Shown: positions 1 through 64,000 of the stretch, piece after piece
Layout of the letters: each line of letters opens with the position of its first letter
Numbering within the stretch: the first letter of the stretch is position 1
Origin: Bacillota bacterium
Lineage (GTDB): Bacteria > Bacillota > Clostridia > Christensenellales > UMGS416
Direction of reading: 5' to 3'
DNA: 64,000 nt
Assembly: GCA_023428265.1 (NCBI GenBank)
Contig: JAEYYW010000013.1
Location: forward strand, 1,943 to 65,942
Position numbers and translations under genes: made by a program
The notes under the pieces: model-generated
Databases searched by the model: none
Seen by the model: the letters and a program-made list of their open reading frames with translations, nothing else
Told to the model about the DNA's origin: nothing

Positions 1-854
1 TGAAGGTGGGCGCCGCCCAGTTTGCCTATGAGTCGGAGCAATCCTGCTTCACTGAAGTGCGGCAGCTGTTCTCACTTCTTCCGGCCAACTGCAAGGAAGA
101 CGCTCCTTCTGCCATGATCCAGGCTGATTTGAACACATCTTCGCCCGCTTTGAATGATTTGATTCCCGGTCTCTATGATATGAACACTGTGATTTCCGCC
201 ATCTCCGACGGTGGCTATTTCTTCGGCACATCCACAGAATATGCGCCGAATATGATCACCGGTTTCATTCGGGTGAATGGCCGCACAACCGGCGTGGTCG
301 CCAACCAGCCCAAGGAGAAGGACGGCGCGCTGGATGCCGCCGGCTGCGAGAAAGCCGCCCGGTTCATCCGTTTCTGCGACAGCTTCCACATCCCGCTGGT
401 TTCATTGGTGGACACCGTCGGCTTGCCGATTGGCGCCGCGGAGGAAAACCGGGGCTTGATGGCCGGCGGAGCTTCCCTGATCCGGGCATATGCTGGCGCC
501 ACGGTGCCCAAGGTCACGGTGGTATGTGGCCAGGCCCACGGCGGCTCGTTTGCGATGATGGGAAGCCGTTCTCTGGGCATTGACACCGTGTATGCCTGGC
601 CTGACGCACAGATTTCCGTGGCACAGCCGGAGACGGCCGTGAATATCCTGTATGCCGGAGAGATCGCCGCTGCAGAAGACCCGCTGTCTGCCCGCGTGGC
701 TCTGGTGGAGCGTTACAAGGCCAAGGATTCTGACCCGCTGGTTGCAGCCAAAGGCGGCCATGTGGACGATGTGATTGAGCCGGCTTCCACCCGCACCTAT
801 GTGGCGGCAGCGCTGGAGATGCTGGTGGGCAAGCGCGGCAACTTGACGTTGTGA
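1..854 (+). CDS. Acyl-CoA carboxyltransferase, C-terminal part (methylmalonyl-CoA decarboxylase alpha / transcarboxylase 12S / PccB family); 5' end outside window
   Basis: The reading frame is open to the left edge (track ORF 6..854). The translation (GFIRVNGRTTGVVANQP, CEKAARFIRFCDSFHIPLVSLVDTVG, KVTVVCGQAHGG) fits the carboxyl-transferase domain. Biotin-carrier and 5S genes follow. Confidence 0.85.
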   Translation, partial: KVGAAQFAYESEQSCFTEVRQLFSLLPANCKEDAPSAMIQADLNTSSPALNDLIPGLYDMNTVISAISDGGYFFGTSTEYAPNMITGFIRVNGRTTGVVANQPKEKDGALDAAGCEKAARFIRFCDSFHIPLVSLVDTVGLPIGAAEENRGLMAGGASLIRAYAGATVPKVTVVCGQAHGGSFAMMGSRSLGIDTVYAWPDAQISVAQPETAVNILYAGEIAAAEDPLSARVALVERYKAKDSDPLVAAKGGHVDDVIEPASTRTYVAAALEMLVGKRGNLTL

Positions 855-861
855 GGTGCCG

Positions 862-1260
862 ATGAACGAGTTTATTCAAAACAATGCCGTCATTCTTTGG
901 GTTGTAGCCTTTGTTGCAGAGGTGCTGCTGGGCCTGCTGGCTCAGGTGATCGCCGAGCGAAAGGGCCACCCCAAGGGCTGGTTCTGGGCGGGCTTCTTCC
1001 TTTCGGTTTTCGGCGTGATCTGGGCGGCAGGGCTTCCCGATGAAAAGCTCCGCAAGCAGATCAAGCAGTTGAGCGGCAGCAAGCCCGTGGCTTCGCCGGC
1101 GGCGGTGCAACCCTCCCCGGTGAATGAAGACAATGATCTCATTGCCGTGCTTTCCGCAGCTATCGCTGCGTTTGGCGCGCAACAAGGCAAGCAGTATGTC
1201 CTTCGCTCCTTCCGGCCCATTGGCGCCGGTTCCACGGCATGGAGCCGTTCAACACGATAA
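862..1260 (+). CDS. Small membrane protein with OadG/MmdD/GcdD-like C-terminus (decarboxylase gamma/delta anchor-like)
   Basis: Track ORF 856..1260; first ATG at 862. There are two hydrophobic segments at the N-terminus. The C-terminus (DLIAVLSAAIAAF...YVLRSFRPIGAGSTAW) resembles the conserved tail of OadG-family subunits. The start codon is uncertain (GTG 856 or ATG 862). Confidence 0.6.
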   Translation: MNEFIQNNAVILWVVAFVAEVLLGLLAQVIAERKGHPKGWFWAGFFLSVFGVIWAAGLPDEKLRKQIKQLSGSKPVASPAAVQPSPVNEDNDLIAVLSAAIAAFGAQQGKQYVLRSFRPIGAGSTAWSRSTR

Positions 1261-1289
1261 TCTTGATTGATGCTTAGGGAGGAACTGGC

Positions 1290-1709
1290 ATGAAACGTTT
1301 TCTGATCACTGTAAACGGAAAGACCTACGAAGTGGAAGTGGAAGAAGTGGAGGCATTTGCCGCGGCAGCGCCTGGCATTCAGTCAGCGCCTGTGCAGGTG
1401 GCAGCCGCCGTTTCTGCCCCCGCACCCGCCGCACCGGCAGCCAAGGCCGCGGAAGCGCCTGCTCCCGCAGCGGCACCTGCCAACATCCCCGCGGGCGGCA
1501 CCAAGGTCAACGCGCCGATGCCCGGCAAGATCCTTTCGGTGAAGGCAGCCCCCGGCCAGGCGGTCAAGCGCGGCGACGTGCTCTTGATTCTGGAAGCCAT
1601 GAAGATGGAAAATGAAATTCAATCACCGGTGGACGGCACCGTCAGCGCCATCGCTGTTTCAGAAGGCTCGATGGTTAACGCCGGCGCGTTGCTGGCAGTT
1701 GTGGGATAA
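1290..1709 (+). CDS. Biotin carboxyl carrier protein (1.3S / GcdC / MmdC-like)
   Basis: Biotinylation motif EAMKMENEI, a long Ala/Pro linker, and GGGAGGA RBS upstream of the ATG. Confidence 0.9.
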   Translation: MKRFLITVNGKTYEVEVEEVEAFAAAAPGIQSAPVQVAAAVSAPAPAAPAAKAAEAPAPAAAPANIPAGGTKVNAPMPGKILSVKAAPGQAVKRGDVLLILEAMKMENEIQSPVDGTVSAIAVSEGSMVNAGALLAVVG

Positions 1710-1720
1710 GGGGAGGGCTC

Positions 1721-3118
1721 ATGGCAAAAGTACATATCACAGACACCATATTGCGTGACGCCCACCAATCGCAGGCTGCCACGCGCATGAAAACCGAAGA
1801 CATGCTGCCAATGGCGGAAAAGCTGGATGCCGTTGGTTACTGGTCGCTGGAAGCATGGGGCGGCGCCACATTTGACACCTGCCTCCGCTTTCTCAACGAA
1901 GATCCCTGGGAGCGCCTGAGAACACTGCGAAAGGCCATGCCCAACACCAAGCTACAGATGCTGCTGCGTGGTCAGAACCTTCTGGGATACAAGCACTATT
2001 CCGACGACGTGGTGGACATGTTCGTCAAGAAGGCCATCCAGAACGGCATCAACGTGATCCGTATTTTTGATGCCTTGAATGACATCCGAAACATGAAAAC
2101 CGCCATTGCTTCCACCAAAAAGTATGGCGGCATCGTGGAAGCGGCGATTTCCTACACGATCAGCCCGGTACACTCCACGCAGTATTTCGTGGACATGGCT
2201 GTGGAGCTGGAGTCTTTGGGCGCAGACACGATCTGCATCAAGGACATGGCAAACCTGCTGCTGCCATACGCAGCCTATGACCTGGTGAGCAAGCTGAAAA
2301 AGCGTGTGAAGATTCCGATTCACCTGCACACGCACAACACCAGCGGCACCGGTGACATGACCTATCTCAAGGCCATCGAGGCCGGTGTGGACATCGTGGA
2401 CACGGCGCTTTCGCCGCTGGCCAACGGCACCAGCCAGCCGGCTACCGAGTCATTGGTCGCCACGCTGGCCGGAACGGAATACGACACCGGGCTGAACCTG
2501 AAGCTGCTGAGCGAGATTGCACAGCACTTCCGCGGCGTGGCCAACCGCATGATGAAGGAAGGCATCCTGGATCCCGCGGTGCTGGGCGTGGACGTGAACG
2601 CGCTGCTCTACCAGGTGCCGGGCGGCATGCTCTCCAACCTGATTTCCCAGCTCAAAGGCCAGGGCGCCATCGACAGGCTGCCTGAGGTGCTGCTCGAAGT
2701 GCCCCGCGTGCGTGAGGACTTCGGCTATCCGCCGCTTGTCACACCCACCAGCCAGATCGTGGGCACACAGGCAGTGCTGAACGTGATGGCCGGACAGAGA
2801 TACAAGATGTTTACCAAGGAATCCAAAGGCGTGCTGCGCGGCGAATATGGCCGTCTGCCCGCTGAACCCAATCCGGATGTGGTGAAGCTGGCGCTGGGCG
2901 ACGAACCCCGCATCACGCACCGCCCGGCAGACGACATCAAGCCGGAGTTGGGCCGCTACCGTGACGAAATCAAGCAATATATGGAGCAGGAGGAGGACAT
3001 TCTGTCCTATGCGCTGTTCCCGCAGGTGGCGCTGGATTTCTTCAAATATCGGCAAGCGAAGAAGTACAAGGTGGATTCCACGTTGCTGGATGCCAAAAAC
3101 GCGATTCACCCGGTGTAA
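1721..3118 (+). CDS. Pyruvate/oxaloacetate carboxyltransferase (transcarboxylase 5S / OadA N-terminal type, no biotinyl domain)
   Basis: N-terminus ITDTILRDAHQS, CIKDMAN (carbamyl-Lys motif) and HLHTHNTSG metal site. At 465 aa it ends without a biotin-attachment domain. Confidence 0.9.
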   Translation: MAKVHITDTILRDAHQSQAATRMKTEDMLPMAEKLDAVGYWSLEAWGGATFDTCLRFLNEDPWERLRTLRKAMPNTKLQMLLRGQNLLGYKHYSDDVVDMFVKKAIQNGINVIRIFDALNDIRNMKTAIASTKKYGGIVEAAISYTISPVHSTQYFVDMAVELESLGADTICIKDMANLLLPYAAYDLVSKLKKRVKIPIHLHTHNTSGTGDMTYLKAIEAGVDIVDTALSPLANGTSQPATESLVATLAGTEYDTGLNLKLLSEIAQHFRGVANRMMKEGILDPAVLGVDVNALLYQVPGGMLSNLISQLKGQGAIDRLPEVLLEVPRVREDFGYPPLVTPTSQIVGTQAVLNVMAGQRYKMFTKESKGVLRGEYGRLPAEPNPDVVKLALGDEPRITHRPADDIKPELGRYRDEIKQYMEQEEDILSYALFPQVALDFFKYRQAKKYKVDSTLLDAKNAIHPV

Positions 3119-3137
3119 GCCAGACTCTATTCCAATG

Positions 3138-3172
3138 CCCCCTTTCCCATGCGTGGGGAAGGGGGTTGTTCT
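3138..3172 (+). terminator. Rho-independent terminator after the biotin-enzyme operon
   Basis: CCCCCTTTCCC / GGGGAAGGGGG imperfect stem with a 6-nt loop, followed by TTGTTCTT. Confidence 0.6.
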
Positions 3173-3226
3173 TAATCACACCCGCACGAAATGGAATGAA
3201 GCCCGAACAAACCATGGAGGCATCCA

Positions 3227-5605
3227 TTGGAGAAGCGCCAGATCCGCCTTGCCATACGGGATTTTGTCGAGTCCATCTTTATGGAAGGCGACCTTGTCGC
3301 CGCGGCCTCGCCGCTGCGTGCTGTGGAAGGCACCCGCGCGCACAAAGCCATACAGGCAAACCGCGGTGAGCGCTATTCCGCCGAGGTCTCCGTATCATTT
3401 ACCATTGCCGGGGAGTATACGGAGCTGAGCCTGTTTGGCCGCATCGACGGCCTGATGCAGGATGATGACGGCGTTACGATCGAGGAAATCAAGTCAGTGC
3501 GCGGCCACACCCCCCGGGATGGCTTTGACGGGCTGGAGGTGCACTGGGCCCAAGCCAAGGCATATGCCGCGATTTATGCCCGCGACAATGGGCTTTCCGC
3601 CATCGCGGTGCAGCTTGTGTATTATGACATCCCTCACGCCAGGGAGCATCGCTATGAGCGCCGGTTTTCCGCCGCAGAGTTGCTGGATTGGCTGACCGGC
3701 CTCTGCACCCGTTATGTGCAGTGGGCAGATCGCGAGGAGCAGCGGCTCATGGAAATGAGCCGCGCCATCTCCGCGCTGGGGTTTCCCTATGAGACGGTTC
3801 GGCCCGGCCAGCAGGAAATGATGGCTGCCGTTTATCAGCATGTGAAATCCGGAGATTGCCTGTATGTATCAGCTCCCACCGGCACCGGCAAAACAATGGG
3901 AGCACTGTTTCCGGCCATCAAGGCCCTTGCGGACGGCCACTGCCGCAAACTGTTTTACCTCACAGCCCGCAACCCAGTGAAAGCCGTGGCGGAGGAAGCG
4001 TTCAAGGCGCTGCTTGGCCGCGGTTTTGCGCTGCGCGGCATCACGATGACCGCCAAAGACAGGCTCTGCCCCATGCCGGAGGGCACACCCTGCCACCCGG
4101 AGCACTGCCCAAGGGCAGCGGGGTTCTATGACAGGCTTTTTACGGCGCTGGATGATGTGCCGCCGGTGGGCCATATGGGCCGCAAGGATGTGGAGAAGCT
4201 TGCAGAAAAGCATAACCTTTGCCCCCACGAGCTGGCGCTGTTCATTGCAGAGATTTGTGACCTGGTGATCTGCGATTATAACAATGCCTTTGACCCCCGC
4301 GTGAAGATCAAGCGGTTCTTCGAGCGGGGAGGGGACTATGCTCTGCTGGTGGACGAGGCCCACAACATGGTGGACCGGGCCCGCGACATGTTTTCCGCGG
4401 AGCTGGCTGAGCCGGCGCTCCGTGCGTTTCTGGACAGCCTGCCGCTCTTTCTGGAGGAAAGCGTGCTGGCACTCTCCGACGCCGCCAGTGCCATGGTGGA
4501 GCAACTTACCGGGCTGCGCGGTGCGCTGGAAGAAGCGCAGGGGCAGGAGGTGCCGCTGGAGGCAGTGCCGGGCGAGCTGCTGGACGCGGTGGGCCGGTTC
4601 ATCGGGGAGGCTGAGCCATTGCTGGCCGATCAAGCGGATCGCGGTCTCGGTGAGGAATTTCTCAATCTGTATTTCATGGCGAAGGTCTTTATCGATGTGG
4701 CGGAAGAAATGGATCAGCGCTACCGCGTGATATTGGGCATGACCCAGGAAGGGCTTGTGCTCCAGCTTCGTTGCATTGACCCATCCGAGTTACTGAAGCT
4801 GGCCCTTCGAAAAGTGCGTTGTGCAATCTTCTTTTCCGCGACACTCACGCCGTTTCCCTATTACTCCCGCCTCACCGGCACCGGCGGGGACGCCAGCTGC
4901 CTGCTGCTTCCTTCGCCGTTCCCGCGGGAAAACCTCCGGGTGATCGCACTGGATGTGGACACCACCTACAACCGCCGGGAGGGCACTCTGCCGCGCTTGG
5001 TGGAATCGCTCACAGCATTTGTGCGGGGCAGGGTGGGGAATTACCTTCTCTTTTTCCCATCTTACTCCTATATGCGCAAGGCCCATGAGCAGTTCACAGC
5101 CCGCAACCCCGGCGTCTTTGCGCCGATGCAGGCATCCGGCATGAGCGAGCGGGACAGGGCGGCATTTCTCCGGCATTTTGACGGCGAGCATGACGGGGGG
5201 ATGGCAGCGTTCGCGGTGATGGGCGGCATCTTTGGCGAGGGCATTGATCTGGCCGGAGACCGTGTGATTGGCGTGGCCATAGTGGGCGTCGGCATGCCAC
5301 AGCTTTGCCTGGAACGCAACCTGATCCAGCAATACCATGACGGCCAGGAGGAGCCGGGATATGAGTTTGCCTATGTGATTCCCGGCTTCAACCGCGTGAT
5401 GCAAGCGGTTGGCCGGCTGATCCGCAATGAAACAGACCAAGGCGTTGTGCTTCTTGCGGACCGCCGCTTTTCCTGGCAGCAATACAGGCAAATGATCCCG
5501 CAATGGTGGACCCCCATGCTGTCAGCCCGAAATACAGCTGATGTGGAGCGCTCTGTGAAGGAGTTCTGGGAGGAAGCGGCACTGTTCGATGTTGACAACG
5601 ATTAG
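3227..5605 (+). CDS. PD-(D/E)XK nuclease domain fused to XPD/DinG-type Fe-S DNA helicase
   Basis: TTG start with GGAGG 6 nt upstream. N-terminal motifs are GRIDGL, EEIKS and QAKAYAAIY. Helicase features are Walker A APTGTGKT, four Cys (LCPMPEGTPCHPEHCP...NLCPHE) before VDEAHNM, and a C-terminal helicase region (GGIFGEGIDL, VGRLIR). Confidence 0.8.
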   Translation: MEKRQIRLAIRDFVESIFMEGDLVAAASPLRAVEGTRAHKAIQANRGERYSAEVSVSFTIAGEYTELSLFGRIDGLMQDDDGVTIEEIKSVRGHTPRDGFDGLEVHWAQAKAYAAIYARDNGLSAIAVQLVYYDIPHAREHRYERRFSAAELLDWLTGLCTRYVQWADREEQRLMEMSRAISALGFPYETVRPGQQEMMAAVYQHVKSGDCLYVSAPTGTGKTMGALFPAIKALADGHCRKLFYLTARNPVKAVAEEAFKALLGRGFALRGITMTAKDRLCPMPEGTPCHPEHCPRAAGFYDRLFTALDDVPPVGHMGRKDVEKLAEKHNLCPHELALFIAEICDLVICDYNNAFDPRVKIKRFFERGGDYALLVDEAHNMVDRARDMFSAELAEPALRAFLDSLPLFLEESVLALSDAASAMVEQLTGLRGALEEAQGQEVPLEAVPGELLDAVGRFIGEAEPLLADQADRGLGEEFLNLYFMAKVFIDVAEEMDQRYRVILGMTQEGLVLQLRCIDPSELLKLALRKVRCAIFFSATLTPFPYYSRLTGTGGDASCLLLPSPFPRENLRVIALDVDTTYNRREGTLPRLVESLTAFVRGRVGNYLLFFPSYSYMRKAHEQFTARNPGVFAPMQASGMSERDRAAFLRHFDGEHDGGMAAFAVMGGIFGEGIDLAGDRVIGVAIVGVGMPQLCLERNLIQQYHDGQEEPGYEFAYVIPGFNRVMQAVGRLIRNETDQGVVLLADRRFSWQQYRQMIPQWWTPMLSARNTADVERSVKEFWEEAALFDVDND

Positions 5606-5695
5606 CCATTTTACTATGATAAACGCATGCGCTTTCCGCCGTTGAAGCAAAATGACAGTGCGGAGCACTCAATTACCAACAAGCAAGGTGAATCA

Positions 5696-6208
5696 ATGAA
5701 ACTTCTGGAACCATGGATGAAAGTGGACAAACTGCCTGTCATCGATTTGGATATGCTGCGGGAGCAGCAAATCGACACGCTGCTCCTGGATATGGACAAC
5801 ACCGTGGTGCCGTGGCACACGTTCAACATCGATGAAAAGACAAACGCATGGATCCAGAGCGCCAAGCAGCGCGGTTTCAAGATCTGCATCATCTCCAACA
5901 ACCAGAAGTGGCGCATCAAAAAGCTCACCGCGATTCTGGAAGTGGAAGGGGTCTGGGGCGCCTGCAAGCCGTTTCTCGGCGGTTATCTGAAAGCACTCAA
6001 GGCGCTGAAGTCCAACAGGCACACCAGTGTGTTTGTGGGCGATCAGGTCTTTACAGATATTTTCGGCGCCAACATCCTTGGTGTACGCACAATCCTGGTG
6101 AAGCCCATCTCCAACCGTGAATACAAATGGACCCGCTTCATGCGCAGGTTTGAGAAACTGATCACCGGCCGCACCTTTGACCACGAGGCCGGCGAGCATG
6201 GCAAGTGA
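5696..6208 (+). CDS. YqeG-family HAD phosphatase (subfamily IIIA)
   Basis: The internal ATG at 5696 of track ORF 5627..6208 gives MKLLEPW... Motifs LLLDMDNTVV, IISNN and VGDQVFTDI are colinear with B. subtilis YqeG as I recall it. Confidence 0.8.
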   Translation: MKLLEPWMKVDKLPVIDLDMLREQQIDTLLLDMDNTVVPWHTFNIDEKTNAWIQSAKQRGFKICIISNNQKWRIKKLTAILEVEGVWGACKPFLGGYLKALKALKSNRHTSVFVGDQVFTDIFGANILGVRTILVKPISNREYKWTRFMRRFEKLITGRTFDHEAGEHGK

Positions 6209-7064
6209 CCGCCGAGTCCGCTTTGGCCCTGCCGGCAATTCGGCAAGTTTTTATGCCGAGGGCCACAAGCGCAGCGACGAAATGCCCCGCTGGCTCAATG
6301 GTCTTGGTTTGGACGCATATGAGTATTCTTTCGGCAGAGGCGTGCGCCTGAAAGAGGATCTTGCCTCCAGGCTTGGCAATGAGGCGCGGCAGTTTGACAT
6401 TGCACTTTCCGTTCACGCGCCCTATTACATTAACCTGGCAAACCCCAGCGAAGAGGCGCGGGCAAAGTCCCGCCAATATCTGTTTGACAGCGCCGCAGCC
6501 GCGAGCTTGATGGGTGCCACCCGCATTGTGTTTCACACGGGTTCGTCAGCGGGGCAGGGCAGGGAAAGCGCGATGAAGCTCGCGATGGGCGAGCTGGAAA
6601 AGGTGCTCGCCGGCCTGCAGCAACAGGGGCTGGGTGATCTGATCCTCTGCCCCGAAACAATGGGCAGGGCCTCACAATTGGGCACGCTGGATGAGGTGCT
6701 GGCCCTTTGCCTGCTTGGGGAAAATGTGTATCCGGCCATTGATTTCGGCCATATCAACGCGTTGGAACAGGGTTCACTGAAAACAGCCGGCGATTTTCGT
6801 CGCATCCTCGACGTTGTCAACGCCCGGCTCGGCCCGGTGAAGTGCGACGGGTTCCATGCACATTTCAGCCACATACAGTATGGCAGCAAAGGCGAAATAA
6901 AGCATCTGACGTTTGAAGACGGCGAGTATGGCCCGGCGTTTGAGCCGCTGGCGCAGGTGCTGCGGGAGTGCGATTTACATCCTGTCATCATCTGTGAATC
7001 CAGAGACGTGATGGCGGAAGATGCCTTGCAGATGAAGGCCATATATGAGGGATTGCGCTGTTAA
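6198..7064 (+). CDS. AP-endonuclease family 2 TIM-barrel protein (endonuclease IV-like)
   Basis: HAPYYINLANP, IVFHTGS, CPETMG, DFGH and a C-terminal ICES resemble the Nfo metal-ligand pattern. The ATG at 6198 overlaps the yqeG-like stop by 11 nt. The exact function is not established. Confidence 0.6.
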   Translation: MASDRRVRFGPAGNSASFYAEGHKRSDEMPRWLNGLGLDAYEYSFGRGVRLKEDLASRLGNEARQFDIALSVHAPYYINLANPSEEARAKSRQYLFDSAAAASLMGATRIVFHTGSSAGQGRESAMKLAMGELEKVLAGLQQQGLGDLILCPETMGRASQLGTLDEVLALCLLGENVYPAIDFGHINALEQGSLKTAGDFRRILDVVNARLGPVKCDGFHAHFSHIQYGSKGEIKHLTFEDGEYGPAFEPLAQVLRECDLHPVIICESRDVMAEDALQMKAIYEGLRC

Positions 7065-7067
7065 TTC

Positions 7068-7097
7068 TTGTTAATTGGCGGCGTGTTATGGTATACT
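7068..7097 (+). promoter_or_regulatory. Sigma-A-type promoter for the peptidase-efp operon
   Basis: TTGTTA (7068-7073), an 18-nt spacer ending in TG, then TATACT (7092-7097). Confidence 0.5.
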
Positions 7098-7133
7098 ATT
7101 GCGAGTGTTGCGACTAATTGGTAAGGAGAATCC

Positions 7134-8201
7134 ATGACCAAGCGAGAAGAAAAGCTTATATCCGGCTTGCGTGCCGCCGGTGCTCAGGCGGCTCTGCTCC
7201 ACAGCCAGGAGAATATCCGCTATTTCACCGGCTTCACCGGCGAGGGCTGTGCGTTCCTCGCCGATGGTGCCTCCGTTTTGCTCACAGACTCACGCTATAC
7301 CGAGCAGGCGCGCAAGCAAGCGCCCGGCAGCGTTGTGCTGGAGCCGGCTAACCGCAACTATGCGGAAACGGTCGCAAAGCTTGCCAAGGACCATGGCATT
7401 GAGGCGCTGGGCTTTGAGGATGAATTCCTGCCTGTTGCCCAGCACGACCAGTTCCTCAAGGCTCTCCTGCCCGCAAGGCTCATCCCGATGGGGGAGCTCT
7501 GCGTCATGATCCGGGCTGTCAAAGATGCCGGTGAGATTGAGCTTTTGCGTGAAGCCTGCCGCATCACGGACCAGGCGTTTCAATATTTCCTGAGCATTGT
7601 CAAACCAGGCGTCAGCGAGATTGAAATCAGCGCTGAACTCAAATACTATATGGCGATGAAGCACAAAGCCTCGCCGTCCTTTGAGTTCATCGTGGCATCC
7701 GGTGAAAACGGCTCGATGCCCCACGCGATCACCTCTGAGCGCCTGATCCGTGCCGGTGATATGATCACGCTGGATTTCGGCGCTGAATATGCCGGTTATC
7801 ATGCCGACATGACCCGCACTGTCGCGGTGGGGAAACCGTCAGACAAGATGCTGGAGATTTACCGGATAGTGCAGCAGGCGCAGGCCGAAGCCGCCGAGGC
7901 GCTTGCACCGGGCAAGCGCTGCCGCGAAGTGGACGCCGTGGCCCGTGATTTGATCGCGCAAAAAGGATATGGGGAATACTTCGGCCATGGGTTGGGCCAT
8001 GGCGTGGGTTTGCAGATACACGAGCAGCCCGTGCTGAGCTATCGCAGCGAAACAATACTGGAACCCGGCATGGCCGTCACCGTGGAGCCGGGGATTTATC
8101 TGCCAGGCGTGGGCGGTGTGAGAATTGAAGATACTTGCATCATCACTGATGCCGGCTATGAAAGCCTGTTTGTCTCTGAAAAGAGCCTGATAATACTGTA
8201 A
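7134..8201 (+). CDS. M24 family Xaa-Pro aminopeptidase
   Basis: Creatinase-like N-domain plus M24 metal-ligand motifs ([39 protein letters not shown]). AAGGAG RBS. Confidence 0.85.
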
Positions 8202-8214
8202 TCGGAGGAAGAAC

Positions 8215-8772
8215 ATGATCAATGCCAGTGATTTCAGAAAGGGATTGACGATCGAGATCGAAGGCAACGTCTTTGTCATCGTTGATTTCCAGCATGTCAA
8301 ACCCGGCAAGGGTGCCGCATTTGTGAGGACGAAGATCAAGAACGTCATCACCGGAGCTGTGCTGGAGCGGACCTTTAACCCTACGGATAAAATGCCCCGC
8401 GCCATGATCGAGACCAAGGACATGCAATATCTGTATGAAGACGGCGAGTTCTATCATTTCATGGACAACGAAAACTTCGAGCAGCTGCCGCTCACCAGGG
8501 AGCAGGTCGAGGAAGCGCTGCCTTACCTGATTGAGAACATGAGCGTGCAGATCAAGTTCTTCAAGAACAAGCCTTTCTCCGTGCAGCCGCCGAACTTCGT
8601 GGAGCTGAAGGTTGTGGAGACCGAGCCGGGCTTTAAGGGCGACACGGCCACCAACACACTGAAGCCCGCCAAGCTGGAGACCGGATATACCGTCATGGTG
8701 CCGCTGTTCATCAGCACCGGCGAAAAGCTGAGGATTGATACGCGCACGGGCGAGTATATGGAGCGTGCCTGA
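8215..8772 (+). CDS. efp: Elongation factor P
   Basis: [37 protein letters not shown] is the canonical EF-P N-terminus with the modified-Lys loop. GGAGGA RBS. Confidence 0.95.
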
Positions 8773-8794
8773 CACATCCGATTACAAGTGAAAT

Positions 8795-8830
8795 AACCCT
8801 GCCGCCAAACAGGCGCAGGGTTATTTGAAT
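8795..8830 (+). terminator. Rho-independent terminator after efp
   Basis: AACCCTGC (8795-8802) pairs with GCAGGGTT (8815-8822), followed by ATTTGAATTT. Confidence 0.7.
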
Positions 8831-8920
8831 TTGGCGCCGCCTGCGAGCCCGGAGTTACGTTCTGGGCAAGCACGCACTGGTTTAGGTGAAATTGGGAAAC
8901 TACAGAAAGAGGTGCTGGGA

Positions 8921-9583
8921 ATGGAGAAGGAACAGGTCATCGGCAGGATCCTGGACGGCGGCTTGGTTGCTGTTGTCCGTGCGGACAGCGGCGAGGAAGC
9001 CAAGCGAATCGCCGAGGCATGCCTGGAGGGCGGTGTGGCCGCGATGGAAATCACATTCACCGTGCCAGGCGCCCACCGGGTCATTGAGGATTTGACCAGG
9101 CAATATGCCAAAGGGGAGATGATACTCGGCGCCGGCACCGTGCTGGACCCGGAGACGGCCCGCATCGCCATCCTGTCCGGCGCGCAATATGTGATCAGCC
9201 CTTATTTTGACGAAGCCACCATGAAGCTCTGCAACCGTTATCGCGTGGCTTGCATGCCCGGTGTGATGACGCCCAGAGAGGCTGTGCTGGCGATGGAGGC
9301 CGGTGCTGACATACTGAAGGTCTTTCCGGCAAACCTGTTTGGGCCCTCTGTGATCAAGTCGCTGCTAGGGCCGCTGCCGCAGGCCAAGCTCATGCCCACC
9401 GGCGGTGTGAGCGCCGCAAACGCCGCCGAATGGATCAAAGCCGGAGCGGTGGCGCTGGGCGCGGGCAGCGAGCTCATCAAAGGCGCGAAAACTGGAAACT
9501 ACACGGAAATAACTGAAATCGCGCGGCAGTATGTGAGCGCCATCCGGGCTGCACGGGCTGGCCAACAGGAGGTGACCGCATGA
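8921..9583 (+). CDS. eda: 2-dehydro-3-deoxyphosphogluconate (KDPG) aldolase
   Basis: The internal ATG at 8921 follows AGAAAGAGGTG. Motifs are VAVVRADSGEEA, AMEITFTVPGA and LKVFPA (Schiff-base Lys context). Confidence 0.85.
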   Translation: MEKEQVIGRILDGGLVAVVRADSGEEAKRIAEACLEGGVAAMEITFTVPGAHRVIEDLTRQYAKGEMILGAGTVLDPETARIAILSGAQYVISPYFDEATMKLCNRYRVACMPGVMTPREAVLAMEAGADILKVFPANLFGPSVIKSLLGPLPQAKLMPTGGVSAANAAEWIKAGAVALGAGSELIKGAKTGNYTEITEIARQYVSAIRAARAGQQEVTA

Positions 9584-10572
9584 AACGATTGGTTTGTTTT
9601 GGCGAGATCATGCTCAGGCTTTCCACCCCCGGCAATCAGCGGTTTCTGCAGGCCAGATCCTTCGACGCCACCTATGGCGGTGCGGAGGCCAATGTGGCCG
9701 TGGCGGCAGCCGGTTTCGGCCTGGAGGCCCGCTATGTGACGAAGCTCCCGGAAAACCTTTTGGGCGATGCCGCCCGCAACGAACTCAGGCGGTTTGGCGT
9801 GGACACTTCCTGCATTGCGCGCGGCGGTGACAGGCTTGGCACCTATTACCTGGAGACCGGCGCATCCATGCGCCCAAGCAACGTGATTTATGACCGTGCA
9901 GGCTCCGCGATCGCCTGCGCGTCGCCAGGCGACTTCGATTGGGACAGGATATTGGACGGAGCCGATTGGTTTCACTTCACCGGCATCACACCGGCGCTGG
10001 GCGGCAATATGGAGGCCATCACGCTTGAGGCCTGTCAAAAAGCCCGCGATCGGGGTATTACGGTGAGCTGTGATGTGAATTACCGCAAGAAACTCTGGAG
10101 CATTGAAAAGGCCACCGATGTGATGAGCCGGCTCTTTGATTATGTGGATGTGGCCATCAACCCTGCCGATGTGGTGCCGGTGGATACAGACAAGCCTTTC
10201 AGTGTGGAGCGCTGCCAGAAGATGGCGAAATATCTGGAGCAGAGGCACAACATTAAGACCACGGCGTTCACCATCCGGGAGAGCATTTCCGCCTCCGACA
10301 ACGGTTGGTCTGCCATGCTCTACGAAGGCGGCCGTTTTTACCACTCGAAGCACTACGACATCCGGATCGTGGATCGTGTGGGCGGGGGGGATTCTTTCAG
10401 CGCCGGGCTCATTTATGGCTTGACCGCCGGCATGGGCGCGCAGAACGCCCTGGAGTTTGCCGTGGCGGCATCCGCGCTGAAACACACCATCACGGGAGAT
10501 TACAACCTGGCGTCCGTGCAGGAAATCACCACGCTGATGGGCGGCGATGGCACAGGGCGGGTTCAACGATAA
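9580..10572 (+). CDS. kdgK: 2-dehydro-3-deoxygluconokinase (PfkB family)
   Basis: FGEIMLRLSTPG, YGGAEANVA and a C-terminal DRVGGGDSFSAG. The ATG overlaps the eda stop (ATGA). Confidence 0.85.
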   Translation: MKRLVCFGEIMLRLSTPGNQRFLQARSFDATYGGAEANVAVAAAGFGLEARYVTKLPENLLGDAARNELRRFGVDTSCIARGGDRLGTYYLETGASMRPSNVIYDRAGSAIACASPGDFDWDRILDGADWFHFTGITPALGGNMEAITLEACQKARDRGITVSCDVNYRKKLWSIEKATDVMSRLFDYVDVAINPADVVPVDTDKPFSVERCQKMAKYLEQRHNIKTTAFTIRESISASDNGWSAMLYEGGRFYHSKHYDIRIVDRVGGGDSFSAGLIYGLTAGMGAQNALEFAVAASALKHTITGDYNLASVQEITTLMGGDGTGRVQR

Positions 10573-10584
10573 CGCAACCATGCA

Positions 10585-10620
10585 GAAAGGCGGAGGATTT
10601 CCCTCCGCCTTTTGTGTTTT
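10585..10620. terminator. Bidirectional terminator between kdgK and the DegV gene
   Basis: AAAGGCGGAGG / CCTCCGCCTTT, an 11-bp stem with a 5-nt loop, followed by TGTGTTTT. It overlaps the stop of the convergent gene. Confidence 0.65.
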
Positions 10621-11506
10621 ATTCCGGCTTTTCCTTGCCCAAGAAGCACATGCCCAGCACATCCGGCCCGGCGTGGGTGCCGATCACCGGCCCCACAAAC
10701 TGCACAAACACTTCCTTAAACTTCGTATGGGTCTCCACCAGCTTCCGAAGCTCTTCCGCATCTTCCAGGCAATCGCCGTGCAGGATCACGCAGGCATTGT
10801 TTTCCGCGTCCAGCGCGTATTCACGCACTTTCTCCGAAAGATAGTTGATTGCCTTGCGCCGGCCCATCACCTTGTCTGCCGCGACAACACGGCCTTCCTT
10901 GTTGAGGATCAATATGGGCTTGACGTTGAGCACCGACCCCACGATGGCCGTGGTGGCGGAAAGCCTGCCGCCGCGCCGCAGATGGTTCAGGTCATTCACG
11001 GTGAACCAATGGTGAGCGTGATCAACATTCTGCTCCACCCAGGCGGCCACTTCATCCAGTGTTTTTCCGGCGCGATACTGCTGCAACGCTTTGTATACCA
11101 GCAGAGCGGCACCGCCGGAAATGCCCTTGAGATCCACGGTGACCACGCGCCTGCCGGTGTCGCAGAACTCACCATTCAGAACATCTCTGGCTTCGGACAG
11201 ATAGCTGTAGGCTGCGGAGAGCTTGGAGGAAAACCCAAGATGCAGCACATCCTTGCCGGATTCCAGCATGGGCCGCCAAAGCTCCATGTAATACTGCGGC
11301 GGATACGTGGAAGTGGTTGGGAGCTTCCCGCTGCGCACCGCGTTGAAAAACGCCTTGAAATCGGTCTTCTCGCCCAGGTCATAGAAGTATTCCTCACCGT
11401 CCAGCAAGTAATCCATTGGCACATAGACCACTTGAAAATCCTTTGCAATAGACAGCGGCAACTCAGTGTTGGAATCCGTGGTGATGATAAAATTCTGCTC
11501 TGCCAT
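10619..11506 (-). CDS. DegV family fatty-acid-binding protein
   Basis: The ATG at 11506 follows AAAGGGG. N-terminus is FIITTDSNTELP, with DegV-like length and layout. Confidence 0.85.
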   Translation of the reverse strand: MAEQNFIITTDSNTELPLSIAKDFQVVYVPMDYLLDGEEYFYDLGEKTDFKAFFNAVRSGKLPTTSTYPPQYYMELWRPMLESGKDVLHLGFSSKLSAAYSYLSEARDVLNGEFCDTGRRVVTVDLKGISGGAALLVYKALQQYRAGKTLDEVAAWVEQNVDHAHHWFTVNDLNHLRRGGRLSATTAIVGSVLNVKPILILNKEGRVVAADKVMGRRKAINYLSEKVREYALDAENNACVILHGDCLEDAEELRKLVETHTKFKEVFVQFVGPVIGTHAGPDVLGMCFLGKEKPE

Positions 11507-11726
11507 GTGAGACACCCCTTTGATATGCAATAAATGACTACATCATTATCTTACAATATTGGCGGCGGATAGACAAGCAATATGTCGGGTTGATACGAAA
11601 AACTGATGTTTTCTGCCGGCATCTCTAGTCAGTTGTCATCATATTCTATATACTGACGGTGACGGCAAAGCCGGGTATGGGCCGGCTCTTCACAGTGTGG
11701 CTGATCAATGGCTTGGAGACAGACAG

Positions 11727-12830
11727 ATGATTGATCTTCTTTCGTTTATGAGCGCCGGCATCCGCACCATGATCCTGGACTCTTTGAAGGCTGCTGCCGG
11801 CAAGCCGGCGCAGCGGAAGTTCCTGCGTGCGTTTCTGAGCAACCTTGGCAAGGCGCAGAAGCGGAGGGAGGAGCAGGAAGCGTCCGGTCTGCATGTGCCT
11901 CCCTTCCTGATTGCCAGCATCACGGCCAACTGCAATCTGCTTTGTGCCGGGTGCTACTCCCGCGCCAACCATCAGGCATGCGGTGGCACAACCGGGAAAA
12001 AGCAGCTGGATGCCGCCCGGTGGGATGCGCTGTTTGCGGAAGCCAGAGAGCTGGGGGTTTGCTTCATCCTGCTGGCCGGCGGCGAGCCGATGCTGCGCTA
12101 TGACGTGTTGGAATCGGCGGCAAAGTATCCGGAGATCATTTTCCCCATATTCACCAACGGCACTTTGCTCAGCGGCCAAATGCTGGATTTCTTTGAAAAG
12201 CACCGCAACCTGATTCCTGTGATCAGCCTGGAAGGAGACCGGACCACCACCGACAGCCGGCGTGGGGCAGGGGTGTATGATCAAGTGGCAGGGGCAATGG
12301 CGGCGCTAAAGGCTAGGCGCGTTTTTTTCGGCACATCCATCACCGTCACCAGTGAAAACGTTGAGGCCGTGACCGACCGGGACTATGTGAGCGGCCTGAA
12401 AGAAATGGGCTGCAGCCTTGTGTTTTATGTGGAATATGTGCCGGCGGATCAGATCAGCGCTTCTCTTGCCCCCACTGAGCGGGAAAGGGCGATTCTGGAA
12501 ACCAATATCCAATCTCTCAAGGAAAGCTCCGGGCTGCTTGTGATATCCTTCCCAGGTGATGAAAAGGAAACCGGCGGATGCCTGGCAGCCGGAAGGGGCT
12601 TTGTACACATCAACATGGATGGCAGTGTGGAGCCTTGCCCGTTTTCTCCTTACTCTGACACCAGCCTGAAGGATACCACGCTGGCGCAGGCGCTTCGGTC
12701 ACCATTTCTCAGCAGTATGCGGGAAGGTGACTTCCTACTGGGGGAGCATGCCGGCGGATGCCTGCTGTTTGATAAACAGGATCAGGTGCGCGTCCTGCTG
12801 GAGAGCACCACCGGCAAAGAGGCAAAATAA
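11727..12830 (+). CDS. Radical SAM protein with a Cys-containing (twitch/SPASM-like) C-terminal region; function unknown
   Basis: CNLLCAGC (CX3CX2C), GGEPML, and C-terminal GGCLAAGRGFVHINMDGSVEPCPF and GGCLLF. The ATG at 11727 follows GGAGAC. Confidence 0.8.
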   Translation: MIDLLSFMSAGIRTMILDSLKAAAGKPAQRKFLRAFLSNLGKAQKRREEQEASGLHVPPFLIASITANCNLLCAGCYSRANHQACGGTTGKKQLDAARWDALFAEARELGVCFILLAGGEPMLRYDVLESAAKYPEIIFPIFTNGTLLSGQMLDFFEKHRNLIPVISLEGDRTTTDSRRGAGVYDQVAGAMAALKARRVFFGTSITVTSENVEAVTDRDYVSGLKEMGCSLVFYVEYVPADQISASLAPTERERAILETNIQSLKESSGLLVISFPGDEKETGGCLAAGRGFVHINMDGSVEPCPFSPYSDTSLKDTTLAQALRSPFLSSMREGDFLLGEHAGGCLLFDKQDQVRVLLESTTGKEAK

Positions 12831-12856
12831 AAAAAGAGGCCAAACGGCCTCTTTCT
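12828..12856. terminator. Bidirectional terminator between convergent genes
   Basis: AGAGGCC-AAAC-GGCCTCT hairpin flanked by an A-run upstream and TTCT downstream. Confidence 0.65.
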
Positions 12857-12881
12857 ATAAGACTTTATCGCATCTGGATCA

Positions 12882-13364
12882 TCAACTGCCGGAGCCGGAG
12901 GGGGTGGGGGCCGGTGCGGCCGATTGCGCCGCTGCAGAAGCGCGCAATGCCGATTCCAACGGCCCGAGATCCGCGATTTTGTTCAGCACATAGCTGGCGT
13001 CTTCATTGTCTGGAAACACGGTGAGCTGGGGGATTGTGCTGCCGGACTCCTCGTTCTTCACATAATCGATTTTGAACGAACCGGTCAGGTCCATGCTGCC
13101 GTCTTCACTTGTGAATGTAAAGGTATCACGATCCATGGTCCACTTGCCGAATGGGGCATCAAACATTTTCAATGTGCCGTCTGGGAAGATATCCACAGTG
13201 ACCGGGATGTAGTACGCCTGCTGGTTTCCGCCGTTGCCTGCACCCACGGTAGCCAGTTTCCACCGCCCGGTGATCATTTTCATTTTTCCGCCGCCGCAGC
13301 CGCCCAGCAGCAGCATCGATGCCAGCAGCATTACGACAAGCAGGATTGTCACAACCTTTTTCAT
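12882..13364 (-). CDS. Lipoprotein, lipocalin-like (function unknown)
   Basis: Signal peptide with lipobox LLLGGC, a GRWKL motif and a Ser/Ala/Pro-rich tail. GAGGAGA RBS. Confidence 0.7.
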   Translation of the reverse strand: MKKVVTILLVVMLLASMLLLGGCGGGKMKMITGRWKLATVGAGNGGNQQAYYIPVTVDIFPDGTLKMFDAPFGKWTMDRDTFTFTSEDGSMDLTGSFKIDYVKNEESGSTIPQLTVFPDNEDASYVLNKIADLGPLESALRASAAAQSAAPAPTPSGSGS

Positions 13365-13382
13365 ATGCCGTCTCCTCGTTCG

Positions 13383-14189
13383 TTATGATCTCAATCCGCG
13401 CATATAGTCGATAAAGTGCGCGAACGCAATGCCTGGTTCTTCCAATGTCATATCCCATCGCCGGATCCACTCTAAAGTATACCACCCATCATAACCAATG
13501 TCATTAAGGGCGGTTATGAAGTCTTTTAATGGCAAATTGCCCTGGCCCAGCATGCGGTACCGAACCGAGCCGTTGTCAATGATGGAATCCTTGATGTGAA
13601 TATAGCGCACCCATCTTCCAATGCGGGAGATTGTTTCAGCAGGCTGCTCGCCAAAAAAGCGATAAGGGTGGTGCACATCCCACAAAATGCCAAGACCCGG
13701 TGCATCTATCTCCGTATACAGCTGCGCCAGCCTGTTGCTGTCGGCATACCAGCCGTTGGTTTCCAGCAGCACCGTCACGCCTTTGGGCTCCGCATACGTG
13801 CCGAGCTCGCAGAGCGCCTTTTTCACCAGCGAGGTGTCCACATTTTTCTCCGGTGCTGCGGTGCCTTCGCACATCACACGCACAAATTGAGCGCCCAGCG
13901 CCTTTGCGGTGTCAATATATGCGCGGCCTTCCGCCAGGGCGGAGTGATAGCCTGCTTCCGCGCCAAACACACAGGCCGAAGCCAGACAGGGGATCGACAA
14001 ACCAAGTTTTGCGAGTCTCTCCTTTGTCTGAGCGATGTGGCGGTGGGTGAACTCCGGGATAGACGGCGCATACAGCTCATTGCTGAGGCCGCGTATCTCC
14101 ACACCGTCATAACCAAGGTCTGCGGCGGCGGACAGCACATCATCCCAACCCCACTCGGGGCAGCCAAGCGTTGAGAATGCAAGCTTCAT
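13383..14189 (-). CDS. Sugar phosphate isomerase/epimerase (xylose-isomerase-like TIM barrel)
   Basis: MKLAFSTLGCPEWGWDDV...GYDGVEIRG and LLETN...HIKD are typical of the family. AAAGGAG RBS. Confidence 0.75.
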   Translation of the reverse strand: MKLAFSTLGCPEWGWDDVLSAAADLGYDGVEIRGLSNELYAPSIPEFTHRHIAQTKERLAKLGLSIPCLASACVFGAEAGYHSALAEGRAYIDTAKALGAQFVRVMCEGTAAPEKNVDTSLVKKALCELGTYAEPKGVTVLLETNGWYADSNRLAQLYTEIDAPGLGILWDVHHPYRFFGEQPAETISRIGRWVRYIHIKDSIIDNGSVRYRMLGQGNLPLKDFITALNDIGYDGWYTLEWIRRWDMTLEEPGIAFAHFIDYMRGLRS

Positions 14190-14221
14190 CTCTCAATCTC
14201 CTTTCACCGGGATCATCCACA

Positions 14222-16024
14222 TTATACCATAAGGAGCCCTTCCATTTCAGCAACCGCTTCGCCAAACTTCGCCAGGCATGCTTCCACGGCGTCTGGTTTG
14301 GTCAGGTCCACGCCGGCTTCCCGCAGCAGGTTCAGCGGGTAATCCGTGCCGCCGCTGCCCAGGAACTTCAGATAGCGGGCCCGGGCTTCCTCGCCGTCGT
14401 TCAGGATGCGCTCAGCCAGCGCGATTGCGCTGGCATACCCTGTGGCGTATTTATACACATAAAAGCTGCGGTAGAAGTGGGAGATGCGGGCCCACTCCAT
14501 GTCGATCTCCTCATCCACGACCATGTCGGGGCCATAATATTCCACATTGAGCTTGCGATAGACCGCGCAGATCGACTCCGGCGTCAGCGGCTCGTCGTTT
14601 GCCGCCATGCCATGGATGATTTTCTCAAACTCCGCAAACATCACCTGGCGGATTACCGTGGTGCGCACCTGCTCCAGCGTTTGGTTCAGCAGAAACATCC
14701 GTTGCCCCTTATCGGTGGTGCGCTTGAGCATATAGTCCATAAACAGCGCCTCGTTGCAGGTGGAGGCCACCTCCGCCAGCAGGATCGGGTATTGTGCGAT
14801 CACATAGGGCTGCCTGTCGGAGTAGTAACTGTGCATTGCGTGGCCGAACTCGTGGGCCAGCGTGAAGGCGTTGTCCAGCGTGTCATTCCAGTTGAGCAGC
14901 ACATAGGGGTGGGTGCCCCACACGCCCCAGGAATAGGCGCCGGCGGTTTTGCCCTGGTTTTCATACACATCCACCCAGCCGGACTCCATGCCCGCCTGCA
15001 TGGCGCTCACATAATCCTTTCCCAATGGCGCGAGGCCCTCCGCGACCATCCTGCACGCCTGCTCATAGCCCACACTCATTTCCACATCGTGCACAATCGG
15101 CACATAAAGGTCATACATATGCAGCTCATCCAGCTTGAGCGCTTGCTTCCGCAGCCGCATGTAGCGGTGTAATGAGGGAAGGTGGGCCCTCACCGCCGCA
15201 ATCAGGCTGTCATACACCTCCACGGGCACGGCGTCGCCAAAAAGCGAGGCTTCCAGAGATGAGTTGAACTTACGGGCTCTGGATTCATACAGATCAGCCT
15301 TGACATTGGCCGAGAGTGTTGCGGCCACGGTGTTTCTGAAGCTGCCATAGGTGGAGTAGAGCCCCTTGAACGCAGCCTTTCTCACCTCGCGGTCGCGGCT
15401 TTCCATCAGCGGAATGTAGCGGCCGTGGGTGATCTGCACGTCTTCGCCGCCCTCTCCCTTGATCGTGGGGAACTTGAGGTCGGCGTTGTTGAACATCGTA
15501 TAGACTGTTCCGGCGCTCTGCATCACCTCGCCGGCCATGGCCAGCAGTTTCTCTTCGGCCTGCGAAAGCGTATGCTCTCTGCGCCGCGTGATGCGCTCAA
15601 TGTTGTGCCGGTGCACTGCCAAACCCGGTTCCTCCTCAAAGAAACGATCCAGCCGCGCCGGGTCGATCGCCAAAATCTCGGGGTCAAAGAAAGACAAGGC
15701 GCTGGATAGCCGAACACTCAGCGCGGAAGCCCGATCCGTCATGCCCTGATAAAGGCTCAAGCCATTGTCTTCATCCCGGCGCATGTGGGCGTAGCAATAA
15801 AGCCTTTCCACCGAGAGCGACACTGTGGCAATCTCTTCCAGCGCCTGCAGCAGCTCCCGGGCGGATTGCCCCAGCCGGCCTTCCCACGCGGCGACCTTCT
15901 GCAGGGATTCATCGGCAGCTGTATATTCCTTCTCCCATTGCTCGTTGGTCAGAAAAAGGTCTTCCAGTTTCCATTGCCACTTTTTGTCCGCAGAATTTCG
16001 CTCAGGCAAGTTCTTTGACTTCAT
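14222..16024 (-). CDS. pepF: Oligoendopeptidase F (M3B)
   Basis: HEFGHAMH zinc motif and a 600-aa M3 layout. The internal ATG at 16024 is preferred over the track start at 16069. Confidence 0.9.
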   Translation of the reverse strand: MKSKNLPERNSADKKWQWKLEDLFLTNEQWEKEYTAADESLQKVAAWEGRLGQSARELLQALEEIATVSLSVERLYCYAHMRRDEDNGLSLYQGMTDRASALSVRLSSALSFFDPEILAIDPARLDRFFEEEPGLAVHRHNIERITRRREHTLSQAEEKLLAMAGEVMQSAGTVYTMFNNADLKFPTIKGEGGEDVQITHGRYIPLMESRDREVRKAAFKGLYSTYGSFRNTVAATLSANVKADLYESRARKFNSSLEASLFGDAVPVEVYDSLIAAVRAHLPSLHRYMRLRKQALKLDELHMYDLYVPIVHDVEMSVGYEQACRMVAEGLAPLGKDYVSAMQAGMESGWVDVYENQGKTAGAYSWGVWGTHPYVLLNWNDTLDNAFTLAHEFGHAMHSYYSDRQPYVIAQYPILLAEVASTCNEALFMDYMLKRTTDKGQRMFLLNQTLEQVRTTVIRQVMFAEFEKIIHGMAANDEPLTPESICAVYRKLNVEYYGPDMVVDEEIDMEWARISHFYRSFYVYKYATGYASAIALAERILNDGEEARARYLKFLGSGGTDYPLNLLREAGVDLTKPDAVEACLAKFGEAVAEMEGLLMV

Positions 16025-17387
16025 TGGACTCGACCTCCTTGATGTTTGATTTGGCGTTCTCATTCTCATGCTGTTTCAGGTGTGCGATCGCGGGCAGAAG
16101 CAGCAACACGATGAAAAGGCGCAGCACGCAGGCGCCCGCAAACAGCAGCTTATACCGGTCAAATTGTATCCCAAAGAGTTGGAATGTAAGATCACCCATC
16201 ATGTTCAGCAGCTTGCCCGCTGTCAGGTTGGCCAGCGAAACGCCCACCATGGAGGTGATCACCATATACATTGCCACATACATGCTTCGATTTCTCTGCG
16301 GCGTCACCGTGACCAGCATTTGCACCGACGTCAGATCCACACCGCTAAAAAACACACCGATGCTCAGCGAAAAGATCAGCATTGGCCAAAAAGAGCCCGG
16401 TGTGGCAAAAATCCAGACCAACGGCAGCGCGCACAGCACAAGGCCGCAGCGCAGCAACACCCAGTGGTGGCCATGCTTGTCCAGCTTTCGCCCCCACCAT
16501 TGCACAAAGAGCACTGCCATCACACCATATGCCACCTGTCCGGTCAGCGTTGTCACGGAGAGGGAGAGCCCTAACTGGTCCATATTGTACTTATTGTAGA
16601 AAGGACCGGGCAGGTTCCAGGCGAACGCCCAGGCTGTCCAGAACAGCAAATACAGCAGGAACCCCTTGTTTTTGAGCACCCCGGACAGAGATTTCAGCAG
16701 CGGCTCATGCTCCGCTTGCTGCATCGGAGGATCACCGATCCAAATGAACATTGCGATATCGGCCACGCCAAACAGAGATACGATGCCAAACACAATTGCG
16801 TAGCCGGTCAAACCCGGCATCAGATCCAGCACAAAACTGGCCAGTAGCGCGGAGATCAGCCCCGTTGCCGTTTGAACGCTTTGGCGGAGCCCCAGGTAGC
16901 GGCCCCTGATGTGCATCGGCACCAGATCACCAAGCCAGGAGTAGAACGTCACATTCATAAACATGCCGGCGACGGAAGACACGGAAATCAAGCCGATGAC
17001 CACCCACAACCGCAGCACGGGCCTGTCCATCGGCATTAGCAACGGCACAAGGGCAACCGGAATCCAGAGCGATCTCTGGATGATCCCGGCGATGACAAAC
17101 ATGGCCTTTCGTTTCCGGGTTCGCTCCATGAGCCAGGACGCGAAGAACTGCAAAAAGCTGGTGGCAACAGGGACTGCCATCAGAATGCTGAACTGCAAAT
17201 CGTCGGTGCCGAGAGCTCTTGCAAAACCGGTAAACGGCGTGCCGCTGGATACGGAGAAAAACACAGAACCCAGCGCCACCGCATATGTGAAAAGGTTAAG
17301 GTCTTTCCTTAACTTTTTATCCGCCACACCATTTTGGTTATACAGATTTTTCAGGGGGTTCCACGATCTCTTTTTCAAAAAAGACAC
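16002..17387 (-). CDS. MFS transporter
   Basis: About 12 hydrophobic segments and an MERTRKRK loop after TM2/3. The start is uncertain (GTG 17387 or TTG 17378 after GAGGTG). The 3' end overlaps pepF by 23 nt. Confidence 0.8.
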   Translation of the reverse strand: MSFLKKRSWNPLKNLYNQNGVADKKLRKDLNLFTYAVALGSVFFSVSSGTPFTGFARALGTDDLQFSILMAVPVATSFLQFFASWLMERTRKRKAMFVIAGIIQRSLWIPVALVPLLMPMDRPVLRLWVVIGLISVSSVAGMFMNVTFYSWLGDLVPMHIRGRYLGLRQSVQTATGLISALLASFVLDLMPGLTGYAIVFGIVSLFGVADIAMFIWIGDPPMQQAEHEPLLKSLSGVLKNKGFLLYLLFWTAWAFAWNLPGPFYNKYNMDQLGLSLSVTTLTGQVAYGVMAVLFVQWWGRKLDKHGHHWVLLRCGLVLCALPLVWIFATPGSFWPMLIFSLSIGVFFSGVDLTSVQMLVTVTPQRNRSMYVAMYMVITSMVGVSLANLTAGKLLNMMGDLTFQLFGIQFDRYKLLFAGACVLRLFIVLLLLPAIAHLKQHENENAKSNIKEVESNEVKELA

Positions 17388-17405
17388 CTCAACAAATCAG
17401 GTTCA

Positions 17406-17434
17406 ATGGTATTTTAAATATGGGTTGTTGTCAA
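17406..17434 (-). promoter_or_regulatory. Candidate promoter of the MFS-pepF unit
   Basis: On the minus strand: TTGACA (17434-17429), a 17-nt spacer, then TACCAT (17411-17406). Confidence 0.4.
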
Positions 17435-17540
17435 TCAGCGAATCCATTGATTATGCAAAGGATTAGCATTCAGCATCGGAGCCGGTCTTTCTGGAAAAGC
17501 AGCGGTTCTTGTTGTATCATACCAGCAAGGAGCGATGCCA

Positions 17541-18494
17541 ATGAATCATGGAATATATAGCACACCCGTCAAGCTCTTTCCCAGGTACTTTTCCTACATC
17601 TGGGGTGGCACGCTGCTGCGCGACCACATGGGCAAAGCCACCCCCTCCGGCGACATCGGCGAGAGCTGGGAGGTTTCGGCTCACCCCAAAGGCCAATCGA
17701 TGGTTGTAACCGGGCCTGCCGCTGGCATGCCGTTTAGAGAATACGCGCAAGGCGAGGGGTTCTACGGGTCCACACAATATGAGAAATTTCCGCTGCTGAT
17801 CAAGCTTCTGGGCGCCACAGCCAACCTTTCCGTGCAGGTGCACCCAAGCGATGAAGATTGCCGCCCCGGCGAAGCCGGCAAGGCAGAAGCCTGGGTGGTG
17901 CTGGCCTGCCCGGATGGGGCCGAGCTTATCTATGGCATTGACGGCACGGCGGAGGAGTTTGCCGCGGCGGTGCAGTCCGGCGAGATGGAGAGCCGCTTGC
18001 GCAGGCTTGCCGTGAAGCCCGGCGACGTGCTGGACATCCCCCCCGGCATGGTGCATGCGCTGACGGCGGGCATCGTCGTCTATGAGGTGCAGCAGAATTC
18101 AGACACCACTTACCGGCTCTATGACTGGGGCAGGGTGGATGCCGCCACCGGCAGACCCCGAGAGCTGCATGTGGGCGCGGCACTCAAGGTCATCCGGTCC
18201 TTTCCGGATCATGGCGCAGCGAGGGGCACGGCCATACAGGAAAAAAACTGTGTCCGCACGCGATACATCAATAACCCGAGTTTCACACTGGAAAAGCTGG
18301 ATGTCTCCGGCCCGTTTGCAGACGGCGGCCATACCAGCTTTGCCGCCTATACAGTCATCAAGGGCAACGGCACCGTTTGGAAGAATGGCGGCAAATGTTT
18401 TGATGTCGTTACTGGCGAGTCCTTCGTGAGCCCTGCTGCCGCCGGGGCGGTGGAGCTGGATGGCAGAATGGTGTTGTTGAAATCTTATATTTGA
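17541..18494 (+). CDS. manA: Mannose-6-phosphate isomerase, class I
   Basis: IWGG, ESWEVSAHP, LSVQVHPSD, EAWVVL and PPGMVHAL. AAGGAG lies 8 nt before the ATG at 17541 (track start 17535). Confidence 0.8.
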   Translation: MNHGIYSTPVKLFPRYFSYIWGGTLLRDHMGKATPSGDIGESWEVSAHPKGQSMVVTGPAAGMPFREYAQGEGFYGSTQYEKFPLLIKLLGATANLSVQVHPSDEDCRPGEAGKAEAWVVLACPDGAELIYGIDGTAEEFAAAVQSGEMESRLRRLAVKPGDVLDIPPGMVHALTAGIVVYEVQQNSDTTYRLYDWGRVDAATGRPRELHVGAALKVIRSFPDHGAARGTAIQEKNCVRTRYINNPSFTLEKLDVSGPFADGGHTSFAAYTVIKGNGTVWKNGGKCFDVVTGESFVSPAAAGAVELDGRMVLLKSYI

Positions 18495-18520
18495 TACTGG
18501 ACGAGCCCTTGACCAGTAGG

Positions 18521-18641
18521 GGCCGGGTTCCATCCCGGCCAGGGATAATGCCGAGAGCCGAGCATATCCCTGATAAATCCCCCCTGCCGCTACGGCGGCA
18601 TCCCCCCTTGAATTTTTGCCTGCGGCAAAAACAAGGGAGGG
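18521..18641 (+). other. Four consecutive GC-rich stem-loops (structured 3' UTR / intergenic element)
   Basis: GGCCGGG-TTCCAT-CCCGGCC (18521-18540). AGGGATA...TATCCCT (18541-18571). TGCCGC-TACG-GCGGCA (18585-18600), flanked by the direct repeat ATCCCCCCT (18577-18585 and 18600-18608). A long hairpin CCCCCCTTG-AA-TTTTTGCC-TGC-GGCAAAAA-CAAGGGAGGG (18602-18641). None has a clean U-tract. Confidence 0.5.
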
Positions 18642-18753
18642 TAGGGATTATTATGTACATCCTGTCAAAATATTGTTCTTCCTGCTGCATTTGGCACACC
18701 AGATATAGTAAAATTAGCTTATCAATAGGTTCCCACCGACGGGAGGGATGCTG

Positions 18754-21700
18754 ATGCTGTTGCGATTTGTTGCCGGCCGGGCGGGGTCGGGAAAATCCAC
18801 ATGGGTGTATGACGCGGTGAGGCGTGACATGGAGGCCGGTCCGAAGCCGGTCTATGTGGTCGTGCCGGAGCAATACACGCTGCAAACAGAAAAGGAGCTG
18901 CTGGCCTCGCTGGGCAAAAAGGGGTTTCTGCAAGCCCGCGTGACCAGCCCCACAAGGCTGGCTGAGGAGGTTTTCTCCCAGGTGGAGCAAAGCCGGAGGA
19001 CCGCCGTGGGTGAGTGTGGCCTGGCCATGGCCCTTCGTGCTTCCGCCGCGCGCATCGCCGGTGAGCTGGATGCATTCCGGCCTGTGCTGGGTTTTCAAGG
19101 CTTCTCGCTGGGCATGGTGAAGCTGATCGCAGAGCTCAAGCGTTATGACGTTGCGCCGGAGGAGCTGCTTACAGCGTCGCAAGCGGCCAAAGGCGCGCTC
19201 AAAGCCAAGGCGAAGGATATCGCCGCGCTTTATCGGGAGTATGGTGCGTTTCTGGAATCCCGCAGCTTCATGGACAGTGCCGACCGCTTCAACGGGTTCA
19301 TTTCCGCCATATCCAGAGCGGAGTTCTTGAAAGGCTGCAGTTTTTATTTCGATGGGTTTGACACACTCTCGCCGCAGCACTGCCGCATGCTTGGCGAGTT
19401 GCTGGCCCTGGCGGAGAGTGTTTCGGTCACGCTGGATTATGATGGCTTTGAAAGCGCCGACACCGGTCTGTTTCGGGCAGCGGAGTGGAACATTGCCCGC
19501 CTGAGCGCCATTGCGGAGGGGTTGGGCGCTCCGATTAAATGGACGCATCTGAAATCTGGCGAGCGGCTTCACGCAATGCCGCCGGACGTGGCCCATCTGG
19601 AGCGTGCGCTCTTTTCATGGCCGTCTGATCCGAAGCAGGCGGAAGGCGGCGTTACGCTGTGCAGGGCTTCTTCAGCAGAGGAGGAGATTGAGGCGGCCGC
19701 CGCGTGGATCACCGAGCAGGTGCGGCGAGACGGCTTGCGCTGGAGGGAGGTGGCCGTTCAATGCGGCGACCTCAACGCTTATGGCCCCATCGTGAGCCGC
19801 GTCTTTCAAAGATATGGCATCCCGGTGTTTATCGACAGCCGCAAGGCCATCATCGGCCATCCTGCAGTGCGGTTCGTTTTGTCGTTGCTCCGCATTCTGG
19901 AGCGCGATTGGCATCTGGACGATGTGCTGCGGCTTGTCAAAACAGGGTTTGCCGGTGTGGAAGCGGAAGCTGCCGACAAACTGGAAGTGTGGCCGACCGC
20001 CTTTGCGCCCCGCGGGGCCCGCATGTGGGCCAGAGAGTGGGACAAGGGGCAGGACGCTTATGACCTGGTGGAGCTGAACAAAAGCCGCAAAACCATATTC
20101 GAGCTTGTGCAGTCTCTCTCCAAACAGGCCGGCGGCAAAAAAGCCACCGGCAGCTGCTGGGCCAAGGCCCTATACAGCCTGCTGGCGGAGATCAAGATGG
20201 ACAAGCGGCTGGACGGGCAGGCTGCGGAGCTCCGGAGAGAAGGCATGCTTGAAGAGGCTGCCGTGACCGAAAGGGTCTGGAACGCCGTGGTGGACCTGAT
20301 CGACCAGCTGGATGAAATATTGGGCGATGAGGAGCTGGACGCCGCAGGGTTTCGGGCCATCCTGCAAAGCGGCCTGGAAGCGGTGGAGGAAGGCATCCTG
20401 CCCACCGGTGTGGACCAGGTGCAGGTGGGCAGCATCGGCCGGGCTAAATACAGCGGCCTGAAATACATGCTGATCCTGGGCGCTTCCGACGGAAGCCTTT
20501 CCGGTGTGGCCGCCGAAAGCGGAGGGATTCTGACCGGCCGTGACATCGATGCGTTGGCGGCGCTGGGTGTGGAAGTGGGGCGCGGCAGCGCGATCAAGGA
20601 GTCGCAACGGCGGTTCGCGCTGTATCAAGCCATCGCCAAAGGCGCGTCCGGCCTTTATGTGAGCTGGCCGGAGGTGGGAGACGGCAAGCCTGACCGCATT
20701 GTGGAGCGCATCCGCGAGCTGTTGCGGCTGGAGTCGAAAGACATTCTGGACGCTGCTAAACTGGCCGCGCGGTCCGTCTCTGCGGAGGCCGGCTTTGCCC
20801 GCCTGCCTCTGCGGCTGCGGCAAGCGGCGGAGGGGCAGGAGCCCGATGAGGAGCTTCTGGCGGTGTTGCGGTGGTACCTTGCCGAGCCTGTCTATCAGCA
20901 AAAAGTCTCCCGTCTCATGGAGGGCGTCACTGGTGAATCTGCACCGGATTATCTGCCTGCGGCGGGTCTTGCGTTGGGTAGCGCATCCGCGGTGTCTGCC
21001 AGCGAACTGGAAGCCTACTGGAACTGCCCGTTCCGCCACTTTGTGGATTATGTGCTGGCACCCCAGCCGTGGCGGCAGCACGGTGTGGAAAGCGCCGACG
21101 CGGGGCTCTTCCTGCACGCGGCAATGGAGCGTTTCAGCCGGCGTCTGCAGGAGCTCCGTTTTGATGTGAGCAGCCTTGCTCCCGAGCAGGTCACCGCGAT
21201 CATGGCGAGAGAGACCGGCAAGCTGGCCGACGAATTCCAGTACGGCCTGCTGAAAGGCTCCGCACGGCTTGGCTGGACCGGTGAAAACCTCCGACGCACC
21301 TGTGTTGTGGCGGCGTCCACGTTTGCGCGCCAGCTCATGAGTGGCGACTTCGTGCCTTTTGGGCAGGAGGTGCGGTTCGGCAAAGGCGGCATGCCGGCGG
21401 CGCCCATCCTCATGGCCGACGGCGCAACTTGCTTTTTGCAGGGCCGCATTGACCGCATGGACGTGTGGCGGACCGATGAGGCGGATTTTCTGCGCGTGAT
21501 CGACTACAAGAGCGGCCGCACCGCCATCGACCTGTATGACGCAGTCAACGGCCTTGAGATGCAGACCTGGCTTTACCTTTATGCGCTGCGGGCGCTCTGG
21601 GAGCGTGTGGGCGGCAGGCCTGCGGTGGCTGCCGGCGCGTTCATCTTCCCGCTCATTGACCCGTGGGTGGAGGAAGGGGCCGACGAGGAGAAGGATCGCC

Positions 21701-22086
21701 GCATGGAGCTGCGCCTGAAGGGCTGGTGCCTCAACCAAGACGCAGTGATCGCTGCGATGGACCGCAACGCGACCGGCGGCAAGTCGGAGCTTTATGCCTT
21801 CAACGCGTCCAGAAAGACGGGCCTGCACGATGAAAAGACTGTGGAGCGGGCCATGGAACTGATCGCCGGCAATGCGCGGGAATCGGTCACCCATATTCGC
21901 AAGGGGCGCATCGGGGCAAGGCCCTGGCGCAGCGGTAGGGAAACGGCCTGTTCCAGCTGCCCTTACGGCGCTTTGTGCCGGTTTGATGTGTGCGATCCGA
22001 AGCAATACCGGGCGCTTTTGGACAAGCAAACGATTGACGGGATGCTGGCGGAGAAAGGGGAGGGCAGCGATGAAATGGACCGGTGA
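18754..22086 (+). CDS. addB: Helicase-nuclease AddAB, subunit B
   Basis: GRAGSGKS Walker A. The C-terminal nuclease/Fe-S module has CPFRHF, IDYKSG and CSSCPYGALC. The second ATG (18754) is 6 nt after GGGAGGG. Confidence 0.9.
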   Translation: MLLRFVAGRAGSGKSTWVYDAVRRDMEAGPKPVYVVVPEQYTLQTEKELLASLGKKGFLQARVTSPTRLAEEVFSQVEQSRRTAVGECGLAMALRASAARIAGELDAFRPVLGFQGFSLGMVKLIAELKRYDVAPEELLTASQAAKGALKAKAKDIAALYREYGAFLESRSFMDSADRFNGFISAISRAEFLKGCSFYFDGFDTLSPQHCRMLGELLALAESVSVTLDYDGFESADTGLFRAAEWNIARLSAIAEGLGAPIKWTHLKSGERLHAMPPDVAHLERALFSWPSDPKQAEGGVTLCRASSAEEEIEAAAAWITEQVRRDGLRWREVAVQCGDLNAYGPIVSRVFQRYGIPVFIDSRKAIIGHPAVRFVLSLLRILERDWHLDDVLRLVKTGFAGVEAEAADKLEVWPTAFAPRGARMWAREWDKGQDAYDLVELNKSRKTIFELVQSLSKQAGGKKATGSCWAKALYSLLAEIKMDKRLDGQAAELRREGMLEEAAVTERVWNAVVDLIDQLDEILGDEELDAAGFRAILQSGLEAVEEGILPTGVDQVQVGSIGRAKYSGLKYMLILGASDGSLSGVAAESGGILTGRDIDALAALGVEVGRGSAIKESQRRFALYQAIAKGASGLYVSWPEVGDGKPDRIVERIRELLRLESKDILDAAKLAARSVSAEAGFARLPLRLRQAAEGQEPDEELLAVLRWYLAEPVYQQKVSRLMEGVTGESAPDYLPAAGLALGSASAVSASELEAYWNCPFRHFVDYVLAPQPWRQHGVESADAGLFLHAAMERFSRRLQELRFDVSSLAPEQVTAIMARETGKLADEFQYGLLKGSARLGWTGENLRRTCVVAASTFARQLMSGDFVPFGQEVRFGKGGMPAAPILMADGATCFLQGRIDRMDVWRTDEADFLRVIDYKSGRTAIDLYDAVNGLEMQTWLYLYALRALWERVGGRPAVAAGAFIFPLIDPWVEEGADEEKDRRMELRLKGWCLNQDAVIAAMDRNATGGKSELYAFNASRKTGLHDEKTVERAMELIAGNARESVTHIRKGRIGARPWRSGRETACSSCPYGALCRFDVCDPKQYRALLDKQTIDGMLAEKGEGSDEMDR

Positions 22087-25000
22087 GCAGAGCCAGGTGA
22101 TCCGGCAGCGCGGCTGCAACCTGATCGTATCGGCGGCGGCCGGCTCCGGCAAGACAGCGGTGCTGGTGGAGCGCATCTGCAGCCTTGTGCTGCAGGAAGG
22201 CGCCGATCTGGAGCGCATGCTGATCGCCACGTTCACCCGGGCGGCGGCGGCTGAAATGCGGGAGCGCATTGTGCAGCGCCTGATCCAGGCCATTGACGAC
22301 AACCCGATTGATGGCAGAAGGATCAACGACCAGCTGATGAAGATCGACCGGTCAATGATCGGCACGCTCCATTCCTTCTGCGGTGAAATCCTGCGGCAGC
22401 ATTATAACGCAGCCGGCATCGAGCCCACCTTCAAAACGGAGGATGACAGCATCACCCGGGGTATTTTCGACGAGGCGCTGGAAGCTGTTCTCGATGAGAG
22501 CTTTGAACGGGGCGAGGCCGATTTCCTCGCGCTTGCTGACTGCTGGGGCGGCAGGGCCGGCGGAGGCCTGGCTGACCTGGTGCGAAAGGTCTATACCCAC
22601 GCCCGCAACCAGCCGAACCCGCTGGGGTGGCTTGCGGAGCGTGCGGAGTATTTCAGTTTCACCGACGCCGTGGCAACGCCATGGTATGAGGAGCTCTGCC
22701 GCAAGCTCACGCAGACCCTTGTGATGGCAGCCGAGGCTCTGGATGACGCCATCCGCGTCGCTTCCCACCCAAGCGGGCCGCAGAGCTATCTGCCGAGGCT
22801 CATGGAGGATAGGGAAGCGGTGCGGGCGCTGGTCACCCATGCCTTTGCCCGTGACATGGATGCGCTGGGGCAGGCCCTCGCCAACCCCGGCTTGTTTGGC
22901 CGCCTGCCCGGCTGGAAAGACACTTATGGAACCGGCTTGGGTGACCTTGTGAAAGAGCAGCGGGAGGAAGCCAAGAAGCTGATCAAAAAGGCCCGCGAAA
23001 ACCCCGTCGTCTGCGATCTTGGAGGCGCCGCGGAGCGCACCCGGGCAATGCTGCCGCAGATGCGGGCGCTCCACCGGCTGGTACAGGCCTTTGACATCCG
23101 GTATACAGCGGAGAAACGTTATGCCAATGTGCTGGATTTCTCCGATCTGGAGCATCTGGCCCTGGCCGTGCTGGGCGACGAAGCCGTGCGGGAAGAAGTG
23201 CGCGATGGCTTTGATTATGTGTTTGTGGATGAGTATCAGGACATCAGCCCCATCCAGGATGAGCTGTTGCGGCGTGTGAGCCGCCCCGGCGCCTTCTTCT
23301 GCGTGGGTGACGTGAAGCAGAGCATCTACCGGTTTCGCTCGGCCGAGCCGGAAATCTTCATCCGCCGGCTTCAGCAGGCCAGCCGCGATCCGGATGCCGC
23401 TGAACGGCGCATTGACCTCAACCGCAACTTCCGCAGCGCCGGCCGCGTGGTGGAGCTGGCCAACTACCTGTTCACGCACCTGATGTCCCGCCGTCTGGGC
23501 GGCGTGGAGTATGCCGGCGGCGAAATGCTGGTGCAAGGCGCACCGCAGCCCGCCGTGGCGCTGAGGGGCTGCGACAACGAGCTGGTGATGATTGACAATG
23601 AGGGGATGGGCGAGGAGGAGCTGACCCGTCTGGAGGAGCTGGTGCAGATCGAGCGGGAAGCAACCGTGGTGGCCGGGCGCATCCGGGCGCTGCTGGGTGC
23701 CGATCTCTGGGACGGCAAGGCAAATGCGTTTCGCAAGGTGCGGCCCAGCGATGTGGTGGTATTGCTGCGCACCGTGTCCGGCGTGGCTGCAGAGTATGCC
23801 GAGGTACTGCGCCGGGCAGGTCTTCCGGTTTATGCCGAGGCAGAAGGGGGCTTTGCCGGCGAGCTTGAGGTGGAGCTCCTTGTGAACCTGCTCCGGCTCA
23901 TTGACAACTCGCAGCGCGATTATGAGCTGATCACCAGCATGCACTCACCCTTTGGGCGGTTTTCCCTGGAGGACCTGCTGGAGGTGCGCGGCCTGTTTCA
24001 CGAGGGCAGCTTTGCCGAGGCAGTGGCGCAATACCGCGCACAGTTTGACACAGAGCTTTCCGGCAGGATCGGCAGCTTCCTTGCGCAGGTGGACCGATGG
24101 CGCGCCGTTGCGGCCCACGCCGATGTGGAAAAGCTGGTTTATCGCGTCTGCGACGACGCGGGTTTTCTGGATTATGCCGGCACTCTGCCGCAGGGAGAGC
24201 GGCGGCAAGACAACATCAAGCGGCTGGCCGAAATGGGCAGGGCATATGCCGGCAGGCTGTATGACTTCATCCATGACTTCCCGGCGCTGGCCGAAACCAT
24301 CCGTCCGCGCCCGTCCGGACAGGCCGCCGGCGCCGTCACGATCATGAGCGTGCACAAGTCCAAGGGTCTGGAGTTCCCTGTTGTTTTCCTGGCAAACGTC
24401 GGGAAGACGATGAACATGCTGGACATGAGCGAGAGCATGCTGATTCACGGTGAAATGGGCCTGGGGCCCCGTTATTTCAACGCGGCTAAGCGCACCCGTG
24501 CCGACACGCTGGCACGCGCTGCCCTGGCCGAGCGCATCCGGCAGGACACACTGAGCGAGGAGATGCGCATGCTGTATGTCGCCGTAACAAGGGCCCGTGA
24601 GCGGCTTGTCATTGTCGGCACCGTGCAGGATCTCAAAAGGAGACTCAGAAAATGGGTTCTGCCGCTGTCACCGGAGGGATTGTCCGGCAGGGCACGAAGC
24701 TGGGCAGACTGGCTTGGAGCCATGGCAGCCCGCACGCAGAGCGGTGCAGCGGCGTTTGCACCTTATGGCCTGGACGCCGCGCCGCTGCCCATGAGCCCCA
24801 AGGACTGGCAGGTCACGGTGCTGCCTGGTGCGGAGATTAAAGCCCTCCGGCCCGAGCGCGCTGACCGGTCCGCTGCGCTGGAAAAGCTGCTGGCGGCTGC
24901 CAAGCAAACGCCGATTCCTGCGGAGATAATAAACGCATTCCAATGGCAGTATCCCTGGGGTGATGTGTCAGCACTGCCCGGCAAGGTCTCCGCCACGTCA

Positions 25001-25603
25001 TTGCTGGATCGCGACCGCAACTGGCGCGGCCCCATCCCGGCCCCGGAAATTCGCCGGGTGCCGCGGTTTCTGGAGCAGCGCAAGGCCTTCAGCGCCACCG
25101 ATCTGGGCACCTTCGTGCACACGGCCCTGCAGTTGCTGGACATCAATCTGGAGCAATCCGCCATCCCCGAGGCGGTGGCCGCGCTGGAGCGGCAGGGCCT
25201 GTTGCCGGAGGGAGCGGCGGAGGCCATCAACATGGATTGGATCGTGCGGTTCTACCGATCCGATATTGCCCGGCGCATGCGAATCTCTCCGGATGTGCGG
25301 CAGGAGCTGCCCTTCAACCTGGCTGTGCCCGCCCATGTGGTCTTTCCCGGCGAGACCGGCGAGGAGGAGATTCTGGTGCAGGGCATCATTGACTGCTGCT
25401 TTATGGAAAGCGGCAAATGGGTGCTGCTGGATTATAAAACCAACCGCGTGGGTGGCAGCAATACCGCCCAGGCCATCGCGGCACACTATCGGCCGCAGAT
25501 CCTGACCTACCGCACGGCGCTGGAGGAGATCACCGGCATTCCCGTTGCGGAAGCTTATCTGTATCTGCTGTCGGTGGGGGAGGAAATCAGCATCCCGCTT
25601 TGA
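22070..25603 (+). CDS. addA: Helicase-nuclease AddAB, subunit A (UvrD/Rep-type helicase + RecB nuclease)
   Basis: The internal ATG at 22070 overlaps the addB 3' end. Motifs are AAAGSGKT, VDEYQD, a VAVTRA-like VAVTRARE, and the C-terminal nuclease motif GIIDCCF...LLDYKTN. Confidence 0.9.
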   Translation: MKWTGEQSQVIRQRGCNLIVSAAAGSGKTAVLVERICSLVLQEGADLERMLIATFTRAAAAEMRERIVQRLIQAIDDNPIDGRRINDQLMKIDRSMIGTLHSFCGEILRQHYNAAGIEPTFKTEDDSITRGIFDEALEAVLDESFERGEADFLALADCWGGRAGGGLADLVRKVYTHARNQPNPLGWLAERAEYFSFTDAVATPWYEELCRKLTQTLVMAAEALDDAIRVASHPSGPQSYLPRLMEDREAVRALVTHAFARDMDALGQALANPGLFGRLPGWKDTYGTGLGDLVKEQREEAKKLIKKARENPVVCDLGGAAERTRAMLPQMRALHRLVQAFDIRYTAEKRYANVLDFSDLEHLALAVLGDEAVREEVRDGFDYVFVDEYQDISPIQDELLRRVSRPGAFFCVGDVKQSIYRFRSAEPEIFIRRLQQASRDPDAAERRIDLNRNFRSAGRVVELANYLFTHLMSRRLGGVEYAGGEMLVQGAPQPAVALRGCDNELVMIDNEGMGEEELTRLEELVQIEREATVVAGRIRALLGADLWDGKANAFRKVRPSDVVVLLRTVSGVAAEYAEVLRRAGLPVYAEAEGGFAGELEVELLVNLLRLIDNSQRDYELITSMHSPFGRFSLEDLLEVRGLFHEGSFAEAVAQYRAQFDTELSGRIGSFLAQVDRWRAVAAHADVEKLVYRVCDDAGFLDYAGTLPQGERRQDNIKRLAEMGRAYAGRLYDFIHDFPALAETIRPRPSGQAAGAVTIMSVHKSKGLEFPVVFLANVGKTMNMLDMSESMLIHGEMGLGPRYFNAAKRTRADTLARAALAERIRQDTLSEEMRMLYVAVTRARERLVIVGTVQDLKRRLRKWVLPLSPEGLSGRARSWADWLGAMAARTQSGAAAFAPYGLDAAPLPMSPKDWQVTVLPGAEIKALRPERADRSAALEKLLAAAKQTPIPAEIINAFQWQYPWGDVSALPGKVSATSLLDRDRNWRGPIPAPEIRRVPRFLEQRKAFSATDLGTFVHTALQLLDINLEQSAIPEAVAALERQGLLPEGAAEAINMDWIVRFYRSDIARRMRISPDVRQELPFNLAVPAHVVFPGETGEEEILVQGIIDCCFMESGKWVLLDYKTNRVGGSNTAQAIAAHYRPQILTYRTALEEITGIPVAEAYLYLLSVGEEISIPL

Positions 25604-25693
25604 TGACTGATCGTGCGCAGGCATTCCTTTTTTGTATGCGCAGCCCACCGCATGATATACTGATTGCATAAAGGTGAAGATGGAGTGTGGCCG

Positions 25694-26467
25694 ATGAGAA
25701 TCCTTGTATGCAACGACGACGGCATCCGCGCCCCCGGCATCGCGGCGCTTGCCTGGGCGGTGTCGGCATTCGGTGATGTGACCGTGTGCGCTCCGGAGAG
25801 CGAGCAAAGCGCGGTGGGGCGCGCGCTCACGATGAGCCGACCCCTGCGGCTGGAGAAGGTTGCGGTGCCGGGCATCCCGTTCCCCAGTTACAGCGTGGAC
25901 GGCACACCCACCGATTGCGTCAAGCTGGCCATTGACCGGGTTTTCCACGAAAAGCCGGACCTTGTGGTGTCTGGCATCAACCGGGGCGCAAATCTGGGCA
26001 CCGACGTGCTGTTTTCCGGCACTGTTTCCGCCGCGATGGAGGGCGCGATGCAGGGCATCCCATCCGTTGCGGTGTCGCTGGGTTGGGGCGACAACTGGGA
26101 TTTTGAGCTGGCTGCCCGCTGGGCCAGGCAGGCGGTGGGCATTGCGATGAAATTCCCGATGCCTTTCGGCACATTGATCAACATCAACATCCCTCAAGGG
26201 CAGCCCAAGGGCATCAAGGTGGCCCGGCTGGGCGTGCTGGACTACGGTGAGAATTATATGGAGAGGGAAGACCCCAGAGGGCGGAAGTATTACTGGCTCG
26301 CCGGCGACAAGATCCCGGCGTCTCATGGGTCTGACACCGATGACGCCTGGCTGGAATGCGGCTATCTCACGGTCACGCCTCTCCGGTTTGACCTGACCGA
26401 TGATATGGTGCTTACGGATGTTGCGGCTCATGTGCAAAAGTTTGAACAATTGATGGATTTTGTGTAA
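25694..26467 (+). CDS. surE: 5'/3'-nucleotidase SurE
   Basis: MRILVCNDDGIRAPGI, SGINRGANLG and GTVSAAMEG. Confidence 0.9.
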   Translation: MRILVCNDDGIRAPGIAALAWAVSAFGDVTVCAPESEQSAVGRALTMSRPLRLEKVAVPGIPFPSYSVDGTPTDCVKLAIDRVFHEKPDLVVSGINRGANLGTDVLFSGTVSAAMEGAMQGIPSVAVSLGWGDNWDFELAARWARQAVGIAMKFPMPFGTLININIPQGQPKGIKVARLGVLDYGENYMEREDPRGRKYYWLAGDKIPASHGSDTDDAWLECGYLTVTPLRFDLTDDMVLTDVAAHVQKFEQLMDFV

Positions 26468-26499
26468 AATAGTAGTCACAATGACCGTGAGGTGATCCC

Positions 26500-27363
26500 A
26501 TGCCGGATACAAAAGACCTGAGCCAACGCATCGAGGCCTCCCTCTCTGAAATGAGCAAAGGCCAAAAGCGCATTGCGGACTTCATCATGAAAAACTATGA
26601 CAAAGCCGCCTATATGACCGCGCTGAGGCTGGGCGACAGCGTGGGCGTCAGCGAGTCCACGGTGGTGCGGTTTGCGATGGATCTGGGCTATTCCGGTTAT
26701 CCCCAGCTGCAAAAGGCGCTTCAGGACATGGTCCGCAATCGCCTGACCACGCTGCAGCGCATGGAAATGACCAGCGACATGAGCCGGTCGATGGTGCTGC
26801 GCACAGTGCTGCGGGCCGATATGAGCAACCTGCGGCAGACCATAGAAAGCATTGACGCAGAGGAGTTCGAGCAGGTGGTGGACCTGGTTTATAACTCTCG
26901 GCGTGTTTATGTGCTGGGTGCCAGGAGTTCGGCGCCGCTTGCGCAGTTCATGGGCTATTACCTCAACTTTCTGCTGGACAATGTGCAGATTGTCACCTCC
27001 GGCATCAACGACATCATGGAGCAGCTGGTGCACATCGAGAGCGACGATGTGCTGATCGGCATCAGTTTCCCGCGCTACTCCAAACGCACCATCGAAGGCG
27101 TGCGCTTTGCCAAGGAGAAGGGGGCTAAAATCATTGCCATCACCGATTCCGGCGCATCGCCTCTGAATGAATACGCCAGCCATGTGCTGGTGGCGCACAG
27201 CAACATCGCCTCCTTTGTGGATTCGCTGGTGGCGCCGTTCTCCATCGCCAACGCCTTCATTGTGGCAATCGGCCTGCAGAAGCGGCAGGAGGCTTCGGAG
27301 AACTTCATGGAGCTGGAACGGATCTGGGATCAATACAGCGTTTACATTGATAAGGGCCGGTAA
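26500..27363 (+). CDS. MurR/RpiR family transcriptional regulator (HTH + SIS)
   Basis: The N-terminal HTH_6 pattern (SKGQKRIADFIMKNY...VGVSESTVVRFA) and a SIS domain (VYVLGARSS...). Confidence 0.85.
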   Translation: MPDTKDLSQRIEASLSEMSKGQKRIADFIMKNYDKAAYMTALRLGDSVGVSESTVVRFAMDLGYSGYPQLQKALQDMVRNRLTTLQRMEMTSDMSRSMVLRTVLRADMSNLRQTIESIDAEEFEQVVDLVYNSRRVYVLGARSSAPLAQFMGYYLNFLLDNVQIVTSGINDIMEQLVHIESDDVLIGISFPRYSKRTIEGVRFAKEKGAKIIAITDSGASPLNEYASHVLVAHSNIASFVDSLVAPFSIANAFIVAIGLQKRQEASENFMELERIWDQYSVYIDKGR

Positions 27364-27371
27364 TCCTCAGC

Positions 27372-28607
27372 ATGGGCAGGATGGAGCAGGATATTGTCGT
27401 GATCGGCGGCGGCCCGTCGGGCATGATGGCGGCCATTGAGGCGGCCAGGCGGGGCAATGCCGTAACATTGCTGGAGCGCAACGAAAAGCTGGGGAAGAAG
27501 CTCTATATCACCGGCAAGGGGCGCTGCAACCTCACCAACGCCTCTGACCGCGAGCAGCTCATCGCCAACACGGTGCGTAACGGCAAGTTTTTGTTCAGCG
27601 CGTTTTCGGCCATGGGCAGCAGGGATTTGATGGACACCATGGAGCGGCTGGGTGTGCCGCTGGTGGAGGAGCGGGGCAGGAGGGTCTTTCCCGCATCCAA
27701 CAAGGCCAGTGATATCACCCGCGCCTTGCAAAACGAGCTGCACCGGCTTGGCGTGCGGGTGATTCTGAATGCACGCGTGAGCGCCATTGCTGTCAGCAAT
27801 GGCGCGGTGGCGTCTGTCAGGCTTGAGGATGGCAGGGAGTTCCCATGCCGCGCCGCCATACTGGCGACCGGCGGCGCCTCCTATCCGATGACCGGCTCCA
27901 CCGGTGATGGCTACCGTCTGGCTGAAGTGCTGGGGCACACGGTGAATGAGCCGTTGCCCGCGCTCGTGCCGATTGAGACAGCGGAGAAGTGGGCCGCCGG
28001 GCTGCAGGGCCTGGCGTTGAAAAACGTGCGGCTGACCGCCTGGCAAGGAAAGAAGAAAGTATTTTCCGAGGTGGGAGAGATGCTGTTTACCCATTTCGGC
28101 ATCACCGGCCCGCTGGTGCTGACGGCCAGCAGCTTGCTCAAGGCCGATGCTCTGGCAGAAGCACGGCTCTCGCTGGACATGAAACCGGGGTTGGAAATAG
28201 AGCAGCTGGATGCCCGCATCCTCAGGGATTTTCAGGGCAACCCCAACCGGGCACTGAAGAATTCGCTGCACGAGCTGCTACCCGGCAGGTTCTGCCCGGT
28301 TGCGTTGGAGCTGTCCTCCATCGATGGCGAGCTTCCCTGCAACCAGATCACCAAAGAGCAGCGGGGGCGCCTGGCCGCCGTTCTCAAGGATGTGCGCCTG
28401 ACCCCCAAGGCGCTGCGGCCCTTGGCAGAAGCCGTGATTACAAGGGGCGGTGTTTCCTGCAAAGAGGTTTCACCGGGCACGATGGAATCCAGGCTGGTGC
28501 AGGGCTTGTACCTCTGCGGGGAGTTGCTGGATGTGGATGCGCTCACCGGCGGGTTCAATCTGCAAATCGCCTTTTCCACCGGGTATCTTGCCGGCCATAA
28601 TTGTTGA
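27372..28607 (+). CDS. NAD(P)/FAD-dependent oxidoreductase, HI0933/BaiN-like
   Basis: DIVVIGGGPSGMMAA, GKKLYITGKGRCNLTN and a C-terminal GELLDVDALTGGFNLQ. Confidence 0.8.
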   Translation: MGRMEQDIVVIGGGPSGMMAAIEAARRGNAVTLLERNEKLGKKLYITGKGRCNLTNASDREQLIANTVRNGKFLFSAFSAMGSRDLMDTMERLGVPLVEERGRRVFPASNKASDITRALQNELHRLGVRVILNARVSAIAVSNGAVASVRLEDGREFPCRAAILATGGASYPMTGSTGDGYRLAEVLGHTVNEPLPALVPIETAEKWAAGLQGLALKNVRLTAWQGKKKVFSEVGEMLFTHFGITGPLVLTASSLLKADALAEARLSLDMKPGLEIEQLDARILRDFQGNPNRALKNSLHELLPGRFCPVALELSSIDGELPCNQITKEQRGRLAAVLKDVRLTPKALRPLAEAVITRGGVSCKEVSPGTMESRLVQGLYLCGELLDVDALTGGFNLQIAFSTGYLAGHNC

Positions 28608-28669
28608 CTGCACCCAGCATTTGGGTTATGATGAATTATCTTCCGGAATTGTGAAGAAGGGGTGGCACA

Positions 28670-29182
28670 ATGACGCTTTTCAGCTTGTTATTTTTTGGTG
28701 TTTACCTGTTGGCGTCCGGCGTGTTGATCCTGGCTACATTGCTTTTGAAGGCGCATGTCAATGTGGGGCGCATGCTGTTCGGCCTGTTCGTCCTTCTGGT
28801 TGGCGTGTCGCTGCTCACAAGCCCTCCAGGGTGGGGCCGCTTCCAGGTGGGGGATGGCAACACCGTCGCTTTTTCCAGCTGGGAAACCGTGAGCATCACC
28901 GGCAGCGGTGAGTATCTCGTGGTTTTCGGGTCAGCCAGTTATGACCTGACCGAGTTGGAGCCGGGCTCCGAAGTCAGCATTCACAGCCTGTTCGGATCCT
29001 GCTCGGTCAAGCTCCCGGCCGCAAAGACAACGGTCAAGGCGTCCAGCATATTTGGTTCCGTCAATTTGCCGGATGAGTCCTTCTCGTTTGACACAAAGGA
29101 AGAGGAGTACGGATCAGGCGATGGGAACATGATAATGGTGAATGTATCGACGGCGTTCGGCAGCGCCTCGATCAAAAAATAA
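28670..29182 (+). CDS. Membrane protein with LiaF-like C-terminal beta-rich domain
   Basis: Two N-terminal TM segments. The C-terminus has repeated FGS..V / FGSASI motifs, as in the LiaF/DUF2154-type domain. The family assignment is tentative. Confidence 0.5.
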   Translation: MTLFSLLFFGVYLLASGVLILATLLLKAHVNVGRMLFGLFVLLVGVSLLTSPPGWGRFQVGDGNTVAFSSWETVSITGSGEYLVVFGSASYDLTELEPGSEVSIHSLFGSCSVKLPAAKTTVKASSIFGSVNLPDESFSFDTKEEEYGSGDGNMIMVNVSTAFGSASIKK

Positions 29183-29220
29183 AGGGTACGACACAACGAA
29201 ACTATTTCAGGAGGCTTGTC

Positions 29221-29424
29221 ATGCAACAGGTTACAAAGGATATGCAGATTTCTGAGGTGCTCAGAATGGATATGTCCACAGCGAACATTTTTCTTGGATT
29301 TGGCATGCATTGCATCGGGTGCCCGATGGCATCGTCTGAGAGCATTGAAGCCGCTTGCGCAACCCACGGCATTGATCCGGAAGAGGTTGTGAAGAAGCTG
29401 AACGAGCATTTGTCCAACAAGTAG
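29221..29424 (+). CDS. DUF1858 / hybrid-cluster-protein-associated redox disulfide protein
   Basis: 67 aa with GMHCIGCPMASSESIEAAC. AGGAGG RBS. Confidence 0.7.
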   Translation: MQQVTKDMQISEVLRMDMSTANIFLGFGMHCIGCPMASSESIEAACATHGIDPEEVVKKLNEHLSNK

Positions 29425-29427
29425 GGC

Positions 29428-29532
29428 TGTGGATAACATCGAGCCACAAACCGCCGCAAATCCGTGATTCTCCCGCATTTCGGCCGAATAACAGGATCTG
29501 GCTGTGGAATTGTGGATAAATTCTGTGGATAC
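29428..29532 (+). promoter_or_regulatory. DnaA-box cluster
   Basis: TGTGGATAA (29428-29436, 9/9 to the complement of TTATCCACA), TGTGGAATT (29503-29511, 6/9), TGTGGATAA (29511-29519, 9/9) and TGTGGATAC (29524-29532, 8/9). All are in the same orientation. Confidence 0.6.
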
Positions 29533-29536
29533 AATA

Positions 29537-29584
29537 GGCTGCTCCCGCAAAATGGCCGAAAGCGCGGGAGCAGCCTGTTTTTTC
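29537..29584 (+). terminator. Rho-independent terminator (usable from both convergent genes)
   Basis: GGCTGCTCCCGC (29537-29548) pairs with GCGGGAGCAGCC (29564-29575), followed by TGTTTTTTC. Confidence 0.75.
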
Positions 29585-29682
29585 ATATTGCTTGGTGAAT
29601 GGCCTGGTTTCGGCGCAGCGTTCACGATCCACAGGCTGGGAAACACCATCCACCAGCCAGTGCGCTAAAGAGATACATATTG

Positions 29683-31488
29683 TTAAACTGCTTGCATGAA
29701 ACGATACTGCGCCTCGCACAAATCGCGGTATGCTCCGTTCTTTTCCATCAGCTCGTCATGACTGCCGGCCTCAATGATCTTGCCCTGATCCACCACCATG
29801 ATGCAGTCCGCTTTGCGCACGGTGGAAAGGCGGTGAGCAATCACGAAGCTGGTGCGGCCTTCCAGCACTTTCTCCAGCGCCTGCTGGATGAGGATTTCGG
29901 TGTGGGTGTCGATGGAGGCAGTCGCTTCGTCCAGAATCAGAATTCTGGGGTTGGCCAGCAGAGCCCGCGCAAAGCTGATCAGTTGCTTCTGGCCGGTGGA
30001 AAGGCGGCTGCCGCGTTCCCGCACCTCGGTCTGATAGCCATTCTCCATCTGCATGATGAACTCATGGGCATGCACGGCCTTGGCCGCCTCAATCACTTCC
30101 TCATCGGTGGCGTCCAGCCGCCCATAGCGGATGTTGTCCATCAGTGTGCCGGAGAAAATGAACGAGTCCTGCAGCATAATGCCCATCTGCTTGCGCAGCG
30201 ATCTGAGATTCACATTGCGAATGTCGTGGCCGTCAATGAGCAGGCGGCCTTTGTTTACGTCGTAAAAACGGCTGATCAGGCTCACCACTGTGGATTTCCC
30301 CGCGCCGGTCGGGCCCACCAGCGCCACTGTGCGGCCGGGCTCCACGGTGAAGCTCACGTCATCCAGCACCACCTGGCCGGCCTCATAATCATAACCAAAG
30401 GTCACGTGGTCAAACTCCACCCGTCCTTGAATCTCCGGCATGTCCTCGCAGCCTTCCTGATCCTTGATGAGGGCGGGGGTGTCCATGATCTCGAAGATGC
30501 GTTCCAGCGAGGCCATCGCTGAGAGTATTTCATAGTAGATGTTTGAGATCTGGTTCAAAGGCTCCCAGAAGCGGCCCAAATACCAGACCATTGAAAACAG
30601 CGTGCCGATGGAGAGGGGATCCACCGGAGTGTTCATCCAGTGCACGCCGAACCAATATACAAGGCAGGTGCCGGCGGAGGCCACAAGCTCAAAGCCCGGC
30701 CAGAAGATCGATCCGACAAAGATCGCCTTCATCCAGGTGCGGCGGATCTCGCCGTTGGCCTGCCGGAAGATGCGGCTGTTTTCCTCCTCACGGGTGAAGG
30801 CCTGGGTCACGCGCATGCCGGCAAGGCTCTCGTGCAGATAGGCATTGAGCGAGCTGGACTTCCAGCGCACCTCACGCCAGGCCTTGCGGATTTTGGGCTT
30901 CAGCACAAACACGATCACGATCAGCAGCGGCAGCACGGAGAAGGCTATCAACGCCAGCTTCCAGTTCAGCGCGAGCATCAGGCCTGCAATCACGAGGATG
31001 GAGAGTGCGTTTGTGAGCATGTTGACGATGCCCTGAGAAAACAGCGACAGCAATGAGTCGATGTCGTTGATCACGCGGATCATGATTTTCCCGGCCGGTC
31101 TGGAGTCGAAGAAATCGAGCCCGAGAGACTGGATGTGCCGGAACAAATCTTCACGCATCTGGGCCAGCGCCTTGCGGCCGGTCACGTTCATCATGCGCAC
31201 CTTGGCCCGCAGCATCACCGCACCCAGGCAGGATGCGCCCGCAAGCCCCGCCACAATCCAGGGCAGAATGGAGTAATCCCCACCGGTCACGCAGCGGTCC
31301 AGCGCCAGGCCAATGAGCCAGGGGCCTGTGAGGCTGCAAAGCATGTTGATGACCATCGCCACAATTGAGAGGGCCACCTTGCCCCGATAGGGCTTGAGAT
31401 ATGCCAGTGCGCGCATGAGATAGCCCTTGTTGAAGCCGCTGATGTATTTCTCATCTTCCAGCAGCAGCGCACGCCTTGCCCTTGCCAT
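29683..31488 (-). CDS. ABC exporter, fused permease/ATPase (type I, heterodimer partner 2)
   Basis: Six-TM N-domain, GPTGAGKST, LSTGQKQLISFARAL and ILILDEATA. The ATG at 31488 overlaps the upstream stop by 1 nt. Confidence 0.9.
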   Translation of the reverse strand: MARARRALLLEDEKYISGFNKGYLMRALAYLKPYRGKVALSIVAMVINMLCSLTGPWLIGLALDRCVTGGDYSILPWIVAGLAGASCLGAVMLRAKVRMMNVTGRKALAQMREDLFRHIQSLGLDFFDSRPAGKIMIRVINDIDSLLSLFSQGIVNMLTNALSILVIAGLMLALNWKLALIAFSVLPLLIVIVFVLKPKIRKAWREVRWKSSSLNAYLHESLAGMRVTQAFTREEENSRIFRQANGEIRRTWMKAIFVGSIFWPGFELVASAGTCLVYWFGVHWMNTPVDPLSIGTLFSMVWYLGRFWEPLNQISNIYYEILSAMASLERIFEIMDTPALIKDQEGCEDMPEIQGRVEFDHVTFGYDYEAGQVVLDDVSFTVEPGRTVALVGPTGAGKSTVVSLISRFYDVNKGRLLIDGHDIRNVNLRSLRKQMGIMLQDSFIFSGTLMDNIRYGRLDATDEEVIEAAKAVHAHEFIMQMENGYQTEVRERGSRLSTGQKQLISFARALLANPRILILDEATASIDTHTEILIQQALEKVLEGRTSFVIAHRLSTVRKADCIMVVDQGKIIEAGSHDELMEKNGAYRDLCEAQYRFMQAV

Positions 31489-33242
31489 CAGCAAACCACC
31501 AGCCTTTCACCGCCAACATTGGTATAGTCCCTGTATTGGTCCATGAAAATGTTATAATAGAGGCCCCTTTTTTTCAGGAGTTCCGCGTGAGTGCCGCGCT
31601 CGGCAATGGAGCCGCCATCCAGCACGATGATCTCGTCGGCATCCTTCACCGCGGAGATGCGGTGAGACACAACGAAGGTGGTGCGGTTTTCCGCCTCTTT
31701 TTTTAGTGCCTGCTGGATCTCGTATTCTGTTTCCATGTCCACCGCAGAAGTGGCGTCGTCAAAGATCAGGATCGAGGGGTTGTAGCACAGCGCCCGCGCG
31801 ATGGCGGCCCGCTGCTTTTGGCCACCGGAGAGGCCCATGCCGCGCTCGCCCACAATCGTGCCATAACCGTCGTCCAGCTTGGCGATGTATTCAGAGGCGC
31901 AGGCGGCGCATGCAGCCATATCCAGCTCCTCGGGTGTGACGTCCGGATTGCCGAAAGCGATGTTGTTTTCCAGCGTCTCGCTGAAGAGGAAAGTCTCCTG
32001 CATCACAAACCCGATCCGGCGGCGCAGCTCCCGCAGCTTGTAGTCGCGCACATCGATGCCGTCCACCGTCACCGAACCGGAGCTCACGTCATAATACCGG
32101 CCGATCAGGTTGACGATGGAGGTCTTGCCGGCGCCAGTGGTGCCCATGATTGCAAGCGTCTGGCCAGGCTTCACCTCAAAATTGATATTGTTCAGAACTG
32201 TTTCGTCCTCATAACGCAGTGTCACGTTTTCAAACTTCACATGGCCCCTGAACTCCTCAGGGAACCGGGCGCCCGGCTTTTCTTTGATTTCAGAGCCAAA
32301 GTCGCTGTAATAAAACAGCCGGTCGCCGGATGATATGGCCTGAGTCACCATGTTAATCGTGTTTGCCAGGTTCCTCATCGGCATCATGATCATCCAGATA
32401 TAGCCGATGGCAGCCACCAGGTCGCCGGGGCTGATTGCCCCGCCCATGGCAAGATAACCGCCGGCCAGCACAAGCAGCGCCGATGGAAGGGCGCCCACGA
32501 AATCCAGCATTGAGTGGAAGTCTGCGTTGGTGCGGGTGATGTCTATGCCGATTTCCAGATGCTTGTTGTTGAGCTCGCGGAAGGATTCAATCTCATACTC
32601 TTCGCGTGCGTAAGCCTTGACTACGCGCACGCCTGAAATGTTTTCCTGGGTGCGTGTGTTCAGCAATGCGTTTTGCTCCCGGATCCTGGTCTGCTGGGGC
32701 CGGGCGACCTGGTCGTATTTCTTTGTGAGCCAGGCCACAATCGGCGTCACCGAGAGGATCACCAGCGCCAGCCGCCAGTCCAGCAGAAATACTGCCACGA
32801 TCGAGCCCACAAACATCACCGAGTGCTCCAGAATGATCGGCAAGCCGCCGGCCAGCAAGGCCCGCACCGCTTCCATATCACCGGTCATGCGGCTCATGAT
32901 CTCGCCGATCCGGTGGTTGTCATAGAAGCGCCAGGGCATACTGTGCAGGTGATCATAAAGGCTCTGGCGGAAGTCAAAGACCACGTTCTGCGAAATTCTT
33001 TCGTGCGTGAGACCGCGGACAAAGATCATAATCGCCCGGAGGAACGCAAGACCGATCATCAAGATCAGCACAACTGCCAGGTGCTGCAGTTTGCCGCCTT
33101 CGATCACGTCATCCACCAGGTATTTTGATACCATGGGCATTATGACAGCAGTGCCGACAAATCCTAGTGTCATTGACATGCCAAGGATAAACTTGCCGCG
33201 ATAAGGTTTGATCAAGTGCAGGATGCGTTTAAAACTGTTCAA
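31488..33242 (-). CDS. ABC exporter, fused permease/ATPase (type I, heterodimer partner 1)
   Basis: GTTGAGKTS, LSGGQKQRAAIARAL and ILIFDDATS. TTG start with GGGAG 8 nt upstream. Confidence 0.9.
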   Translation of the reverse strand: MNSFKRILHLIKPYRGKFILGMSMTLGFVGTAVIMPMVSKYLVDDVIEGGKLQHLAVVLILMIGLAFLRAIMIFVRGLTHERISQNVVFDFRQSLYDHLHSMPWRFYDNHRIGEIMSRMTGDMEAVRALLAGGLPIILEHSVMFVGSIVAVFLLDWRLALVILSVTPIVAWLTKKYDQVARPQQTRIREQNALLNTRTQENISGVRVVKAYAREEYEIESFRELNNKHLEIGIDITRTNADFHSMLDFVGALPSALLVLAGGYLAMGGAISPGDLVAAIGYIWMIMMPMRNLANTINMVTQAISSGDRLFYYSDFGSEIKEKPGARFPEEFRGHVKFENVTLRYEDETVLNNINFEVKPGQTLAIMGTTGAGKTSIVNLIGRYYDVSSGSVTVDGIDVRDYKLRELRRRIGFVMQETFLFSETLENNIAFGNPDVTPEELDMAACAACASEYIAKLDDGYGTIVGERGMGLSGGQKQRAAIARALCYNPSILIFDDATSAVDMETEYEIQQALKKEAENRTTFVVSHRISAVKDADEIIVLDGGSIAERGTHAELLKKRGLYYNIFMDQYRDYTNVGGERLVVC

Positions 33243-33419
33243 GTGGCATACTCCCGCAATGGCTGTTTCTCATAGGGCCACTGCATTTGTGATGTCGCTG
33301 CCGGGCAGGCAACGCGCTTTATATGTTGTAACGTTGCTTATTCTAACCATTCCCGGGGCATTCTGCAATGAATGGCGGCTCAATAATTTATTAGAATACT
33401 AACTTTGTGGGGAATACCA

Positions 33420-34583
33420 ATGATCGAGAATAACAGCCAGCGAATATGCACAAAAATGTCGGTGTACTACGCTATCTTCGCGGCTGGTATGAGCGCCTAC
33501 GTCTCTTTTGTGACGCTGTGGCAAAAAACCATTGGTTACACGGAGATGCAAATCGGCGCGTTGTCCGCCGCAAGCGCATTTGTTGCAATTCTGCTGCAGC
33601 CTGTATTGTCGCTAGGCGCTGACCGTGCCCGCAGCAAAAACACCGTGCTGCGCATTCTTTTGCTTGTGCAGGCGATCTCTGCGTTCCTGCACTGGATTCC
33701 GGGCCCATGGGTTTATGTTCTTGTCGTAATGTCCGCACTCACCTCTGCCCAGAGCGCCGCTTTGGGGCTTTCCAACGCCGTCATTCTGGATGAGCTGCGC
33801 CGGAAGGATATGCCGGAACGATATGGGGGCATCCGCATCAGCTTTTCCTGGGGCTTTGCCGCGGCAGGCCTGGCCGCGGGCGTGGTGGCATCCCGCAACA
33901 CAAGCAATGTGTTTCTGCTGTGCGGCGCGATCAACCTTCTGGCACTGGCTGCGAGCTTTCTGTTGCCCGGTGTTCCCGGCTTTCAAAGCAAGGGCCATCG
34001 CGTGGATGCCCGCCGTCTGCTGGAGTATAAGGAGTTCAGGCTGCTTCTGATCTACAGCCTGTTGGTTCACATTACGCACAGCCTGGCAATAGCTTTTTTG
34101 CCCATCTATTTCCGGGCGCTGAATGCTCCCGGGTGGGTTTATGGCATTGGCATTTTTATCATGGCCGCCGCGGAAACACCGTTTCTCGCGGTCAGCGGCA
34201 GGCTTCTGCGCAAAGTCTCCATCCGCAAGCTGATGATCCTCCCCGGCCTGGCCTTTGCTTTGCGGTGGTTTCTCACGGCCTTCGCGGTCCGATGGTGGCA
34301 ATTGCTTGCATTGTATGCACTGCATGGGCTGGGCGTCATCGTGATATATGTGGCAATGGCACGATATGTCAATGACAAGCTCCCCAAAGAGCTGTCCGCA
34401 ACAGGGCAGGGGGTTGTGAATGCGGTGGTGATCAGCGCGTCACGGGTTGCCGGCGCTCTGCTTGGCGGCTTTCTCGTCACGCTGATCGGGATGCGAGCCA
34501 CGTTTCTGGCAATGGGGTGGCTCACATTGACCGCCGCGGCGGGGTTGATTGTTTTCAACAGGATACGGCCCAAAGACGGATGA
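33420..34583 (+). CDS. MFS transporter
   Basis: About 12 TM segments and a GADRARSKN loop after TM2. First ATG at 33420 (track ORF from TTG 33405). Confidence 0.8.
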   Translation: MIENNSQRICTKMSVYYAIFAAGMSAYVSFVTLWQKTIGYTEMQIGALSAASAFVAILLQPVLSLGADRARSKNTVLRILLLVQAISAFLHWIPGPWVYVLVVMSALTSAQSAALGLSNAVILDELRRKDMPERYGGIRISFSWGFAAAGLAAGVVASRNTSNVFLLCGAINLLALAASFLLPGVPGFQSKGHRVDARRLLEYKEFRLLLIYSLLVHITHSLAIAFLPIYFRALNAPGWVYGIGIFIMAAAETPFLAVSGRLLRKVSIRKLMILPGLAFALRWFLTAFAVRWWQLLALYALHGLGVIVIYVAMARYVNDKLPKELSATGQGVVNAVVISASRVAGALLGGFLVTLIGMRATFLAMGWLTLTAAAGLIVFNRIRPKDG

Positions 34584-34605
34584 GGTAAGTCTGCCTTTGG
34601 TCCGG

Positions 34606-35838
34606 CTAAATGGAGTGGGTTGCATTGACCAGTTCATGATACCATTTCAGGGATTCATAGTATGCCGCCGCAACCTGACCAAGAGTCAGCCCCAGTTTGG
34701 CAGACATTTGGCTGGCTTCCTGCCATTTACCCTGCTCATAACTCTGGACCAGCTGCAATGTCTGCGCCATGGGTGTGTCCCATGCAACACCGGTGAGGAT
34801 TGCGTTGATCTCCTCATCTAGATTCATCGAGGGGAGCAATTGCTCAAACGGGCAGCCGGTGAGGGCGTCCAGAAGTGAAAACAGCCCCAGCAGCGAGTAG
34901 TGAGAGCTCTTATCCGTTTGCGCGTTCAGCGGCCCCAGCAACTCCATAAACTTGGCCCGGATGATGGAGGTTGAAACAAGGGCCTCGGGCTTCCCGATGC
35001 TCAAGCGGCGGAGCGAGGCCAGATAAATCCATTTCCGAATGCCCTCCAGCCCCAACACCATGACTGCCTGATGCAACGAAGAGATCCTCTGCCGGCGGCC
35101 ATAATAAGCGGAGTTGGACAGCTTGATTGTCTCCATCGAAAGCTTGACATCGCACTCAATGGCCGAGACAATTGCGCGGATATCAGGATCGGCGCTGTTG
35201 ACAGCCTGCATCAGCCGGATATAGCCAAGCTTTCCTGCCACCATTGTCTTTGTCTTCATGATGACGGGGCAAGCAAAGAAGTAACCTTGAAAAAGGCTGT
35301 AGCCCAGGTCTTTTGCGCGATGAAACTCTTCCTCGGTTTCGATCTTCTCCGCGAGAAACTCAATTCCCTTGTGGCGGTTCATCTGGATGGCCCTATATTG
35401 GTCATCCGCAGAGAGCTGGCGGAAATCAACCTTGATGATGTCTGCCAGATTTGTCATCGGTTCAAAGATGGGGTCAAGCACATAATCATCCAGGGCAAGC
35501 CGGTATCCATCTCTCTTTAGCTGCTGGCAGGTGTTCAGTATATCTCTGGTGGGTGCCACATTCTCCATAATCTCAATGACAAGCTGGTCCTGCGGCAAAA
35601 GGTTGGCGACACCGCTTTTTAAAAGGTCGGCAGTGAAGTTGATAAACGCCAGTTTTCCGTTGGTCAGCGAATCAAGCCCCATTGTCAGAAAGGCTGAAGT
35701 GATCACCCTGGAGGTTGCCAACTCCCCATCGGGTGTGCTGTATTCATTATACTTTTCAGATTCCCTGTGCAGCAGCTCGTAGCCGACCACAGCCTTGTTC
35801 CGGTCAAATATGGGCTGCCGCGCAACATACAATTCCAT
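34606..35838 (-). CDS. EAL-domain c-di-GMP phosphodiesterase fused to an HDOD domain
   Basis: ARQPIF, GYELLHRE (ELL variant of EAL), FINF, VIEIMEN, LALDDY, IIKVD, LAEKIETEEE and FQGYFFACP. The C-terminal region is HDOD-like. An alternative TTG start lies at 35868. Confidence 0.85.
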   Translation of the reverse strand: MELYVARQPIFDRNKAVVGYELLHRESEKYNEYSTPDGELATSRVITSAFLTMGLDSLTNGKLAFINFTADLLKSGVANLLPQDQLVIEIMENVAPTRDILNTCQQLKRDGYRLALDDYVLDPIFEPMTNLADIIKVDFRQLSADDQYRAIQMNRHKGIEFLAEKIETEEEFHRAKDLGYSLFQGYFFACPVIMKTKTMVAGKLGYIRLMQAVNSADPDIRAIVSAIECDVKLSMETIKLSNSAYYGRRQRISSLHQAVMVLGLEGIRKWIYLASLRRLSIGKPEALVSTSIIRAKFMELLGPLNAQTDKSSHYSLLGLFSLLDALTGCPFEQLLPSMNLDEEINAILTGVAWDTPMAQTLQLVQSYEQGKWQEASQMSAKLGLTLGQVAAAYYESLKWYHELVNATHSI

Positions 35839-35911
35839 CTCATTGCCGCCTTGATGCTCGATACTCAATGATGCTCCTGCTTGATTGATACCCATCTGCT
35901 CTGTTTCTGTA

Positions 35912-35945
35912 ACATAAAATGCCTCTCCCTCCGCGGGAGAGGCAT
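35912..35945 (-). terminator. Rho-independent terminator after the alpha-oxoamine synthase gene
   Basis: On the minus strand: ATGCCTCTCC-CGCGGAG-GGAGAGGCAT followed by TTTTATGTT. Confidence 0.7.
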
Positions 35946-35961
35946 AATGATCACGTCATGC

Positions 35962-37137
35962 TCAAACCCTGGAGAAAACCCTCTTGAATGCCTCCACAGC
36001 AGTGTCCATCTGCTCGGTGGTGTGGGTGGCGGTGTAGCTGGTGCGCAGCATGCACTGGCCTTCCTGCACGGCCGGCGGAATCACCGGGTTCACATAGACG
36101 CCCTCTTCAAAAAGCATCTTCGTGATCAGGAACGTGCGTTGCATGTTGTAAGTATAAACCGGGATGATTGCGGAGTCGCCGTCGATGATGGGGATGCCGG
36201 CTTCTTTCAGCTTGCCGCGCATGTAGTTTGCGATGTCGATCAGTGCCTTTTGGCGCTGCGGCTCGCTGCGGATGATGCGCAAGGCTTCCAGCGCGGCGGC
36301 GGCGTTGGCCGGGGGGATGGACGCGCTGAAGATGAACGGGCGGGATTTGTGCTTCACATAATGGATCACCGGTTCCGATGCCGCGATGCAACCGCCCAGC
36401 GAAGCGAGACTCTTGGAGAATGTGGTCATGATAATGTCCACCTCATCCTCAAGGCCGAAGTGGGAGGCGGTGCCCCTTCCGCAGTCGCCCACCATGCCCA
36501 CGCCATGGGCGTCATCCACCATCAGGCGGGCGTTGTACTTTTTCTTCAGTTCCACAATGGCCGGAAGATTTGCTAAATCTCCGCTCATGCTGAAAACACC
36601 GTCGGTCACGATCAGTTTGCCGGCTTCCGCAGGCAGCCGCGCCAGTGTTTCCTCAAGATCCTGCATATCATTGTGGCGATACTTCACCGAGCGCTTGGCA
36701 AAGCTCAGCTTGCACGCATCCACAATGCTGGCGTGGTTTTCCTCATCGTTGATGATGTAGTCGTGCCAGCCGACGATGGAGGAGATGATGCCGAGATTGG
36801 TCTGAAAGCCAGTGCTGTAGGTCAGGGCTGCATCTTTGTGAAAGAAGTCTGCCAGCTCCGTTTCCAGTTGCTCGTGAAGCACCAGTGTGCCGTTGAGGAA
36901 GCGGGAACCGGAGCAGCCTGTGCCATATTGGTCCAGGGCGGCTTTGGCGGCGTTGACCGTTCTTGGATCAGATGTGAGGCCCATATAGTTGTTTGACCCG
37001 ATCATGATGATCCGGCGGCCATCAATGGTGACCTCTGTGTCCTGTGCGGTTTGCAGCGCGTGGAAATAGGGATAGAGCCCTGACTTCATGGCTTCCTTTG
37101 CGTCTGTGAATTTGTAGCACCTTTCGAAAATGTCCAT
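35962..37137 (-). CDS. PLP-dependent alpha-oxoamine synthase, serine-palmitoyltransferase-like (could alternatively be Kbl/BioF-type)
   Basis: GLYPYF, GSNNYMGLT, GTGCSGSRFLNGT, DDAHGVG, TFSKSLASLGG (PLP-Lys) and RPFIFSASIPP. AGGAGG RBS. Confidence 0.85.
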   Translation of the reverse strand: MDIFERCYKFTDAKEAMKSGLYPYFHALQTAQDTEVTIDGRRIIMIGSNNYMGLTSDPRTVNAAKAALDQYGTGCSGSRFLNGTLVLHEQLETELADFFHKDAALTYSTGFQTNLGIISSIVGWHDYIINDEENHASIVDACKLSFAKRSVKYRHNDMQDLEETLARLPAEAGKLIVTDGVFSMSGDLANLPAIVELKKKYNARLMVDDAHGVGMVGDCGRGTASHFGLEDEVDIIMTTFSKSLASLGGCIAASEPVIHYVKHKSRPFIFSASIPPANAAAALEALRIIRSEPQRQKALIDIANYMRGKLKEAGIPIIDGDSAIIPVYTYNMQRTFLITKMLFEEGVYVNPVIPPAVQEGQCMLRTSYTATHTTEQMDTAVEAFKRVFSRV

Positions 37138-37352
37138 GGGTTGCCTCCTGATAAATGATCAATGATTGCATTGTTGAGCAATTATATCATATTTTCCACC
37201 GTTCGGTCATTCAATGCTGTTTTTTTGCGATTTATATTGGGTTATCAATGTGTGATGGAGCCGCTGTCTTGCATTTGTATTTCAAAGGCGCTATGATTCA
37301 TCGAAAAGCTTATTGGGATCGTTGCACTGCCAGAGGAAGCGGAGGGGTTACG

Positions 37353-38198
37353 ATGGGCAAGGTTGTGTTGGTATCCGGGGCATCCTCGGGGTTGGGTCTG
37401 GCCACTGCGAACTATTTGTATGAGAAAGGCTGCATTGTATATGCCGGCGCCCGCTCCTATCGGGAGGAATCGGTGGAACACGGTGCGGGGGAGCTGCACA
37501 AGGTCTACTTGGATGTGTCCAGCGAAGACAGCGCCGCATTCCTGATGGAGAAGGTAATCCGTGAACAGGGCAGGATCGACGCTCTTGTCAATTGCGCCGC
37601 TGTTATCACGTTGGGATCCGTGGAGGATCTGTCCATGGAAGAATACCGTGAAGTAATCGATACCAACCTCTTCGGCACAATCCGGATGTGCAAACAAGCG
37701 CTCCCGCACATGCGCGCACAGGAGAGCGGTTTGATGATCAACTTCAGCTCCGGCGGCGGCATCATCGGCATCCCGTTTCAAAGCGCCTACTGCGGTTCGA
37801 AATTTGCGGTTGAGGGCTTTTCCGAGGTGCTGCGCTGGGAAGTCAAGAACCGGGGGATCCATGTGGTAGTGGTGGAACCGGGTGATTGCAGGTCCGGATC
37901 ACAGAACTATCGCCGTCGCGCTGCGAGAGCCCTCTCGCCGGACTCGGCATATGCAGATGACTTCAAGACTGTCACAGAAAAGATTGACCACGATGAAGCC
38001 AACGGCGCCGACCCCATCATGGTGGCCAAAACGGTGTACAAAATCCTGATGAGCCGCAAACCCAAAATCCGGTACAACGTGTTTCGTGCCGCTGAGAAAA
38101 TGCTTCCGTTCAAAATGATCATGCCGACGTGGTTCATTGAAACAGTTTTCTTCGGCTACTACAATTTGCAAAAGAAAGACAAGACGAAGAAATGCTAG
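37353..38198 (+). CDS. Classical short-chain dehydrogenase/reductase (SDR)
   Basis: The internal ATG at 37353 follows GGAAGCGGAGGGG. Motifs are VSGASSGLG (TGxxxGxG), NCAA and YCGSK (YxxxK). Confidence 0.85.
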   Translation: MGKVVLVSGASSGLGLATANYLYEKGCIVYAGARSYREESVEHGAGELHKVYLDVSSEDSAAFLMEKVIREQGRIDALVNCAAVITLGSVEDLSMEEYREVIDTNLFGTIRMCKQALPHMRAQESGLMINFSSGGGIIGIPFQSAYCGSKFAVEGFSEVLRWEVKNRGIHVVVVEPGDCRSGSQNYRRRAARALSPDSAYADDFKTVTEKIDHDEANGADPIMVAKTVYKILMSRKPKIRYNVFRAAEKMLPFKMIMPTWFIETVFFGYYNLQKKDKTKKC

Positions 38199-38219
38199 CC
38201 CCATCGGCTTATCTGTAGA

Positions 38220-38248
38220 TTGAGTTATTTAGTTAGATAGCTTATAAT
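38220..38248 (+). promoter_or_regulatory. Sigma-A-type promoter of the MacB-type transporter operon
   Basis: TTGAGT (38220-38225), a 17-nt spacer, then TATAAT (38243-38248). Confidence 0.55.
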
Positions 38249-38293
38249 CAAGAAATACATTGCCTGCAACCATTTTGAAAGGGGATTCCAAGT

Positions 38294-39325
38294 ATGTATG
38301 CGAGCCGCCCGATCAAGCTATTTGCGCTTCTTGTCGCGATGATGATCGCTGTGCTGGCCTCCGGATGCCAGTATATTCTTCCGTCTGAAGAAGAACCGCT
38401 GGCGCCGCCGCTGGTTGCACCGAAAAATGTGGATTACACCACGGTTGACGTGGTCAAAGGTGATCTGGTTAACTCCGTGCAGGGAGTGGGAAGGCTGGAA
38501 AGCGTCAGGCTGGAGGATGTCTATTTCACAGCTGGCGGCGGCCGCATCAAGAGCACCAATGTGGGGCTGGGAGACATGGTCAAAAAGGGCGATGTGCTGA
38601 TCCAGCTTAATGTGGATGACTTGAACCATCAGCTGGCCGTGGCCAAGCTCAGGCTGGAGCAGATGGAAAACAATTACGCCTCCATGAAAAAGCAGATGCG
38701 CGGGGCTCGTGACAAGACACCTCTGAAAAACGCGGAGATTGACTTGCAAATACAGAAACTTGAGATCAAGCGGTTGTCGGAGCAAATTGAAAACGCAACG
38801 CTGCGGGCGCCGATTGACGGTTCCGTGGTTTATGTGACATATGCCCGCCAGGGCAGTTATGTGGATGCGTATAGCACGCTGGTGCGGATCGCCGACCAAA
38901 GCCAGAAGATGCTCACCTATATTGATGATCTGAACCGATCCTATTTCCAGATTGGCATGAAGGTGCAGGTCACCCTTATTTCAGACAAAAGCACGACGGA
39001 GGGGGAAGTGGTGTCCACGCCCCTTGAACGGGAAAAGTATGATGATGAAAAGCTGAATAAGATGCTGTTTATCAAGGTGCCGGACGCGTTTTTGGCAAAC
39101 ACCAAAGTGGGGGAAGAGGCGAAACTTGTCCTGATCCTTGGTGAGCGAAAAGATGTTTTGAAGATCCCGAAAAGCGTGGTTCGCACATACCTGCAGCGCA
39201 AATATGTGCAGGTGCTGTCCGATGGCGTAAAGGTGGAGAAGGATATTCAGATCGGGTTGGAAACCGCCACTGAGGTGGAGGTCATCAGCGGTCTGGAAGA
39301 AGGCGAAAAGATCATCGTTCGCTGA
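38294..39325 (+). CDS. HlyD/MacA-type periplasmic adaptor lipoprotein
   Basis: Lipobox VLASGC, a barrel-sandwich motif VKKGDVLIQL, a coiled-coil segment and LRAPIDGSVVYV. Confidence 0.8.
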   Translation: MYASRPIKLFALLVAMMIAVLASGCQYILPSEEEPLAPPLVAPKNVDYTTVDVVKGDLVNSVQGVGRLESVRLEDVYFTAGGGRIKSTNVGLGDMVKKGDVLIQLNVDDLNHQLAVAKLRLEQMENNYASMKKQMRGARDKTPLKNAEIDLQIQKLEIKRLSEQIENATLRAPIDGSVVYVTYARQGSYVDAYSTLVRIADQSQKMLTYIDDLNRSYFQIGMKVQVTLISDKSTTEGEVVSTPLEREKYDDEKLNKMLFIKVPDAFLANTKVGEEAKLVLILGERKDVLKIPKSVVRTYLQRKYVQVLSDGVKVEKDIQIGLETATEVEVISGLEEGEKIIVR

Positions 39326-39353
39326 GACTCATCTTCAGCGAGGAGGGGGCCCC

Positions 39354-42194
39354 TTGTTCTTTTTGGTAATGAAAAAGATCATGAACAACAAATGGCTGAT
39401 GGGCTGCCTGCTGGTCGGCTCCATTCTGGCCGTTGCCATGGTCAGCAGCATCCCGCTCTATACAGGTGGGATCCTGCAGCGGATGCTGCTCAAAGACCTG
39501 GAGCAGTTCCAGCTGGATACCGGAAAATACCCCGGACGATATCAGATGGACCTGAACACATTCACTCACTATTCCGGTGATGCCAACAGCCGGGTGAACA
39601 CCTATCGCTGGTTTGACGCTCGGACCGACGGCATGGCAGACCAGTTCGGCTTGCCCTATCTCAAGGTCAAGCGCATCGGCATGGACTATATGACGTTTGT
39701 GCCGGAAGTACAGAAGGAAGAGAAGCCTGCCAGAATATATTGCAAACTGTATGGCGTGACCGACTACGAAAAGCACATTGAGCTTGTCGCCGGCAGGCTG
39801 CCTGCGGCCATGCCGGTGGACGGCGTTTATGAGGTTCTGGCCACAGAGTCGGCGCAGCAGAACAGCCTGAACATCGTTTTGAATGAGACCCTCGTCCTGA
39901 GGGATGAAACCAAGCAAATGGATCAGATCCGTGTGAAGGTCGTGGGTTTGTATCGCCGGCCCGAAGTGGCGGACGCATGGTGGAGCGAAGGTATCGGCAC
40001 TTATGACACCGCGCTGCTGATGGATTATCGCATGATGGAGCAGGACATCGTGCAGCAAAACCGGGCGATCGTCACCGCTTACTGGTATTATGCGCTGGAT
40101 TACACCAAGCTGAAGGTGACCGATCTGAAAGAGTTCAGCCATCTTCTCGATGAGCAGAAAAAGTCGTTCACCAAGTATGCCGGCACGCAGTGGCAGTTCC
40201 CGGCAAAGCCGATCCTGGATCAATACGCCGTCCGTGCAGACCAGCTAAGGCTCACGCTATGGGTGATGCAGGTGCCAATCCTGCTCATGCTGGCGTTCTA
40301 CATTTTTATGGTGAGCCAGCTCATCATTGAAAACGACCGCAACGAAATCGCGGTGATGCGCAGCCGCGGCGCATCGGGAATGCAGGTGTTTGGCAGTTAT
40401 CTGCTGCAAAGCGCGATTCTCAGCGGCATCTCGGTTGCCGTAGGGCCTATTGTGGCATTTTTCATATGCCGGGTGCTTGGTGCTGCAAACGGCTTTCTGG
40501 AGTTTGTTTCGCGCACCGCTCTTCCGCTTGAAATGGACTGGAACACAGTCCTGTATGCCATCTACGCTGCATTCTTCTCCATCCTAATGATGATGATTCC
40601 GGCTGTGCGGGCATCGAGAATCTCCATTGTGGAGCACAAGCAGAAAAGGGCGCGCCGTTGGAACGCACCTCTCTGGCAGAAAATGTTTTTGGATTTTATC
40701 CTGCTTGGCATCTCTCTCTATGGTTTGTTCCAGTATAACCTGCGCAAGGAAACCATTCTGGTCACGGCCGCAGAGGGGATGTCCGTCCCGGTGGATCCAT
40801 TCCTTTTTATCATTTCCACAGCCTTCGTGATCGGCGCGGGTCTGCTTTTCCTGCGGGTGTACCCCCTGGTGATCCGCCTGATTTCCTGGGCCGGCAGAAA
40901 AGTCTGGTCACCGGCCATCTATTCCTCCTTCATACAGGTGGGGCGATCCGGCGGCAGAGAGCAGTTCCTGATGCTGTTTCTGATCCTGACAATCTCCATT
41001 GGCGTGTTTAATGCCAACTCAGCCCGCACCATCAACCAGAACATCGTGGATAAAGTGAACTATCAGTATGGTGCGGACCTGACACTGCAGATGGAGTGGC
41101 AGAGCAATGAGATCAAAGACACCGTCGCGGTGCCAAGCGGGCTCCCCACGGTGGACACAACGACACCGCTTGCGCCGGCGATCATCTATCAGGAGCCCGA
41201 TTTTCACATCTACTCCAAGCTTGACGGCACAGCCGCTGCCGCGCGGGTCTTTATGCCCACCGGCAGCATAAGCATCTACGGCAGTGAGCGCAAGCAGAGA
41301 GCGGGCAAGCTGATGGCCGTTGTCCCGGATGAGTTCGGCAGAGTGGCCTGGAGCAAGCCAGATCTTCTGGGGCACCATATCAACGAATACCTGAACCTGC
41401 TGAGCCGCTCGCCCAACGCGGTGCTGATCTCCAAACCACTGATGGACGACCTCAAGCTGAAGCCGGGGGATCCGATTACATATCGCTGGGGCAGTCAGGA
41501 TGACGTGGACGGGGTTGTATACGCCGCGGTGCAGTTTTGGCCCGGTCTGAACCCATATGAAAGTGACAGCAGCAACTTTATCATCGCCAACCTGAACTAT
41601 GTGCAGGCCAAGACATCCAAGGAGCCTTATCAGATCTGGTATCAAAAAACGGAGGGCGCCACCACCAAACAGATCTATGATGACATTGAGGCCAAGCAGA
41701 TGAAACTGCAATGGGTCAAGGATGCCAGGCAGGAGATCATTAAAAAGAAGAATGACGCGCTGCTGCAAGGCACAAACGGCGCTATGACCCTTGGGTTTGT
41801 TGTAACGCTGGCGATCAGCATGATCGGGTTCTTTATCTACTGGATCCTGTCCATTCAAGCCAGGACATTGCATTTCGGTGTGTTCCGCGCGATGGGCATG
41901 AGTGCCGGCCGCGTGATTTTGATGCTTGTGTTTGAGCAGATCCTGATCTCCGGCGCATCCATACTGATGGGCTTGATCATCGGGGGAGTGATGAGCAATC
42001 TGTTTGTGCCGCTGCTTGGCCTGGTTTATGGCGCGGCGGAGCAGGTGCCTCCGTTCACTGTGATTGCCAGCCGGGAGGATTATCTGAGGCTATATGTGGT
42101 CGTTGGCGGGATGCTGGTTGCCGGCCTGGCACTTCTGGGGATACTCGTGAAGCGGATCAAGGTTTCCCAGGCCATCAAGCTGGGGGAGGATTGA
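39354..42194 (+). CDS. ABC transporter permease with two FtsX/MacB-type modules (946 aa)
   Basis: TTG start after GAGGAGGGGG. Two copies of the unit TM + large extracytoplasmic domain + 3 TM (FtsX-like). Confidence 0.85.
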   Translation: MFFLVMKKIMNNKWLMGCLLVGSILAVAMVSSIPLYTGGILQRMLLKDLEQFQLDTGKYPGRYQMDLNTFTHYSGDANSRVNTYRWFDARTDGMADQFGLPYLKVKRIGMDYMTFVPEVQKEEKPARIYCKLYGVTDYEKHIELVAGRLPAAMPVDGVYEVLATESAQQNSLNIVLNETLVLRDETKQMDQIRVKVVGLYRRPEVADAWWSEGIGTYDTALLMDYRMMEQDIVQQNRAIVTAYWYYALDYTKLKVTDLKEFSHLLDEQKKSFTKYAGTQWQFPAKPILDQYAVRADQLRLTLWVMQVPILLMLAFYIFMVSQLIIENDRNEIAVMRSRGASGMQVFGSYLLQSAILSGISVAVGPIVAFFICRVLGAANGFLEFVSRTALPLEMDWNTVLYAIYAAFFSILMMMIPAVRASRISIVEHKQKRARRWNAPLWQKMFLDFILLGISLYGLFQYNLRKETILVTAAEGMSVPVDPFLFIISTAFVIGAGLLFLRVYPLVIRLISWAGRKVWSPAIYSSFIQVGRSGGREQFLMLFLILTISIGVFNANSARTINQNIVDKVNYQYGADLTLQMEWQSNEIKDTVAVPSGLPTVDTTTPLAPAIIYQEPDFHIYSKLDGTAAAARVFMPTGSISIYGSERKQRAGKLMAVVPDEFGRVAWSKPDLLGHHINEYLNLLSRSPNAVLISKPLMDDLKLKPGDPITYRWGSQDDVDGVVYAAVQFWPGLNPYESDSSNFIIANLNYVQAKTSKEPYQIWYQKTEGATTKQIYDDIEAKQMKLQWVKDARQEIIKKKNDALLQGTNGAMTLGFVVTLAISMIGFFIYWILSIQARTLHFGVFRAMGMSAGRVILMLVFEQILISGASILMGLIIGGVMSNLFVPLLGLVYGAAEQVPPFTVIASREDYLRLYVVVGGMLVAGLALLGILVKRIKVSQAIKLGED

Positions 42195-42197
42195 GCG

Positions 42198-42923
42198 ATG
42201 GACAGGAAACCGATCATCTCCACAGACAACGTAAACCGGATCTTCCAGTCGGGCGTGGAGCGGGTGCACGCATTGAAGGACATCACCATCGACGTGAACC
42301 CTGGCACACTGACGGTGCTGAAGGGCCGCTCCGGGTCTGGCAAGACCACGCTGATGAACATATTGGGCGCTCTGGACCAGCCCACATCCGGTAAAGTTTT
42401 TTTTGACGGGAAGGATATCACATTGATGCACGAGGGGCAGCGTGACAGGCTGCGCCGGACGCAGTGCGGCTTCGTGTTCCAGTCGGTTGCCTTGATTGGG
42501 TTGATGTCCGCCTATGAAAATGTGGAGTTTGCTCTGCGCCTGAGCGGTATGCCCAGAAATCTCTGGCAAAGCAGGGTGGAGGAGTGCCTGGGATACATCG
42601 GCCTGAAGGGCCGCATGAGGCACCGGCCCGGCGAGCTTTCCGGCGGCGAGCAGCAGCGCGTGGCGATTGCCAGGGCAATCGCGCACAGGCCCAAAGTGAT
42701 TTTTGCCGACGAACCCACCGCAGAGCTGGACACCCACATGGGGCTGCAGGTGATGAAACTGTTTCGGGAGCTGGTGCGCTGCGAAGGCATTACCATTGTG
42801 ATGACCACGCACGACCCCAACATGATGGATCTGGCCGATCATGTCTACGCGCTGGATGACGGTGCGATCGTAGACGAGGTGCTCCACACATTCCCGGCGG
42901 AAGGTGAGGCGGGTTGTCTTTGA
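42198..42923 (+). CDS. ABC transporter ATP-binding protein (MacB/LolD type) 1
   Basis: GRSGSGKTT, LSGGEQQRVAIARA and IFADEPT. Confidence 0.9.
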   Translation: MDRKPIISTDNVNRIFQSGVERVHALKDITIDVNPGTLTVLKGRSGSGKTTLMNILGALDQPTSGKVFFDGKDITLMHEGQRDRLRRTQCGFVFQSVALIGLMSAYENVEFALRLSGMPRNLWQSRVEECLGYIGLKGRMRHRPGELSGGEQQRVAIARAIAHRPKVIFADEPTAELDTHMGLQVMKLFRELVRCEGITIVMTTHDPNMMDLADHVYALDDGAIVDEVLHTFPAEGEAGCL

Positions 42924-43834
42924 GCGAGATGATACAGGCTGAAAACCTGGTGAAGATTTACAAGACCTCCGAAACGGAGGTTGTGGCGCTGCAGGGCTTG
43001 GACTTGGTTGTGGAAACCGGTGAGATGATGGCAATCATCGGCAAATCCGGTTCGGGCAAATCCACCCTGCTCAATATGATCGGGGGTCTGGACAGGCCAA
43101 GCGCCGGCATACTGATGGTGGACGGCAAAAACATGCTCAAGTTCACCGAAAAAGACTATGTGAAATACAAGCGTGAAACGGTGGGCTTCATCTGGCAGAA
43201 CAATGCCCGCAACCTGATTCCGTATATGACGTCGATGGAAAACATACAGCTTCCCATGGTGCTGACCAGCGAGCGGGCGAGGCAGGAGAGGGCGCGGGAG
43301 CTGCTGGATGTTGTGGGGTTGTCTCACCGCTGGCGCAGCCGGCTGAGCCAGCTTTCCGGCGGCGAGCAGCAGCGTGTGGCCATCGCCATTGCTTTGGCCA
43401 ACAGGCCGAAGATTCTGCTGGCCGATGAGCCCACCGGCTCGGTGGATAACCGCACCGCGGATATGATTCTGGATATCTTCCGCGATGTCAACCGGCAGCT
43501 GGGCGTCACGATCATCATTGTGACCCATGACACGTCCCTGTCCGGCAAGGTGGACCGTATCGTTGCGATCCGCGACGGGCGCACCTCCAGCGAGTATGTG
43601 AGCCGTGTGTCTTATATGGATGAGCTGAAAAACGTGAAGAACCTCAACGAGAGCGAGCAGCACGTGGAGCTCGCCGTTGTCGACGGTGCCGGCCGGCTCC
43701 AGATTCCCACGGAGTATCTTGAGCAGATCGGTGTCAAGGGCCGCTCCCGCCTGCGTGTGGAAATGGACGGAGACCGCGTTGTGATCTTCAACCCCCGCGA
43801 GCAAAAGCAGGAAGAGGCAAACGAAGACGCCTAA
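42914..43834 (+). CDS. ABC transporter ATP-binding protein 2 with AbrB/SpoVT-like C-terminal extension
   Basis: GKSGSGKST, LSGGEQQRVAIAIAL and LLADEPT. The C-terminal roughly 80 aa include VVDGAGRLQIPTEYLEQIGVKGRSRLRVEMDGDRVVIF. The start is TTG 42914 or ATG 42929. Confidence 0.9.
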   Translation: MSLSEMIQAENLVKIYKTSETEVVALQGLDLVVETGEMMAIIGKSGSGKSTLLNMIGGLDRPSAGILMVDGKNMLKFTEKDYVKYKRETVGFIWQNNARNLIPYMTSMENIQLPMVLTSERARQERARELLDVVGLSHRWRSRLSQLSGGEQQRVAIAIALANRPKILLADEPTGSVDNRTADMILDIFRDVNRQLGVTIIIVTHDTSLSGKVDRIVAIRDGRTSSEYVSRVSYMDELKNVKNLNESEQHVELAVVDGAGRLQIPTEYLEQIGVKGRSRLRVEMDGDRVVIFNPREQKQEEANEDA

Positions 43835-43862
43835 TCTCCGCTTCTAATCCCTCCATATACTA

Positions 43863-43871
43863 TGGTATAAT
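43863..43871 (+). promoter_or_regulatory. Extended -10 promoter element upstream of the DUF368 gene
   Basis: TGGTATAAT (TGn + TATAAT). The -35 region is weak. Confidence 0.45.
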
Positions 43872-43932
43872 AGCCACATTCTGGATACCGGGCGCACAAC
43901 CCGGCATTTGCCTTGATAGGAAGTTGAGTAAG

Positions 43933-44778
43933 ATGAATCAGCAGGCCGTGATGGGAAAAGACTCGCCGGCGCAGTGGGTGCTGCGGGTGATCAAAGGCAT
44001 GATCATTGTTTCCGGCTTTCTGCTGCCGGGCATCAGCGGCGGCGTGCTGGCCGTTGTGCTTGGCGTGTATGAACCGATGATGCGTTTTCTCGGTGATTTC
44101 AGGCACAACTTCAAGAAGAACTTCCTCTTCCTGCTGCCGGTGGGGATCGGGGCTTTGCTCGGGCTGTTCCTGTTTGCCGTTTTGTTGAAGACATTGTTTG
44201 AGCAATACGAAGTCTACCTGATCTGGTTTTTCATCGGCGGAATTGCCGGCACGCTGCCGGCGATCTTCAAAAAGTCCGGCGAGCAGGGCAGGAAGAAGAG
44301 CCATTGGGCGCTGCTTGCTATAATGACCGTTGTGACATATGCAGGCCTGTATCTTCTGCAAAACGCCGGGGCTACCGGATCGATACCGACCAGCAGTTTC
44401 TGGGTGTGGCTCTTTACCGGCGCACTGATGGGCCTGGGCGCCGTGCTGCCCGGTCTTGGGCCGTCCAACTTCCTGATTTTCCTGGGCCTCCTGGAGCCGC
44501 TGATGGCAGGTCTGAGCAGCTTCAACCTGTCTGTGATCATTCCGTTTTTCATCGGGATTGCGGCATGCGTGCTGGCGCTGGCGCGGCTGATGAATTATCT
44601 GTTTGATCATGCCCACGCCACGATGTATCATATCATTCTGGGCATTGTCATCGGTTCCACGCTGATCATCGTGCCCGGTGTATTCCCGGTGCCGCTGATC
44701 TGCACGGTTGTATTCCTGATCGGTTTGGGGGCGTCACTGTGGATGGGGAAGAAGGAGTCGCTCAAAGAAGGGAATTAG
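43933..44778 (+). CDS. DUF368 family polytopic membrane protein (family implicated in undecaprenyl-phosphate recycling)
   Basis: LLPGISGGVLAVVLGVYEPMM and a second repeat with VLPGLGPSNFLI. About 8 TM segments. Confidence 0.8.
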   Translation: MNQQAVMGKDSPAQWVLRVIKGMIIVSGFLLPGISGGVLAVVLGVYEPMMRFLGDFRHNFKKNFLFLLPVGIGALLGLFLFAVLLKTLFEQYEVYLIWFFIGGIAGTLPAIFKKSGEQGRKKSHWALLAIMTVVTYAGLYLLQNAGATGSIPTSSFWVWLFTGALMGLGAVLPGLGPSNFLIFLGLLEPLMAGLSSFNLSVIIPFFIGIAACVLALARLMNYLFDHAHATMYHIILGIVIGSTLIIVPGVFPVPLICTVVFLIGLGASLWMGKKESLKEGN

Positions 44779-44801
44779 TCCTTCCTACAGGCAGATAAGG
44801 C

Positions 44802-44836
44802 AAGGCGGAGCATCTGTTGCTCCGCCTTTCGTTTTT
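44802..44836 (+). terminator. Rho-independent terminator after the DUF368 gene
   Basis: AAGGCGGAGCA-TCTGT-TGCTCCGCCTT followed by TCGTTTTT. Confidence 0.75.
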
Positions 44837-44894
44837 ACTTCAAATTGTACAGAAATTGTGATTATTATTTTGCATCAGGAAAGGGAAAACTAAA

Positions 44895-44912
44895 TTGACA
44901 AAACTTTAACAA
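44895..44912. promoter_or_regulatory. Rex-like operator 1 (overlaps -35)
   Basis: TTGACAA-AACT-TTAACAA, one mismatch to TTGTTAA-N4-TTAACAA. Confidence 0.5.
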
Positions 44913-44923
44913 TCTCCTATACT
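44895..44923 (+). promoter_or_regulatory. adhE promoter
   Basis: TTGACA (44895-44900), a 17-nt spacer, then TATACT (44918-44923). Confidence 0.65.
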
Positions 44924-44927
44924 GTAA

Positions 44928-44945
44928 TTGTTAAATAATTAACAA
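44928..44945. promoter_or_regulatory. Rex-like operator 2 (just downstream of -10)
   Basis: TTGTTAA-ATAA-TTAACAA, a perfect inverted repeat matching the clostridial Rex consensus. Confidence 0.6.
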
Positions 44946-45015
44946 TCATGGATCGGGTTGGAACATCGCGCAGGCCGGCGGGTGCTCAACCAAGAGGAAT
45001 GAAAGGAGCCTGGAC

Positions 45016-47610
45016 ATGACAAAGCAGCAGAATGTTGCGGCTGAAAAGCCTGAATACCAGATTCAAATCGACGAACTGGTTGATAACGCCAAACATGCAC
45101 TTTCAGAGTATTTGCGCATGAACCAGCAGCAAGTGGATCGCGCGGTGGAAGCCATGGCTCTTGCCGGTGTGGAAAACCATATGATGCTCGCGCGCATGGC
45201 TGTGGAGGAGACGGGCAGAGGGGTCTACGAAGACAAGATCACAAAAAACCTCTTCGCCACCGAGAGCGTCTACCATAGCATCAAGGGCATCAAGACCGTT
45301 GGCGTCGTGGACGACAATGAGATGGAGGATTATGAGGAGATTGCCGAACCTGTTGGTGTGATCGCCGGAGTAACCCCCGTCACAAACCCCACGTCCACCA
45401 CGATGTTTAAGGCAATCATATCGGCAAAAGCCCGCAACCCGATCATCTTTGCTTTCCACCCTTCCGCGCAGCGATGCAGCGTGCAGTCCGCCCGCATATT
45501 GCGGGATGCGGCTGTTGCCGCCGGCGCACCGGCCCATTGCGTGCAGTGGATTGAGAACCCGTCATTGGATGCCACACAATATCTGATGAACCACCGTGGT
45601 GTTTCGCTGGTGCTGGCCACCGGCGGGTCCGGCATGGTGAAGGCTGCCTACAGCACCGGCAAACCGGCGCTGGGCGTGGGGCCCGGAAACGTGCCCTGTT
45701 ATATCGAGAAAACTGCCAATGTGGAGCGGGCATGCACCGATTTGATCCTCTCCAAGACCTTTGACAACGGCATGATCTGTGCCAGCGAGCAGGCCGTGAT
45801 TGTGGACCGTGCCATCCAGGCTAAGTTTGAGCGGTATATGGCCGAAAACGGCTGCGTCTTTCTGAATGAGGCCGACACGGCGAAGCTTGCGGCATATGCC
45901 ATTGATGAAAACAAGAAGGCGATGAACCCTGCAGTCGTGGGGCAGCCGGCGTCGGCAATCGCCGAAAAGTGCGGCATTGCGGTGCCGGAAAACACCAAGA
46001 TCCTGATCGCCAGGCTGCAGGGGGTGGGGCCGGAGTATCCGCTGTCCAGAGAAAAGCTGAGCCCGATCCTGGCGTATTACGTTGTGGAAGATTATCAGGA
46101 GGGGGTTGCTATGAGCGAGGCCATGGTGAGCTTTGGCGGCCTTGGCCATTCGGCGGTCCTGCACACTGAAAATGAAGAAGTGAAGGATTTGTTTGCCCGC
46201 ACCATCAAGGTTGGCAGGCTCATCATCAATACGCCTTCCTCCCAAGGGGCAATCGGCGACATCTACAACACCAACATGCCGTCGCTCACGTTGGGCTGCG
46301 GCTCCTACGGCAGAAACTCCACAACCAGCAACGTCACGGTTGTGAACCTGATCAATCGGAAGAGGGTGGCACGCAGGAGGGTGAACATGCAGTGGTTCAA
46401 GATCCCGGAGAAAATCTATTTTGAGAGCGGCTCGGTGCAATACCTGGAAAAGATGCCGGACATCGCCAGGGCGTTTATCGTGACCGATCCCTATATGGTG
46501 AAGCTCGGGTATGTGGACCGGGTGCTGTATTACCTGCGCAAGCGTGAGGGTTACGTGCACAGTGAAATCTATTCCGAGGTGGAGCCCGATCCGTCGGTAG
46601 AGACTGTGATGAACGGAGCCCGGCAGATGGCATCCTTCCAGCCGGATGTCGTGATCGCAATCGGCGGTGGGTCGGTCATTGACGCGGCGAAAGGCATGTG
46701 GCTGTTCTACGAGCACCCGGAAGCGGACTTCGCCAAAATGAAGCTGAAGTTCATGGACATTCGGAAAAGGGTTTATAAGTTCCCGAGGCTGGGCAAGAAG
46801 GCGCGTATGGTCGCGATCCCCACCACGTCCGGCACCGGTTCGGAAGTCACATCCTTTGCGGTTATCACCGACCGAGCCCACAATGTGAAATACCCTCTGG
46901 CGGATTATGAGCTGACGCCGGATATCGCGATCATTGACCCGGATTTTGTGATGACGGTGCCCAAGGCGATCACCGCCGACACCGGCATGGATGTGCTCAC
47001 CCACGCGATCGAGGCATATGTGAGCGTGCTTGCCAGCGACTATACCGATGCACTTGCGATGAAAGCCATACAGCTGGTGTTTGAATACCTGCCCCGGGCC
47101 TATGACAACGGTGATGACCGTGTTGCGCGGGAAAAGATGCACAACGCGAGCTGCATTGCCGGCATGGCGTTCACCAACGCTTTCCTGGGGATCAACCACA
47201 GCCTGGCCCACAAGCTGGGTGGTGAGTTCCACATCCCTCATGGCCGGGCCAACGCCGTGCTGCTGCCCCATGTGATCGAGTATAACGGGAAGAAGCCGAG
47301 CAAGTTTGTGTCCTTCCCCAAGTATGAGAAGTTCATCGCCGATGAGAAGTACGCCGAGATCGCCCGCGCTTTGGGCTTGCCAGCAAACACCGCGGCAGAG
47401 GGCGTGGCAAGCCTTGCCGGCGCGGTGCGCGGCCTGATGCAAAAGCTGAACATCCCAATGAGCATCGGGGAGTGCGGGGTGGATCACAAAGCATTTTTGG
47501 CAAAAGTGCCGGATCTTGCGGACCGGGCATTTGAAGACCAGTGCACCACCGCGAACCCCAGGATGCCGCTGGTGAAGGAGCTTGAAGAGATCTATAGAAA
47601 AGCATTCTAG
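45016..47610 (+). CDS. adhE: Bifunctional acetaldehyde-CoA / alcohol dehydrogenase
   Basis: 864 aa. The N-terminal ALDH domain has FDNGMICASEQ and the C-terminal iron-ADH domain has GGGSVIDAAK and HxxxH-type ligands. AAAGGAG RBS. Confidence 0.95.
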   Translation: MTKQQNVAAEKPEYQIQIDELVDNAKHALSEYLRMNQQQVDRAVEAMALAGVENHMMLARMAVEETGRGVYEDKITKNLFATESVYHSIKGIKTVGVVDDNEMEDYEEIAEPVGVIAGVTPVTNPTSTTMFKAIISAKARNPIIFAFHPSAQRCSVQSARILRDAAVAAGAPAHCVQWIENPSLDATQYLMNHRGVSLVLATGGSGMVKAAYSTGKPALGVGPGNVPCYIEKTANVERACTDLILSKTFDNGMICASEQAVIVDRAIQAKFERYMAENGCVFLNEADTAKLAAYAIDENKKAMNPAVVGQPASAIAEKCGIAVPENTKILIARLQGVGPEYPLSREKLSPILAYYVVEDYQEGVAMSEAMVSFGGLGHSAVLHTENEEVKDLFARTIKVGRLIINTPSSQGAIGDIYNTNMPSLTLGCGSYGRNSTTSNVTVVNLINRKRVARRRVNMQWFKIPEKIYFESGSVQYLEKMPDIARAFIVTDPYMVKLGYVDRVLYYLRKREGYVHSEIYSEVEPDPSVETVMNGARQMASFQPDVVIAIGGGSVIDAAKGMWLFYEHPEADFAKMKLKFMDIRKRVYKFPRLGKKARMVAIPTTSGTGSEVTSFAVITDRAHNVKYPLADYELTPDIAIIDPDFVMTVPKAITADTGMDVLTHAIEAYVSVLASDYTDALAMKAIQLVFEYLPRAYDNGDDRVAREKMHNASCIAGMAFTNAFLGINHSLAHKLGGEFHIPHGRANAVLLPHVIEYNGKKPSKFVSFPKYEKFIADEKYAEIARALGLPANTAAEGVASLAGAVRGLMQKLNIPMSIGECGVDHKAFLAKVPDLADRAFEDQCTTANPRMPLVKELEEIYRKAF

Positions 47611-47623
47611 TTTCCAATGAAAT

Positions 47624-47660
47624 GAGAGAACCGCTCGAAGCACGAGCGGTTCTCTTTAAC
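47624..47660. terminator. Bidirectional terminator between adhE and the MerR gene
   Basis: AGAGAACCGCTCG-AAGCA-CGAGCGGTTCTCT, a 13-bp perfect stem. The flanking T/A tracts are short. Confidence 0.7.
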
Positions 47661-47669
47661 AATTCATCG

Positions 47670-48650
47670 CTATTGTTTTGCCTTGATCGGAATCAGCAGA
47701 TCCAACTGTATGCCATCATCGGATTTCCCAAGCCTCACATTGTTGATATAGTTCAAGCATTCTTCCAACAGCCCGAACATGTTCTCACCGCTATCCTCTT
47801 TGATGTTTGGCGCATAATCCGGATTGTTGTGCGCCCAGTCCCACAGCCACTCCCATTCGTGGAAGTTGCCCATCGGGATCATGTGCGCGGCATACAGCCC
47901 GCCTGGGAACTTCTTCTTCACCAGCGGTTCCGGCACCTCCATGTCGTCTGGGATCGTCACCCACATTTCGTAACCATAGGTGGGGCTGCTCTCGCTGGGG
48001 TTCGGGTGGTTGAATCCGAAATGCCGCAGGTCGGGCTTGATGCCGGTCAGGCCGCTTTCCGTCACAAATTTGTCGAGTGCGGCGGCGGCGTTCCTTTCCG
48101 GGTTCTCTCCCACGAAATGGCTGGCGGCCACTGTGGCTGGCGGCAGGAAAACAATGCGCACGTCGGTGAGTTTTGACAGGTTTTTGCTTGCCTTGTTCAG
48201 ATCTTCCATCGTAGGTTCCTCCTTGAAACGGATTTTGTCCAAAGACAAGGATTCGATCAGGCGCAGCAAGGTGTCATCGTCAAACAAGTCAGCCTTCACT
48301 TGGATCTGGTTGCGCTCCTGCAAGCGGCGGATCAATGCGGTCAGGATTGTCCGGATGGTGGAAAGGGCTTCCAGTTCAGTGTCGGTTTCGGCACAAGCCT
48401 GATGGAATGCGTCGAGTGCCAGCGAAGCATCATTGCTTTTCAGAATATTGCCGATGGCTTTCAAAGGGATACGAAGCTTTCGCAGGATGATGATTTGCTG
48501 CAGGCGCAGGATGGAATCCTGATCATAGGCCCGATAAGCCGACCCGGGCTGGCGGCAGCTGTCCAGCAGCCCGATTTGCTCATAATAGCGCAGCGTACGG
48601 GGTGTGATGCCATAGGAATTTAAGACTTGCCGGATTGTGATGAGTCCCAT
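47670..48650 (-). CDS. MerR family regulator with GyrI-like effector-binding domain
   Basis: The internal ATG at 48650 follows AAAGGAGG. The HTH is ITIRQVLNSYGITPRTLRYYEQIGLL. The C-terminal domain is GyrI/AraC-effector-like. Confidence 0.8.
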   Translation of the reverse strand: MGLITIRQVLNSYGITPRTLRYYEQIGLLDSCRQPGSAYRAYDQDSILRLQQIIILRKLRIPLKAIGNILKSNDASLALDAFHQACAETDTELEALSTIRTILTALIRRLQERNQIQVKADLFDDDTLLRLIESLSLDKIRFKEEPTMEDLNKASKNLSKLTDVRIVFLPPATVAASHFVGENPERNAAAALDKFVTESGLTGIKPDLRHFGFNHPNPSESSPTYGYEMWVTIPDDMEVPEPLVKKKFPGGLYAAHMIPMGNFHEWEWLWDWAHNNPDYAPNIKEDSGENMFGLLEECLNYINNVRLGKSDDGIQLDLLIPIKAKQ

Positions 48651-48735
48651 GTGCGCGTGACCTCCTTTCTTCCGCTCAAGCATAGCCGATGACGCGACGT
48701 CAAAGTCAACAGCGAATTTTCGTTTTTGCATGCTA

Positions 48736-48764
48736 CAGAAAATGCAGCCGGAAAACCGTCTGCA
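48736..48764 (-). terminator. Rho-independent terminator after the arg-GNAT operon
   Basis: On the minus strand: TGCAGACGG-TTTT-CCGGCTGCA (one mismatch) followed by TTTTCTG. Confidence 0.55.
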
Positions 48765-48836
48765 TATCAGTATACCATTTATAGCTCTGTATAGCTCTGC
48801 GTTTGTTGGAGGGGAGGGCGGTCCAGCAATATGATC

Positions 48837-49349
48837 TCACACAGTCAGCCGGTCAAAATCCAGATCGCCGCAGTCTTCCAGTTCCTTCACAAACAGCCCC
48901 CGCCGGTAACCCGCTTTGGTTGCTTCCACGCTGTGCACATAGAACCCGCATCCATGGTAAAACCGCGCCAATGGGATCATCTTGACCGCCGTGTGCAGCG
49001 TGATGGCCCGAAACCCTTGCTGCCGGCACCATTCCACCGCAGCTTCCATCAGTGCCGACCCGGCGCCGCTCTGCTGCCAGGTGGGGGGCACGGCAAAACG
49101 GCTGATGTAGGCCACGGCGTCGTTCAGTTTCCTCACACGGATCGTGCCCACCATCTTCATGCGATTGTAGATCGCCACAAACACAGCCTGATTTTCGAAG
49201 GCAGCCCGGATATCATCCGCCGTTTCCAGCAACGCCGCCGGCTTCTCCGAAAGCTTCAGCAGCGCCTGGTATTCTCCAAAAGAAGACTGGAGGATGCCAT
49301 GAATCGCTTCGGCATCCTCTGTTTCCGCGGGGCGTACATACACGCTCAC
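48837..49349 (-). CDS. GNAT family N-acetyltransferase (candidate short-form N-acetylglutamate synthase)
   Basis: 170 aa. The acetyl-CoA-binding motif region is RFAVPPTWQQSGAGSALME. The GTG start overlaps the argF stop (GTGA). Confidence 0.75.
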   Translation of the reverse strand: MSVYVRPAETEDAEAIHGILQSSFGEYQALLKLSEKPAALLETADDIRAAFENQAVFVAIYNRMKMVGTIRVRKLNDAVAYISRFAVPPTWQQSGAGSALMEAAVEWCRQQGFRAITLHTAVKMIPLARFYHGCGFYVHSVEATKAGYRRGLFVKELEDCGDLDFDRLTV

Positions 49350-50314
49350 AGTTGGATTCCGCCCATGAGAAGGGCCATGACGGCCTTCTGGGCGTGCAGC
49401 CGGTTTTCGGCCTCGTTAAAGATCACGGAGTTGGGGCCGTCAATCACCTGGGCGGTCACTTCCTCGCCGCGATGGGCCGGCAGGCAGTGTAAAAACAACG
49501 CGTCTGGCTTGGCATGGGCCATCAGAACCTCGTCCACCACAAAGGGCTTGAAGTCAATCAGCCGCTGCTTGGTTTCCGCTTCCTGGCCCATGCTGGTCCA
49601 CACATCGGTATAGACGGCGTCAGCGCCGGATACGGCTTCCGCAGGGTTGTTGGTTACAAGCACCTTGGCACCGCTCAGCTTGCCGTTTTCCACACAAGCT
49701 GACACAATCTCAGCCTTGGGCCGGTAGCCGTCGGGGCAGGCAATCGCCACATCCATGCCCAGCTTGCTGCAAATCTCCATGAGAGAGTGGGCCATGTTGT
49801 GCCCGTCGCCCACGAATGCCAGTTTGAGCCCCTTGATCTGCTTTTTGTATTCATACACAGTCTGAATGTCTGCCAGCACCTGGCAGGGGTGGTGCAGGTC
49901 GGTGAGGCCGTTGATCACCGGGATGGAGCCATGCTGCGCAAGGCCTGCCACATCAGCGTGGTCAAATGTCCTGATCATGATGCCGTTGATGTAGCGCGAC
50001 AGCACCTTGGCGGTGTCTTCGATCGTTTCGCCCCGGCCCAGCTGGATGTCGCCGGAGTTCATCAGCAGCCCGTGGCCGCCCAGCTGGTGGATACCCACTT
50101 CAAAAGACACCCTGGTGCGGGTGCTGGACTTGGCGAAAATCATCCCCAGTGTTTTACCGGCCAGAATGGGGTGGGGGATACCGGCCTTCTGCTCCGCCTT
50201 GAGCTTCATCGCCAGTGACAGGATCGTGAGGATCTCATCCTCGGTGTAGCCCTGCAGGTTCAGCAGGTGCTTTTGCGAAAAGGGCTTCTTTGGCTGATAC
50301 TGCATCAAATCCAT
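49346..50314 (-). CDS. argF: Ornithine carbamoyltransferase
   Basis: FAKSSTRTRVSFE, HPCQ and HCLPAHRGEE. Internal ATG at 50314. Confidence 0.9.
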   Translation of the reverse strand: MDLMQYQPKKPFSQKHLLNLQGYTEDEILTILSLAMKLKAEQKAGIPHPILAGKTLGMIFAKSSTRTRVSFEVGIHQLGGHGLLMNSGDIQLGRGETIEDTAKVLSRYINGIMIRTFDHADVAGLAQHGSIPVINGLTDLHHPCQVLADIQTVYEYKKQIKGLKLAFVGDGHNMAHSLMEICSKLGMDVAIACPDGYRPKAEIVSACVENGKLSGAKVLVTNNPAEAVSGADAVYTDVWTSMGQEAETKQRLIDFKPFVVDEVLMAHAKPDALFLHCLPAHRGEEVTAQVIDGPNSVIFNEAENRLHAQKAVMALLMGGIQL

Positions 50315-50315
50315 G

Positions 50316-51512
50316 TCAAACCTCCGCCAGAATCCGGTCCAGTGTGTCGCAAAGCCCGTCAATTTCTTCCTTTGTGATTGTGAAGGGCGGCAGGAACCGC
50401 AGCGTGTTGTGGTTGGCGGTGCCCACCACATAACCATGATGCAGCGCGTGCTTCGCCACGTTCTTGGCTGCCACAGCACCGTCCAGCTCTATACCAATCA
50501 TCAGCCCCATGCCGCGCACATCGGCTACGGCGGGCTGGCCGGCCTTCAACTCCAACAGCTTGTTTTTGAAGTAGGCGCCATTGGCGGCGCATTGCTCGAT
50601 CAGGCCTTCTTCCTTCAGGATGCTCATCACTGCAAGCCCTGCGGCGCAGGCAAGCGGGTTGCCGCCGAAGGTGGTGCCATGATCGCCGGGGTTGAAGGCT
50701 GCCGCCACTTCCTCCTTTGCCAGCATCGCGCCGATCGGGATGCCGCCTCCCAACGCCTTGGCGGCGGTGAAGATGTCCGGCTCAATGCCGAAATGCTCAT
50801 AGGAGAAGAGCTTGCCCGTGCGCCCGATGCCGGTTTGCACTTCATCGAGGATCAGCAGCACGCCGTTGATCTTGCAGAGATCCGCCACCTGCTGCAGATA
50901 CTCCCGGCCCAGCTCGATCACGCCGCCTTCGCCCTGGATTGTCTCCAACAACACGGCAGCGGTGTGGTTGGTGATCGCGTTTTCCAATGCGTCGATATCA
51001 CCGGCAGGCACATTCAAAAATCCTGTCGGCAGCGGCTCATAGGGCCTTTGATACTTCTCCTGGCCGGTGGCCGCCACCATGGCCAGCGTGCGGCCGTGGA
51101 AGGAGTTCACCAGCGAGATCACTTCAAAGCGGTTCTTGTTGCGAGCCTTGTGGTATTTCCGGGCCAGCTTGACGGCGCCCTCATTGGCTTCCGCGCCGGT
51201 GTTGCCGAAGAACACGCGGTCTGCACAGGTGCTTGTCACCAGCTGTTCCGCCAGCAGCGCCTGGGGCTCGTTGTAATAATAGTTGGACACGTGGATCAGC
51301 TTGTCCAGCTGGGCCTTCACAGCTTCCAGATACTTCGGGTGGCCGTGGCCCAGGGAGCTTACGGCGATGCCGGTGAAAAAGTCGGTATAGCGCCGCCCTT
51401 GGCTGTCAAACAGCTTGGTGTCCTTTCCGTGGGTGAAATACAAGTCCCCCCGGTCACCAAATGTGTTCATATAGTATGTGCTGTCCAGCACCTTGATTTC
51501 ATCAATCGTCAT
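50316..51512 (-). CDS. argD: Acetylornithine aminotransferase
   Basis: Class-III aminotransferase motifs: GHGHP, LILDEVQTGIGRTG and TFGGNPLA. Confidence 0.9.
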   Translation of the reverse strand: MTIDEIKVLDSTYYMNTFGDRGDLYFTHGKDTKLFDSQGRRYTDFFTGIAVSSLGHGHPKYLEAVKAQLDKLIHVSNYYYNEPQALLAEQLVTSTCADRVFFGNTGAEANEGAVKLARKYHKARNKNRFEVISLVNSFHGRTLAMVAATGQEKYQRPYEPLPTGFLNVPAGDIDALENAITNHTAAVLLETIQGEGGVIELGREYLQQVADLCKINGVLLILDEVQTGIGRTGKLFSYEHFGIEPDIFTAAKALGGGIPIGAMLAKEEVAAAFNPGDHGTTFGGNPLACAAGLAVMSILKEEGLIEQCAANGAYFKNKLLELKAGQPAVADVRGMGLMIGIELDGAVAAKNVAKHALHHGYVVGTANHNTLRFLPPFTITKEEIDGLCDTLDRILAEV

Positions 51513-51518
51513 GGCAGG

Positions 51519-52385
51519 TTACCTCGTGAGCATCGTGCCGATGCCCTTGTCGGTGAAAATTTCCAGCAGGATGGGGTGGGGGACGGTGCCGTTCACGATG
51601 TGGGTGCGGTTCACACCCTGCTCAATGCCCTTGATGCAGCCCATCACCTTGGGGATCATGCCGCCGGAGATCACCTTCTGCTCGATCAGGCGATACACAT
51701 TGTCCACCGATATCACGGAGATCAATGTGGATGGGTCATCGGGCTTCATTCGGATGCCGTCAATGTCGGTGAGGAACATCAGCTTTTCGGCTTTTAGCGC
51801 GGCGGCAACCTCACCGGCCACAGTGTCGGCGTTGATGTTGTAACTCTGGCCGTCAGGCCCCACGCCGATGGGCGCGATCACGGGGATATACTCCTCTTTG
51901 GCCAGCATCTCCAGCAGTTTCACATTCACTCGGCTGATCTGGCCCACATAGCCATAGTCCACACCTTCTCTCGGCGGCTTTTTCACCACCTCGATCAGGT
52001 TTGCGTCTTTACCGCACAGGCCGATGGATTTGGCGCCCAGGCCATTAAGGCGTGAGACCACATCCTTGTTGAGCTTGCCCATCAGCACCATCTGCACAAC
52101 GTCCATCGTGGCGGCGTCGGTGATCCTCAAGCCGTTGTGGAATTTGGACTCTATGCCAAGCTTGTCAAGCATCTGGTTGATCGCAGGGCCGCCACCGTGC
52201 ACCAGCACGGGGTTGGCGCCGATGTATTTCAGCAAGGTGACATCCTGCAGGATCGTCTCTTCCTGCTCAGCGCTCACCATCGCGCTGCCGCCGTATTTGA
52301 TCACCACGGTCTTTCCGCTCAGCTGCTGGATATAGGGCAGCGCCTCAATGAGGATGCCTGCTTTCTCGACCAGGTTGAACATCAT
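51519..52385 (-). CDS. argB: Acetylglutamate kinase
   Basis: [18 protein letters not shown] and NINADT. The ATG at 52385 follows GGGAGG. Confidence 0.9.
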
Positions 52386-52414
52386 TGTCCTCCCACATTT
52401 TGACTGTTTCAATA

Positions 52415-52443
52415 ATTATACGATCCAGTGTATAAAAATGCAA
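52415..52443 (-). promoter_or_regulatory. argB operon promoter
   Basis: On the minus strand: TTGCAT (52443-52438), a 17-nt spacer, then TATAAT (52420-52415). Confidence 0.55.
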
Positions 52444-52444
52444 T
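52427..52444. promoter_or_regulatory. Candidate ARG box (ArgR/AhrC operator) overlapping the -35
   Basis: TGTATAAAAATGCA (52429-52442) matches TGAATAAAAATTCA at 12 of 14 positions. I did not find a convincing second box. Confidence 0.35.
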
Positions 52445-52508
52445 ACTTGAAATGGTAAATATTTGATCTCTGTGGTATAATACGATATCAGAACAAATCA
52501 CTGAGGTG

Positions 52509-53210
52509 ATGAAAATGGGTTTAAACGAACTGAAATATGAGGTTTGGCAGGCGAACCTGGAGCTGGTGGAGCGCAAGCTCGTGCTTTACACCTGGGGCAA
52601 TGTGAGCGCCGTTGACCGTGAAAAGGGTCTTGTTGTGATCAAGCCCAGCGGCGTGGACTATGCCACGATGAAGCCCGAGCAGATGGTCGTGCTGTCACTG
52701 GATGACGGCAGCGTGGTGGAAGGCAGCCTTCGCCCGTCGTCAGACGCGCCCACGCACCTGGCGCTGTATCGCGCTTTCCCGGGCATTGGCGGCATTACGC
52801 ACACCCACTCCACCTGGGCCACGATGTGGGCGCAGGCCGGGCGGGGCGTGCCCTGCTACGGCACCACCCACGCCGATAATTTTTATGGCGAGGTGCCCTG
52901 CACGCGCCCCATGACGCCGGAGGAGATCGCGGAGGATTATGAGGCCAACACCGGCAGCGTGATCATCGAGCGTTTCCAGGGCATTGATCCCACAACGATC
53001 CCCGCTGTGCTGGTGTTTCAGCATGGCCCCTTCACCTGGGGCAAGAATGCCGCCAAATCGGTGGAAAGCTCGGCAGTGCTGGAGCAGGTGGCACAGATGG
53101 CCTATGCCACAGAGCTTACCAACCCCAACGTCAAGCCGATCCAGAAGGAACTGCTGGACAAGCACTTCCTCAGGAAGCATGGGGCAAATGCGTATTACGG
53201 ACAGAAATAA
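52509..53210 (+). CDS. araD: L-ribulose-5-phosphate 4-epimerase
   Basis: Near-colinear with E. coli AraD as I recall it: TWGNVSAVDRE, VIKPSGVDY, PSSDAPTH, THTHS and LDKHFLRKHGANAYYGQ. The start is ATG 52509 or 52515. Confidence 0.85.
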   Translation: MKMGLNELKYEVWQANLELVERKLVLYTWGNVSAVDREKGLVVIKPSGVDYATMKPEQMVVLSLDDGSVVEGSLRPSSDAPTHLALYRAFPGIGGITHTHSTWATMWAQAGRGVPCYGTTHADNFYGEVPCTRPMTPEEIAEDYEANTGSVIIERFQGIDPTTIPAVLVFQHGPFTWGKNAAKSVESSAVLEQVAQMAYATELTNPNVKPIQKELLDKHFLRKHGANAYYGQK

Positions 53211-53232
53211 CTAAAACAACACCCTCGGCGTA

Positions 53233-53261
53233 TTGTAATCGGCATTCCGATACAATATAAT
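53233..53261 (+). promoter_or_regulatory. Promoter of the serS T-box leader
   Basis: TTGTAA (53233-53238), a 17-nt spacer, then TATAAT (53256-53261). Confidence 0.55.
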
Positions 53262-53267
53262 AAATGT

Positions 53268-53475
53268 TGCTTTGATGGGAAAAATGGCCAATCAGCGCTC
53301 AAGAGAGCCGGCGGGTGGTGCGAGCCGGCGCGCAAGTCGCCTTTCCGTCCCGGAGCGCTGGAGCGATGAGCCCCACGGGCAGGCCCGATACAGCCGGTTG
53401 AGCGCCTCGCGCAGCGGGGAAGCAGGGTGGCACCGCGGTTCATACCGCCCCTTGGGAAACCAGGGGGCGTTTTTC
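53268..53475 (+). promoter_or_regulatory. T-box riboswitch leader (tRNA-Ser sensing)
   Basis: Stem I is CAGCGCTC (53293-53300) / GAGCGCTG (53353-53360), with AGAGAG (53302-53307) and a distal loop GGGTGGTGCGA. The T-box is AAGCAGGGTGGCACCGCG (53420-53437). The terminator GCCCCTTGG-GAAA-CCAGGGGGC + GTTTTT spans 53447-53475. Confidence 0.8.
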
Positions 53476-53501
53476 ATGCAAAATGATACGGAGGGAACAA
53501 T

Positions 53502-54773
53502 ATGCTGGACATCGCATTGATTCGCAAGGACCCCGAAGCCGTGGCCAAAGCACTGGCCAAAAGGGAATATGAGGTGGATTTCTCCGAGTTTCTGACCTGG
53601 GATGGCAAGCGCAGGCAGATCATCACAGAAGTGGAGACGATGAAGGCCGAGCGCAACCGCATTGGCAAGGAAGTGCCCGAGATGAAGAAGCGCGGGGAAA
53701 ACACCGACGAGCTGTTGGCCCGGATGAAGGAGACCGCCGACCGCATCAAGGAGCTGGATCAGGAAGTGAGCCAGCTGGACAGCCGCATTGAAGCCTTTGT
53801 GGCGGCGCTGCCAAACCTGCCGGCAGATGATGTGGCCGCCGGCGGCAAGGAAAACAACCAATATCTTCGCGAGTTCCGGGCAAAGCCCGATTTCGGTTTC
53901 AAGCCCAAGGATCATGTGGAGCTGGAGCTTTCGCTGGGCCTGATCGATTATGAGCGCGGCGTCAAGATGGGCGGCAGCGGTTTCTGGATTTATTCAGGCC
54001 TTGGTGCCCGCTTTGAATGGGCGCTGTTGAACTATTTCGTGGAGGAGCACCTGAAGGACGGTTATGAGTTCATCCTGCCGCCGCATATCCTCAACTGGGA
54101 GTGCGGCTTCACCGCCGGGCAGTTCCCCAAGTTTGAGGAGGATGTGTTCCGCCTGCAGGAGGATCAGATGGCTTTCCTGCTGCCCACGGCGGAAACGGCG
54201 CTTGTGAACCTTTATCGGGATGAGATCCTGCCGGAAAGCGCTCTGCCCAAGAAGCTCTTTGCCTATACGCCTTGCTACCGCCGGGAGGCCGGCAGCTACC
54301 GTGCCAATGAGCGCGGCATGATCCGCGGCCACCAGTTCAACAAGGTGGAGATGTTCCAGTTCACCACGCCGGAGGGATCGAAGGCCGCCCATCAGGAGCT
54401 CATTGAAAAAGCCGAGCGCTTGGTGCAGGGCCTGGGGCTCCATTACCGCCTGATGAAGCTGGCGGCGGGGGATTGCAGCGCCTCGATGGCGACCACCTAT
54501 GACATTGAGGTCTGGCTGCCGTCGATGAACGAATACAAGGAGGTCAGCTCGATCTCCAACGCCTATGAGTATCAGGCACGCCGGGGGCGTATGCGTTACC
54601 GCCGTGACGCGGACAAAAAGGTGGATTTCATCCACACACTCAATGGCTCGGGCCTGGCCACTTCGCGCATCCTGCCGGCAATCCTGGAGCAGCACCAGCA
54701 GGCCGATGGGTCGGTCACTGTGCCGGAGCCGCTGCGCAAGTGGGTGGGTGTGGATGTGCTGACGAAGAAGTAG
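53502..54773 (+). CDS. serS: Seryl-tRNA synthetase
   Basis: N-terminal coiled-coil arm (MLDIALIRKDPE...) and class II motifs (FRLQED..LLPTAE, YRREAGS, GSGLATSR). Confidence 0.95.
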   Translation: MLDIALIRKDPEAVAKALAKREYEVDFSEFLTWDGKRRQIITEVETMKAERNRIGKEVPEMKKRGENTDELLARMKETADRIKELDQEVSQLDSRIEAFVAALPNLPADDVAAGGKENNQYLREFRAKPDFGFKPKDHVELELSLGLIDYERGVKMGGSGFWIYSGLGARFEWALLNYFVEEHLKDGYEFILPPHILNWECGFTAGQFPKFEEDVFRLQEDQMAFLLPTAETALVNLYRDEILPESALPKKLFAYTPCYRREAGSYRANERGMIRGHQFNKVEMFQFTTPEGSKAAHQELIEKAERLVQGLGLHYRLMKLAAGDCSASMATTYDIEVWLPSMNEYKEVSSISNAYEYQARRGRMRYRRDADKKVDFIHTLNGSGLATSRILPAILEQHQQADGSVTVPEPLRKWVGVDVLTKK

Positions 54774-54792
54774 TGTCGACCGGGCTGTTATT

Positions 54793-54811
54793 ACCACCTC
54801 CCCCAGGTGGT
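54793..54811 (+). terminator. Weak terminator-like hairpin after serS
   Basis: ACCACCT-CCCCC-AGGTGGT with no clear U-tract. Confidence 0.35.
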
Positions 54812-54851
54812 GCAGGCTATTATTGATCTATTGGCCAACGGAGCGTGAAGG

Positions 54852-55742
54852 ATGATCCATCGACGGAGCAGCTTATTGCTCAAGCTTGCCGCCACTGTTT
54901 TGCTTTCTGTCGCGCTGATCACTGTGTTGAGCGGCTGCGACATGCTTTTGGCAACCACTGCGGCAAGCAGCGATCCCGGTGATTATCAGCTCAAGGTCGT
55001 GATGCTGGATGTGGGCCAGGGCGATAGCATTCTGATTGGCTCAGGAGGCGAATATGTGCTGGTGGACGCCGGTGAAAACGACAAGGGTGAGCTTGTAGTG
55101 AGAGACCTTGCGCGGATGGGCGTGACCGGGTTGAAGGCCGTCGTGGGCACGCACCCCCATTCCGATCACATCGGCGGGCTGGACACGGTCATCAAATCGC
55201 TGCCCGTGGAAGCGGTCTATCTGCCCCGCCGGACTGCCGACACTGAGACCTATGAGGATGTGCTGGACGCGGTGGAGGCTGCGGGTCTGACGATTACCGT
55301 GCCCAAACCCGGTGACACGATGAAACTTGGTCAGGCGGATATCAAATTCCTCTGGCCGCCGGCCAAGTATAAATCTGACAACGACAACAACCACTCCATC
55401 GTGATGCTGGTCTCCGCGGGCGGTCGCCGGGTGCTGCTGTGCGGCGACGCGGAGAAGGCGGTTGAAAAGAAACTGCTGGAGCAGGAAAGTGATTTGCGCT
55501 GCGACGTGCTCAAGGTGGCCCACCACGGCAGCGACACTTCCAGCACCAAGGCATTTCTGCAATCTGTCTCACCTGGCGTTGCGCTGATCAGCGTGGGGAA
55601 GGGCAACAGTTACAAGCACCCGGACAAAGCTGTGTTGAAACGCCTTGCGGAGATCGGCGCGCAGATTCACCGCACCGATCTGGAGGGCGATATCACCGTG
55701 ACTGTTGCCGATGGCGTCGTTACGGTTTCCGGATCAGACTGA
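54852..55742 (+). CDS. Lipoprotein with MBL-fold (ComEC C-terminal-like) hydrolase domain
   Basis: Lipobox LSGC, DVGQGDSILI, GTHPHSDHIGG and KVAHHGS. Confidence 0.8.
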   Translation: MIHRRSSLLLKLAATVLLSVALITVLSGCDMLLATTAASSDPGDYQLKVVMLDVGQGDSILIGSGGEYVLVDAGENDKGELVVRDLARMGVTGLKAVVGTHPHSDHIGGLDTVIKSLPVEAVYLPRRTADTETYEDVLDAVEAAGLTITVPKPGDTMKLGQADIKFLWPPAKYKSDNDNNHSIVMLVSAGGRRVLLCGDAEKAVEKKLLEQESDLRCDVLKVAHHGSDTSSTKAFLQSVSPGVALISVGKGNSYKHPDKAVLKRLAEIGAQIHRTDLEGDITVTVADGVVTVSGSD

Positions 55743-55769
55743 TAAGAAACATTGAAATATCACCTTTGG

Positions 55770-55800
55770 AAGCCGCGGCGAAAGCCCGGCTTTTCTTTTC
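55770..55800 (+). terminator. Terminator after the MBL-fold gene
   Basis: AAGCCG...CGGCTT hairpin followed by TTCTTTTC. Confidence 0.5.
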
Positions 55801-55876
55801 CCATTCAATGCTTTTTGTATAAATCCCTCCTTTGCTGTCAACAATTACCATAACAGCATATAAGGGAGGTTCAGAT

Positions 55877-56524
55877 TTGAAGAAAGTCCTGTTACTGGTT
55901 GCCTGCGCGCTGGTCATTGGCGGCTTGTACGTCGCCTTTGGCGGTGGCAGGACACCGGCAAACTCATTGCAAAGCAGTGTGATCCGGCTTCATATCCTTG
56001 CCAACAGCGACAGCAACGCCGATCAGGAAACAAAACTCAAAGTGCGAGACTGGCTGCTGGAAAAATGGGGCAAGAAGCTGATGGAGCTTAGCAGCTCCCA
56101 GGAGGCCTGGAGCGCGCTGAACAATTTGATTCCCGATATTAAAAACGATGTGGATGCCTATTTGAAGGATCACAAGATAGACTACGGTGCAACCGTTGAG
56201 GCTGGTGTGTATGACTTCCCCAAGAAGGATTATGACGGTGTGGTGTTCCCCGAAGGGCGTTACCACGCGCTGCGGGTGGAACTCGGCGCTGCGGCAGGGC
56301 GCAACTGGTGGTGCGTGATGTTTCCGCCGCTGTGCCTGATCGGTGAAGACGGGGAGATGAGCATTGACGATTATAAGGAGCTTGTCAGGAAGCTGGATGC
56401 CGAGGCTGAAGCACCGGAAGCGCCGGTCAGGTCATGGCTGTTTGACAAGCTGTTTGGCGCAGGCCAGTGGGATGAAGACTTTATGAAATGGGCCAGGGAA
56501 TACTGGGTGAAAGGTGATGATTGA
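55877..56524 (+). CDS. spoIIR: Stage II sporulation protein R
   Basis: TTG start 6 nt after AAGGGAGG. Signal/TM segment, then IRLHILANSDSNADQETKLKVRD and WWCVMFPPLC. Confidence 0.85.
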   Translation: MKKVLLLVACALVIGGLYVAFGGGRTPANSLQSSVIRLHILANSDSNADQETKLKVRDWLLEKWGKKLMELSSSQEAWSALNNLIPDIKNDVDAYLKDHKIDYGATVEAGVYDFPKKDYDGVVFPEGRYHALRVELGAAAGRNWWCVMFPPLCLIGEDGEMSIDDYKELVRKLDAEAEAPEAPVRSWLFDKLFGAGQWDEDFMKWAREYWVKGDD

Positions 56525-57210
56525 TGATGCGCATGATTCGGCTCGTTGCGTCGCTCACGGTGGTGCTGTGCCTTTGCCTGAGTTTGGGCATGGCGTCTCC
56601 GGATCCCGGGGGGACATTACGAAAGGGTTCCACCGGCAATGATGTGGTGAAAATTCAAAGCAGGCTGAAACAGTGGGGGTATTATGACGGGCCCGTTGAC
56701 GGTGTGTTTGGACAGGGCACAGAAGACGCGGTCAAATTCTTCCAGAGGCGCAACGGCATTGCCGCCGACGGCATTGTCGGCGACCGCACAGCTGCGGCCA
56801 TCGGCATTACAATCGGCAGCGACGGCGGCTCCTATAAGCCTTCCGGCGGCGGCACATCCAGCGGGGACGTCTATCTGCTTGCCAGAGCTGTCTATGGTGA
56901 GGCAAGGGGCGAGCCCTATGCAGGGCAGGTGGCGGTGGCGGCAGTCATTTTGAACCGCGTGGCCAGCGCCAAATTTCCCAACTCAATTGCCGGCGTGATC
57001 TATCAGCCAGGTGCATTCACCTGTGTTTCCGACGGGCAGATCAACCTCACGCCCAATGAGACGGCCATCAAAGCCGCCCGCGACGCTCTGAACGGATGGG
57101 ATCCAAGCGGCGGGGCAATTTACTATTTCAATCCAAACACGGCCACAAGCGCCTGGATCTGGTCCAGACCGCTGATTGTGGTGATAGGGAGGCATCGCTT
57201 TGCAGCTTGA
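56524..57210 (+). CDS. sleB: Spore cortex-lytic enzyme SleB
   Basis: PG-binding domain (GSTGNDVVKIQSRLKQWGYYDGPVDGVFG) plus hydrolase_2 (VYGEARGEPYAGQVAVAAVILNRV, YYFNPNTATSAWIW). The ATG shares one nucleotide with the spoIIR stop. Confidence 0.85.
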   Translation: MMRMIRLVASLTVVLCLCLSLGMASPDPGGTLRKGSTGNDVVKIQSRLKQWGYYDGPVDGVFGQGTEDAVKFFQRRNGIAADGIVGDRTAAAIGITIGSDGGSYKPSGGGTSSGDVYLLARAVYGEARGEPYAGQVAVAAVILNRVASAKFPNSIAGVIYQPGAFTCVSDGQINLTPNETAIKAARDALNGWDPSGGAIYYFNPNTATSAWIWSRPLIVVIGRHRFAA

Positions 57211-57223
57211 CAGATGGAGAAAT

Positions 57224-58552
57224 ATGCGCAAGAGGGTGCTGCTGCCGGCCCTGCTTGGTATTGCGGCGGTCTCAGCGCTGGCCTGGGGCGTCTATCAGAA
57301 TGCACTCAGAGCCGGATATGAGGCTCAGCTCAAGAACATGTATACCCGGTCTTTCTATGAGCTGGTGAGCAGCATGGACAATGTGCAGGTGGAGCTCTCC
57401 AAGCTCATGGTGTCCAACTCATCCGGCGGCAACATCCAGTTGCTCTCCGACATCTCAGCCAAGGCGGAGAATGCTGTGCAGCAGATTTCCGAGTTGCCGC
57501 TGACTCATCCGGCGCTTTCCAACACGATGGGGCTGGTGTCTTTGACCGGCGATTACTGCCGCAGCCTCCGCAAAAAGGCGTCTGACGGGCACCCGCTGAC
57601 TTCCGATGACATCGCGAAACTCAAGGAGCTCTACAACAGCTGCCTGCAGGTCACCAATGAGCTCAGGAGCATGCAGAATGCCGGAGAGGTGAAGTTCACC
57701 AATCTGAACAACAAAACCTATTATGATGTGGCGCAGAGCGACATGCTCTCGTCCCAGTTCTCAGAGCTGGACAAGGGCACCACCGAATACCCGACATTGA
57801 TTTATGACGGGCCATTCTCTGAGAGCATTCTGAACGCGCAGCCGAAAGGGTTGCCGCAGGGAGATGCCGATGAGACCGGGGCGAAAACCGCTGCGGCAGC
57901 TTTGCTCGGCATGCCGGATACGGGAAACATCACACTGTCCAGTGAGAGCAAGGGCATGATAGACACGTACAACCTGGATGCGACCGACGCATCCGGCCGC
58001 AAGGCGACCGTACAGGTCTCCAAGCAAGGCGGCAAGGTGCTTCAGATGATCATGGATACAGCGACGGTCACGCCGGCTCTCACTGCTGACGAATGCGCGG
58101 CCAGGGCAAAAGATTGGCTTTCCGCGCAAGGGTTCGGCGCAATGGCCGCAACCTTTCAACAGCAATACAGCGGCACTCTGGTCATCAACTTCGCTGCTGT
58201 GCAGGATAACACCTTGCTCTATACCGATCTTGTGAAGGTGAAGGTGAGCATGGATGACGGCCATATCTGCGGGCTTGACGCATCAGGATACTGGATGAAC
58301 CATCTTGCCCGACCCGCGATCACACCCTCCATCACGGAGCAGGATGCCAGAAAGCTTGTTTCCCCCCAACTGCAGATCACCGGCTCGCAACTGGCAATGA
58401 TCCCAACAGCCGGAGGCGGCGAGCAGCTTTGCTGGGAATTCCGCGGCACCTTTGGCGGAGATACATTCTATGTCTATATCGACGCCGTCACCGGTGAGGA
58501 AGCCAACATCTTCAAAATCATCAACACCGAGACGGGAAGCCTTGCGGTCTAA
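57224..58552 (+). CDS. ypeB: Germination protein YpeB
   Basis: N-terminal TM, a YpeB-type helical region colinear with B. subtilis YpeB as I recall it (NMYTRSFYELVSSMDNV...QISELPLT), and C-terminal PepSY-like repeats. Confidence 0.8.
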   Translation: MRKRVLLPALLGIAAVSALAWGVYQNALRAGYEAQLKNMYTRSFYELVSSMDNVQVELSKLMVSNSSGGNIQLLSDISAKAENAVQQISELPLTHPALSNTMGLVSLTGDYCRSLRKKASDGHPLTSDDIAKLKELYNSCLQVTNELRSMQNAGEVKFTNLNNKTYYDVAQSDMLSSQFSELDKGTTEYPTLIYDGPFSESILNAQPKGLPQGDADETGAKTAAAALLGMPDTGNITLSSESKGMIDTYNLDATDASGRKATVQVSKQGGKVLQMIMDTATVTPALTADECAARAKDWLSAQGFGAMAATFQQQYSGTLVINFAAVQDNTLLYTDLVKVKVSMDDGHICGLDASGYWMNHLARPAITPSITEQDARKLVSPQLQITGSQLAMIPTAGGGEQLCWEFRGTFGGDTFYVYIDAVTGEEANIFKIINTETGSLAV

Positions 58553-58569
58553 AACAGGCCAATGCAATG

Positions 58570-58600
58570 AGCCGGGGCATCAAGCCCCCGGCTTTTTTCT
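58570..58600 (+). terminator. Rho-independent terminator after ypeB
   Basis: AGCCGGGG-CATCAAGC-CCCCGGCT followed by TTTTTTC. Confidence 0.75.
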
Positions 58601-58700
58601 TTTATGGTGTCAAATGCTCTGCCCCTTTCATACAATGTATCCAGGTCTTGTTATGACCTTTGGTTGCCGTTCGCAATTTTTGTGGAAGGGTCGTGGCTCC

Positions 58701-59633
58701 ATGCTGTCTTTGGAAGGATTTGTTGAGCAGTCGCTGAGAATCAACCTTGTGTTTTTGCGCATCTCCAAAGAACACTCCTTGTTTCTGGAATCCTCCTTCA
58801 CGCAACGGAATACCAACCTCACGGAAACCGCCGGCTATTTCCGCAGGCAGTTCAACTGGCTTTTGCAGCAGGCGGTCGGCGTGGCTGACGGTGTGCTGCC
58901 GCGGGATGTGCTGGAATCCGGCCAGATCATCACCGTCAACACGCTCAATGCCGAACTGCTCACCCAGAAATATATCGGCACCGTGATCGACACCGCGCTG
59001 ACCAAGCAGGAGGAAATGCTGCAGCCCGGCCCGCACGCATCCATCCACGGCATGCTGGAGCCCCGCATCAACGAGCTGAACCGGCGGGCAATCACAGCCG
59101 CGACCGCGTTGGCCGAGTTTGTGAGGGGGTTGATCGCCGATGTGAAAACATGCCGCCTGTTCATGAATGTTTATCCCCTGCTGATGGACCACATCCTGCG
59201 GGAGACGACACTTCTTATCGGCATGCTGGTCATGCTGCAAAATCGGCAAGACCCCCTGGACCAAAACCTAAGCGCTCAGGAAGCATTCTGGAACCGGGTT
59301 TTGGGTGACCACGCGGCGTTCACACGGGGGATGCTGGATCCCACGGAGGAAGTTTTGATCAGCACCTCAAACCAGTTCAGCCTTGAGTTCTATAAGCTGG
59401 CCGATGCGGCCGCACAGGCATCATCCGCTCCGGCAGTTGCGGGCGCCGTGACCGGGCAAAGTCTTCAGGCAGCCAAAGACATCCGGGACTTTGATCTGGC
59501 AGGCACGCGGGGTCTGCTGCAGTGCCGCATCCTTTCGATGCTGATCCCGCTGATGGCGGATCATGATGCGCGCGAAGCAAATTATTACATATATCAAATT
59601 GAGAACGGAGCGGGGGATGGCACAGGCTTTTAG
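58701..59633 (+). CDS. DUF2935 family protein
   Basis: Internal ATG at 58701. It is a two-repeat helical protein with ISKEHSLFLESSF and FWNRVLGDHAAFTRGMLDPTEE, as I recall for DUF2935. Confidence 0.7.
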   Translation: MLSLEGFVEQSLRINLVFLRISKEHSLFLESSFTQRNTNLTETAGYFRRQFNWLLQQAVGVADGVLPRDVLESGQIITVNTLNAELLTQKYIGTVIDTALTKQEEMLQPGPHASIHGMLEPRINELNRRAITAATALAEFVRGLIADVKTCRLFMNVYPLLMDHILRETTLLIGMLVMLQNRQDPLDQNLSAQEAFWNRVLGDHAAFTRGMLDPTEEVLISTSNQFSLEFYKLADAAAQASSAPAVAGAVTGQSLQAAKDIRDFDLAGTRGLLQCRILSMLIPLMADHDAREANYYIYQIENGAGDGTGF

Positions 59634-59640
59634 GGAGGGA

Positions 59641-59662
59641 GAGGAGAGCCGGTGCTCTCCTC
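59641..59662. terminator. GC-rich hairpin between convergent DUF2935 gene and a small ORF (no U-tract)
   Basis: GAGGAGAGC-CGGT-GCTCTCCTC, a 9-bp perfect stem. Confidence 0.4.
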
Positions 59663-59667
59663 CGCAG

Positions 59668-59793
59668 TCATTTCGGGGCTCTCATGTTGCTGCGGTAAAA
59701 ACCCTTTGGCATTCTCACAGCATCCCCTGGCAGGAGCTTGCTTTTGGACGATGTGTTCTTTCCGTCTGGTTTGACCGATTTGATCAGCCTCAT
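59668..59793 (-). CDS. Hypothetical 41-aa basic protein (unvalidated small ORF)
   Basis: My own translation is MRLIKSVKPDGKNTSSKSKLLPGDAVRMPKGFYRSNMRAPK. GGGGTGA lies 4 nt before the ATG. The ORF ends 5 nt before the hairpin and is below the ORF-track length cut-off. Confidence 0.25.
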   Translation of the reverse strand: MRLIKSVKPDGKNTSSKSKLLPGDAVRMPKGFYRSNMRAPK

Positions 59794-59895
59794 GGTATCA
59801 CCCCGTGTTATTTTGCTGCTTCAGGTGGTTTTTCATGCTCCTGACGGTGAGATATAAGCATCTGTGCAACCAAACATACTATGCACGCTGTAACC

Positions 59896-59923
59896 TTGAC
59901 AAATCAGCCTGTGCGGCTAGAAT
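59896..59923 (+). promoter_or_regulatory. Candidate promoter of the membrane acyltransferase gene
   Basis: TTGACA (59896-59901), a 16-nt spacer, then TAGAAT (59918-59923). Confidence 0.5.
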
Positions 59924-59956
59924 AATGTAAATTATGCGCAACCATGGGGGCAGTTT

Positions 59957-62011
59957 GTGGACACAGCGTTGAGCAAAGCCAGAGTGTATCACTACCGGAG
60001 CTTGCTGGATTTTCTGATCCGGCGGCTTCCTGGGTTTGGTTCGTTTGTGTTCACGCTGTTGGTTTCCCGGCAGCTCACCGGCTTTGCGTTTTATGCCGGC
60101 ATCTGGTTTATGACCGGCCAGGTCTGCCTGATGTGCGCGGAGGCTTTCTATTCCGGCGACAAGAGGCTTTTTACCAAAAAAAGAAAGACGGTCTATCTCC
60201 TCACAACCGCAACAGCCGTGGCTGTTTGCGCGGCGGCCACGGCCGTGTTCCTTGGCAGCATCAAGCCGGGGGCGGCGCTGGCATTGTTTGTGTTTGTGAT
60301 CAATCAGCTTGCGGGGGTTGCGCTGCTGGAAGGCTCCATGCTGTTTCCTGTGACCGAGCGCCAGCGCCTGGCGGTCAACCTGGCCGGCTTTTCGGTGGTG
60401 TCTGCCGCGGCGCTGCTGGTGTGCCGCTTTGTTGCGCTGCAAGCCATCCCCTGGCAGATGATCGCCTATGATGGCACCTTTTTGCTGTTTCTGTGCCTCA
60501 AGGCAGTATTGACGCCTCACCATGGTGGCCCCCGGTCTGAGGCAGACATTGCCGGGCTTGATCAAATGGAAAGCATTTACGCCTACCGCCAATATCGGGG
60601 GATGGCAGCCAACGTGTTGGCCGGCATCGAGACCACAATATTGCTCCTGACTTGTTATGCTCTGTCTGTTTCTTTGGACAGCGGCGCCAATGTGCTGCTG
60701 GACAGTGCCAGGATGCTGGCTGTGTTTGGCGTGGGCATGTGGGCATGCCGGGCGCTGATGCATGGTGACCGCATCAAGTCGATGGGCACAAACATCGCTT
60801 TCATCCTGTTCTCACTGCTTTGGATCACCCTGAACATCTACACCTATCGGCATCCGAACGTCCTGCAGGGCAATAACCTGCTCCTGCCGCTTGCTCTGGT
60901 GAGCCTGTGCATGGCGGCTCTCTCCACCGTGCTTCTGAATATGGACCGTTATATGGCTGCCATCGGTGAGCTGGGCCATCTGGGGCTCACCCCTGACCGG
61001 TATGCGGTTTTCAAAAACACGGTGTTTCACAGCGGCGCAATCCTTTCCAGAGGGGTGCTGGTGCTGGTGATGGCCGCGGCCACACTGTATTTCGGCTTGT
61101 TTTCCACCAGCGACTACATCGCGGCGGCAATGCTTGTGAGGCACAAGCTGGTGATCATTCCGCTGGCCTTCCTGCTGCCGGCCGCGTTGTCCGCACTGCG
61201 CCAGCCGCTCACCCGGTATTATGAGGAAAAGCTTGGCCGCTTTGCCAGCCAGAAAGTCGGTGGAGCCGTGAGCAAAGCGCTGGAGCAGCGGCTGCTGCTG
61301 TCGCTGGTTCGCAAAGGCGGCAAGCGCATCGGAATCGTGCTGCTCAAAGCGGTGGTCAAGCCCTTCGTCACCCTCAAGCGGATCAACGCTTCCTTTGTGG
61401 ATCCCAAGCGGTTCCCCTGTGTGTTTGTGTGCAATCACGCCGAGGTGTTTGGCCCCATTGCCGCCACGGTCAATATCCCATACTTCAACCGGCCCTGGAT
61501 CATCCAGGAGATGGTGGATGCAGACAAGATTGCCGCCCATATGCAGACCGGTTTTGATCATGCCTTGTGGATCCCAGCGCCGGTTCGGAGCCGCCTGGGC
61601 CGCCTCTTCGGGCCGTTTATTCTTTGGGTAATGCGGTCGATGGACCCGATCCCGGTGTATCGCAATAACATCAAGGACATTATGAAGACCATCTCGCTGA
61701 GCGTGGAAGCTCTCGAAGCGGAAGATAACATTCTGATATTTCCGGAGAACCCCTTTGCCACCGGAAACCGCTATGTGGTGGACGGCGTCGGTGAATTCTT
61801 TGAGGGTTTTGTGCATATCGCAAAGACATACTACCGCGACACAGGGAAACCGCTTGTGTTCTACAGCGTGTATGTGAGCCAGAAGGCACGCACGATCTGC
61901 TTTTCAGAGGGCATTGAGTTCAATCCTGATGCGCCGTTTGGTGAGGAACGAGACCGCGTGTGCGGCCATCTGCATCAAGAGATGGTGCGCATGCACCGCG
62001 AACAGGGGTAA
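59957..62011 (+). CDS. Polytopic membrane domain fused to a PlsC/LPLAT-type acyltransferase domain
   Basis: GTG start after GGGGG. About 440 aa with 10-12 hydrophobic segments, then CVFVCNHAEVFGP (HX4D-like block with G at the D position) and ILIFPENP (block III-like). Confidence 0.75.
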   Translation: MDTALSKARVYHYRSLLDFLIRRLPGFGSFVFTLLVSRQLTGFAFYAGIWFMTGQVCLMCAEAFYSGDKRLFTKKRKTVYLLTTATAVAVCAAATAVFLGSIKPGAALALFVFVINQLAGVALLEGSMLFPVTERQRLAVNLAGFSVVSAAALLVCRFVALQAIPWQMIAYDGTFLLFLCLKAVLTPHHGGPRSEADIAGLDQMESIYAYRQYRGMAANVLAGIETTILLLTCYALSVSLDSGANVLLDSARMLAVFGVGMWACRALMHGDRIKSMGTNIAFILFSLLWITLNIYTYRHPNVLQGNNLLLPLALVSLCMAALSTVLLNMDRYMAAIGELGHLGLTPDRYAVFKNTVFHSGAILSRGVLVLVMAAATLYFGLFSTSDYIAAAMLVRHKLVIIPLAFLLPAALSALRQPLTRYYEEKLGRFASQKVGGAVSKALEQRLLLSLVRKGGKRIGIVLLKAVVKPFVTLKRINASFVDPKRFPCVFVCNHAEVFGPIAATVNIPYFNRPWIIQEMVDADKIAAHMQTGFDHALWIPAPVRSRLGRLFGPFILWVMRSMDPIPVYRNNIKDIMKTISLSVEALEAEDNILIFPENPFATGNRYVVDGVGEFFEGFVHIAKTYYRDTGKPLVFYSVYVSQKARTICFSEGIEFNPDAPFGEERDRVCGHLHQEMVRMHREQG

Positions 62012-62122
62012 TGAAATGAGGAAACGCTGTTGTTGGGCGAATCAGGAATTCGTCTTGACAAGGGTGGGGTAACTATGTTAGTTTAATGCAAATATGTGCA
62101 TAAATATCCATCGGAGGAACAG

Positions 62123-63370
62123 ATGCCGCGCTATTATTATACGGAACAAACAAATTTCTATGGAAACAGCAACCCCAGCAAGCTCGTGGAGCAATACGGC
62201 AGCCCCCTCTATGTTTACAACGAGGCGATCCTCCGAAAGTGCTGCCGGGATATGAAGAATCTGGTGCCTGTGGAGGGGTTTACCGCCGACTACTCGATCA
62301 AGGCCAACGCCAACCTGCATATTCTGGAAATTGTGCGCGAGGAAGGCCTTGATGCCGATGCGATGTCGCCCGGAGAAATCCATGTGCTGCTAAAAGCGGG
62401 CTTCTCACCGGAGCAGATCCTGTTTGTGTGCAACAACGTCTCAGCGGAAGAGATGGCCTTTGCCGTGGAGCGCGGCGTCACCGTCAGCGTGGATTCCCTG
62501 ATGCAACTGGAAACCTATGGGAAGCGCTTTCCCGGCACAAAGGTGGCCGTGCGCTTCAACACCGGTTATGGCGCGGGCCATCACGAAAAGGTTGTAACCG
62601 CCGGCAAAAAGACCAAGTTCGGCATCAATGACGACAAGGCCGGCCAGGTAGAGGCGCTCCTCAAAAAATACAACCTGCACCTGTGCGGCATTAACCAGCA
62701 CATCGGCTCGCTCTTTATGGAGGAAAGCGCCTATGTGGCCAGCTGTGAGGCGCTGCTGGATTTGGCGCAGCGCTTTGAGGGACTTGAGTTTGTGGACATG
62801 GGCGGCGGCTTCGGCATTCCTTACCGGAAGCAGGACGGTGAGCGCCAGTTGGAGTTGAAGCCTTTTGCCGACCGCATCGGCAATGCCATTGCCGACTTCA
62901 AGGCCCGTTACGGCGGCGGCAGGATGAAATTCAAGACAGAGCCCGGCCGCTATGTGGTGGCCGAATGCTGCGTGCTGCTGGGCACCGTGCATTCCATCAA
63001 GGATAACAATGAAGTTGCATATGTTGGCACCGATCTGGGCTTCAACGTGCTGCAGCGGCCGGTGATGTATGATTCGCACCACGACATTGAGGTTTATCAT
63101 GGCGGGAAACTGACCGATGAGGGCCGTCAGACCGTCACGGTGGTGGGCAATATCTGTGAAAGCGGCGACAAACTGGCGGTGGACCGCACTCTGCCCTTCA
63201 TCCGGCAGGGCGACCTGCTTGGTGTAATGGATGCCGGTGCTTATGGCTACTCAATGGCATCCAACTACAACAACCGCCTGAGGCCGGCGGAATTGATGAT
63301 CGGCCTGGATGGCGGAGACCGGCTGATCCGCCGGCGAGACACTCTGGAGGATCTGATGAGGGGTTTCTAG
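62123..63370 (+). CDS. lysA: Diaminopimelate decarboxylase
   Basis: The ATG at 62123 follows GGAGGA. Motifs are YGSPLYVY, YSIKAN (PLP-Lys), MGGGFGIPY, EPGRY, CESGD and GAYGYSMASNYNNRLRPAE. Confidence 0.85.
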   Translation: MPRYYYTEQTNFYGNSNPSKLVEQYGSPLYVYNEAILRKCCRDMKNLVPVEGFTADYSIKANANLHILEIVREEGLDADAMSPGEIHVLLKAGFSPEQILFVCNNVSAEEMAFAVERGVTVSVDSLMQLETYGKRFPGTKVAVRFNTGYGAGHHEKVVTAGKKTKFGINDDKAGQVEALLKKYNLHLCGINQHIGSLFMEESAYVASCEALLDLAQRFEGLEFVDMGGGFGIPYRKQDGERQLELKPFADRIGNAIADFKARYGGGRMKFKTEPGRYVVAECCVLLGTVHSIKDNNEVAYVGTDLGFNVLQRPVMYDSHHDIEVYHGGKLTDEGRQTVTVVGNICESGDKLAVDRTLPFIRQGDLLGVMDAGAYGYSMASNYNNRLRPAELMIGLDGGDRLIRRRDTLEDLMRGF

Positions 63371-63400
63371 GAAGATTCCAGCCCCGTGAACGCATATGCC

Positions 63401-63437
63401 GGACAGGCGCCGTTGCCTGTCCGTTTTCTGTATTTTT
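63401..63437 (+). terminator. Rho-independent terminator after lysA
   Basis: GGACAGGC-GCCGTT-GCCTGTCC followed by GTTTTCTGTATTTTT. Confidence 0.85.
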
Positions 63438-63482
63438 CCCCGGATGCTTCAATCCGGAATCGTTTGATGATATACTAGGGCC

Positions 63483-64000
63483 ATGCGGAATAAAATGACG
63501 GAATCTGCCAGCCATACGCGGCAGAGAGCCCGCCTGGAAACGATTCGAAGCACAGACAAACGTCTGCACCGGTTCGTTTGGCTGCCGGTCATCGTTGTGG
63601 CCGCGGGCCTGTTGGTTGCTGTGGCAACCCGGATGTCAGGCTGGTGGGGCGTGGGGGGTGCCACCCTGACCGCAGAGCCCACCGATCACGCTACACCGGT
63701 CTCCTCTGGCTTGACCACACCCCCTCAGTCACCGACTCTTCCCACACAGAGCACCATACCGGCACCGTCGGATACGCCGGCGATGGTCGCGCCGCAGCCG
63801 GTGATGAACCCGGCAGGGGCAACCATTGAGGATCGGTTTCTGCCACCCGCCGGATTTCAGCGGGTTGCGGTGCAGCCGGGGTCCTATGCCGAATATCTGC
63901 GCAGTTATCCGCTGCGCCCGGACGGAACCCACGTGAAATTTTACGACGGGGCCGTCAAGCCGGACAATGCCTATCTGGCCGTGGCCGACATGGATCTGCG
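63483..64000 (+). CDS. Membrane-anchored extracytoplasmic protein, 3' end outside window (possibly DUF4846-like)
   Basis: My own translation from ATG 63483 runs stop-free to the window edge, so the gene is absent from the ORF track. It has one TM (FVWLPVIVVAAGLLVAVA) and a Pro/Thr/Ser linker, followed by ATIEDRFLPPAGFQRVAVQPGSYAEYLRSYPL. The family assignment is from memory only. Confidence 0.5.
   Translation, partial: MRNKMTESASHTRQRARLETIRSTDKRLHRFVWLPVIVVAAGLLVAVATRMSGWWGVGGATLTAEPTDHATPVSSGLTTPPQSPTLPTQSTIPAPSDTPAMVAPQPVMNPAGATIEDRFLPPAGFQRVAVQPGSYAEYLRSYPLRPDGTHVKFYDGAVKPDNAYLAVADMDL

Follow-up and report, generated by a model that had tools for sequence, protein, structure and literature searches.

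How Clostridia control replication initiation is poorly understood; to our knowledge they have neither SeqA nor Hda, and we know of no characterised clostridial cluster of the DBC type described in Bacillus subtilis. A clostridial locus now raises the question of what DnaA boxes are doing at the 3' end of a transcription unit: in the window, i.e. the whole stretch of 64,000 nucleotides that was analysed, four boxes lie between the stop codon of a DUF1858 gene and the intrinsic terminator that follows it. This module is small (~105 bp), and its limits are sharply drawn by evolution. The elements of the locus are as follows.

28670-29182, plus strand: encodes a 170-aa membrane protein and opens the two-gene operon at whose end the module lies
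29221-29424, plus strand: DUF1858 gene (PF08984, E = 4.9e-18; TIGR03980, E = 7.9e-26)
29428-29436, minus strand: box 1, perfect (9/9), TGTGGATAA on the plus and TTATCCACA on the minus strand
29437-29502, no strand: 66-bp spacer, free in sequence and invariant in length
29503-29511, minus strand: box 2, weak (6/9), TGTGGAATT on the plus and AATTCCACA on the minus strand
29511-29519, minus strand: box 3, perfect (9/9), TGTGGATAA on the plus strand
29524-29532, minus strand: box 4, 8/9, TGTGGATAC on the plus and GTATCCACA on the minus strand
29533-29584, plus strand: intrinsic terminator of the 170aa-DUF1858 operon, a hairpin followed by a U run
29625-29633, plus strand: inverted weak box CGATCCACA, 7/9, limited to some lineages and probably accessory

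When the sequence was rechecked, the four boxes and the inverted box were found where a preliminary description had placed them, with the scores it had assigned. Box 1, the distal box, begins 3 nt past the DUF1858 stop codon and is 83 bp from box 3, while boxes 2 and 3 share 1 bp; measured between starts, box 3 is 8 bp from box 2 and 13 bp from box 4. Three boxes with zero or one mismatch and one overlapping weak box are thus packed into 105 bp of non-coding DNA, where a DBC is taken to be several boxes with at most one mismatch to TTATCCACA within ~100-200 bp of non-coding DNA. Apart from boxes 1 and 3, the 64 kb contain no perfect DnaA box; a Markov-1 simulation gives 0.23 perfect boxes per 64 kb (P(≥2) = 0.023) and 0.008 clusters per window, counting as a cluster at least three boxes with at most one mismatch within 110 bp. 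Another 17 matches at 8/9 are present in the remainder of the window, none of them clustered, and the earlier statement that only scattered 7/9 matches occur elsewhere has to be amended to that extent. Single 8/9 matches number 20 in the window versus 8.5 in shuffles (~2x), hence its composition somewhat favours DnaA-box-like words. Four 7/9 matches at 5673-5791 were set aside, as they lie inside a HAD-hydrolase gene and do not exceed chance level.

The operon that ends in the module is preceded by a promoter-like site (TTGACT-17-TATGAT, 28604-28632). Its first product begins with two hydrophobic helices, is rich in beta structure towards the C-terminus, matches no family in Pfam or NCBIfam, and has only six homologue clusters in a search of 5.8 billion proteins; in loci with upstream gene calls, its gene is always found directly upstream of the DUF1858 gene. 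The DUF1858 product (67 aa) is a hybrid-cluster-associated redox disulfide domain with a CIGC motif. The terminator stem pairs 29533-29548 with 29564-29579 (16 bp) ahead of a T run (dG -34.9 kcal/mol, z = -4.9), the A-rich end of box 4 pairs with the U tract in the fold, and the terminator may also end the transcript of the convergent ABC transporter. No promoter-like site was found in 29425-29682, the tRNA search returned no tRNA, and Rfam gave nothing at gathering score in the window and nothing at E ≤ 1 in 29150-29750. On either flank of the module the GC skew is positive and the genes lie mostly on the plus strand; the organism encodes the sporulation proteins SpoIIR, SleB and YpeB. As had been noted before, dnaA and dnaN are not nearby: neither is among the window's ORFs scanned against Pfam, a set that comprises all but AddB and some short ORFs.

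Conservation in relatives, which had been set as a test beforehand, was assessed in eight diverged lineages with DUF1858 identity down to 69%, using the mean pairwise identity of each element. Boxes 1-3 reach 0.96-0.97 and box 4 reaches 0.89-0.90, compared with 0.39-0.40 for the spacer, which nevertheless has zero indels across the eight lineages. All eight keep distances of 75 bp from box 1 to box 2, 83 bp from box 1 to box 3 and 13 bp from box 3 to box 4, and in 8/8 box 1 lies 2-5 nt past the stop codon, while other intergenic spacers at these loci vary in length (38-54 nt and 55-62 nt). The sole substitution seen in the cores of boxes 1 and 3 is TTATCCACA to TTATGCACA, which occurs in box 1 of L067 and L068 and falls on the N of TTATNCACA, a position at which DnaA tolerates change; box 4 is a perfect TTATCCACA in L061, L065 and L067. 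Array bases outside the DnaA contacts (AATT, ATTC) are invariant as well. The boxes and their geometry are under strong purifying selection.

The module stays with the 3' end of the DUF1858 gene, while the downstream gene varies (a convergent ABC pair, BioY, an IS1595 transposase or others). In the window's clade the box array ends 1-4 nt ahead of the terminator hairpin, which in the seven lineages folded keeps its position and differs in sequence (z -2.8 to -6.6), with compensatory changes seen in L006/L007. The inverted box had been counted with the cluster; it is present, but it is kept only in the closest relatives L006 and L007 (as TGATCCACA and CAATCCACA) and falls outside the core. It is absent from L058-L067, where a direct TGTTGATAA is found 67-70 bp after box 4 instead (in L065 degenerate and at +64).

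In a second clade (L012 and L069-L076; DUF1858 54% identical, GC 0.61-0.65), DnaA boxes likewise follow directly on the DUF1858 stop codon. Here the boxes point in both directions, an argument for recognition as double-stranded DNA; they form the hairpin stem itself, and a PGM gene follows on the same strand. A DnaA-regulated promoter is a possible reading for that clade, where the boxes do precede PGM. A general link between DUF1858 and DnaA was rejected, since boxes are missing from L008-L010, whose DUF1858 is 59-63% identical and stands in a glycerol-kinase context, and the link is confined to the two clades. Also discarded was a plus-strand TT(A/T)TCCACA found at many loci of low-GC relatives, 200-290 bp upstream of DUF1858, because it lies in the start-codon region of a divergent gene and is under coding constraint (GTGGATAATATT... 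encodes V/M-E/D-N-I).

What kind of DnaA site this may be is suggested by the replication origin. Boxes 4/3/2 correspond to the platform of DnaA-boxes #5/#6/#7 of the Firmicute oriC2, in which a consensus box is overlapped by a weak one. The basal unwinding system of oriC2 (BUS) comprises box #6/#7, a GC cluster, DnaA-trios and the DUE (PMC8287927; PMC6669920; bioRxiv 10.1101/2022.03.18.484894), and box #7 is a non-consensus box overlapping #6 (bioRxiv 10.1101/2022.03.18.484894). On the minus strand, the module reads GTATCCACA-GAAT-TTATCCACA, overlapped by AATTCCACA and followed by AGCC, in the place where the oriC2 platform has its short GC cluster; it thus shares with the BUS a consensus box with an overlapping non-consensus box, two to four G/C bases, and a third box upstream. 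Box 2, a 6/9 match whose position and one-base overlap stand as described before, is more than a weak extra: as the counterpart of overlapping box #7 it is a hallmark of the origin BUS. The 27-mer pattern TGTGGANTTGTGNATAAANTCTGTGGA, in which three positions are free, has a single match in the metagenome collection, in the dnaA-dnaN spacer of L077; from there the sequence runs through GGAC, six DnaA-trios (CTATTACTATTATTACTA) and an AT-rich stretch to the start of dnaN. The reverse complement of 29500-29519, TTATCCACAATTCCACAGCC, can be set beside TTATCCACAAATCCACAGGAC in L077, TTATCCACAAATCCACAGCGC in Listeria and TTATCCACATATCCACAGGAC in Bacillus. L077, Listeria and Bacillus sp. have the overlapping pair TTATCCACA[A/T][A/T]TCCACAG at their oriC2, Acetoanaerobium and Subdoligranulum have degenerate versions of it, and the 13-bp distance between boxes 3 and 4 recurs in the oriC2 of L077.

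The likeness ends at the unwinding side. With a BUS taken to require at least three DnaA-trios (3'-[G/A]A[T/A]-5'), the module has 0-1 strict trios beside its boxes in all eight lineages versus six in L077, and no AT-rich unwinding element, as the 40 nt beyond box 2 are 45-68% AT versus 80% in L077. Its other side is the GC-rich terminator hairpin. Unlike a BUS, the module has a further consensus box in the place of the unwinding element; this distal box is on the trio side of #7, while the helically phased distal boxes of B. subtilis incC are on the opposite side (PMC6669920). The place of the origin's trios and unwinding element is occupied here by the free 66-bp spacer and the end of the gene. 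Within the 64-kb window there is no switch of GC skew or of gene orientation at the module, and no dnaA/dnaN neighbourhood among the ORFs scanned. The lack of trios, of a DUE and of a dnaA or dnaN hit, together with positive skew on both flanks, argues that the module is not an origin, as the preliminary description had judged. A phage or mobile origin was likewise rejected: viral contigs gave 0 matches, and the matches in the plasmid database were all mislabelled Listeria chromosomes. The spacer itself contains no DnaA-trios, and a conserved spacer structure (RNA hairpin or cruciform) was rejected, since the folds have z of -0.06 to -3.6 and nothing in common.

Clusters of DnaA boxes outside the origin are known from model bacteria. 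The DBCs of B. subtilis, six in number with yydA-yycS and ywcI-vpr as the active ones, act in a dosage-dependent manner and are mostly origin-proximal, and the datA locus of Escherichia coli works with IHF and promotes the hydrolysis of DnaA-ATP. B. subtilis DBCs are bound by DnaA and restrain initiation (Okumura 2012, PMC3245932; PMC4447404), and from them DnaA represses yydA, ywlC and dnaA (PMC3245932). At datA, the relative spacing of boxes matters, and the locus is thought to lower the initiation potential (PMC3245932). Like the B. subtilis DBCs, the module is an intergenic cluster of consensus boxes outside oriC in a Firmicute; it differs in its rigidly fixed geometry, in its neighbour gene (DUF1858), and in its position in a 3' UTR ahead of a terminator, not in front of a regulated gene. 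With datA it shares the form of a small non-origin cluster of boxes with (here predicted) high affinity and a spacing that matters, and no sequence similarity beyond the boxes. The absence of conserved sequence from the spacer argues against a sequence-specific architectural site such as the IHF site between the essential boxes of datA. Four boxes amount to a small titration capacity, as B. subtilis DBCs and datA hold more.

The triad of boxes 2-4 (+8/+13) also turned up in Bacilli. It occurs twice in a 16-box cluster of Listeria between an htrA-like gene and rlmH, compared with four boxes (five in some lineages) in the module, and once each in B. thuringiensis and Priestia, where it lies directly upstream of rlmH (yydA). 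Each Listeria triad is preceded by a pair of boxes 81-84 bp away, and the Listeria boxes occur in both orientations. The position upstream of rlmH matches that of B. subtilis DBC[yydA-yycS], a likeness that is one of synteny (htrA-like / small CxxC protein / rlmH). That the module's triad also stands upstream of rlmH in these Bacilli suggests that the clusters have a building block in common. Such a block would be useful, because no structural features that mark active DBCs in B. subtilis could be found by the authors who studied them (PMC3245932).

Taken with the conserved cluster, the shared triad supports the earlier proposal of a DBC- or datA-type element. The module is a genuine cluster of DnaA boxes outside the origin; it is probably a conserved DnaA-binding site of the Firmicute DBC type, and most likely a decoy or regulatory site of the kind known in Bacillus. 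The DBC class as such is already known; what is new is the conserved extra-origin cluster at the 3' end of DUF1858. In the mechanism that we propose, domain IV of DnaA would bind boxes 1, 3 and 4, while the weak box 2, which overlaps box 3, would take up an extra protomer through cooperative recruitment. By looping or bridging, the phased distal box 1 would stabilise a compact complex of ~4 or more protomers, which could withhold DnaA from oriC or alter its state and thereby damp or time initiation, as B. subtilis DBCs do. With no strand that can be opened at the module, the DnaA complex would be a dead end. The module lies between stop codon and terminator, hence every operon transcript crosses it, and transcription may periodically clear it of DnaA.

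A pure sink, however, leaves unexplained why the spacing is strictly 83 bp, why the array is always found after the stop codon and ahead of the terminator, and why bases outside the contacts are invariant. A bolder version, to which we give only modest credence, holds that Firmicute DBCs would be exact copies of the #5/#6/#7 platform of double-stranded DNA without the trios that bind DnaA as single strand, here in the form of the triad plus a box phased at 83 bp and reset by transcription. If this were true, DBCs would be origin mimics on which the initiation oligomer is started and never finished, the mimic being minimal, rigid and deliberately sited in a transcription unit. Each time the redox-related operon was transcribed, DnaA would be driven off and the trap set anew, and metabolic state would be tied to replication initiation. 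Should the module prove to be no more than a weak sink, it would be one more ordinary case of a class already known.

The position of the boxes also admits a transcriptional role, in which RNA polymerase would be stalled or terminated by DnaA sitting on the triad just ahead of the hairpin. DnaA, in this case not stored, would then determine where the 170aa-DUF1858 transcript ends, how stable it is or how much read-through occurs; we consider this rather unlikely. Schaefer and Messer reportedly found, in work of 1988-89, that downstream of E. coli asnC the passage of RNA polymerase is blocked where DnaA is bound to dnaA boxes. At asnC-mioC and guaB single boxes regulate a defined downstream gene, and the module resembles these loci in having DnaA boxes in a transcribed region near a 3' end. 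With boxes inside a transcribed region, a collision between RNA polymerase and any bound DnaA is unavoidable; in both clades the boxes go with the DUF1858 terminator, PGM follows them on the same strand in the L012 clade, and repression by DnaA from the B. subtilis DBCs provides a precedent. Unlike at asnC-mioC and guaB, however, the downstream gene is not conserved in the window's clade and often convergent, which leaves no consistent regulatory target, and a strong intrinsic terminator follows the boxes in every lineage already. A DnaA-regulated promoter finds no footing in the window, given the lack of a promoter-like site and a next gene that is convergent and lineage-variable, and a roadblock has no need of a phased box 83 bp upstream. 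Were it true, expression of the redox-related operon or of a downstream gene would be coupled to replication status.

Another DNA-binding protein, either Spo0A or a dimeric regulator on the GAATT...AATTC arms around box 3, is very unlikely to be the ligand. In B. subtilis oriC, 0A boxes overlap DnaA boxes; TGTGGAA in box 2 matches six of the seven positions of the 0A box TGNCGAA, the organism carries the sporulation genes named above, and the invariance of AATT and ATTC calls for a reason. None of the boxes, however, matches the full 0A consensus, the GAATT(N7)AATTC palindrome was rejected as a dimer site because its arms are broken once each, in L006 and L065, without compensation, and an origin-type DnaA platform accounts for every conserved element.

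No more credible is a derivation from the origin, as a decayed duplicate of the oriC2 boxes or as an origin, cryptic or secondary, that would come into use in particular circumstances. The array matches the oriC2 core in geometry and nearly in sequence, and several lineages have a TTATCAACA box upstream of the triad, as in the oriC2 of L077. A working origin is contradicted by the missing trios, DUE and GC-skew minimum, by the absence of dnaA/dnaN from the ORFs scanned and by the co-oriented genes, and the decay expected of a relic is inconsistent with 96% box identity and exact spacing beside a randomised spacer. We hold it equally improbable that the module acts as RNA, with UGUGGA motifs in the 3' UTR bound by an RNA-binding protein (antitermination, stability or sponge), although the four motifs are all on the sense strand in the window's clade and the array abuts the terminator like the targets of protein-dependent antiterminators. 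The repeated 9-mer equals the DnaA consensus exactly, oriC2 uses the same array as double-stranded DNA, intergenic and beside trios, and the L012 clade and Listeria have boxes in both orientations; moreover, there is no Rfam match at E ≤ 1, no conserved spacer fold and no conserved downstream gene. A read-through peptide was rejected too, as TGT GGA TAA behind the stop codon is in frame in some lineages and offset by 2, 4 or 5 nt elsewhere. A functionless chance cluster of DnaA-box-like 9-mers can practically be dismissed, in keeping with the earlier assessment: the roughly twofold excess of 8/9 matches favours it, but only 0.008 such clusters are expected per window, and the exact geometry kept in eight lineages amid randomised surroundings already refutes it.

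As a predicted DBC-type site, the module has the architecture of an origin DnaA platform minus the unwinding element, and would therefore be a clean natural substrate. It opens the questions of how DnaA behaves on origin-type boxes when the DNA cannot open and why the helical phasing of a distal box matters. For scans of further genomes, the module pattern is TTATCCACAWWTCCACAG. The resemblance of TGTGGAATTGTG...GATAA to lacO raised the possibility of vector contamination, which was rejected because the module recurs in many independent metagenome assemblies and in a syntenic chromosomal context. Among the module-bearing MAG contigs are JAEZSE010000005.1 and JAEYRH010000016.1, the latter of 824 kb with the module at ~488 kb.

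The region from the stop codon of the DUF1858 gene (TAG, 29422-29424) to the ABC-transporter stop codon at 29683 was read, and the DnaA-box-like 9-mers described there earlier were confirmed in sequence and position:

29428, - strand: box 1, TGTGGATAA
29503, - strand: box 2, TGTGGAATT, one base shared with the next box
29511, - strand: box 3, TGTGGATAA
29524, - strand: box 4, TGTGGATAC
29625, inverted: further box, CGATCCACA

A scan of the whole window returned 20 sites with at most one mismatch to TTATCCACA, and the cluster accounts for both perfect boxes of the window and for one 8/9 site. A first-order Markov simulation gives an expectation of 0.23 perfect boxes per 64 kb, and from the background density of 8/9 sites a window should contain 0.008 clusters of three in 110 bp. 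The preliminary description had placed only 7/9 matches, inside genes, in the rest of the window; the remaining 17 of the 20 sites do all lie within genes, but they are 8/9 matches. Such matches occur roughly twice as often as in dinucleotide-shuffled sequence (20 vs 8.5 +/- 3.4 expected), and this window-wide excess is probably a matter of oligonucleotide or codon bias.

Box 4 is followed by a strong intrinsic terminator, a hairpin whose 16-bp stem leads into a U run (dG -34.9 kcal/mol, z = -4.9). The genes upstream on the + strand encode AddB/AddA, SurE, an RpiR-type regulator, an HI0933-type flavoprotein, a 170-aa protein and the DUF1858 protein (67 aa), and two ABC exporter genes converge on the module from the right. 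A promoter-like site lies 5' of the 170-aa gene (28604-28632) and the gap between this gene and the DUF1858 gene is 38 nt, hence the two genes make up an operon and the boxes are in its 3' untranslated end. The 170-aa protein (28670-29182), which has two transmembrane helices at its N-terminus and a C-terminal part rich in beta structure, matches no Pfam or NCBIfam family and has only six homologue clusters among 5.8 billion proteins; within the window clade, its gene is always paired with DUF1858. Neither dnaA nor dnaN is present among the window ORFs scanned against Pfam (some short ORFs and AddB fell outside the scan), and the window holds no tRNAs or Rfam matches. GC skew is positive on either side of the site, + strand genes predominate to the left and right, and the site is neither a replication origin nor a terminus. 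In the spacer, positions 29470-29488 repeat 19 nt of the terminator's 5' arm and loop (29542-29560) in direct orientation and at 79% identity (CTCCCGCATTTCGGCCGAA vs CTCCCGCAAAATGGCCGAA); the repeat is present in the window lineage only and could be the trace of a partial duplication or a chance resemblance.

Contigs whose DUF1858 protein is identical to that of the window diverge too little to inform on conservation, so more distant relatives were gathered by a one-genome-per-species scan and through homologues of the lineage-restricted 170-aa protein and of the DUF1858 protein, all carriers of the module being uncultured bacteria. The RpiR / HI0933 / 170-aa / DUF1858 synteny is common to eight distinct lineages, with DUF1858 identity down to 69%, and all eight keep the same arrangement, namely the stop codon, 2-5 nt, cTGTGGATAAc (box 1), a 66-nt spacer and CTGTGGAATTGTGGATAAATTCTGTGGATA (boxes 2, 3 and 4), followed after 1-4 nt by a hairpin with a U run. 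Across the eight, mean pairwise identity reaches 0.96-0.97 in boxes 1-3 and 0.89-0.90 in box 4, while that of the spacer, at 0.39-0.40, is about random; the spacer nevertheless has no indels, and every lineage has the same distances (box 1 to box 2, 75 bp; box 1 to box 3, 83 bp; box 3 to box 4, 13 bp), in comparison with lengths of 38-54 nt and 55-62 nt for two adjacent intergenic spacers of the same loci. The terminator is constant in position and in its capacity to fold, with z from -2.8 to -6.6 for the seven lineages examined by folding, whereas its sequence changes. In the related loci L067 and L068, boxes 1 and 3 are both TGTGCATAA, i.e. TTATGCACA, a substitution that falls on the sole free position of the classical consensus TTATNCACA. 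These lineages show the module to be under strong selection. The gene content downstream of the terminator varies: the window, L006 and L007 have a convergent ABC pair, L058 and L062 have BioY on the same strand, L067 has an IS1595 transposase and L065 a different gene. The module is therefore to be assigned to the DUF1858 operon, as part of its 3' end.

When a degenerate 27-mer (TGTGGANTTGTGNATAAANTCTGTGGA) was searched against a metagenome collection, one locus was found, L077, in which the array sits in the gap from dnaA to the dnaN start (Pfam Bac_DnaA, Bac_DnaA_C and DNA_pol3_beta), with YidC, Jag and MnmE on the far side of dnaA. In the dnaA direction it reads:

L077 array: TTATCAACA, 32 nt, TTTTCCACA, GAAT, TTATCCACA overlapped by AAATCCACA, GGAC
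L077 after GGAC: CTA TTA CTA TTA TTA CTA, AT-rich stretch, ribosome-binding site, dnaN ATG

The basal unwinding system (BUS) of Firmicute oriC2 consists of a consensus DnaA-box #6 overlapped by a non-consensus #7, a short GC cluster, DnaA-trios (central adenine, bound strand) and an unwinding element, with a third box just upstream (PMC8287927, PMC6669920, PMC7561715, bioRxiv 10.1101/2022.03.18.484894), and the L077 array has this published architecture. The locus (L077:149-329, on an activated-sludge contig) reads as a textbook oriC2 with distal TTATCAACA, boxes #5/#6/#7 and six DnaA-trios. Further oriC2 were read from Firmicute chromosomes filed in a plasmid database; the cores of Listeria (TTATCCACAAATCCACAGCGC + CTATTACTATTACTAC) and of a Bacillus sp. 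(TTATCCACATATCCACAGGAC + CTATTACTATTACTACTA) are the same as that of L077, and Acetoanaerobium and Subdoligranulum have degenerate forms of it. The PLSDB records concerned (NZ_CP030101.1, NZ_CP154629.1, NZ_CP093325.1 and others) are chromosomes or pieces of 2.6-5.5 Mb labelled as plasmids that carry dnaA, dnaN and rlmH, a caveat for plasmid statistics.

On the - strand, boxes 3 and 2 of the window read TTATCCACAATTCCACAGCC and box 4 stands where box #5 would be; the 6/9, one-base-sharing box 2 is thus the signature of origin box #7. What sets the two decisively apart is the DNA past the GC bases, where L077 has six trios and 80% AT, whereas the window clade has 0-1 trio-rule trinucleotides and 45-68% AT. 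The comparison thus shows the module to be, at the level of predicted binding sites, the exact double-stranded platform of oriC2 DnaA nucleation without the parts for single-strand binding and unwinding. Neither L077 (GC 0.46) nor any of the reference Firmicutes is closely related to the window clade, so this identity reflects a widely conserved design rather than a proven duplication inside a single genome.

The same triad (a weak box overlapping a consensus box, with a third box 13 bp on) occurs at extra-origin DnaA-box clusters (DBCs). By BLAST against the plasmid database, the 39-nt array matched only three Listeria records, which are actually chromosomes or chromosome pieces, within a 520-bp region of 16 boxes that has rlmH on one side and, on the other, the gene of an HtrA-like protease with a WalJ-like gene before it. 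The clusters are:

L078:2917-3441: Listeria cluster, L. monocytogenes NZ_CP030101.1, about 1,873,155-1,873,679
L085:1433-1475 (B. thuringiensis) and L086:1433-1475 (Priestia megaterium): box-NNNN-TGTGGATATGTGGATAA-NNNN-TGTGGATAA

The Listeria cluster lies at a distance from dnaA of 322 kb, or 11% of the chromosome. It consists of two units spaced by about 400 bp, in each of which an origin-type triad comes 81-84 bp after a box pair, and the triad geometry accordingly appears twice (starts 3001/3009/3022 and 3401/3409/3422). The gene rlmH is yydA; its neighbourhood corresponds to that of DBC[yydA-yycS], and the cluster may be taken, by gene neighbourhood, as the counterpart of this B. subtilis DBC, which has the strongest effect on initiation among the B. 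subtilis DBCs (PMC3245932). In B. thuringiensis and Priestia, the triad and one further box lie directly 5' of rlmH, after a gene for a small CxxH/CxxC protein; the first B. thuringiensis box, TGTGGGTAA, comprises the last two codons and the stop (Cys-Gly-stop). A small cysteine-motif protein gene is a neighbour in both Bacilli and in the window clade, with no obvious similarity by eye. Upstream of rlmH in C. difficile and Acetoanaerobium there are no boxes, which fits the finding that DBCs adjoin different genes in different species (PMC3245932). Taken together, the triad appears to be a common Firmicute DnaA-binding unit, with trios at the origin and without them in DBCs.

The reading as an extra-origin cluster proved right in kind, given that the cluster is conserved, the trios and unwinding parts are absent and the triad recurs at a position matching a known DBC; judged on sequence, the module is a DBC of an already known class. 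Its architecture is unusually explicit and rigid, which makes it a good experimental object. DnaA would bind boxes 1, 3 and 4, with box 2 filled cooperatively. Box 1, a consensus box oriented like the others and set precisely 83 bp (about 8 turns) away from box 3, may touch the triad complex by looping or bridging. The distal boxes of B. subtilis incC likewise show helical phasing (PMC6669920), but on the opposite side of box #6. Such a complex would be unable to reach strand opening and would therefore act as a DnaA sink or modulator, as proposed for DBCs and datA. Operon transcription crosses all four boxes before the terminator, hence occupancy and transcription must interfere, and this interference might be put to use, for clearing DnaA from the site or for termination assisted by DnaA, or it might just be tolerated.

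In the chief competing explanation, DnaA acts on transcription at the DUF1858 terminator. It draws on a second clade of higher-GC Clostridia MAGs (L012, L069-L076) whose DUF1858 is 54% identical to that of the window and whose gene neighbourhood is a different one (DUF1292, a metallo-beta-lactamase-fold protein, DUF1858 and phosphoglucomutase, PGM). Here, DnaA boxes lie 17-19 nt past the DUF1858 stop codon:

Second clade (for example L012:4191-4292 and L074:4230-4331): TGTGGATAAgcTGTGGAAAA, loop, TTTTCCACAgaaTTATCCACA, two pairs in opposite orientation

These inverted pairs also form a hairpin (dG -53 kcal/mol, z = -4.6) that is probably a terminator, and a co-directional PGM gene comes next, so that boxes making up a terminator stem precede a candidate target; the window clade, however, has no conserved target. 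L012 and L074 have an additional, third pair, in direct orientation, 82 bp from the first box, and L071 retains just TGTGGATAG...ATATCCACA. The occurrence of boxes in both orientations argues that double-stranded DNA, not the transcript, is recognised. Readings as an origin, a relic, an RNA element, a site for another protein or chance each fail at least one test. DUF1858 genes in other contexts (L008-L010, low-GC loci) have no such boxes. A TT(A/T)TCCACA match that recurs about 200-290 bp 5' of DUF1858 in the low-GC loci L013, L016, L017, L022, L031, L035 and L052 was rejected as a coding artefact resembling a conserved DnaA box, as it consists of the opening codons of a divergently oriented gene (GTG GAT AAT ATT ...).

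In the window clade, a variant TTATCAACA is found 67-70 bp past box 4 in L061, L062 and L067 and in weaker form in L058. Beyond the terminator each lineage differs, with an AT-rich island in one (L065:5330-5450), BioY in another (L058:6930-7100) and the IS1595 transposase together with a SocA/Panacea toxin-antitoxin gene in a third (L067:1100-2075), and the DNA past the terminator looks like a hotspot for rearrangement or insertion.

What the first reader, a model, noticed from the sequence alone, without database searches (positions are those of the whole stretch)
35962..38198. Serine-palmitoyltransferase-like synthase divergent from a classical SDR: candidate amino-lipid / sphingoid-base module in a Clostridial genome
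The 391-aa alpha-oxoamine synthase carries motifs that I recall as typical of bacterial SPT rather than Kbl or BioF. These are GSNNYMGLT, GTGCSGSRFLNGT (E. coli Kbl has ASVRFICGT here), the PLP-lysine block TFSKSLASLGG (S. paucimobilis SPT has TFSKSVGTVGG, Kbl has TLGKALGG) and RPFIFSASIPP. A classical SDR (SGASSGLG, YCGSK) is transcribed divergently from a shared 215-bp AT-rich region. That is the enzyme class that reduces 3-ketosphinganine in eukaryotes. No bio genes and no Zn-dependent threonine dehydrogenase are adjacent. Sphingolipid-type chemistry is best known from Bacteroidota and some Proteobacteria, so such a pair in a spore-forming Firmicute would be notable. The main alternative is a Kbl-like enzyme paired with an SDR-type threonine dehydrogenase for threonine catabolism.
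Basis: partly seen in the sequence, partly recalled or inferred. Interest (0 to 1): 0.55.

Follow-up and report, generated by a model that had tools for sequence, protein, structure and literature searches.

The report
Sphingoid-base gene pair in a Clostridium
This spore-forming Clostridia genome carries, back to back, close relatives of the two enzymes that start sphingolipid synthesis in Bacteroides, so it probably makes a sphinganine-like lipid base, a trait not credited to Gram-positive anaerobes, though no chemistry has tested this.

Summary
A 391-aa alpha-oxoamine synthase (35962-37137, minus) and a 281-aa classical SDR (37353-38198, plus) diverge from a 215-bp region of 42% GC, against 57% for the window.

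The synthase is the only family member in this genome. It scores best to the Bacteroidota serine palmitoyltransferase model (555 bits; Kbl 396, BioF 384). It is 52-53% identical to Bacteroidales SPTs and 39-41% to Kbl.

In a careful tree its Bacillota clade is sister to Bacteroidales SPT (98/93), inside a 100/100 SPT-type clade. An AU test rejects union with Kbl (p 3.5e-5). The residues that separate SPT from Kbl and from cysteate acyltransferase are SPT-type in 110 of 110 clade members.

The SDR belongs to one NADP(H)-type ortholog group, which sits beside the synthase in 63 of 97 loci in three arrangements. Its best model is 3-ketosphinganine reductase KdsR. Genuine tdh-kbl operons coexist with the SPT-like gene in other Clostridia, and this genome lacks bioA and Tdh.

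The most likely function is synthesis of a sphinganine-type base. Both proteins fall below the curated cut-offs, and no lipid data exist.

Three unlinked YghO/bCerS-like acyltransferases are candidates for the N-acylation step.

This scan had already found the same pair in at least 31 other genomes.

The parts
35962..37137 (-). SPT-like alpha-oxoamine synthase, 391 aa, PLP lysine K242
   Evidence: ORF and translation. NF047600 scores 554.7 bits against Kbl 395.8 and BioF 384. The PDB S. multivorum SPT scores 428 bits. Tree and AU test. Residue table.
35919..35945 (-). Terminator-like hairpin directly after the synthase stop, so the gene is probably monocistronic
   Evidence: 11-pair stem with 7 GC pairs and a T-rich tail. 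This is a consensus match only.
37181..37210 (-). Promoter-like site for the synthase (ATGACC-18-TATAAT with a TG extension)
   Evidence: 10 of 12 matches. This is a consensus match only.
37138..37352 (.). 215-bp divergent intergenic region, 41.9% GC
   Evidence: The scan found no sigma-70-like site for the SDR here.
37353..38198 (+). KdsR-like classical SDR, 281 aa; TGxxxGxG as SGASSGLG, Arg34, and the catalytic residues N105, S133, Y146 and K150
   Evidence: Start and ribosome-binding site. NF049977 is the best model at 222.5 bits. It is the only strong KdsR-like gene in the genome, the next scoring 88 bits. A profile of 59 synthase-adjacent SDRs from other genomes scores it 265 bits, and the next paralog 116. 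Conserved residues.

Best explanation
The pair is a two-step module that makes a sphingoid-type long-chain base.

Inferred step 1: the PLP enzyme forms an external aldimine with L-serine on K242. It then condenses it, with loss of CO2, with a long-chain acyl thioester (acyl-CoA or, more plausibly in a Firmicute, acyl-ACP). The product is a 3-ketosphinganine-type amino ketone.

Inferred step 2: the divergently transcribed NADPH-type SDR reduces the 3-keto group to give a sphinganine-type amino diol.

Shown here: homology, clade placement, an SPT-type active-site signature, conserved gene linkage and co-occurrence across genomes.

Inferred only: the substrates, the direction of the reaction and the products.

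A later N-acylation to dihydroceramide may be done by one of three unlinked YghO/bCerS-family GNAT proteins in the same genome. That step is a lead, not a finding.
For: 1. Among alpha-oxoamine synthase models, the Bacteroidota SPT model is far the best: 554.7 bits against 395.8 for Kbl, 384 for BioF and 278 for ALAS.

2. Among solved enzymes, S. multivorum SPT scores 428 bits. Alphaproteobacterial SPTs score 282-291, Kbl 257-272, cysteate acyltransferases 232-239 and BioF about 199.

3. The protein is 52-53% identical to Bacteroides, Parabacteroides, Prevotella and Phocaeicola SPT genes, and 39-41% identical to Kbl.

4. In the careful ML tree the Bacillota clade has 98/98 support. It is sister to Bacteroidales SPT (98/93), within an SPT-type clade of 100/100. 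An AU test rejects a clade with Kbl (delta lnL 91.8, p 3.5e-5).

5. All PLP and substrate-contacting residues described for S. multivorum SPT (PMC10196870) are kept. Positions that differ between SPT and Kbl are SPT-type in nearly all of the 110 clade members: Y24, F25, G77, S78, N82, F240, S243, I269, A272 and P351. The cysteate-enzyme lysine equivalent is Ala in 110 of 110.

6. In 300 sampled Clostridia genomes the scores are bimodal. Forty genomes score 511-597 bits, followed by a gap.

7. The SDR lies next to the synthase in 63 of 97 loci with enough flank, in three arrangements: 45 divergent, 13 downstream and 5 upstream.

8. The adjacent SDRs form one ortholog group, conserved along the whole length. 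The Arg after strand 2 is present in 57 of 58, which is the NADP(H)-type mark. KdsR was the best model for all five tested, at 224-299 bits.

9. An SDR hit occurs in 36 of 41 genomes with the synthase and in 16 of 259 without it.

10. G271 and G003 carry a real tdh-kbl operon as well as the SPT-like gene.

11. In this genome the protein is the only alpha-oxoamine synthase. No bioA and no Tdh reach their cut-offs.
Against: - Both proteins are below the curated equivalog cut-offs: 554.7 against 640, and 222.5 against 400.
- This window's SDR is a divergent member of its group. KdsR beats generic SDR families by only 5 bits, and the protein departs from the group consensus at about ten highly conserved positions.
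- About a third of loci have no adjacent SDR.
- Position 76 is Ser in 107 of 110 members where Bacteroidales have Ala. This residue touches the substrate side chain through water, so serine specificity is not assured.
- The clade evolves slowly and is widespread (60-80% identity across classes). That pattern would also fit a housekeeping role.
- No conserved third gene lies nearby.
- I found no report of sphingolipids in Clostridia.
- Firmicutes usually lack long-chain acyl-CoA pools (my own knowledge).
Confidence: 0.7

Rival explanations
1. The chemistry is the same, but the substrates differ. The synthase condenses glycine, alanine or another small amino acid, or uses a short or unusual acyl chain. 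The SDR then reduces the product to an amino alcohol that is not a sphingoid base, for example a 1-deoxy base, a signal molecule or a head-group precursor.
For: Ser replaces the Ala79 equivalent in 107 of 110 clade members, and Asn replaces the Ser53 equivalent. The Ala79 equivalent corresponds to human SPTLC1 Cys133 and contacts the substrate side chain through water (PMC10196870). SPTs accept Ala and Gly at low rates (abstract of PMC10196870). The scores lie below the SPT equivalog cut-off. No ceramide synthase is linked.
Against: This position varies among the SPT-type proteins compared here: Ala in Bacteroidales, and Thr or Ser in the Priestia, Rubrobacter and Aureispira group. Every other serine-contacting residue and the acyl-wall residues Y24, F25, F80 and L81 are conserved with S. 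multivorum SPT.
Confidence: 0.17
2. The pair is catabolic. The SDR oxidises threonine or another beta-hydroxy amino acid. The synthase then acts like Kbl, cleaving the 2-amino-3-keto acid with CoA to glycine plus an acyl-CoA.
For: A dehydrogenase beside an alpha-oxoamine synthase is also the layout of tdh-kbl. The protein is the only family member in this genome. In genus g13 a Zn-dependent MDR dehydrogenase replaces the SDR beside the synthase. The clade is slow-evolving and widespread.
Against: The tree and AU test exclude a Kbl affinity. The Kbl-type residues are absent. The SDR is NADP(H)-type with Arg34, not an NAD-type catabolic enzyme. Known SDR-type threonine dehydrogenases are extended SDRs, not classical ones (my own knowledge). 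G271 and G003 already have full tdh-kbl operons. The g13 MDR protein scores only 160 bits to the Tdh model, whose cut-off is 458.
Confidence: 0.06
3. The synthase is the organism's BioF, the 8-amino-7-oxononanoate synthase of biotin synthesis.
For: JGI pipelines name many clade members 8-amino-7-oxononanoate synthase. It is the only family member in the genome.
Against: The BioF model scores 384 bits against a cut-off of 426. The clade is separate from BioF in the tree. No bioA reaches its cut-off in this 96.6%-complete genome. No bio genes lie nearby.
Confidence: 0.02

Closest known systems
Bacteroidota (CFB-type) serine palmitoyltransferase: S. multivorum SPT (PDB 3A2B, 8GUH) and Bacteroides Spt (NCBIfam NF047600)
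   Same: 52-53% identity over the full length. They are sister clades. They share the same PLP-binding TFSKS block, His, Asp and His residues, the G-S-R-F-L-N substrate loop and the Tyr/Phe acyl wall. Both are soluble proteins of about 390 aa.
   Different: The score is below the equivalog cut-off, 555 against 640. Ser stands at the Ala79 equivalent and Asn at the Ser53 equivalent. The host is a Gram-positive spore former with no outer membrane. The Bacteroides gene sits next to a DAG-kinase-family gene, not next to the reductase.
Bacteroides thetaiotaomicron 3-ketosphinganine reductase BT_0972 / KdsR (NF049977; PMC9278070)
   Same: It is the best-scoring model for this SDR and for five of five orthologs tested. 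Both are classical SDRs with a Gly-rich NADPH motif and a Y-x3-K catalytic motif.
   Different: It scores only 222.5 bits against a cut-off of 400, almost level with generic PRK06182 at 217.5. Here the reductase is linked to the synthase. In the Bacteroides loci examined, the immediate neighbours of the SPT gene do not include an SDR.
Proteobacterial ceramide cluster: Caulobacter spt, acpR, aasR, epi/cerR and aca/bCerS; E. coli BL21 yghO locus (PMC9386255)
   Same: The first reaction is the same. This genome holds three full-length homologs of YghO/Aca, 26-29% identical with E 1e-34 to 5e-46.
   Different: No dedicated ACP or acyl-ACP synthetase lies by the pair. The reductase is a classical SDR, not an epimerase-family CerR. 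The YghO-like genes are unlinked.
Kbl (glycine C-acetyltransferase) with Tdh
   Same: The fold family is the same, and so is the layout of a synthase next to a dehydrogenase.
   Different: Identity is 39-41%. The clade is separate, a joint clade is rejected, and the loop and acyl-site residues are of a different type.

Membership tests
CFB-type serine palmitoyltransferase (NF047600) | Score over the curated equivalog cut-off (640 bits) | tested here: not met
   554.7 bits. None of 300 Clostridia genomes passes; the best is 596.7.
CFB-type serine palmitoyltransferase (NF047600) | Groups with characterised-type Bacteroidota SPTs, apart from Kbl and BioF | tested here: met
   Sister to Bacteroidales SPT at 98/93, within an SPT-type clade at 100/100. 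AU test p 3.5e-5 against union with Kbl. That group was named after the tree had been seen. Alphaproteobacterial SPT, ALAS and CqsA were compared only by PDB bit scores.
CFB-type serine palmitoyltransferase (NF047600) | PLP lysine, His stacking, Asp-N1 and His-O3' residues, plus the SPT-type substrate loop and acyl wall | tested here: met
   K242, H135, D208, H211, T239, G77-S78-R79-F80-L81-N82, Y24 and F25 are conserved in 107-110 of 110 members.
CFB-type serine palmitoyltransferase (NF047600) | Condenses L-serine with a long-chain acyl thioester | not testable with these tools
   Needs an enzyme assay or lipid analysis.
3-ketodihydrosphingosine reductase KdsR (NF049977) | Score over the curated cut-off (400 bits) | tested here: not met
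   222.5 bits. Orthologs from other loci score 224-299.
3-ketodihydrosphingosine reductase KdsR (NF049977) | KdsR is the best model, and this is the only such gene in the genome | tested here: met
   It ranks first, but by only 5 bits in this window and by 17-46 bits in five orthologs. The next KdsR-like gene in the genome scores 88 bits.
3-ketodihydrosphingosine reductase KdsR (NF049977) | Classical SDR catalytic residues and an NADPH-type cofactor site | tested here: met
   N105, S133, Y146 and K150, the Gly motif, and Arg34 in 57 of 58. The cofactor preference is inferred from SDR classification rules (my own knowledge).
3-ketodihydrosphingosine reductase KdsR (NF049977) | Reduces 3-ketosphinganine | not testable with these tools
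   Needs an assay such as that in PMC9278070.
Kbl, glycine C-acetyltransferase (NF005394) | Score over the cut-off (460), Kbl clade, tdh partner | tested here: not met
   395.8 bits. Separate clade. No Tdh over its cut-off in the genome.
BioF (TIGR00858) | Score over the cut-off (426) and a biotin pathway context | tested here: not met
   384.3 bits. No bioA over its cut-off.
Cysteate fatty acyltransferase (CFAT/SulA) | Remodelled pocket with a Lys280 equivalent and Gly-Ala in place of Gly-Ser | tested here: not met
   Ala272 and G77-S78 in 110 of 110 members, compared with PMC13692747. PDB scores are only 232-239 bits.
Bacterial ceramide synthase Aca/bCerS (YghO, CC_1154) for the unlinked GNAT genes | Full-length homology to YghO and genomic or phyletic linkage to spt | tested here: inconclusive
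   Homology holds over about 370-400 aa, with E 1e-34 to 5e-46. The genes are not linked. The C121-type occurs in 25 of 41 genomes with the synthase and in 14 of 259 without it. The other type often sits by sugar transporters and also occurs in genomes without the synthase.

The most novel reading that the evidence does not exclude
Many Clostridia and related Bacillota, including wall-less Acholeplasma and Izemoplasma relatives, may make complete dihydroceramides by a hybrid route. The first two enzymes would be of the Bacteroidota type (Spt, KdsR). The N-acyltransferase would be of the proteobacterial YghO/bCerS family, encoded elsewhere in the genome. Gram-positive gut and digester anaerobes would then be an overlooked source of sphingolipids.
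Probability: 0.3. Interest if true: 0.75.

Novelty: new member of a known kind. Interest (0 to 1): 0.6.

Why it matters
Bacterial sphingolipids are credited to Bacteroidota, some Proteobacteria and a few Actinobacteria. In the gut, Bacteroides sphingolipids enter host tissues and modulate immunity and lipid metabolism.

About one in seven of the Clostridia species sampled here carries this pair. If these species make sphingoid bases, then studies that equate microbial sphingolipid capacity with Bacteroidota would miss a large group. One recent metagenomic study detected SPT only in E. coli and B. thetaiotaomicron.

It would also give a genetic basis for the sphingolipid reported decades ago in Acholeplasma axanthum (my own memory, not checked here). 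It would raise the question of what a sphingoid lipid does in a single-membrane, spore-forming cell.

A cultured carrier exists (Fonticella tunisiensis DSM 24455, L049), so the idea can be tested directly.

Tried and rejected
- **Kbl reading:** rejected by tree, AU test, residues and the coexistence of tdh-kbl operons.
- **BioF reading:** rejected, as no bioA was found and the clade is separate.
- **Cysteate acyltransferase reading:** rejected on pocket residues and low scores.
- **Search for a conserved third gene next to the pair:** clustering of neighbours in 109 loci, and a Pfam scan of 150 neighbour families, found nothing recurrent. The exceptions were an AbrB-like trio in one sublineage and scattered GNATs.
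- **PF13480 as a bCerS proxy:** it gave only weak hits of 22-26 bits in this genome. The YghO comparison was more informative.
- **The type-A YghO-like paralogs (C98, C123)** were set aside as ceramide synthase candidates. Their relatives occur in genomes without the synthase and lie beside sugar transporters.
- **AU test under the mixture model on 54 rows:** it did not finish in two tries. I repeated it on 24 rows with LG+G4.
- **The listing of cluster members** returned no organism names.
- **PDB search with the SDR** gave only generic SDR hits.
- **No structure was predicted.** Residue mapping onto the solved SPT answered the pocket question as far as sequence can.
- **Literature searches** found no paper on SPT or sphingolipids in Clostridia or Bacillota.
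Full report
**What is there**

The window holds a 391-aa ORF on the minus strand at 35962-37137. An SDR gene lies on the plus strand. Its longest ORF starts at 37155, but its real start is the ATG at 37353, behind a GGAGGGG ribosome-binding site. The spacer is 41.9% GC in a 57.3% GC window.

All quoted motifs are present. The synthase has its own promoter-like site (37210-37181) and a hairpin terminator right after its stop codon (35945-35919). It is therefore probably a single-gene transcript that diverges from the SDR.

The flanking genes have no obvious link to the pair. They encode an EAL-HDOD protein, an MFS transporter, two ABC exporters and a MacB-type export system.

**Which alpha-oxoamine synthase is it**

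- Against NCBIfam, the Bacteroidota SPT model scores 554.7 bits (cut-off 640). Kbl scores 395.8, BioF 384, alphaproteobacterial SPT 335, ALAS 278 and CqsA 189.
- Against solved structures, S. multivorum SPT scores 428 bits. Sphingomonad SPTs score 282-291, Kbl 257-272, cysteate acyltransferases 232-239 and BioF about 199.
- A tblastn search of PLSDB returned chromosome pieces filed as plasmids. These gave named references. Bacteroides, Parabacteroides, Prevotella and Phocaeicola SPT genes are 52-53% identical. Kbl genes of E. coli and Bacillus are 39-41% identical.
- I fetched these references, together with a Bacillus tdh-kbl operon, an Alicyclobacillus bioA-bioF-bioD operon and E. coli bioF.

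**Tree and topology test**

A careful IQ-TREE analysis of 54 proteins gave three main results:

- The Bacillota clade has 98/98 support.
- It is sister to Bacteroidales SPT (98/93).
- Both lie in an SPT-type clade with 100/100 support and a long stem. That clade also holds a Priestia plasmid gene and the Rubrobacter and Aureispira genes.

Kbl and BioF form separate clades. An AU test on a 24-row subset rejects joining the Bacillota clade with Kbl (delta lnL 91.8, p 3.5e-5). The group was named after the tree had been seen. The mixture-model version of the test did not finish.

**Active site**

I mapped the residues described for S. multivorum SPT (PMC10196870) through the pairwise alignment.

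The following are all present:

- the PLP lysine K242;
- the stacking and carboxylate-anchoring His135;
- Asp208, His211, Thr239 and Ser183;
- the water-network residues Asn49 and Tyr51;
- the loop G77-S78-R79-F80-L81-N82;
- the acyl-wall residues Tyr24, Phe25, Phe80 and Phe336.

Across 110 clade members these are nearly invariant. At the positions where Kbl differs from SPT (24, 25, 77, 78, 82, 240, 243, 269, 272, 351), the clade always has the SPT residue.

The lysine that helps bind the sulfonate in cysteate acyltransferases (PMC13692747) corresponds to Ala272 in 110 of 110 members.

There are two systematic differences from Bacteroidales. Ser76 stands in place of Ala, and Asn50 in place of Ala or Cys. 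Position 76 touches the substrate side chain through water, so serine use is likely but not certain.

**Distribution**

In this 96.6%-complete genome the gene is the only alpha-oxoamine synthase. No bioA and no Zn-dependent Tdh reach their cut-offs.

In an even sample of 300 Clostridia genomes the scores to the SPT model are bimodal. Forty genomes from many families score 511-597 bits, then there is a gap.

Close relatives (60-94% identity) occur in several groups:

- Christensenellales, Oscillospiraceae and Clostridiaceae;
- the cultured Fonticella tunisiensis;
- Acholeplasmatales and Izemoplasma-type genomes.

**The SDR and its link to the synthase**

Of 97 loci with enough flanking DNA, 63 have a homologous SDR directly beside the synthase. 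It is divergent in 45, downstream on the same strand in 13 and upstream on the same strand in 5. Linkage kept through three rearrangements argues for a shared function.

The adjacent SDRs align along their whole length. They share many conserved residues beyond the generic SDR set. The catalytic Asn, Ser, Tyr and Lys are invariant or nearly so, and an Arg after strand 2 is present in 57 of 58. That Arg is the mark of NADP(H)-using classical SDRs.

KdsR is the top NCBIfam model for this SDR (222.5 bits, cut-off 400) and for all five orthologs tested (224-299 bits).

This window's SDR is a divergent member. A profile built only from 59 orthologs of other genomes still scores it 265 bits, against 116 for the next SDR in the genome. 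The KdsR model finds no second strong hit in the genome.

Across the 300 genomes, an SDR hit at E 1e-25 or better occurs in 36 of 41 genomes with the synthase and in 16 of 259 without it. Related genomes are not independent, so this is a description and not a test.

**The catabolic alternative**

A dehydrogenase next to an alpha-oxoamine synthase is also the tdh-kbl layout, so linkage alone cannot decide between the two readings. Three results speak against the catabolic one:

- G271 and G003 have a true Kbl (in the clade of E. coli Kbl) beside a Tdh that is 42-45% identical to Bacillus Tdh, in addition to the SPT-like gene.
- The SDR is NADP(H)-type.
- The synthase's residues and clade are SPT-type.

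In genus g13 (G271, G080) the SDR is not found. A 403-aa Zn-dependent MDR dehydrogenase sits beside the synthase instead, and it scores only 160 bits to the Tdh model. I read this as replacement of the reductase by an unrelated enzyme. It keeps the catabolic idea alive at a low level.

**Later steps**

No third gene is conserved next to the pair. There are scattered hints:

- A YegS/DAG-kinase-type lipid kinase lies just downstream in one Clostridium (L050). This echoes the DAG-kinase-family gene beside Bacteroides and Parabacteroides SPT.
- A D-2-hydroxyacid dehydrogenase follows the pair in Izemoplasma-type genomes.

The Rubrobacter and Aureispira loci carry the synthase with a 380-aa GNAT protein and an epimerase-family reductase. 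This is the Caulobacter-type trio.

That GNAT protein is 33% identical to E. coli YghO. PMC9386255 lists YghO with Caulobacter CC_1154 as the acyl-CoA N-acyltransferase needed for dihydroceramide.

This genome has three full-length YghO homologs, on contigs C121, C98 and C123, with E 5e-46 to 4e-34.

- The C121 type occurs in 25 of 41 genomes with the synthase and in 14 of 259 without it. It has no conserved neighbours.
- The C98/C123 type also occurs in genomes without the synthase, often beside sugar transporters. In this genome the C98 copy overlaps the start of a FabV gene.

The C121-type protein is therefore a candidate ceramide synthase and nothing more.

**Comparison with what is known, and verdict**

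I found no paper that reports SPT or sphingolipids in Clostridia or Bacillota. [quoted passage not shown]

Earlier agents of this scan reached the same reading on at least 31 other genomes. Some of those had extended operons with acyl ligases, carrier proteins and acyltransferases.

The pair is best filed as a new member of a known kind. It consists of Bacteroidota-type Spt and KdsR homologs in a phylum where they are not described, both below the curated equivalog thresholds, with substrates and products untested.

Noticed in passing
G000:C121:3814-5007 (+), G000:C98:16174-17385 (-), G000:C123:172-1326 (-); loci L145, L144, L146: There are three full-length homologs of E. coli YghO / Caulobacter CC_1154, the bacterial ceramide synthase family, elsewhere in this genome. 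The C98 copy overlaps by 4 nt the start of a FabV enoyl-ACP reductase gene and follows a GPH sugar symporter gene.
   Followed up: partly
L093 and L094 (G271, G080): In one Clostridia genus the SPT-like gene has no SDR partner. It is followed instead by a 403-aa Zn-dependent MDR dehydrogenase that is only distantly like Tdh. This looks like replacement of the reductase by an unrelated enzyme.
   Followed up: partly
L050:7387-8292 (+); L082:3740-4765; L083:3816-4787: A YegS/DAG-kinase-type lipid kinase lies just downstream of the SPT-like gene in Candidatus Clostridium radicumherbarum. Bacteroides and Parabacteroides SPT genes also sit beside a DAG-kinase-family gene.
   Followed up: no
L065, L069, L074, L077, L078 (Izemoplasma-type and Bacilli genomes): The operon order is synthase, SDR, then a D-2-hydroxyacid dehydrogenase, with PEP carboxykinase next to it in four of the five loci. 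A MacB-type ABC-FtsX gene with a TetR regulator lies upstream in at least two.
   Followed up: no
L085 (Rubrobacter radiotolerans plasmid 1) and L087 (Aureispira anguillae plasmid pAUEa): These are plasmid-borne Caulobacter-type trios: an SPT-like gene, a YghO-like GNAT and an epimerase-family reductase. In Rubrobacter an LTA-synthase-family gene follows.
   Followed up: partly
L084 (Priestia megaterium plasmid unnamed4): A mobilizable Bacillus-group plasmid carries an SPT-type gene, 50% identical to the window's, near an acyltransferase-family gene and a methyltransferase gene.
   Followed up: no
L034, L039, L044, L045, L053, L055, L058, L080, L099, L100, L102, L114, L119: In one sublineage an 81-aa AbrB-like regulator gene and two small genes (about 206 and 172 aa) recur right beside the SPT-like gene.
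   Followed up: no
window 38294-43834: The MacB-type export operon directly downstream of the SDR keeps this position in the four closest relatives (L001-L004). It has its own promoter-like site at 38220-38248.
   Followed up: no
PLSDB records OY726005.1, NC_022111.1, NZ_OY725812.1, NZ_OY725929.1, NZ_CP154629.1: Several records filed as plasmids are chromosome pieces or whole chromosomes. They were useful here as named references, but their label is misleading.
   Followed up: no
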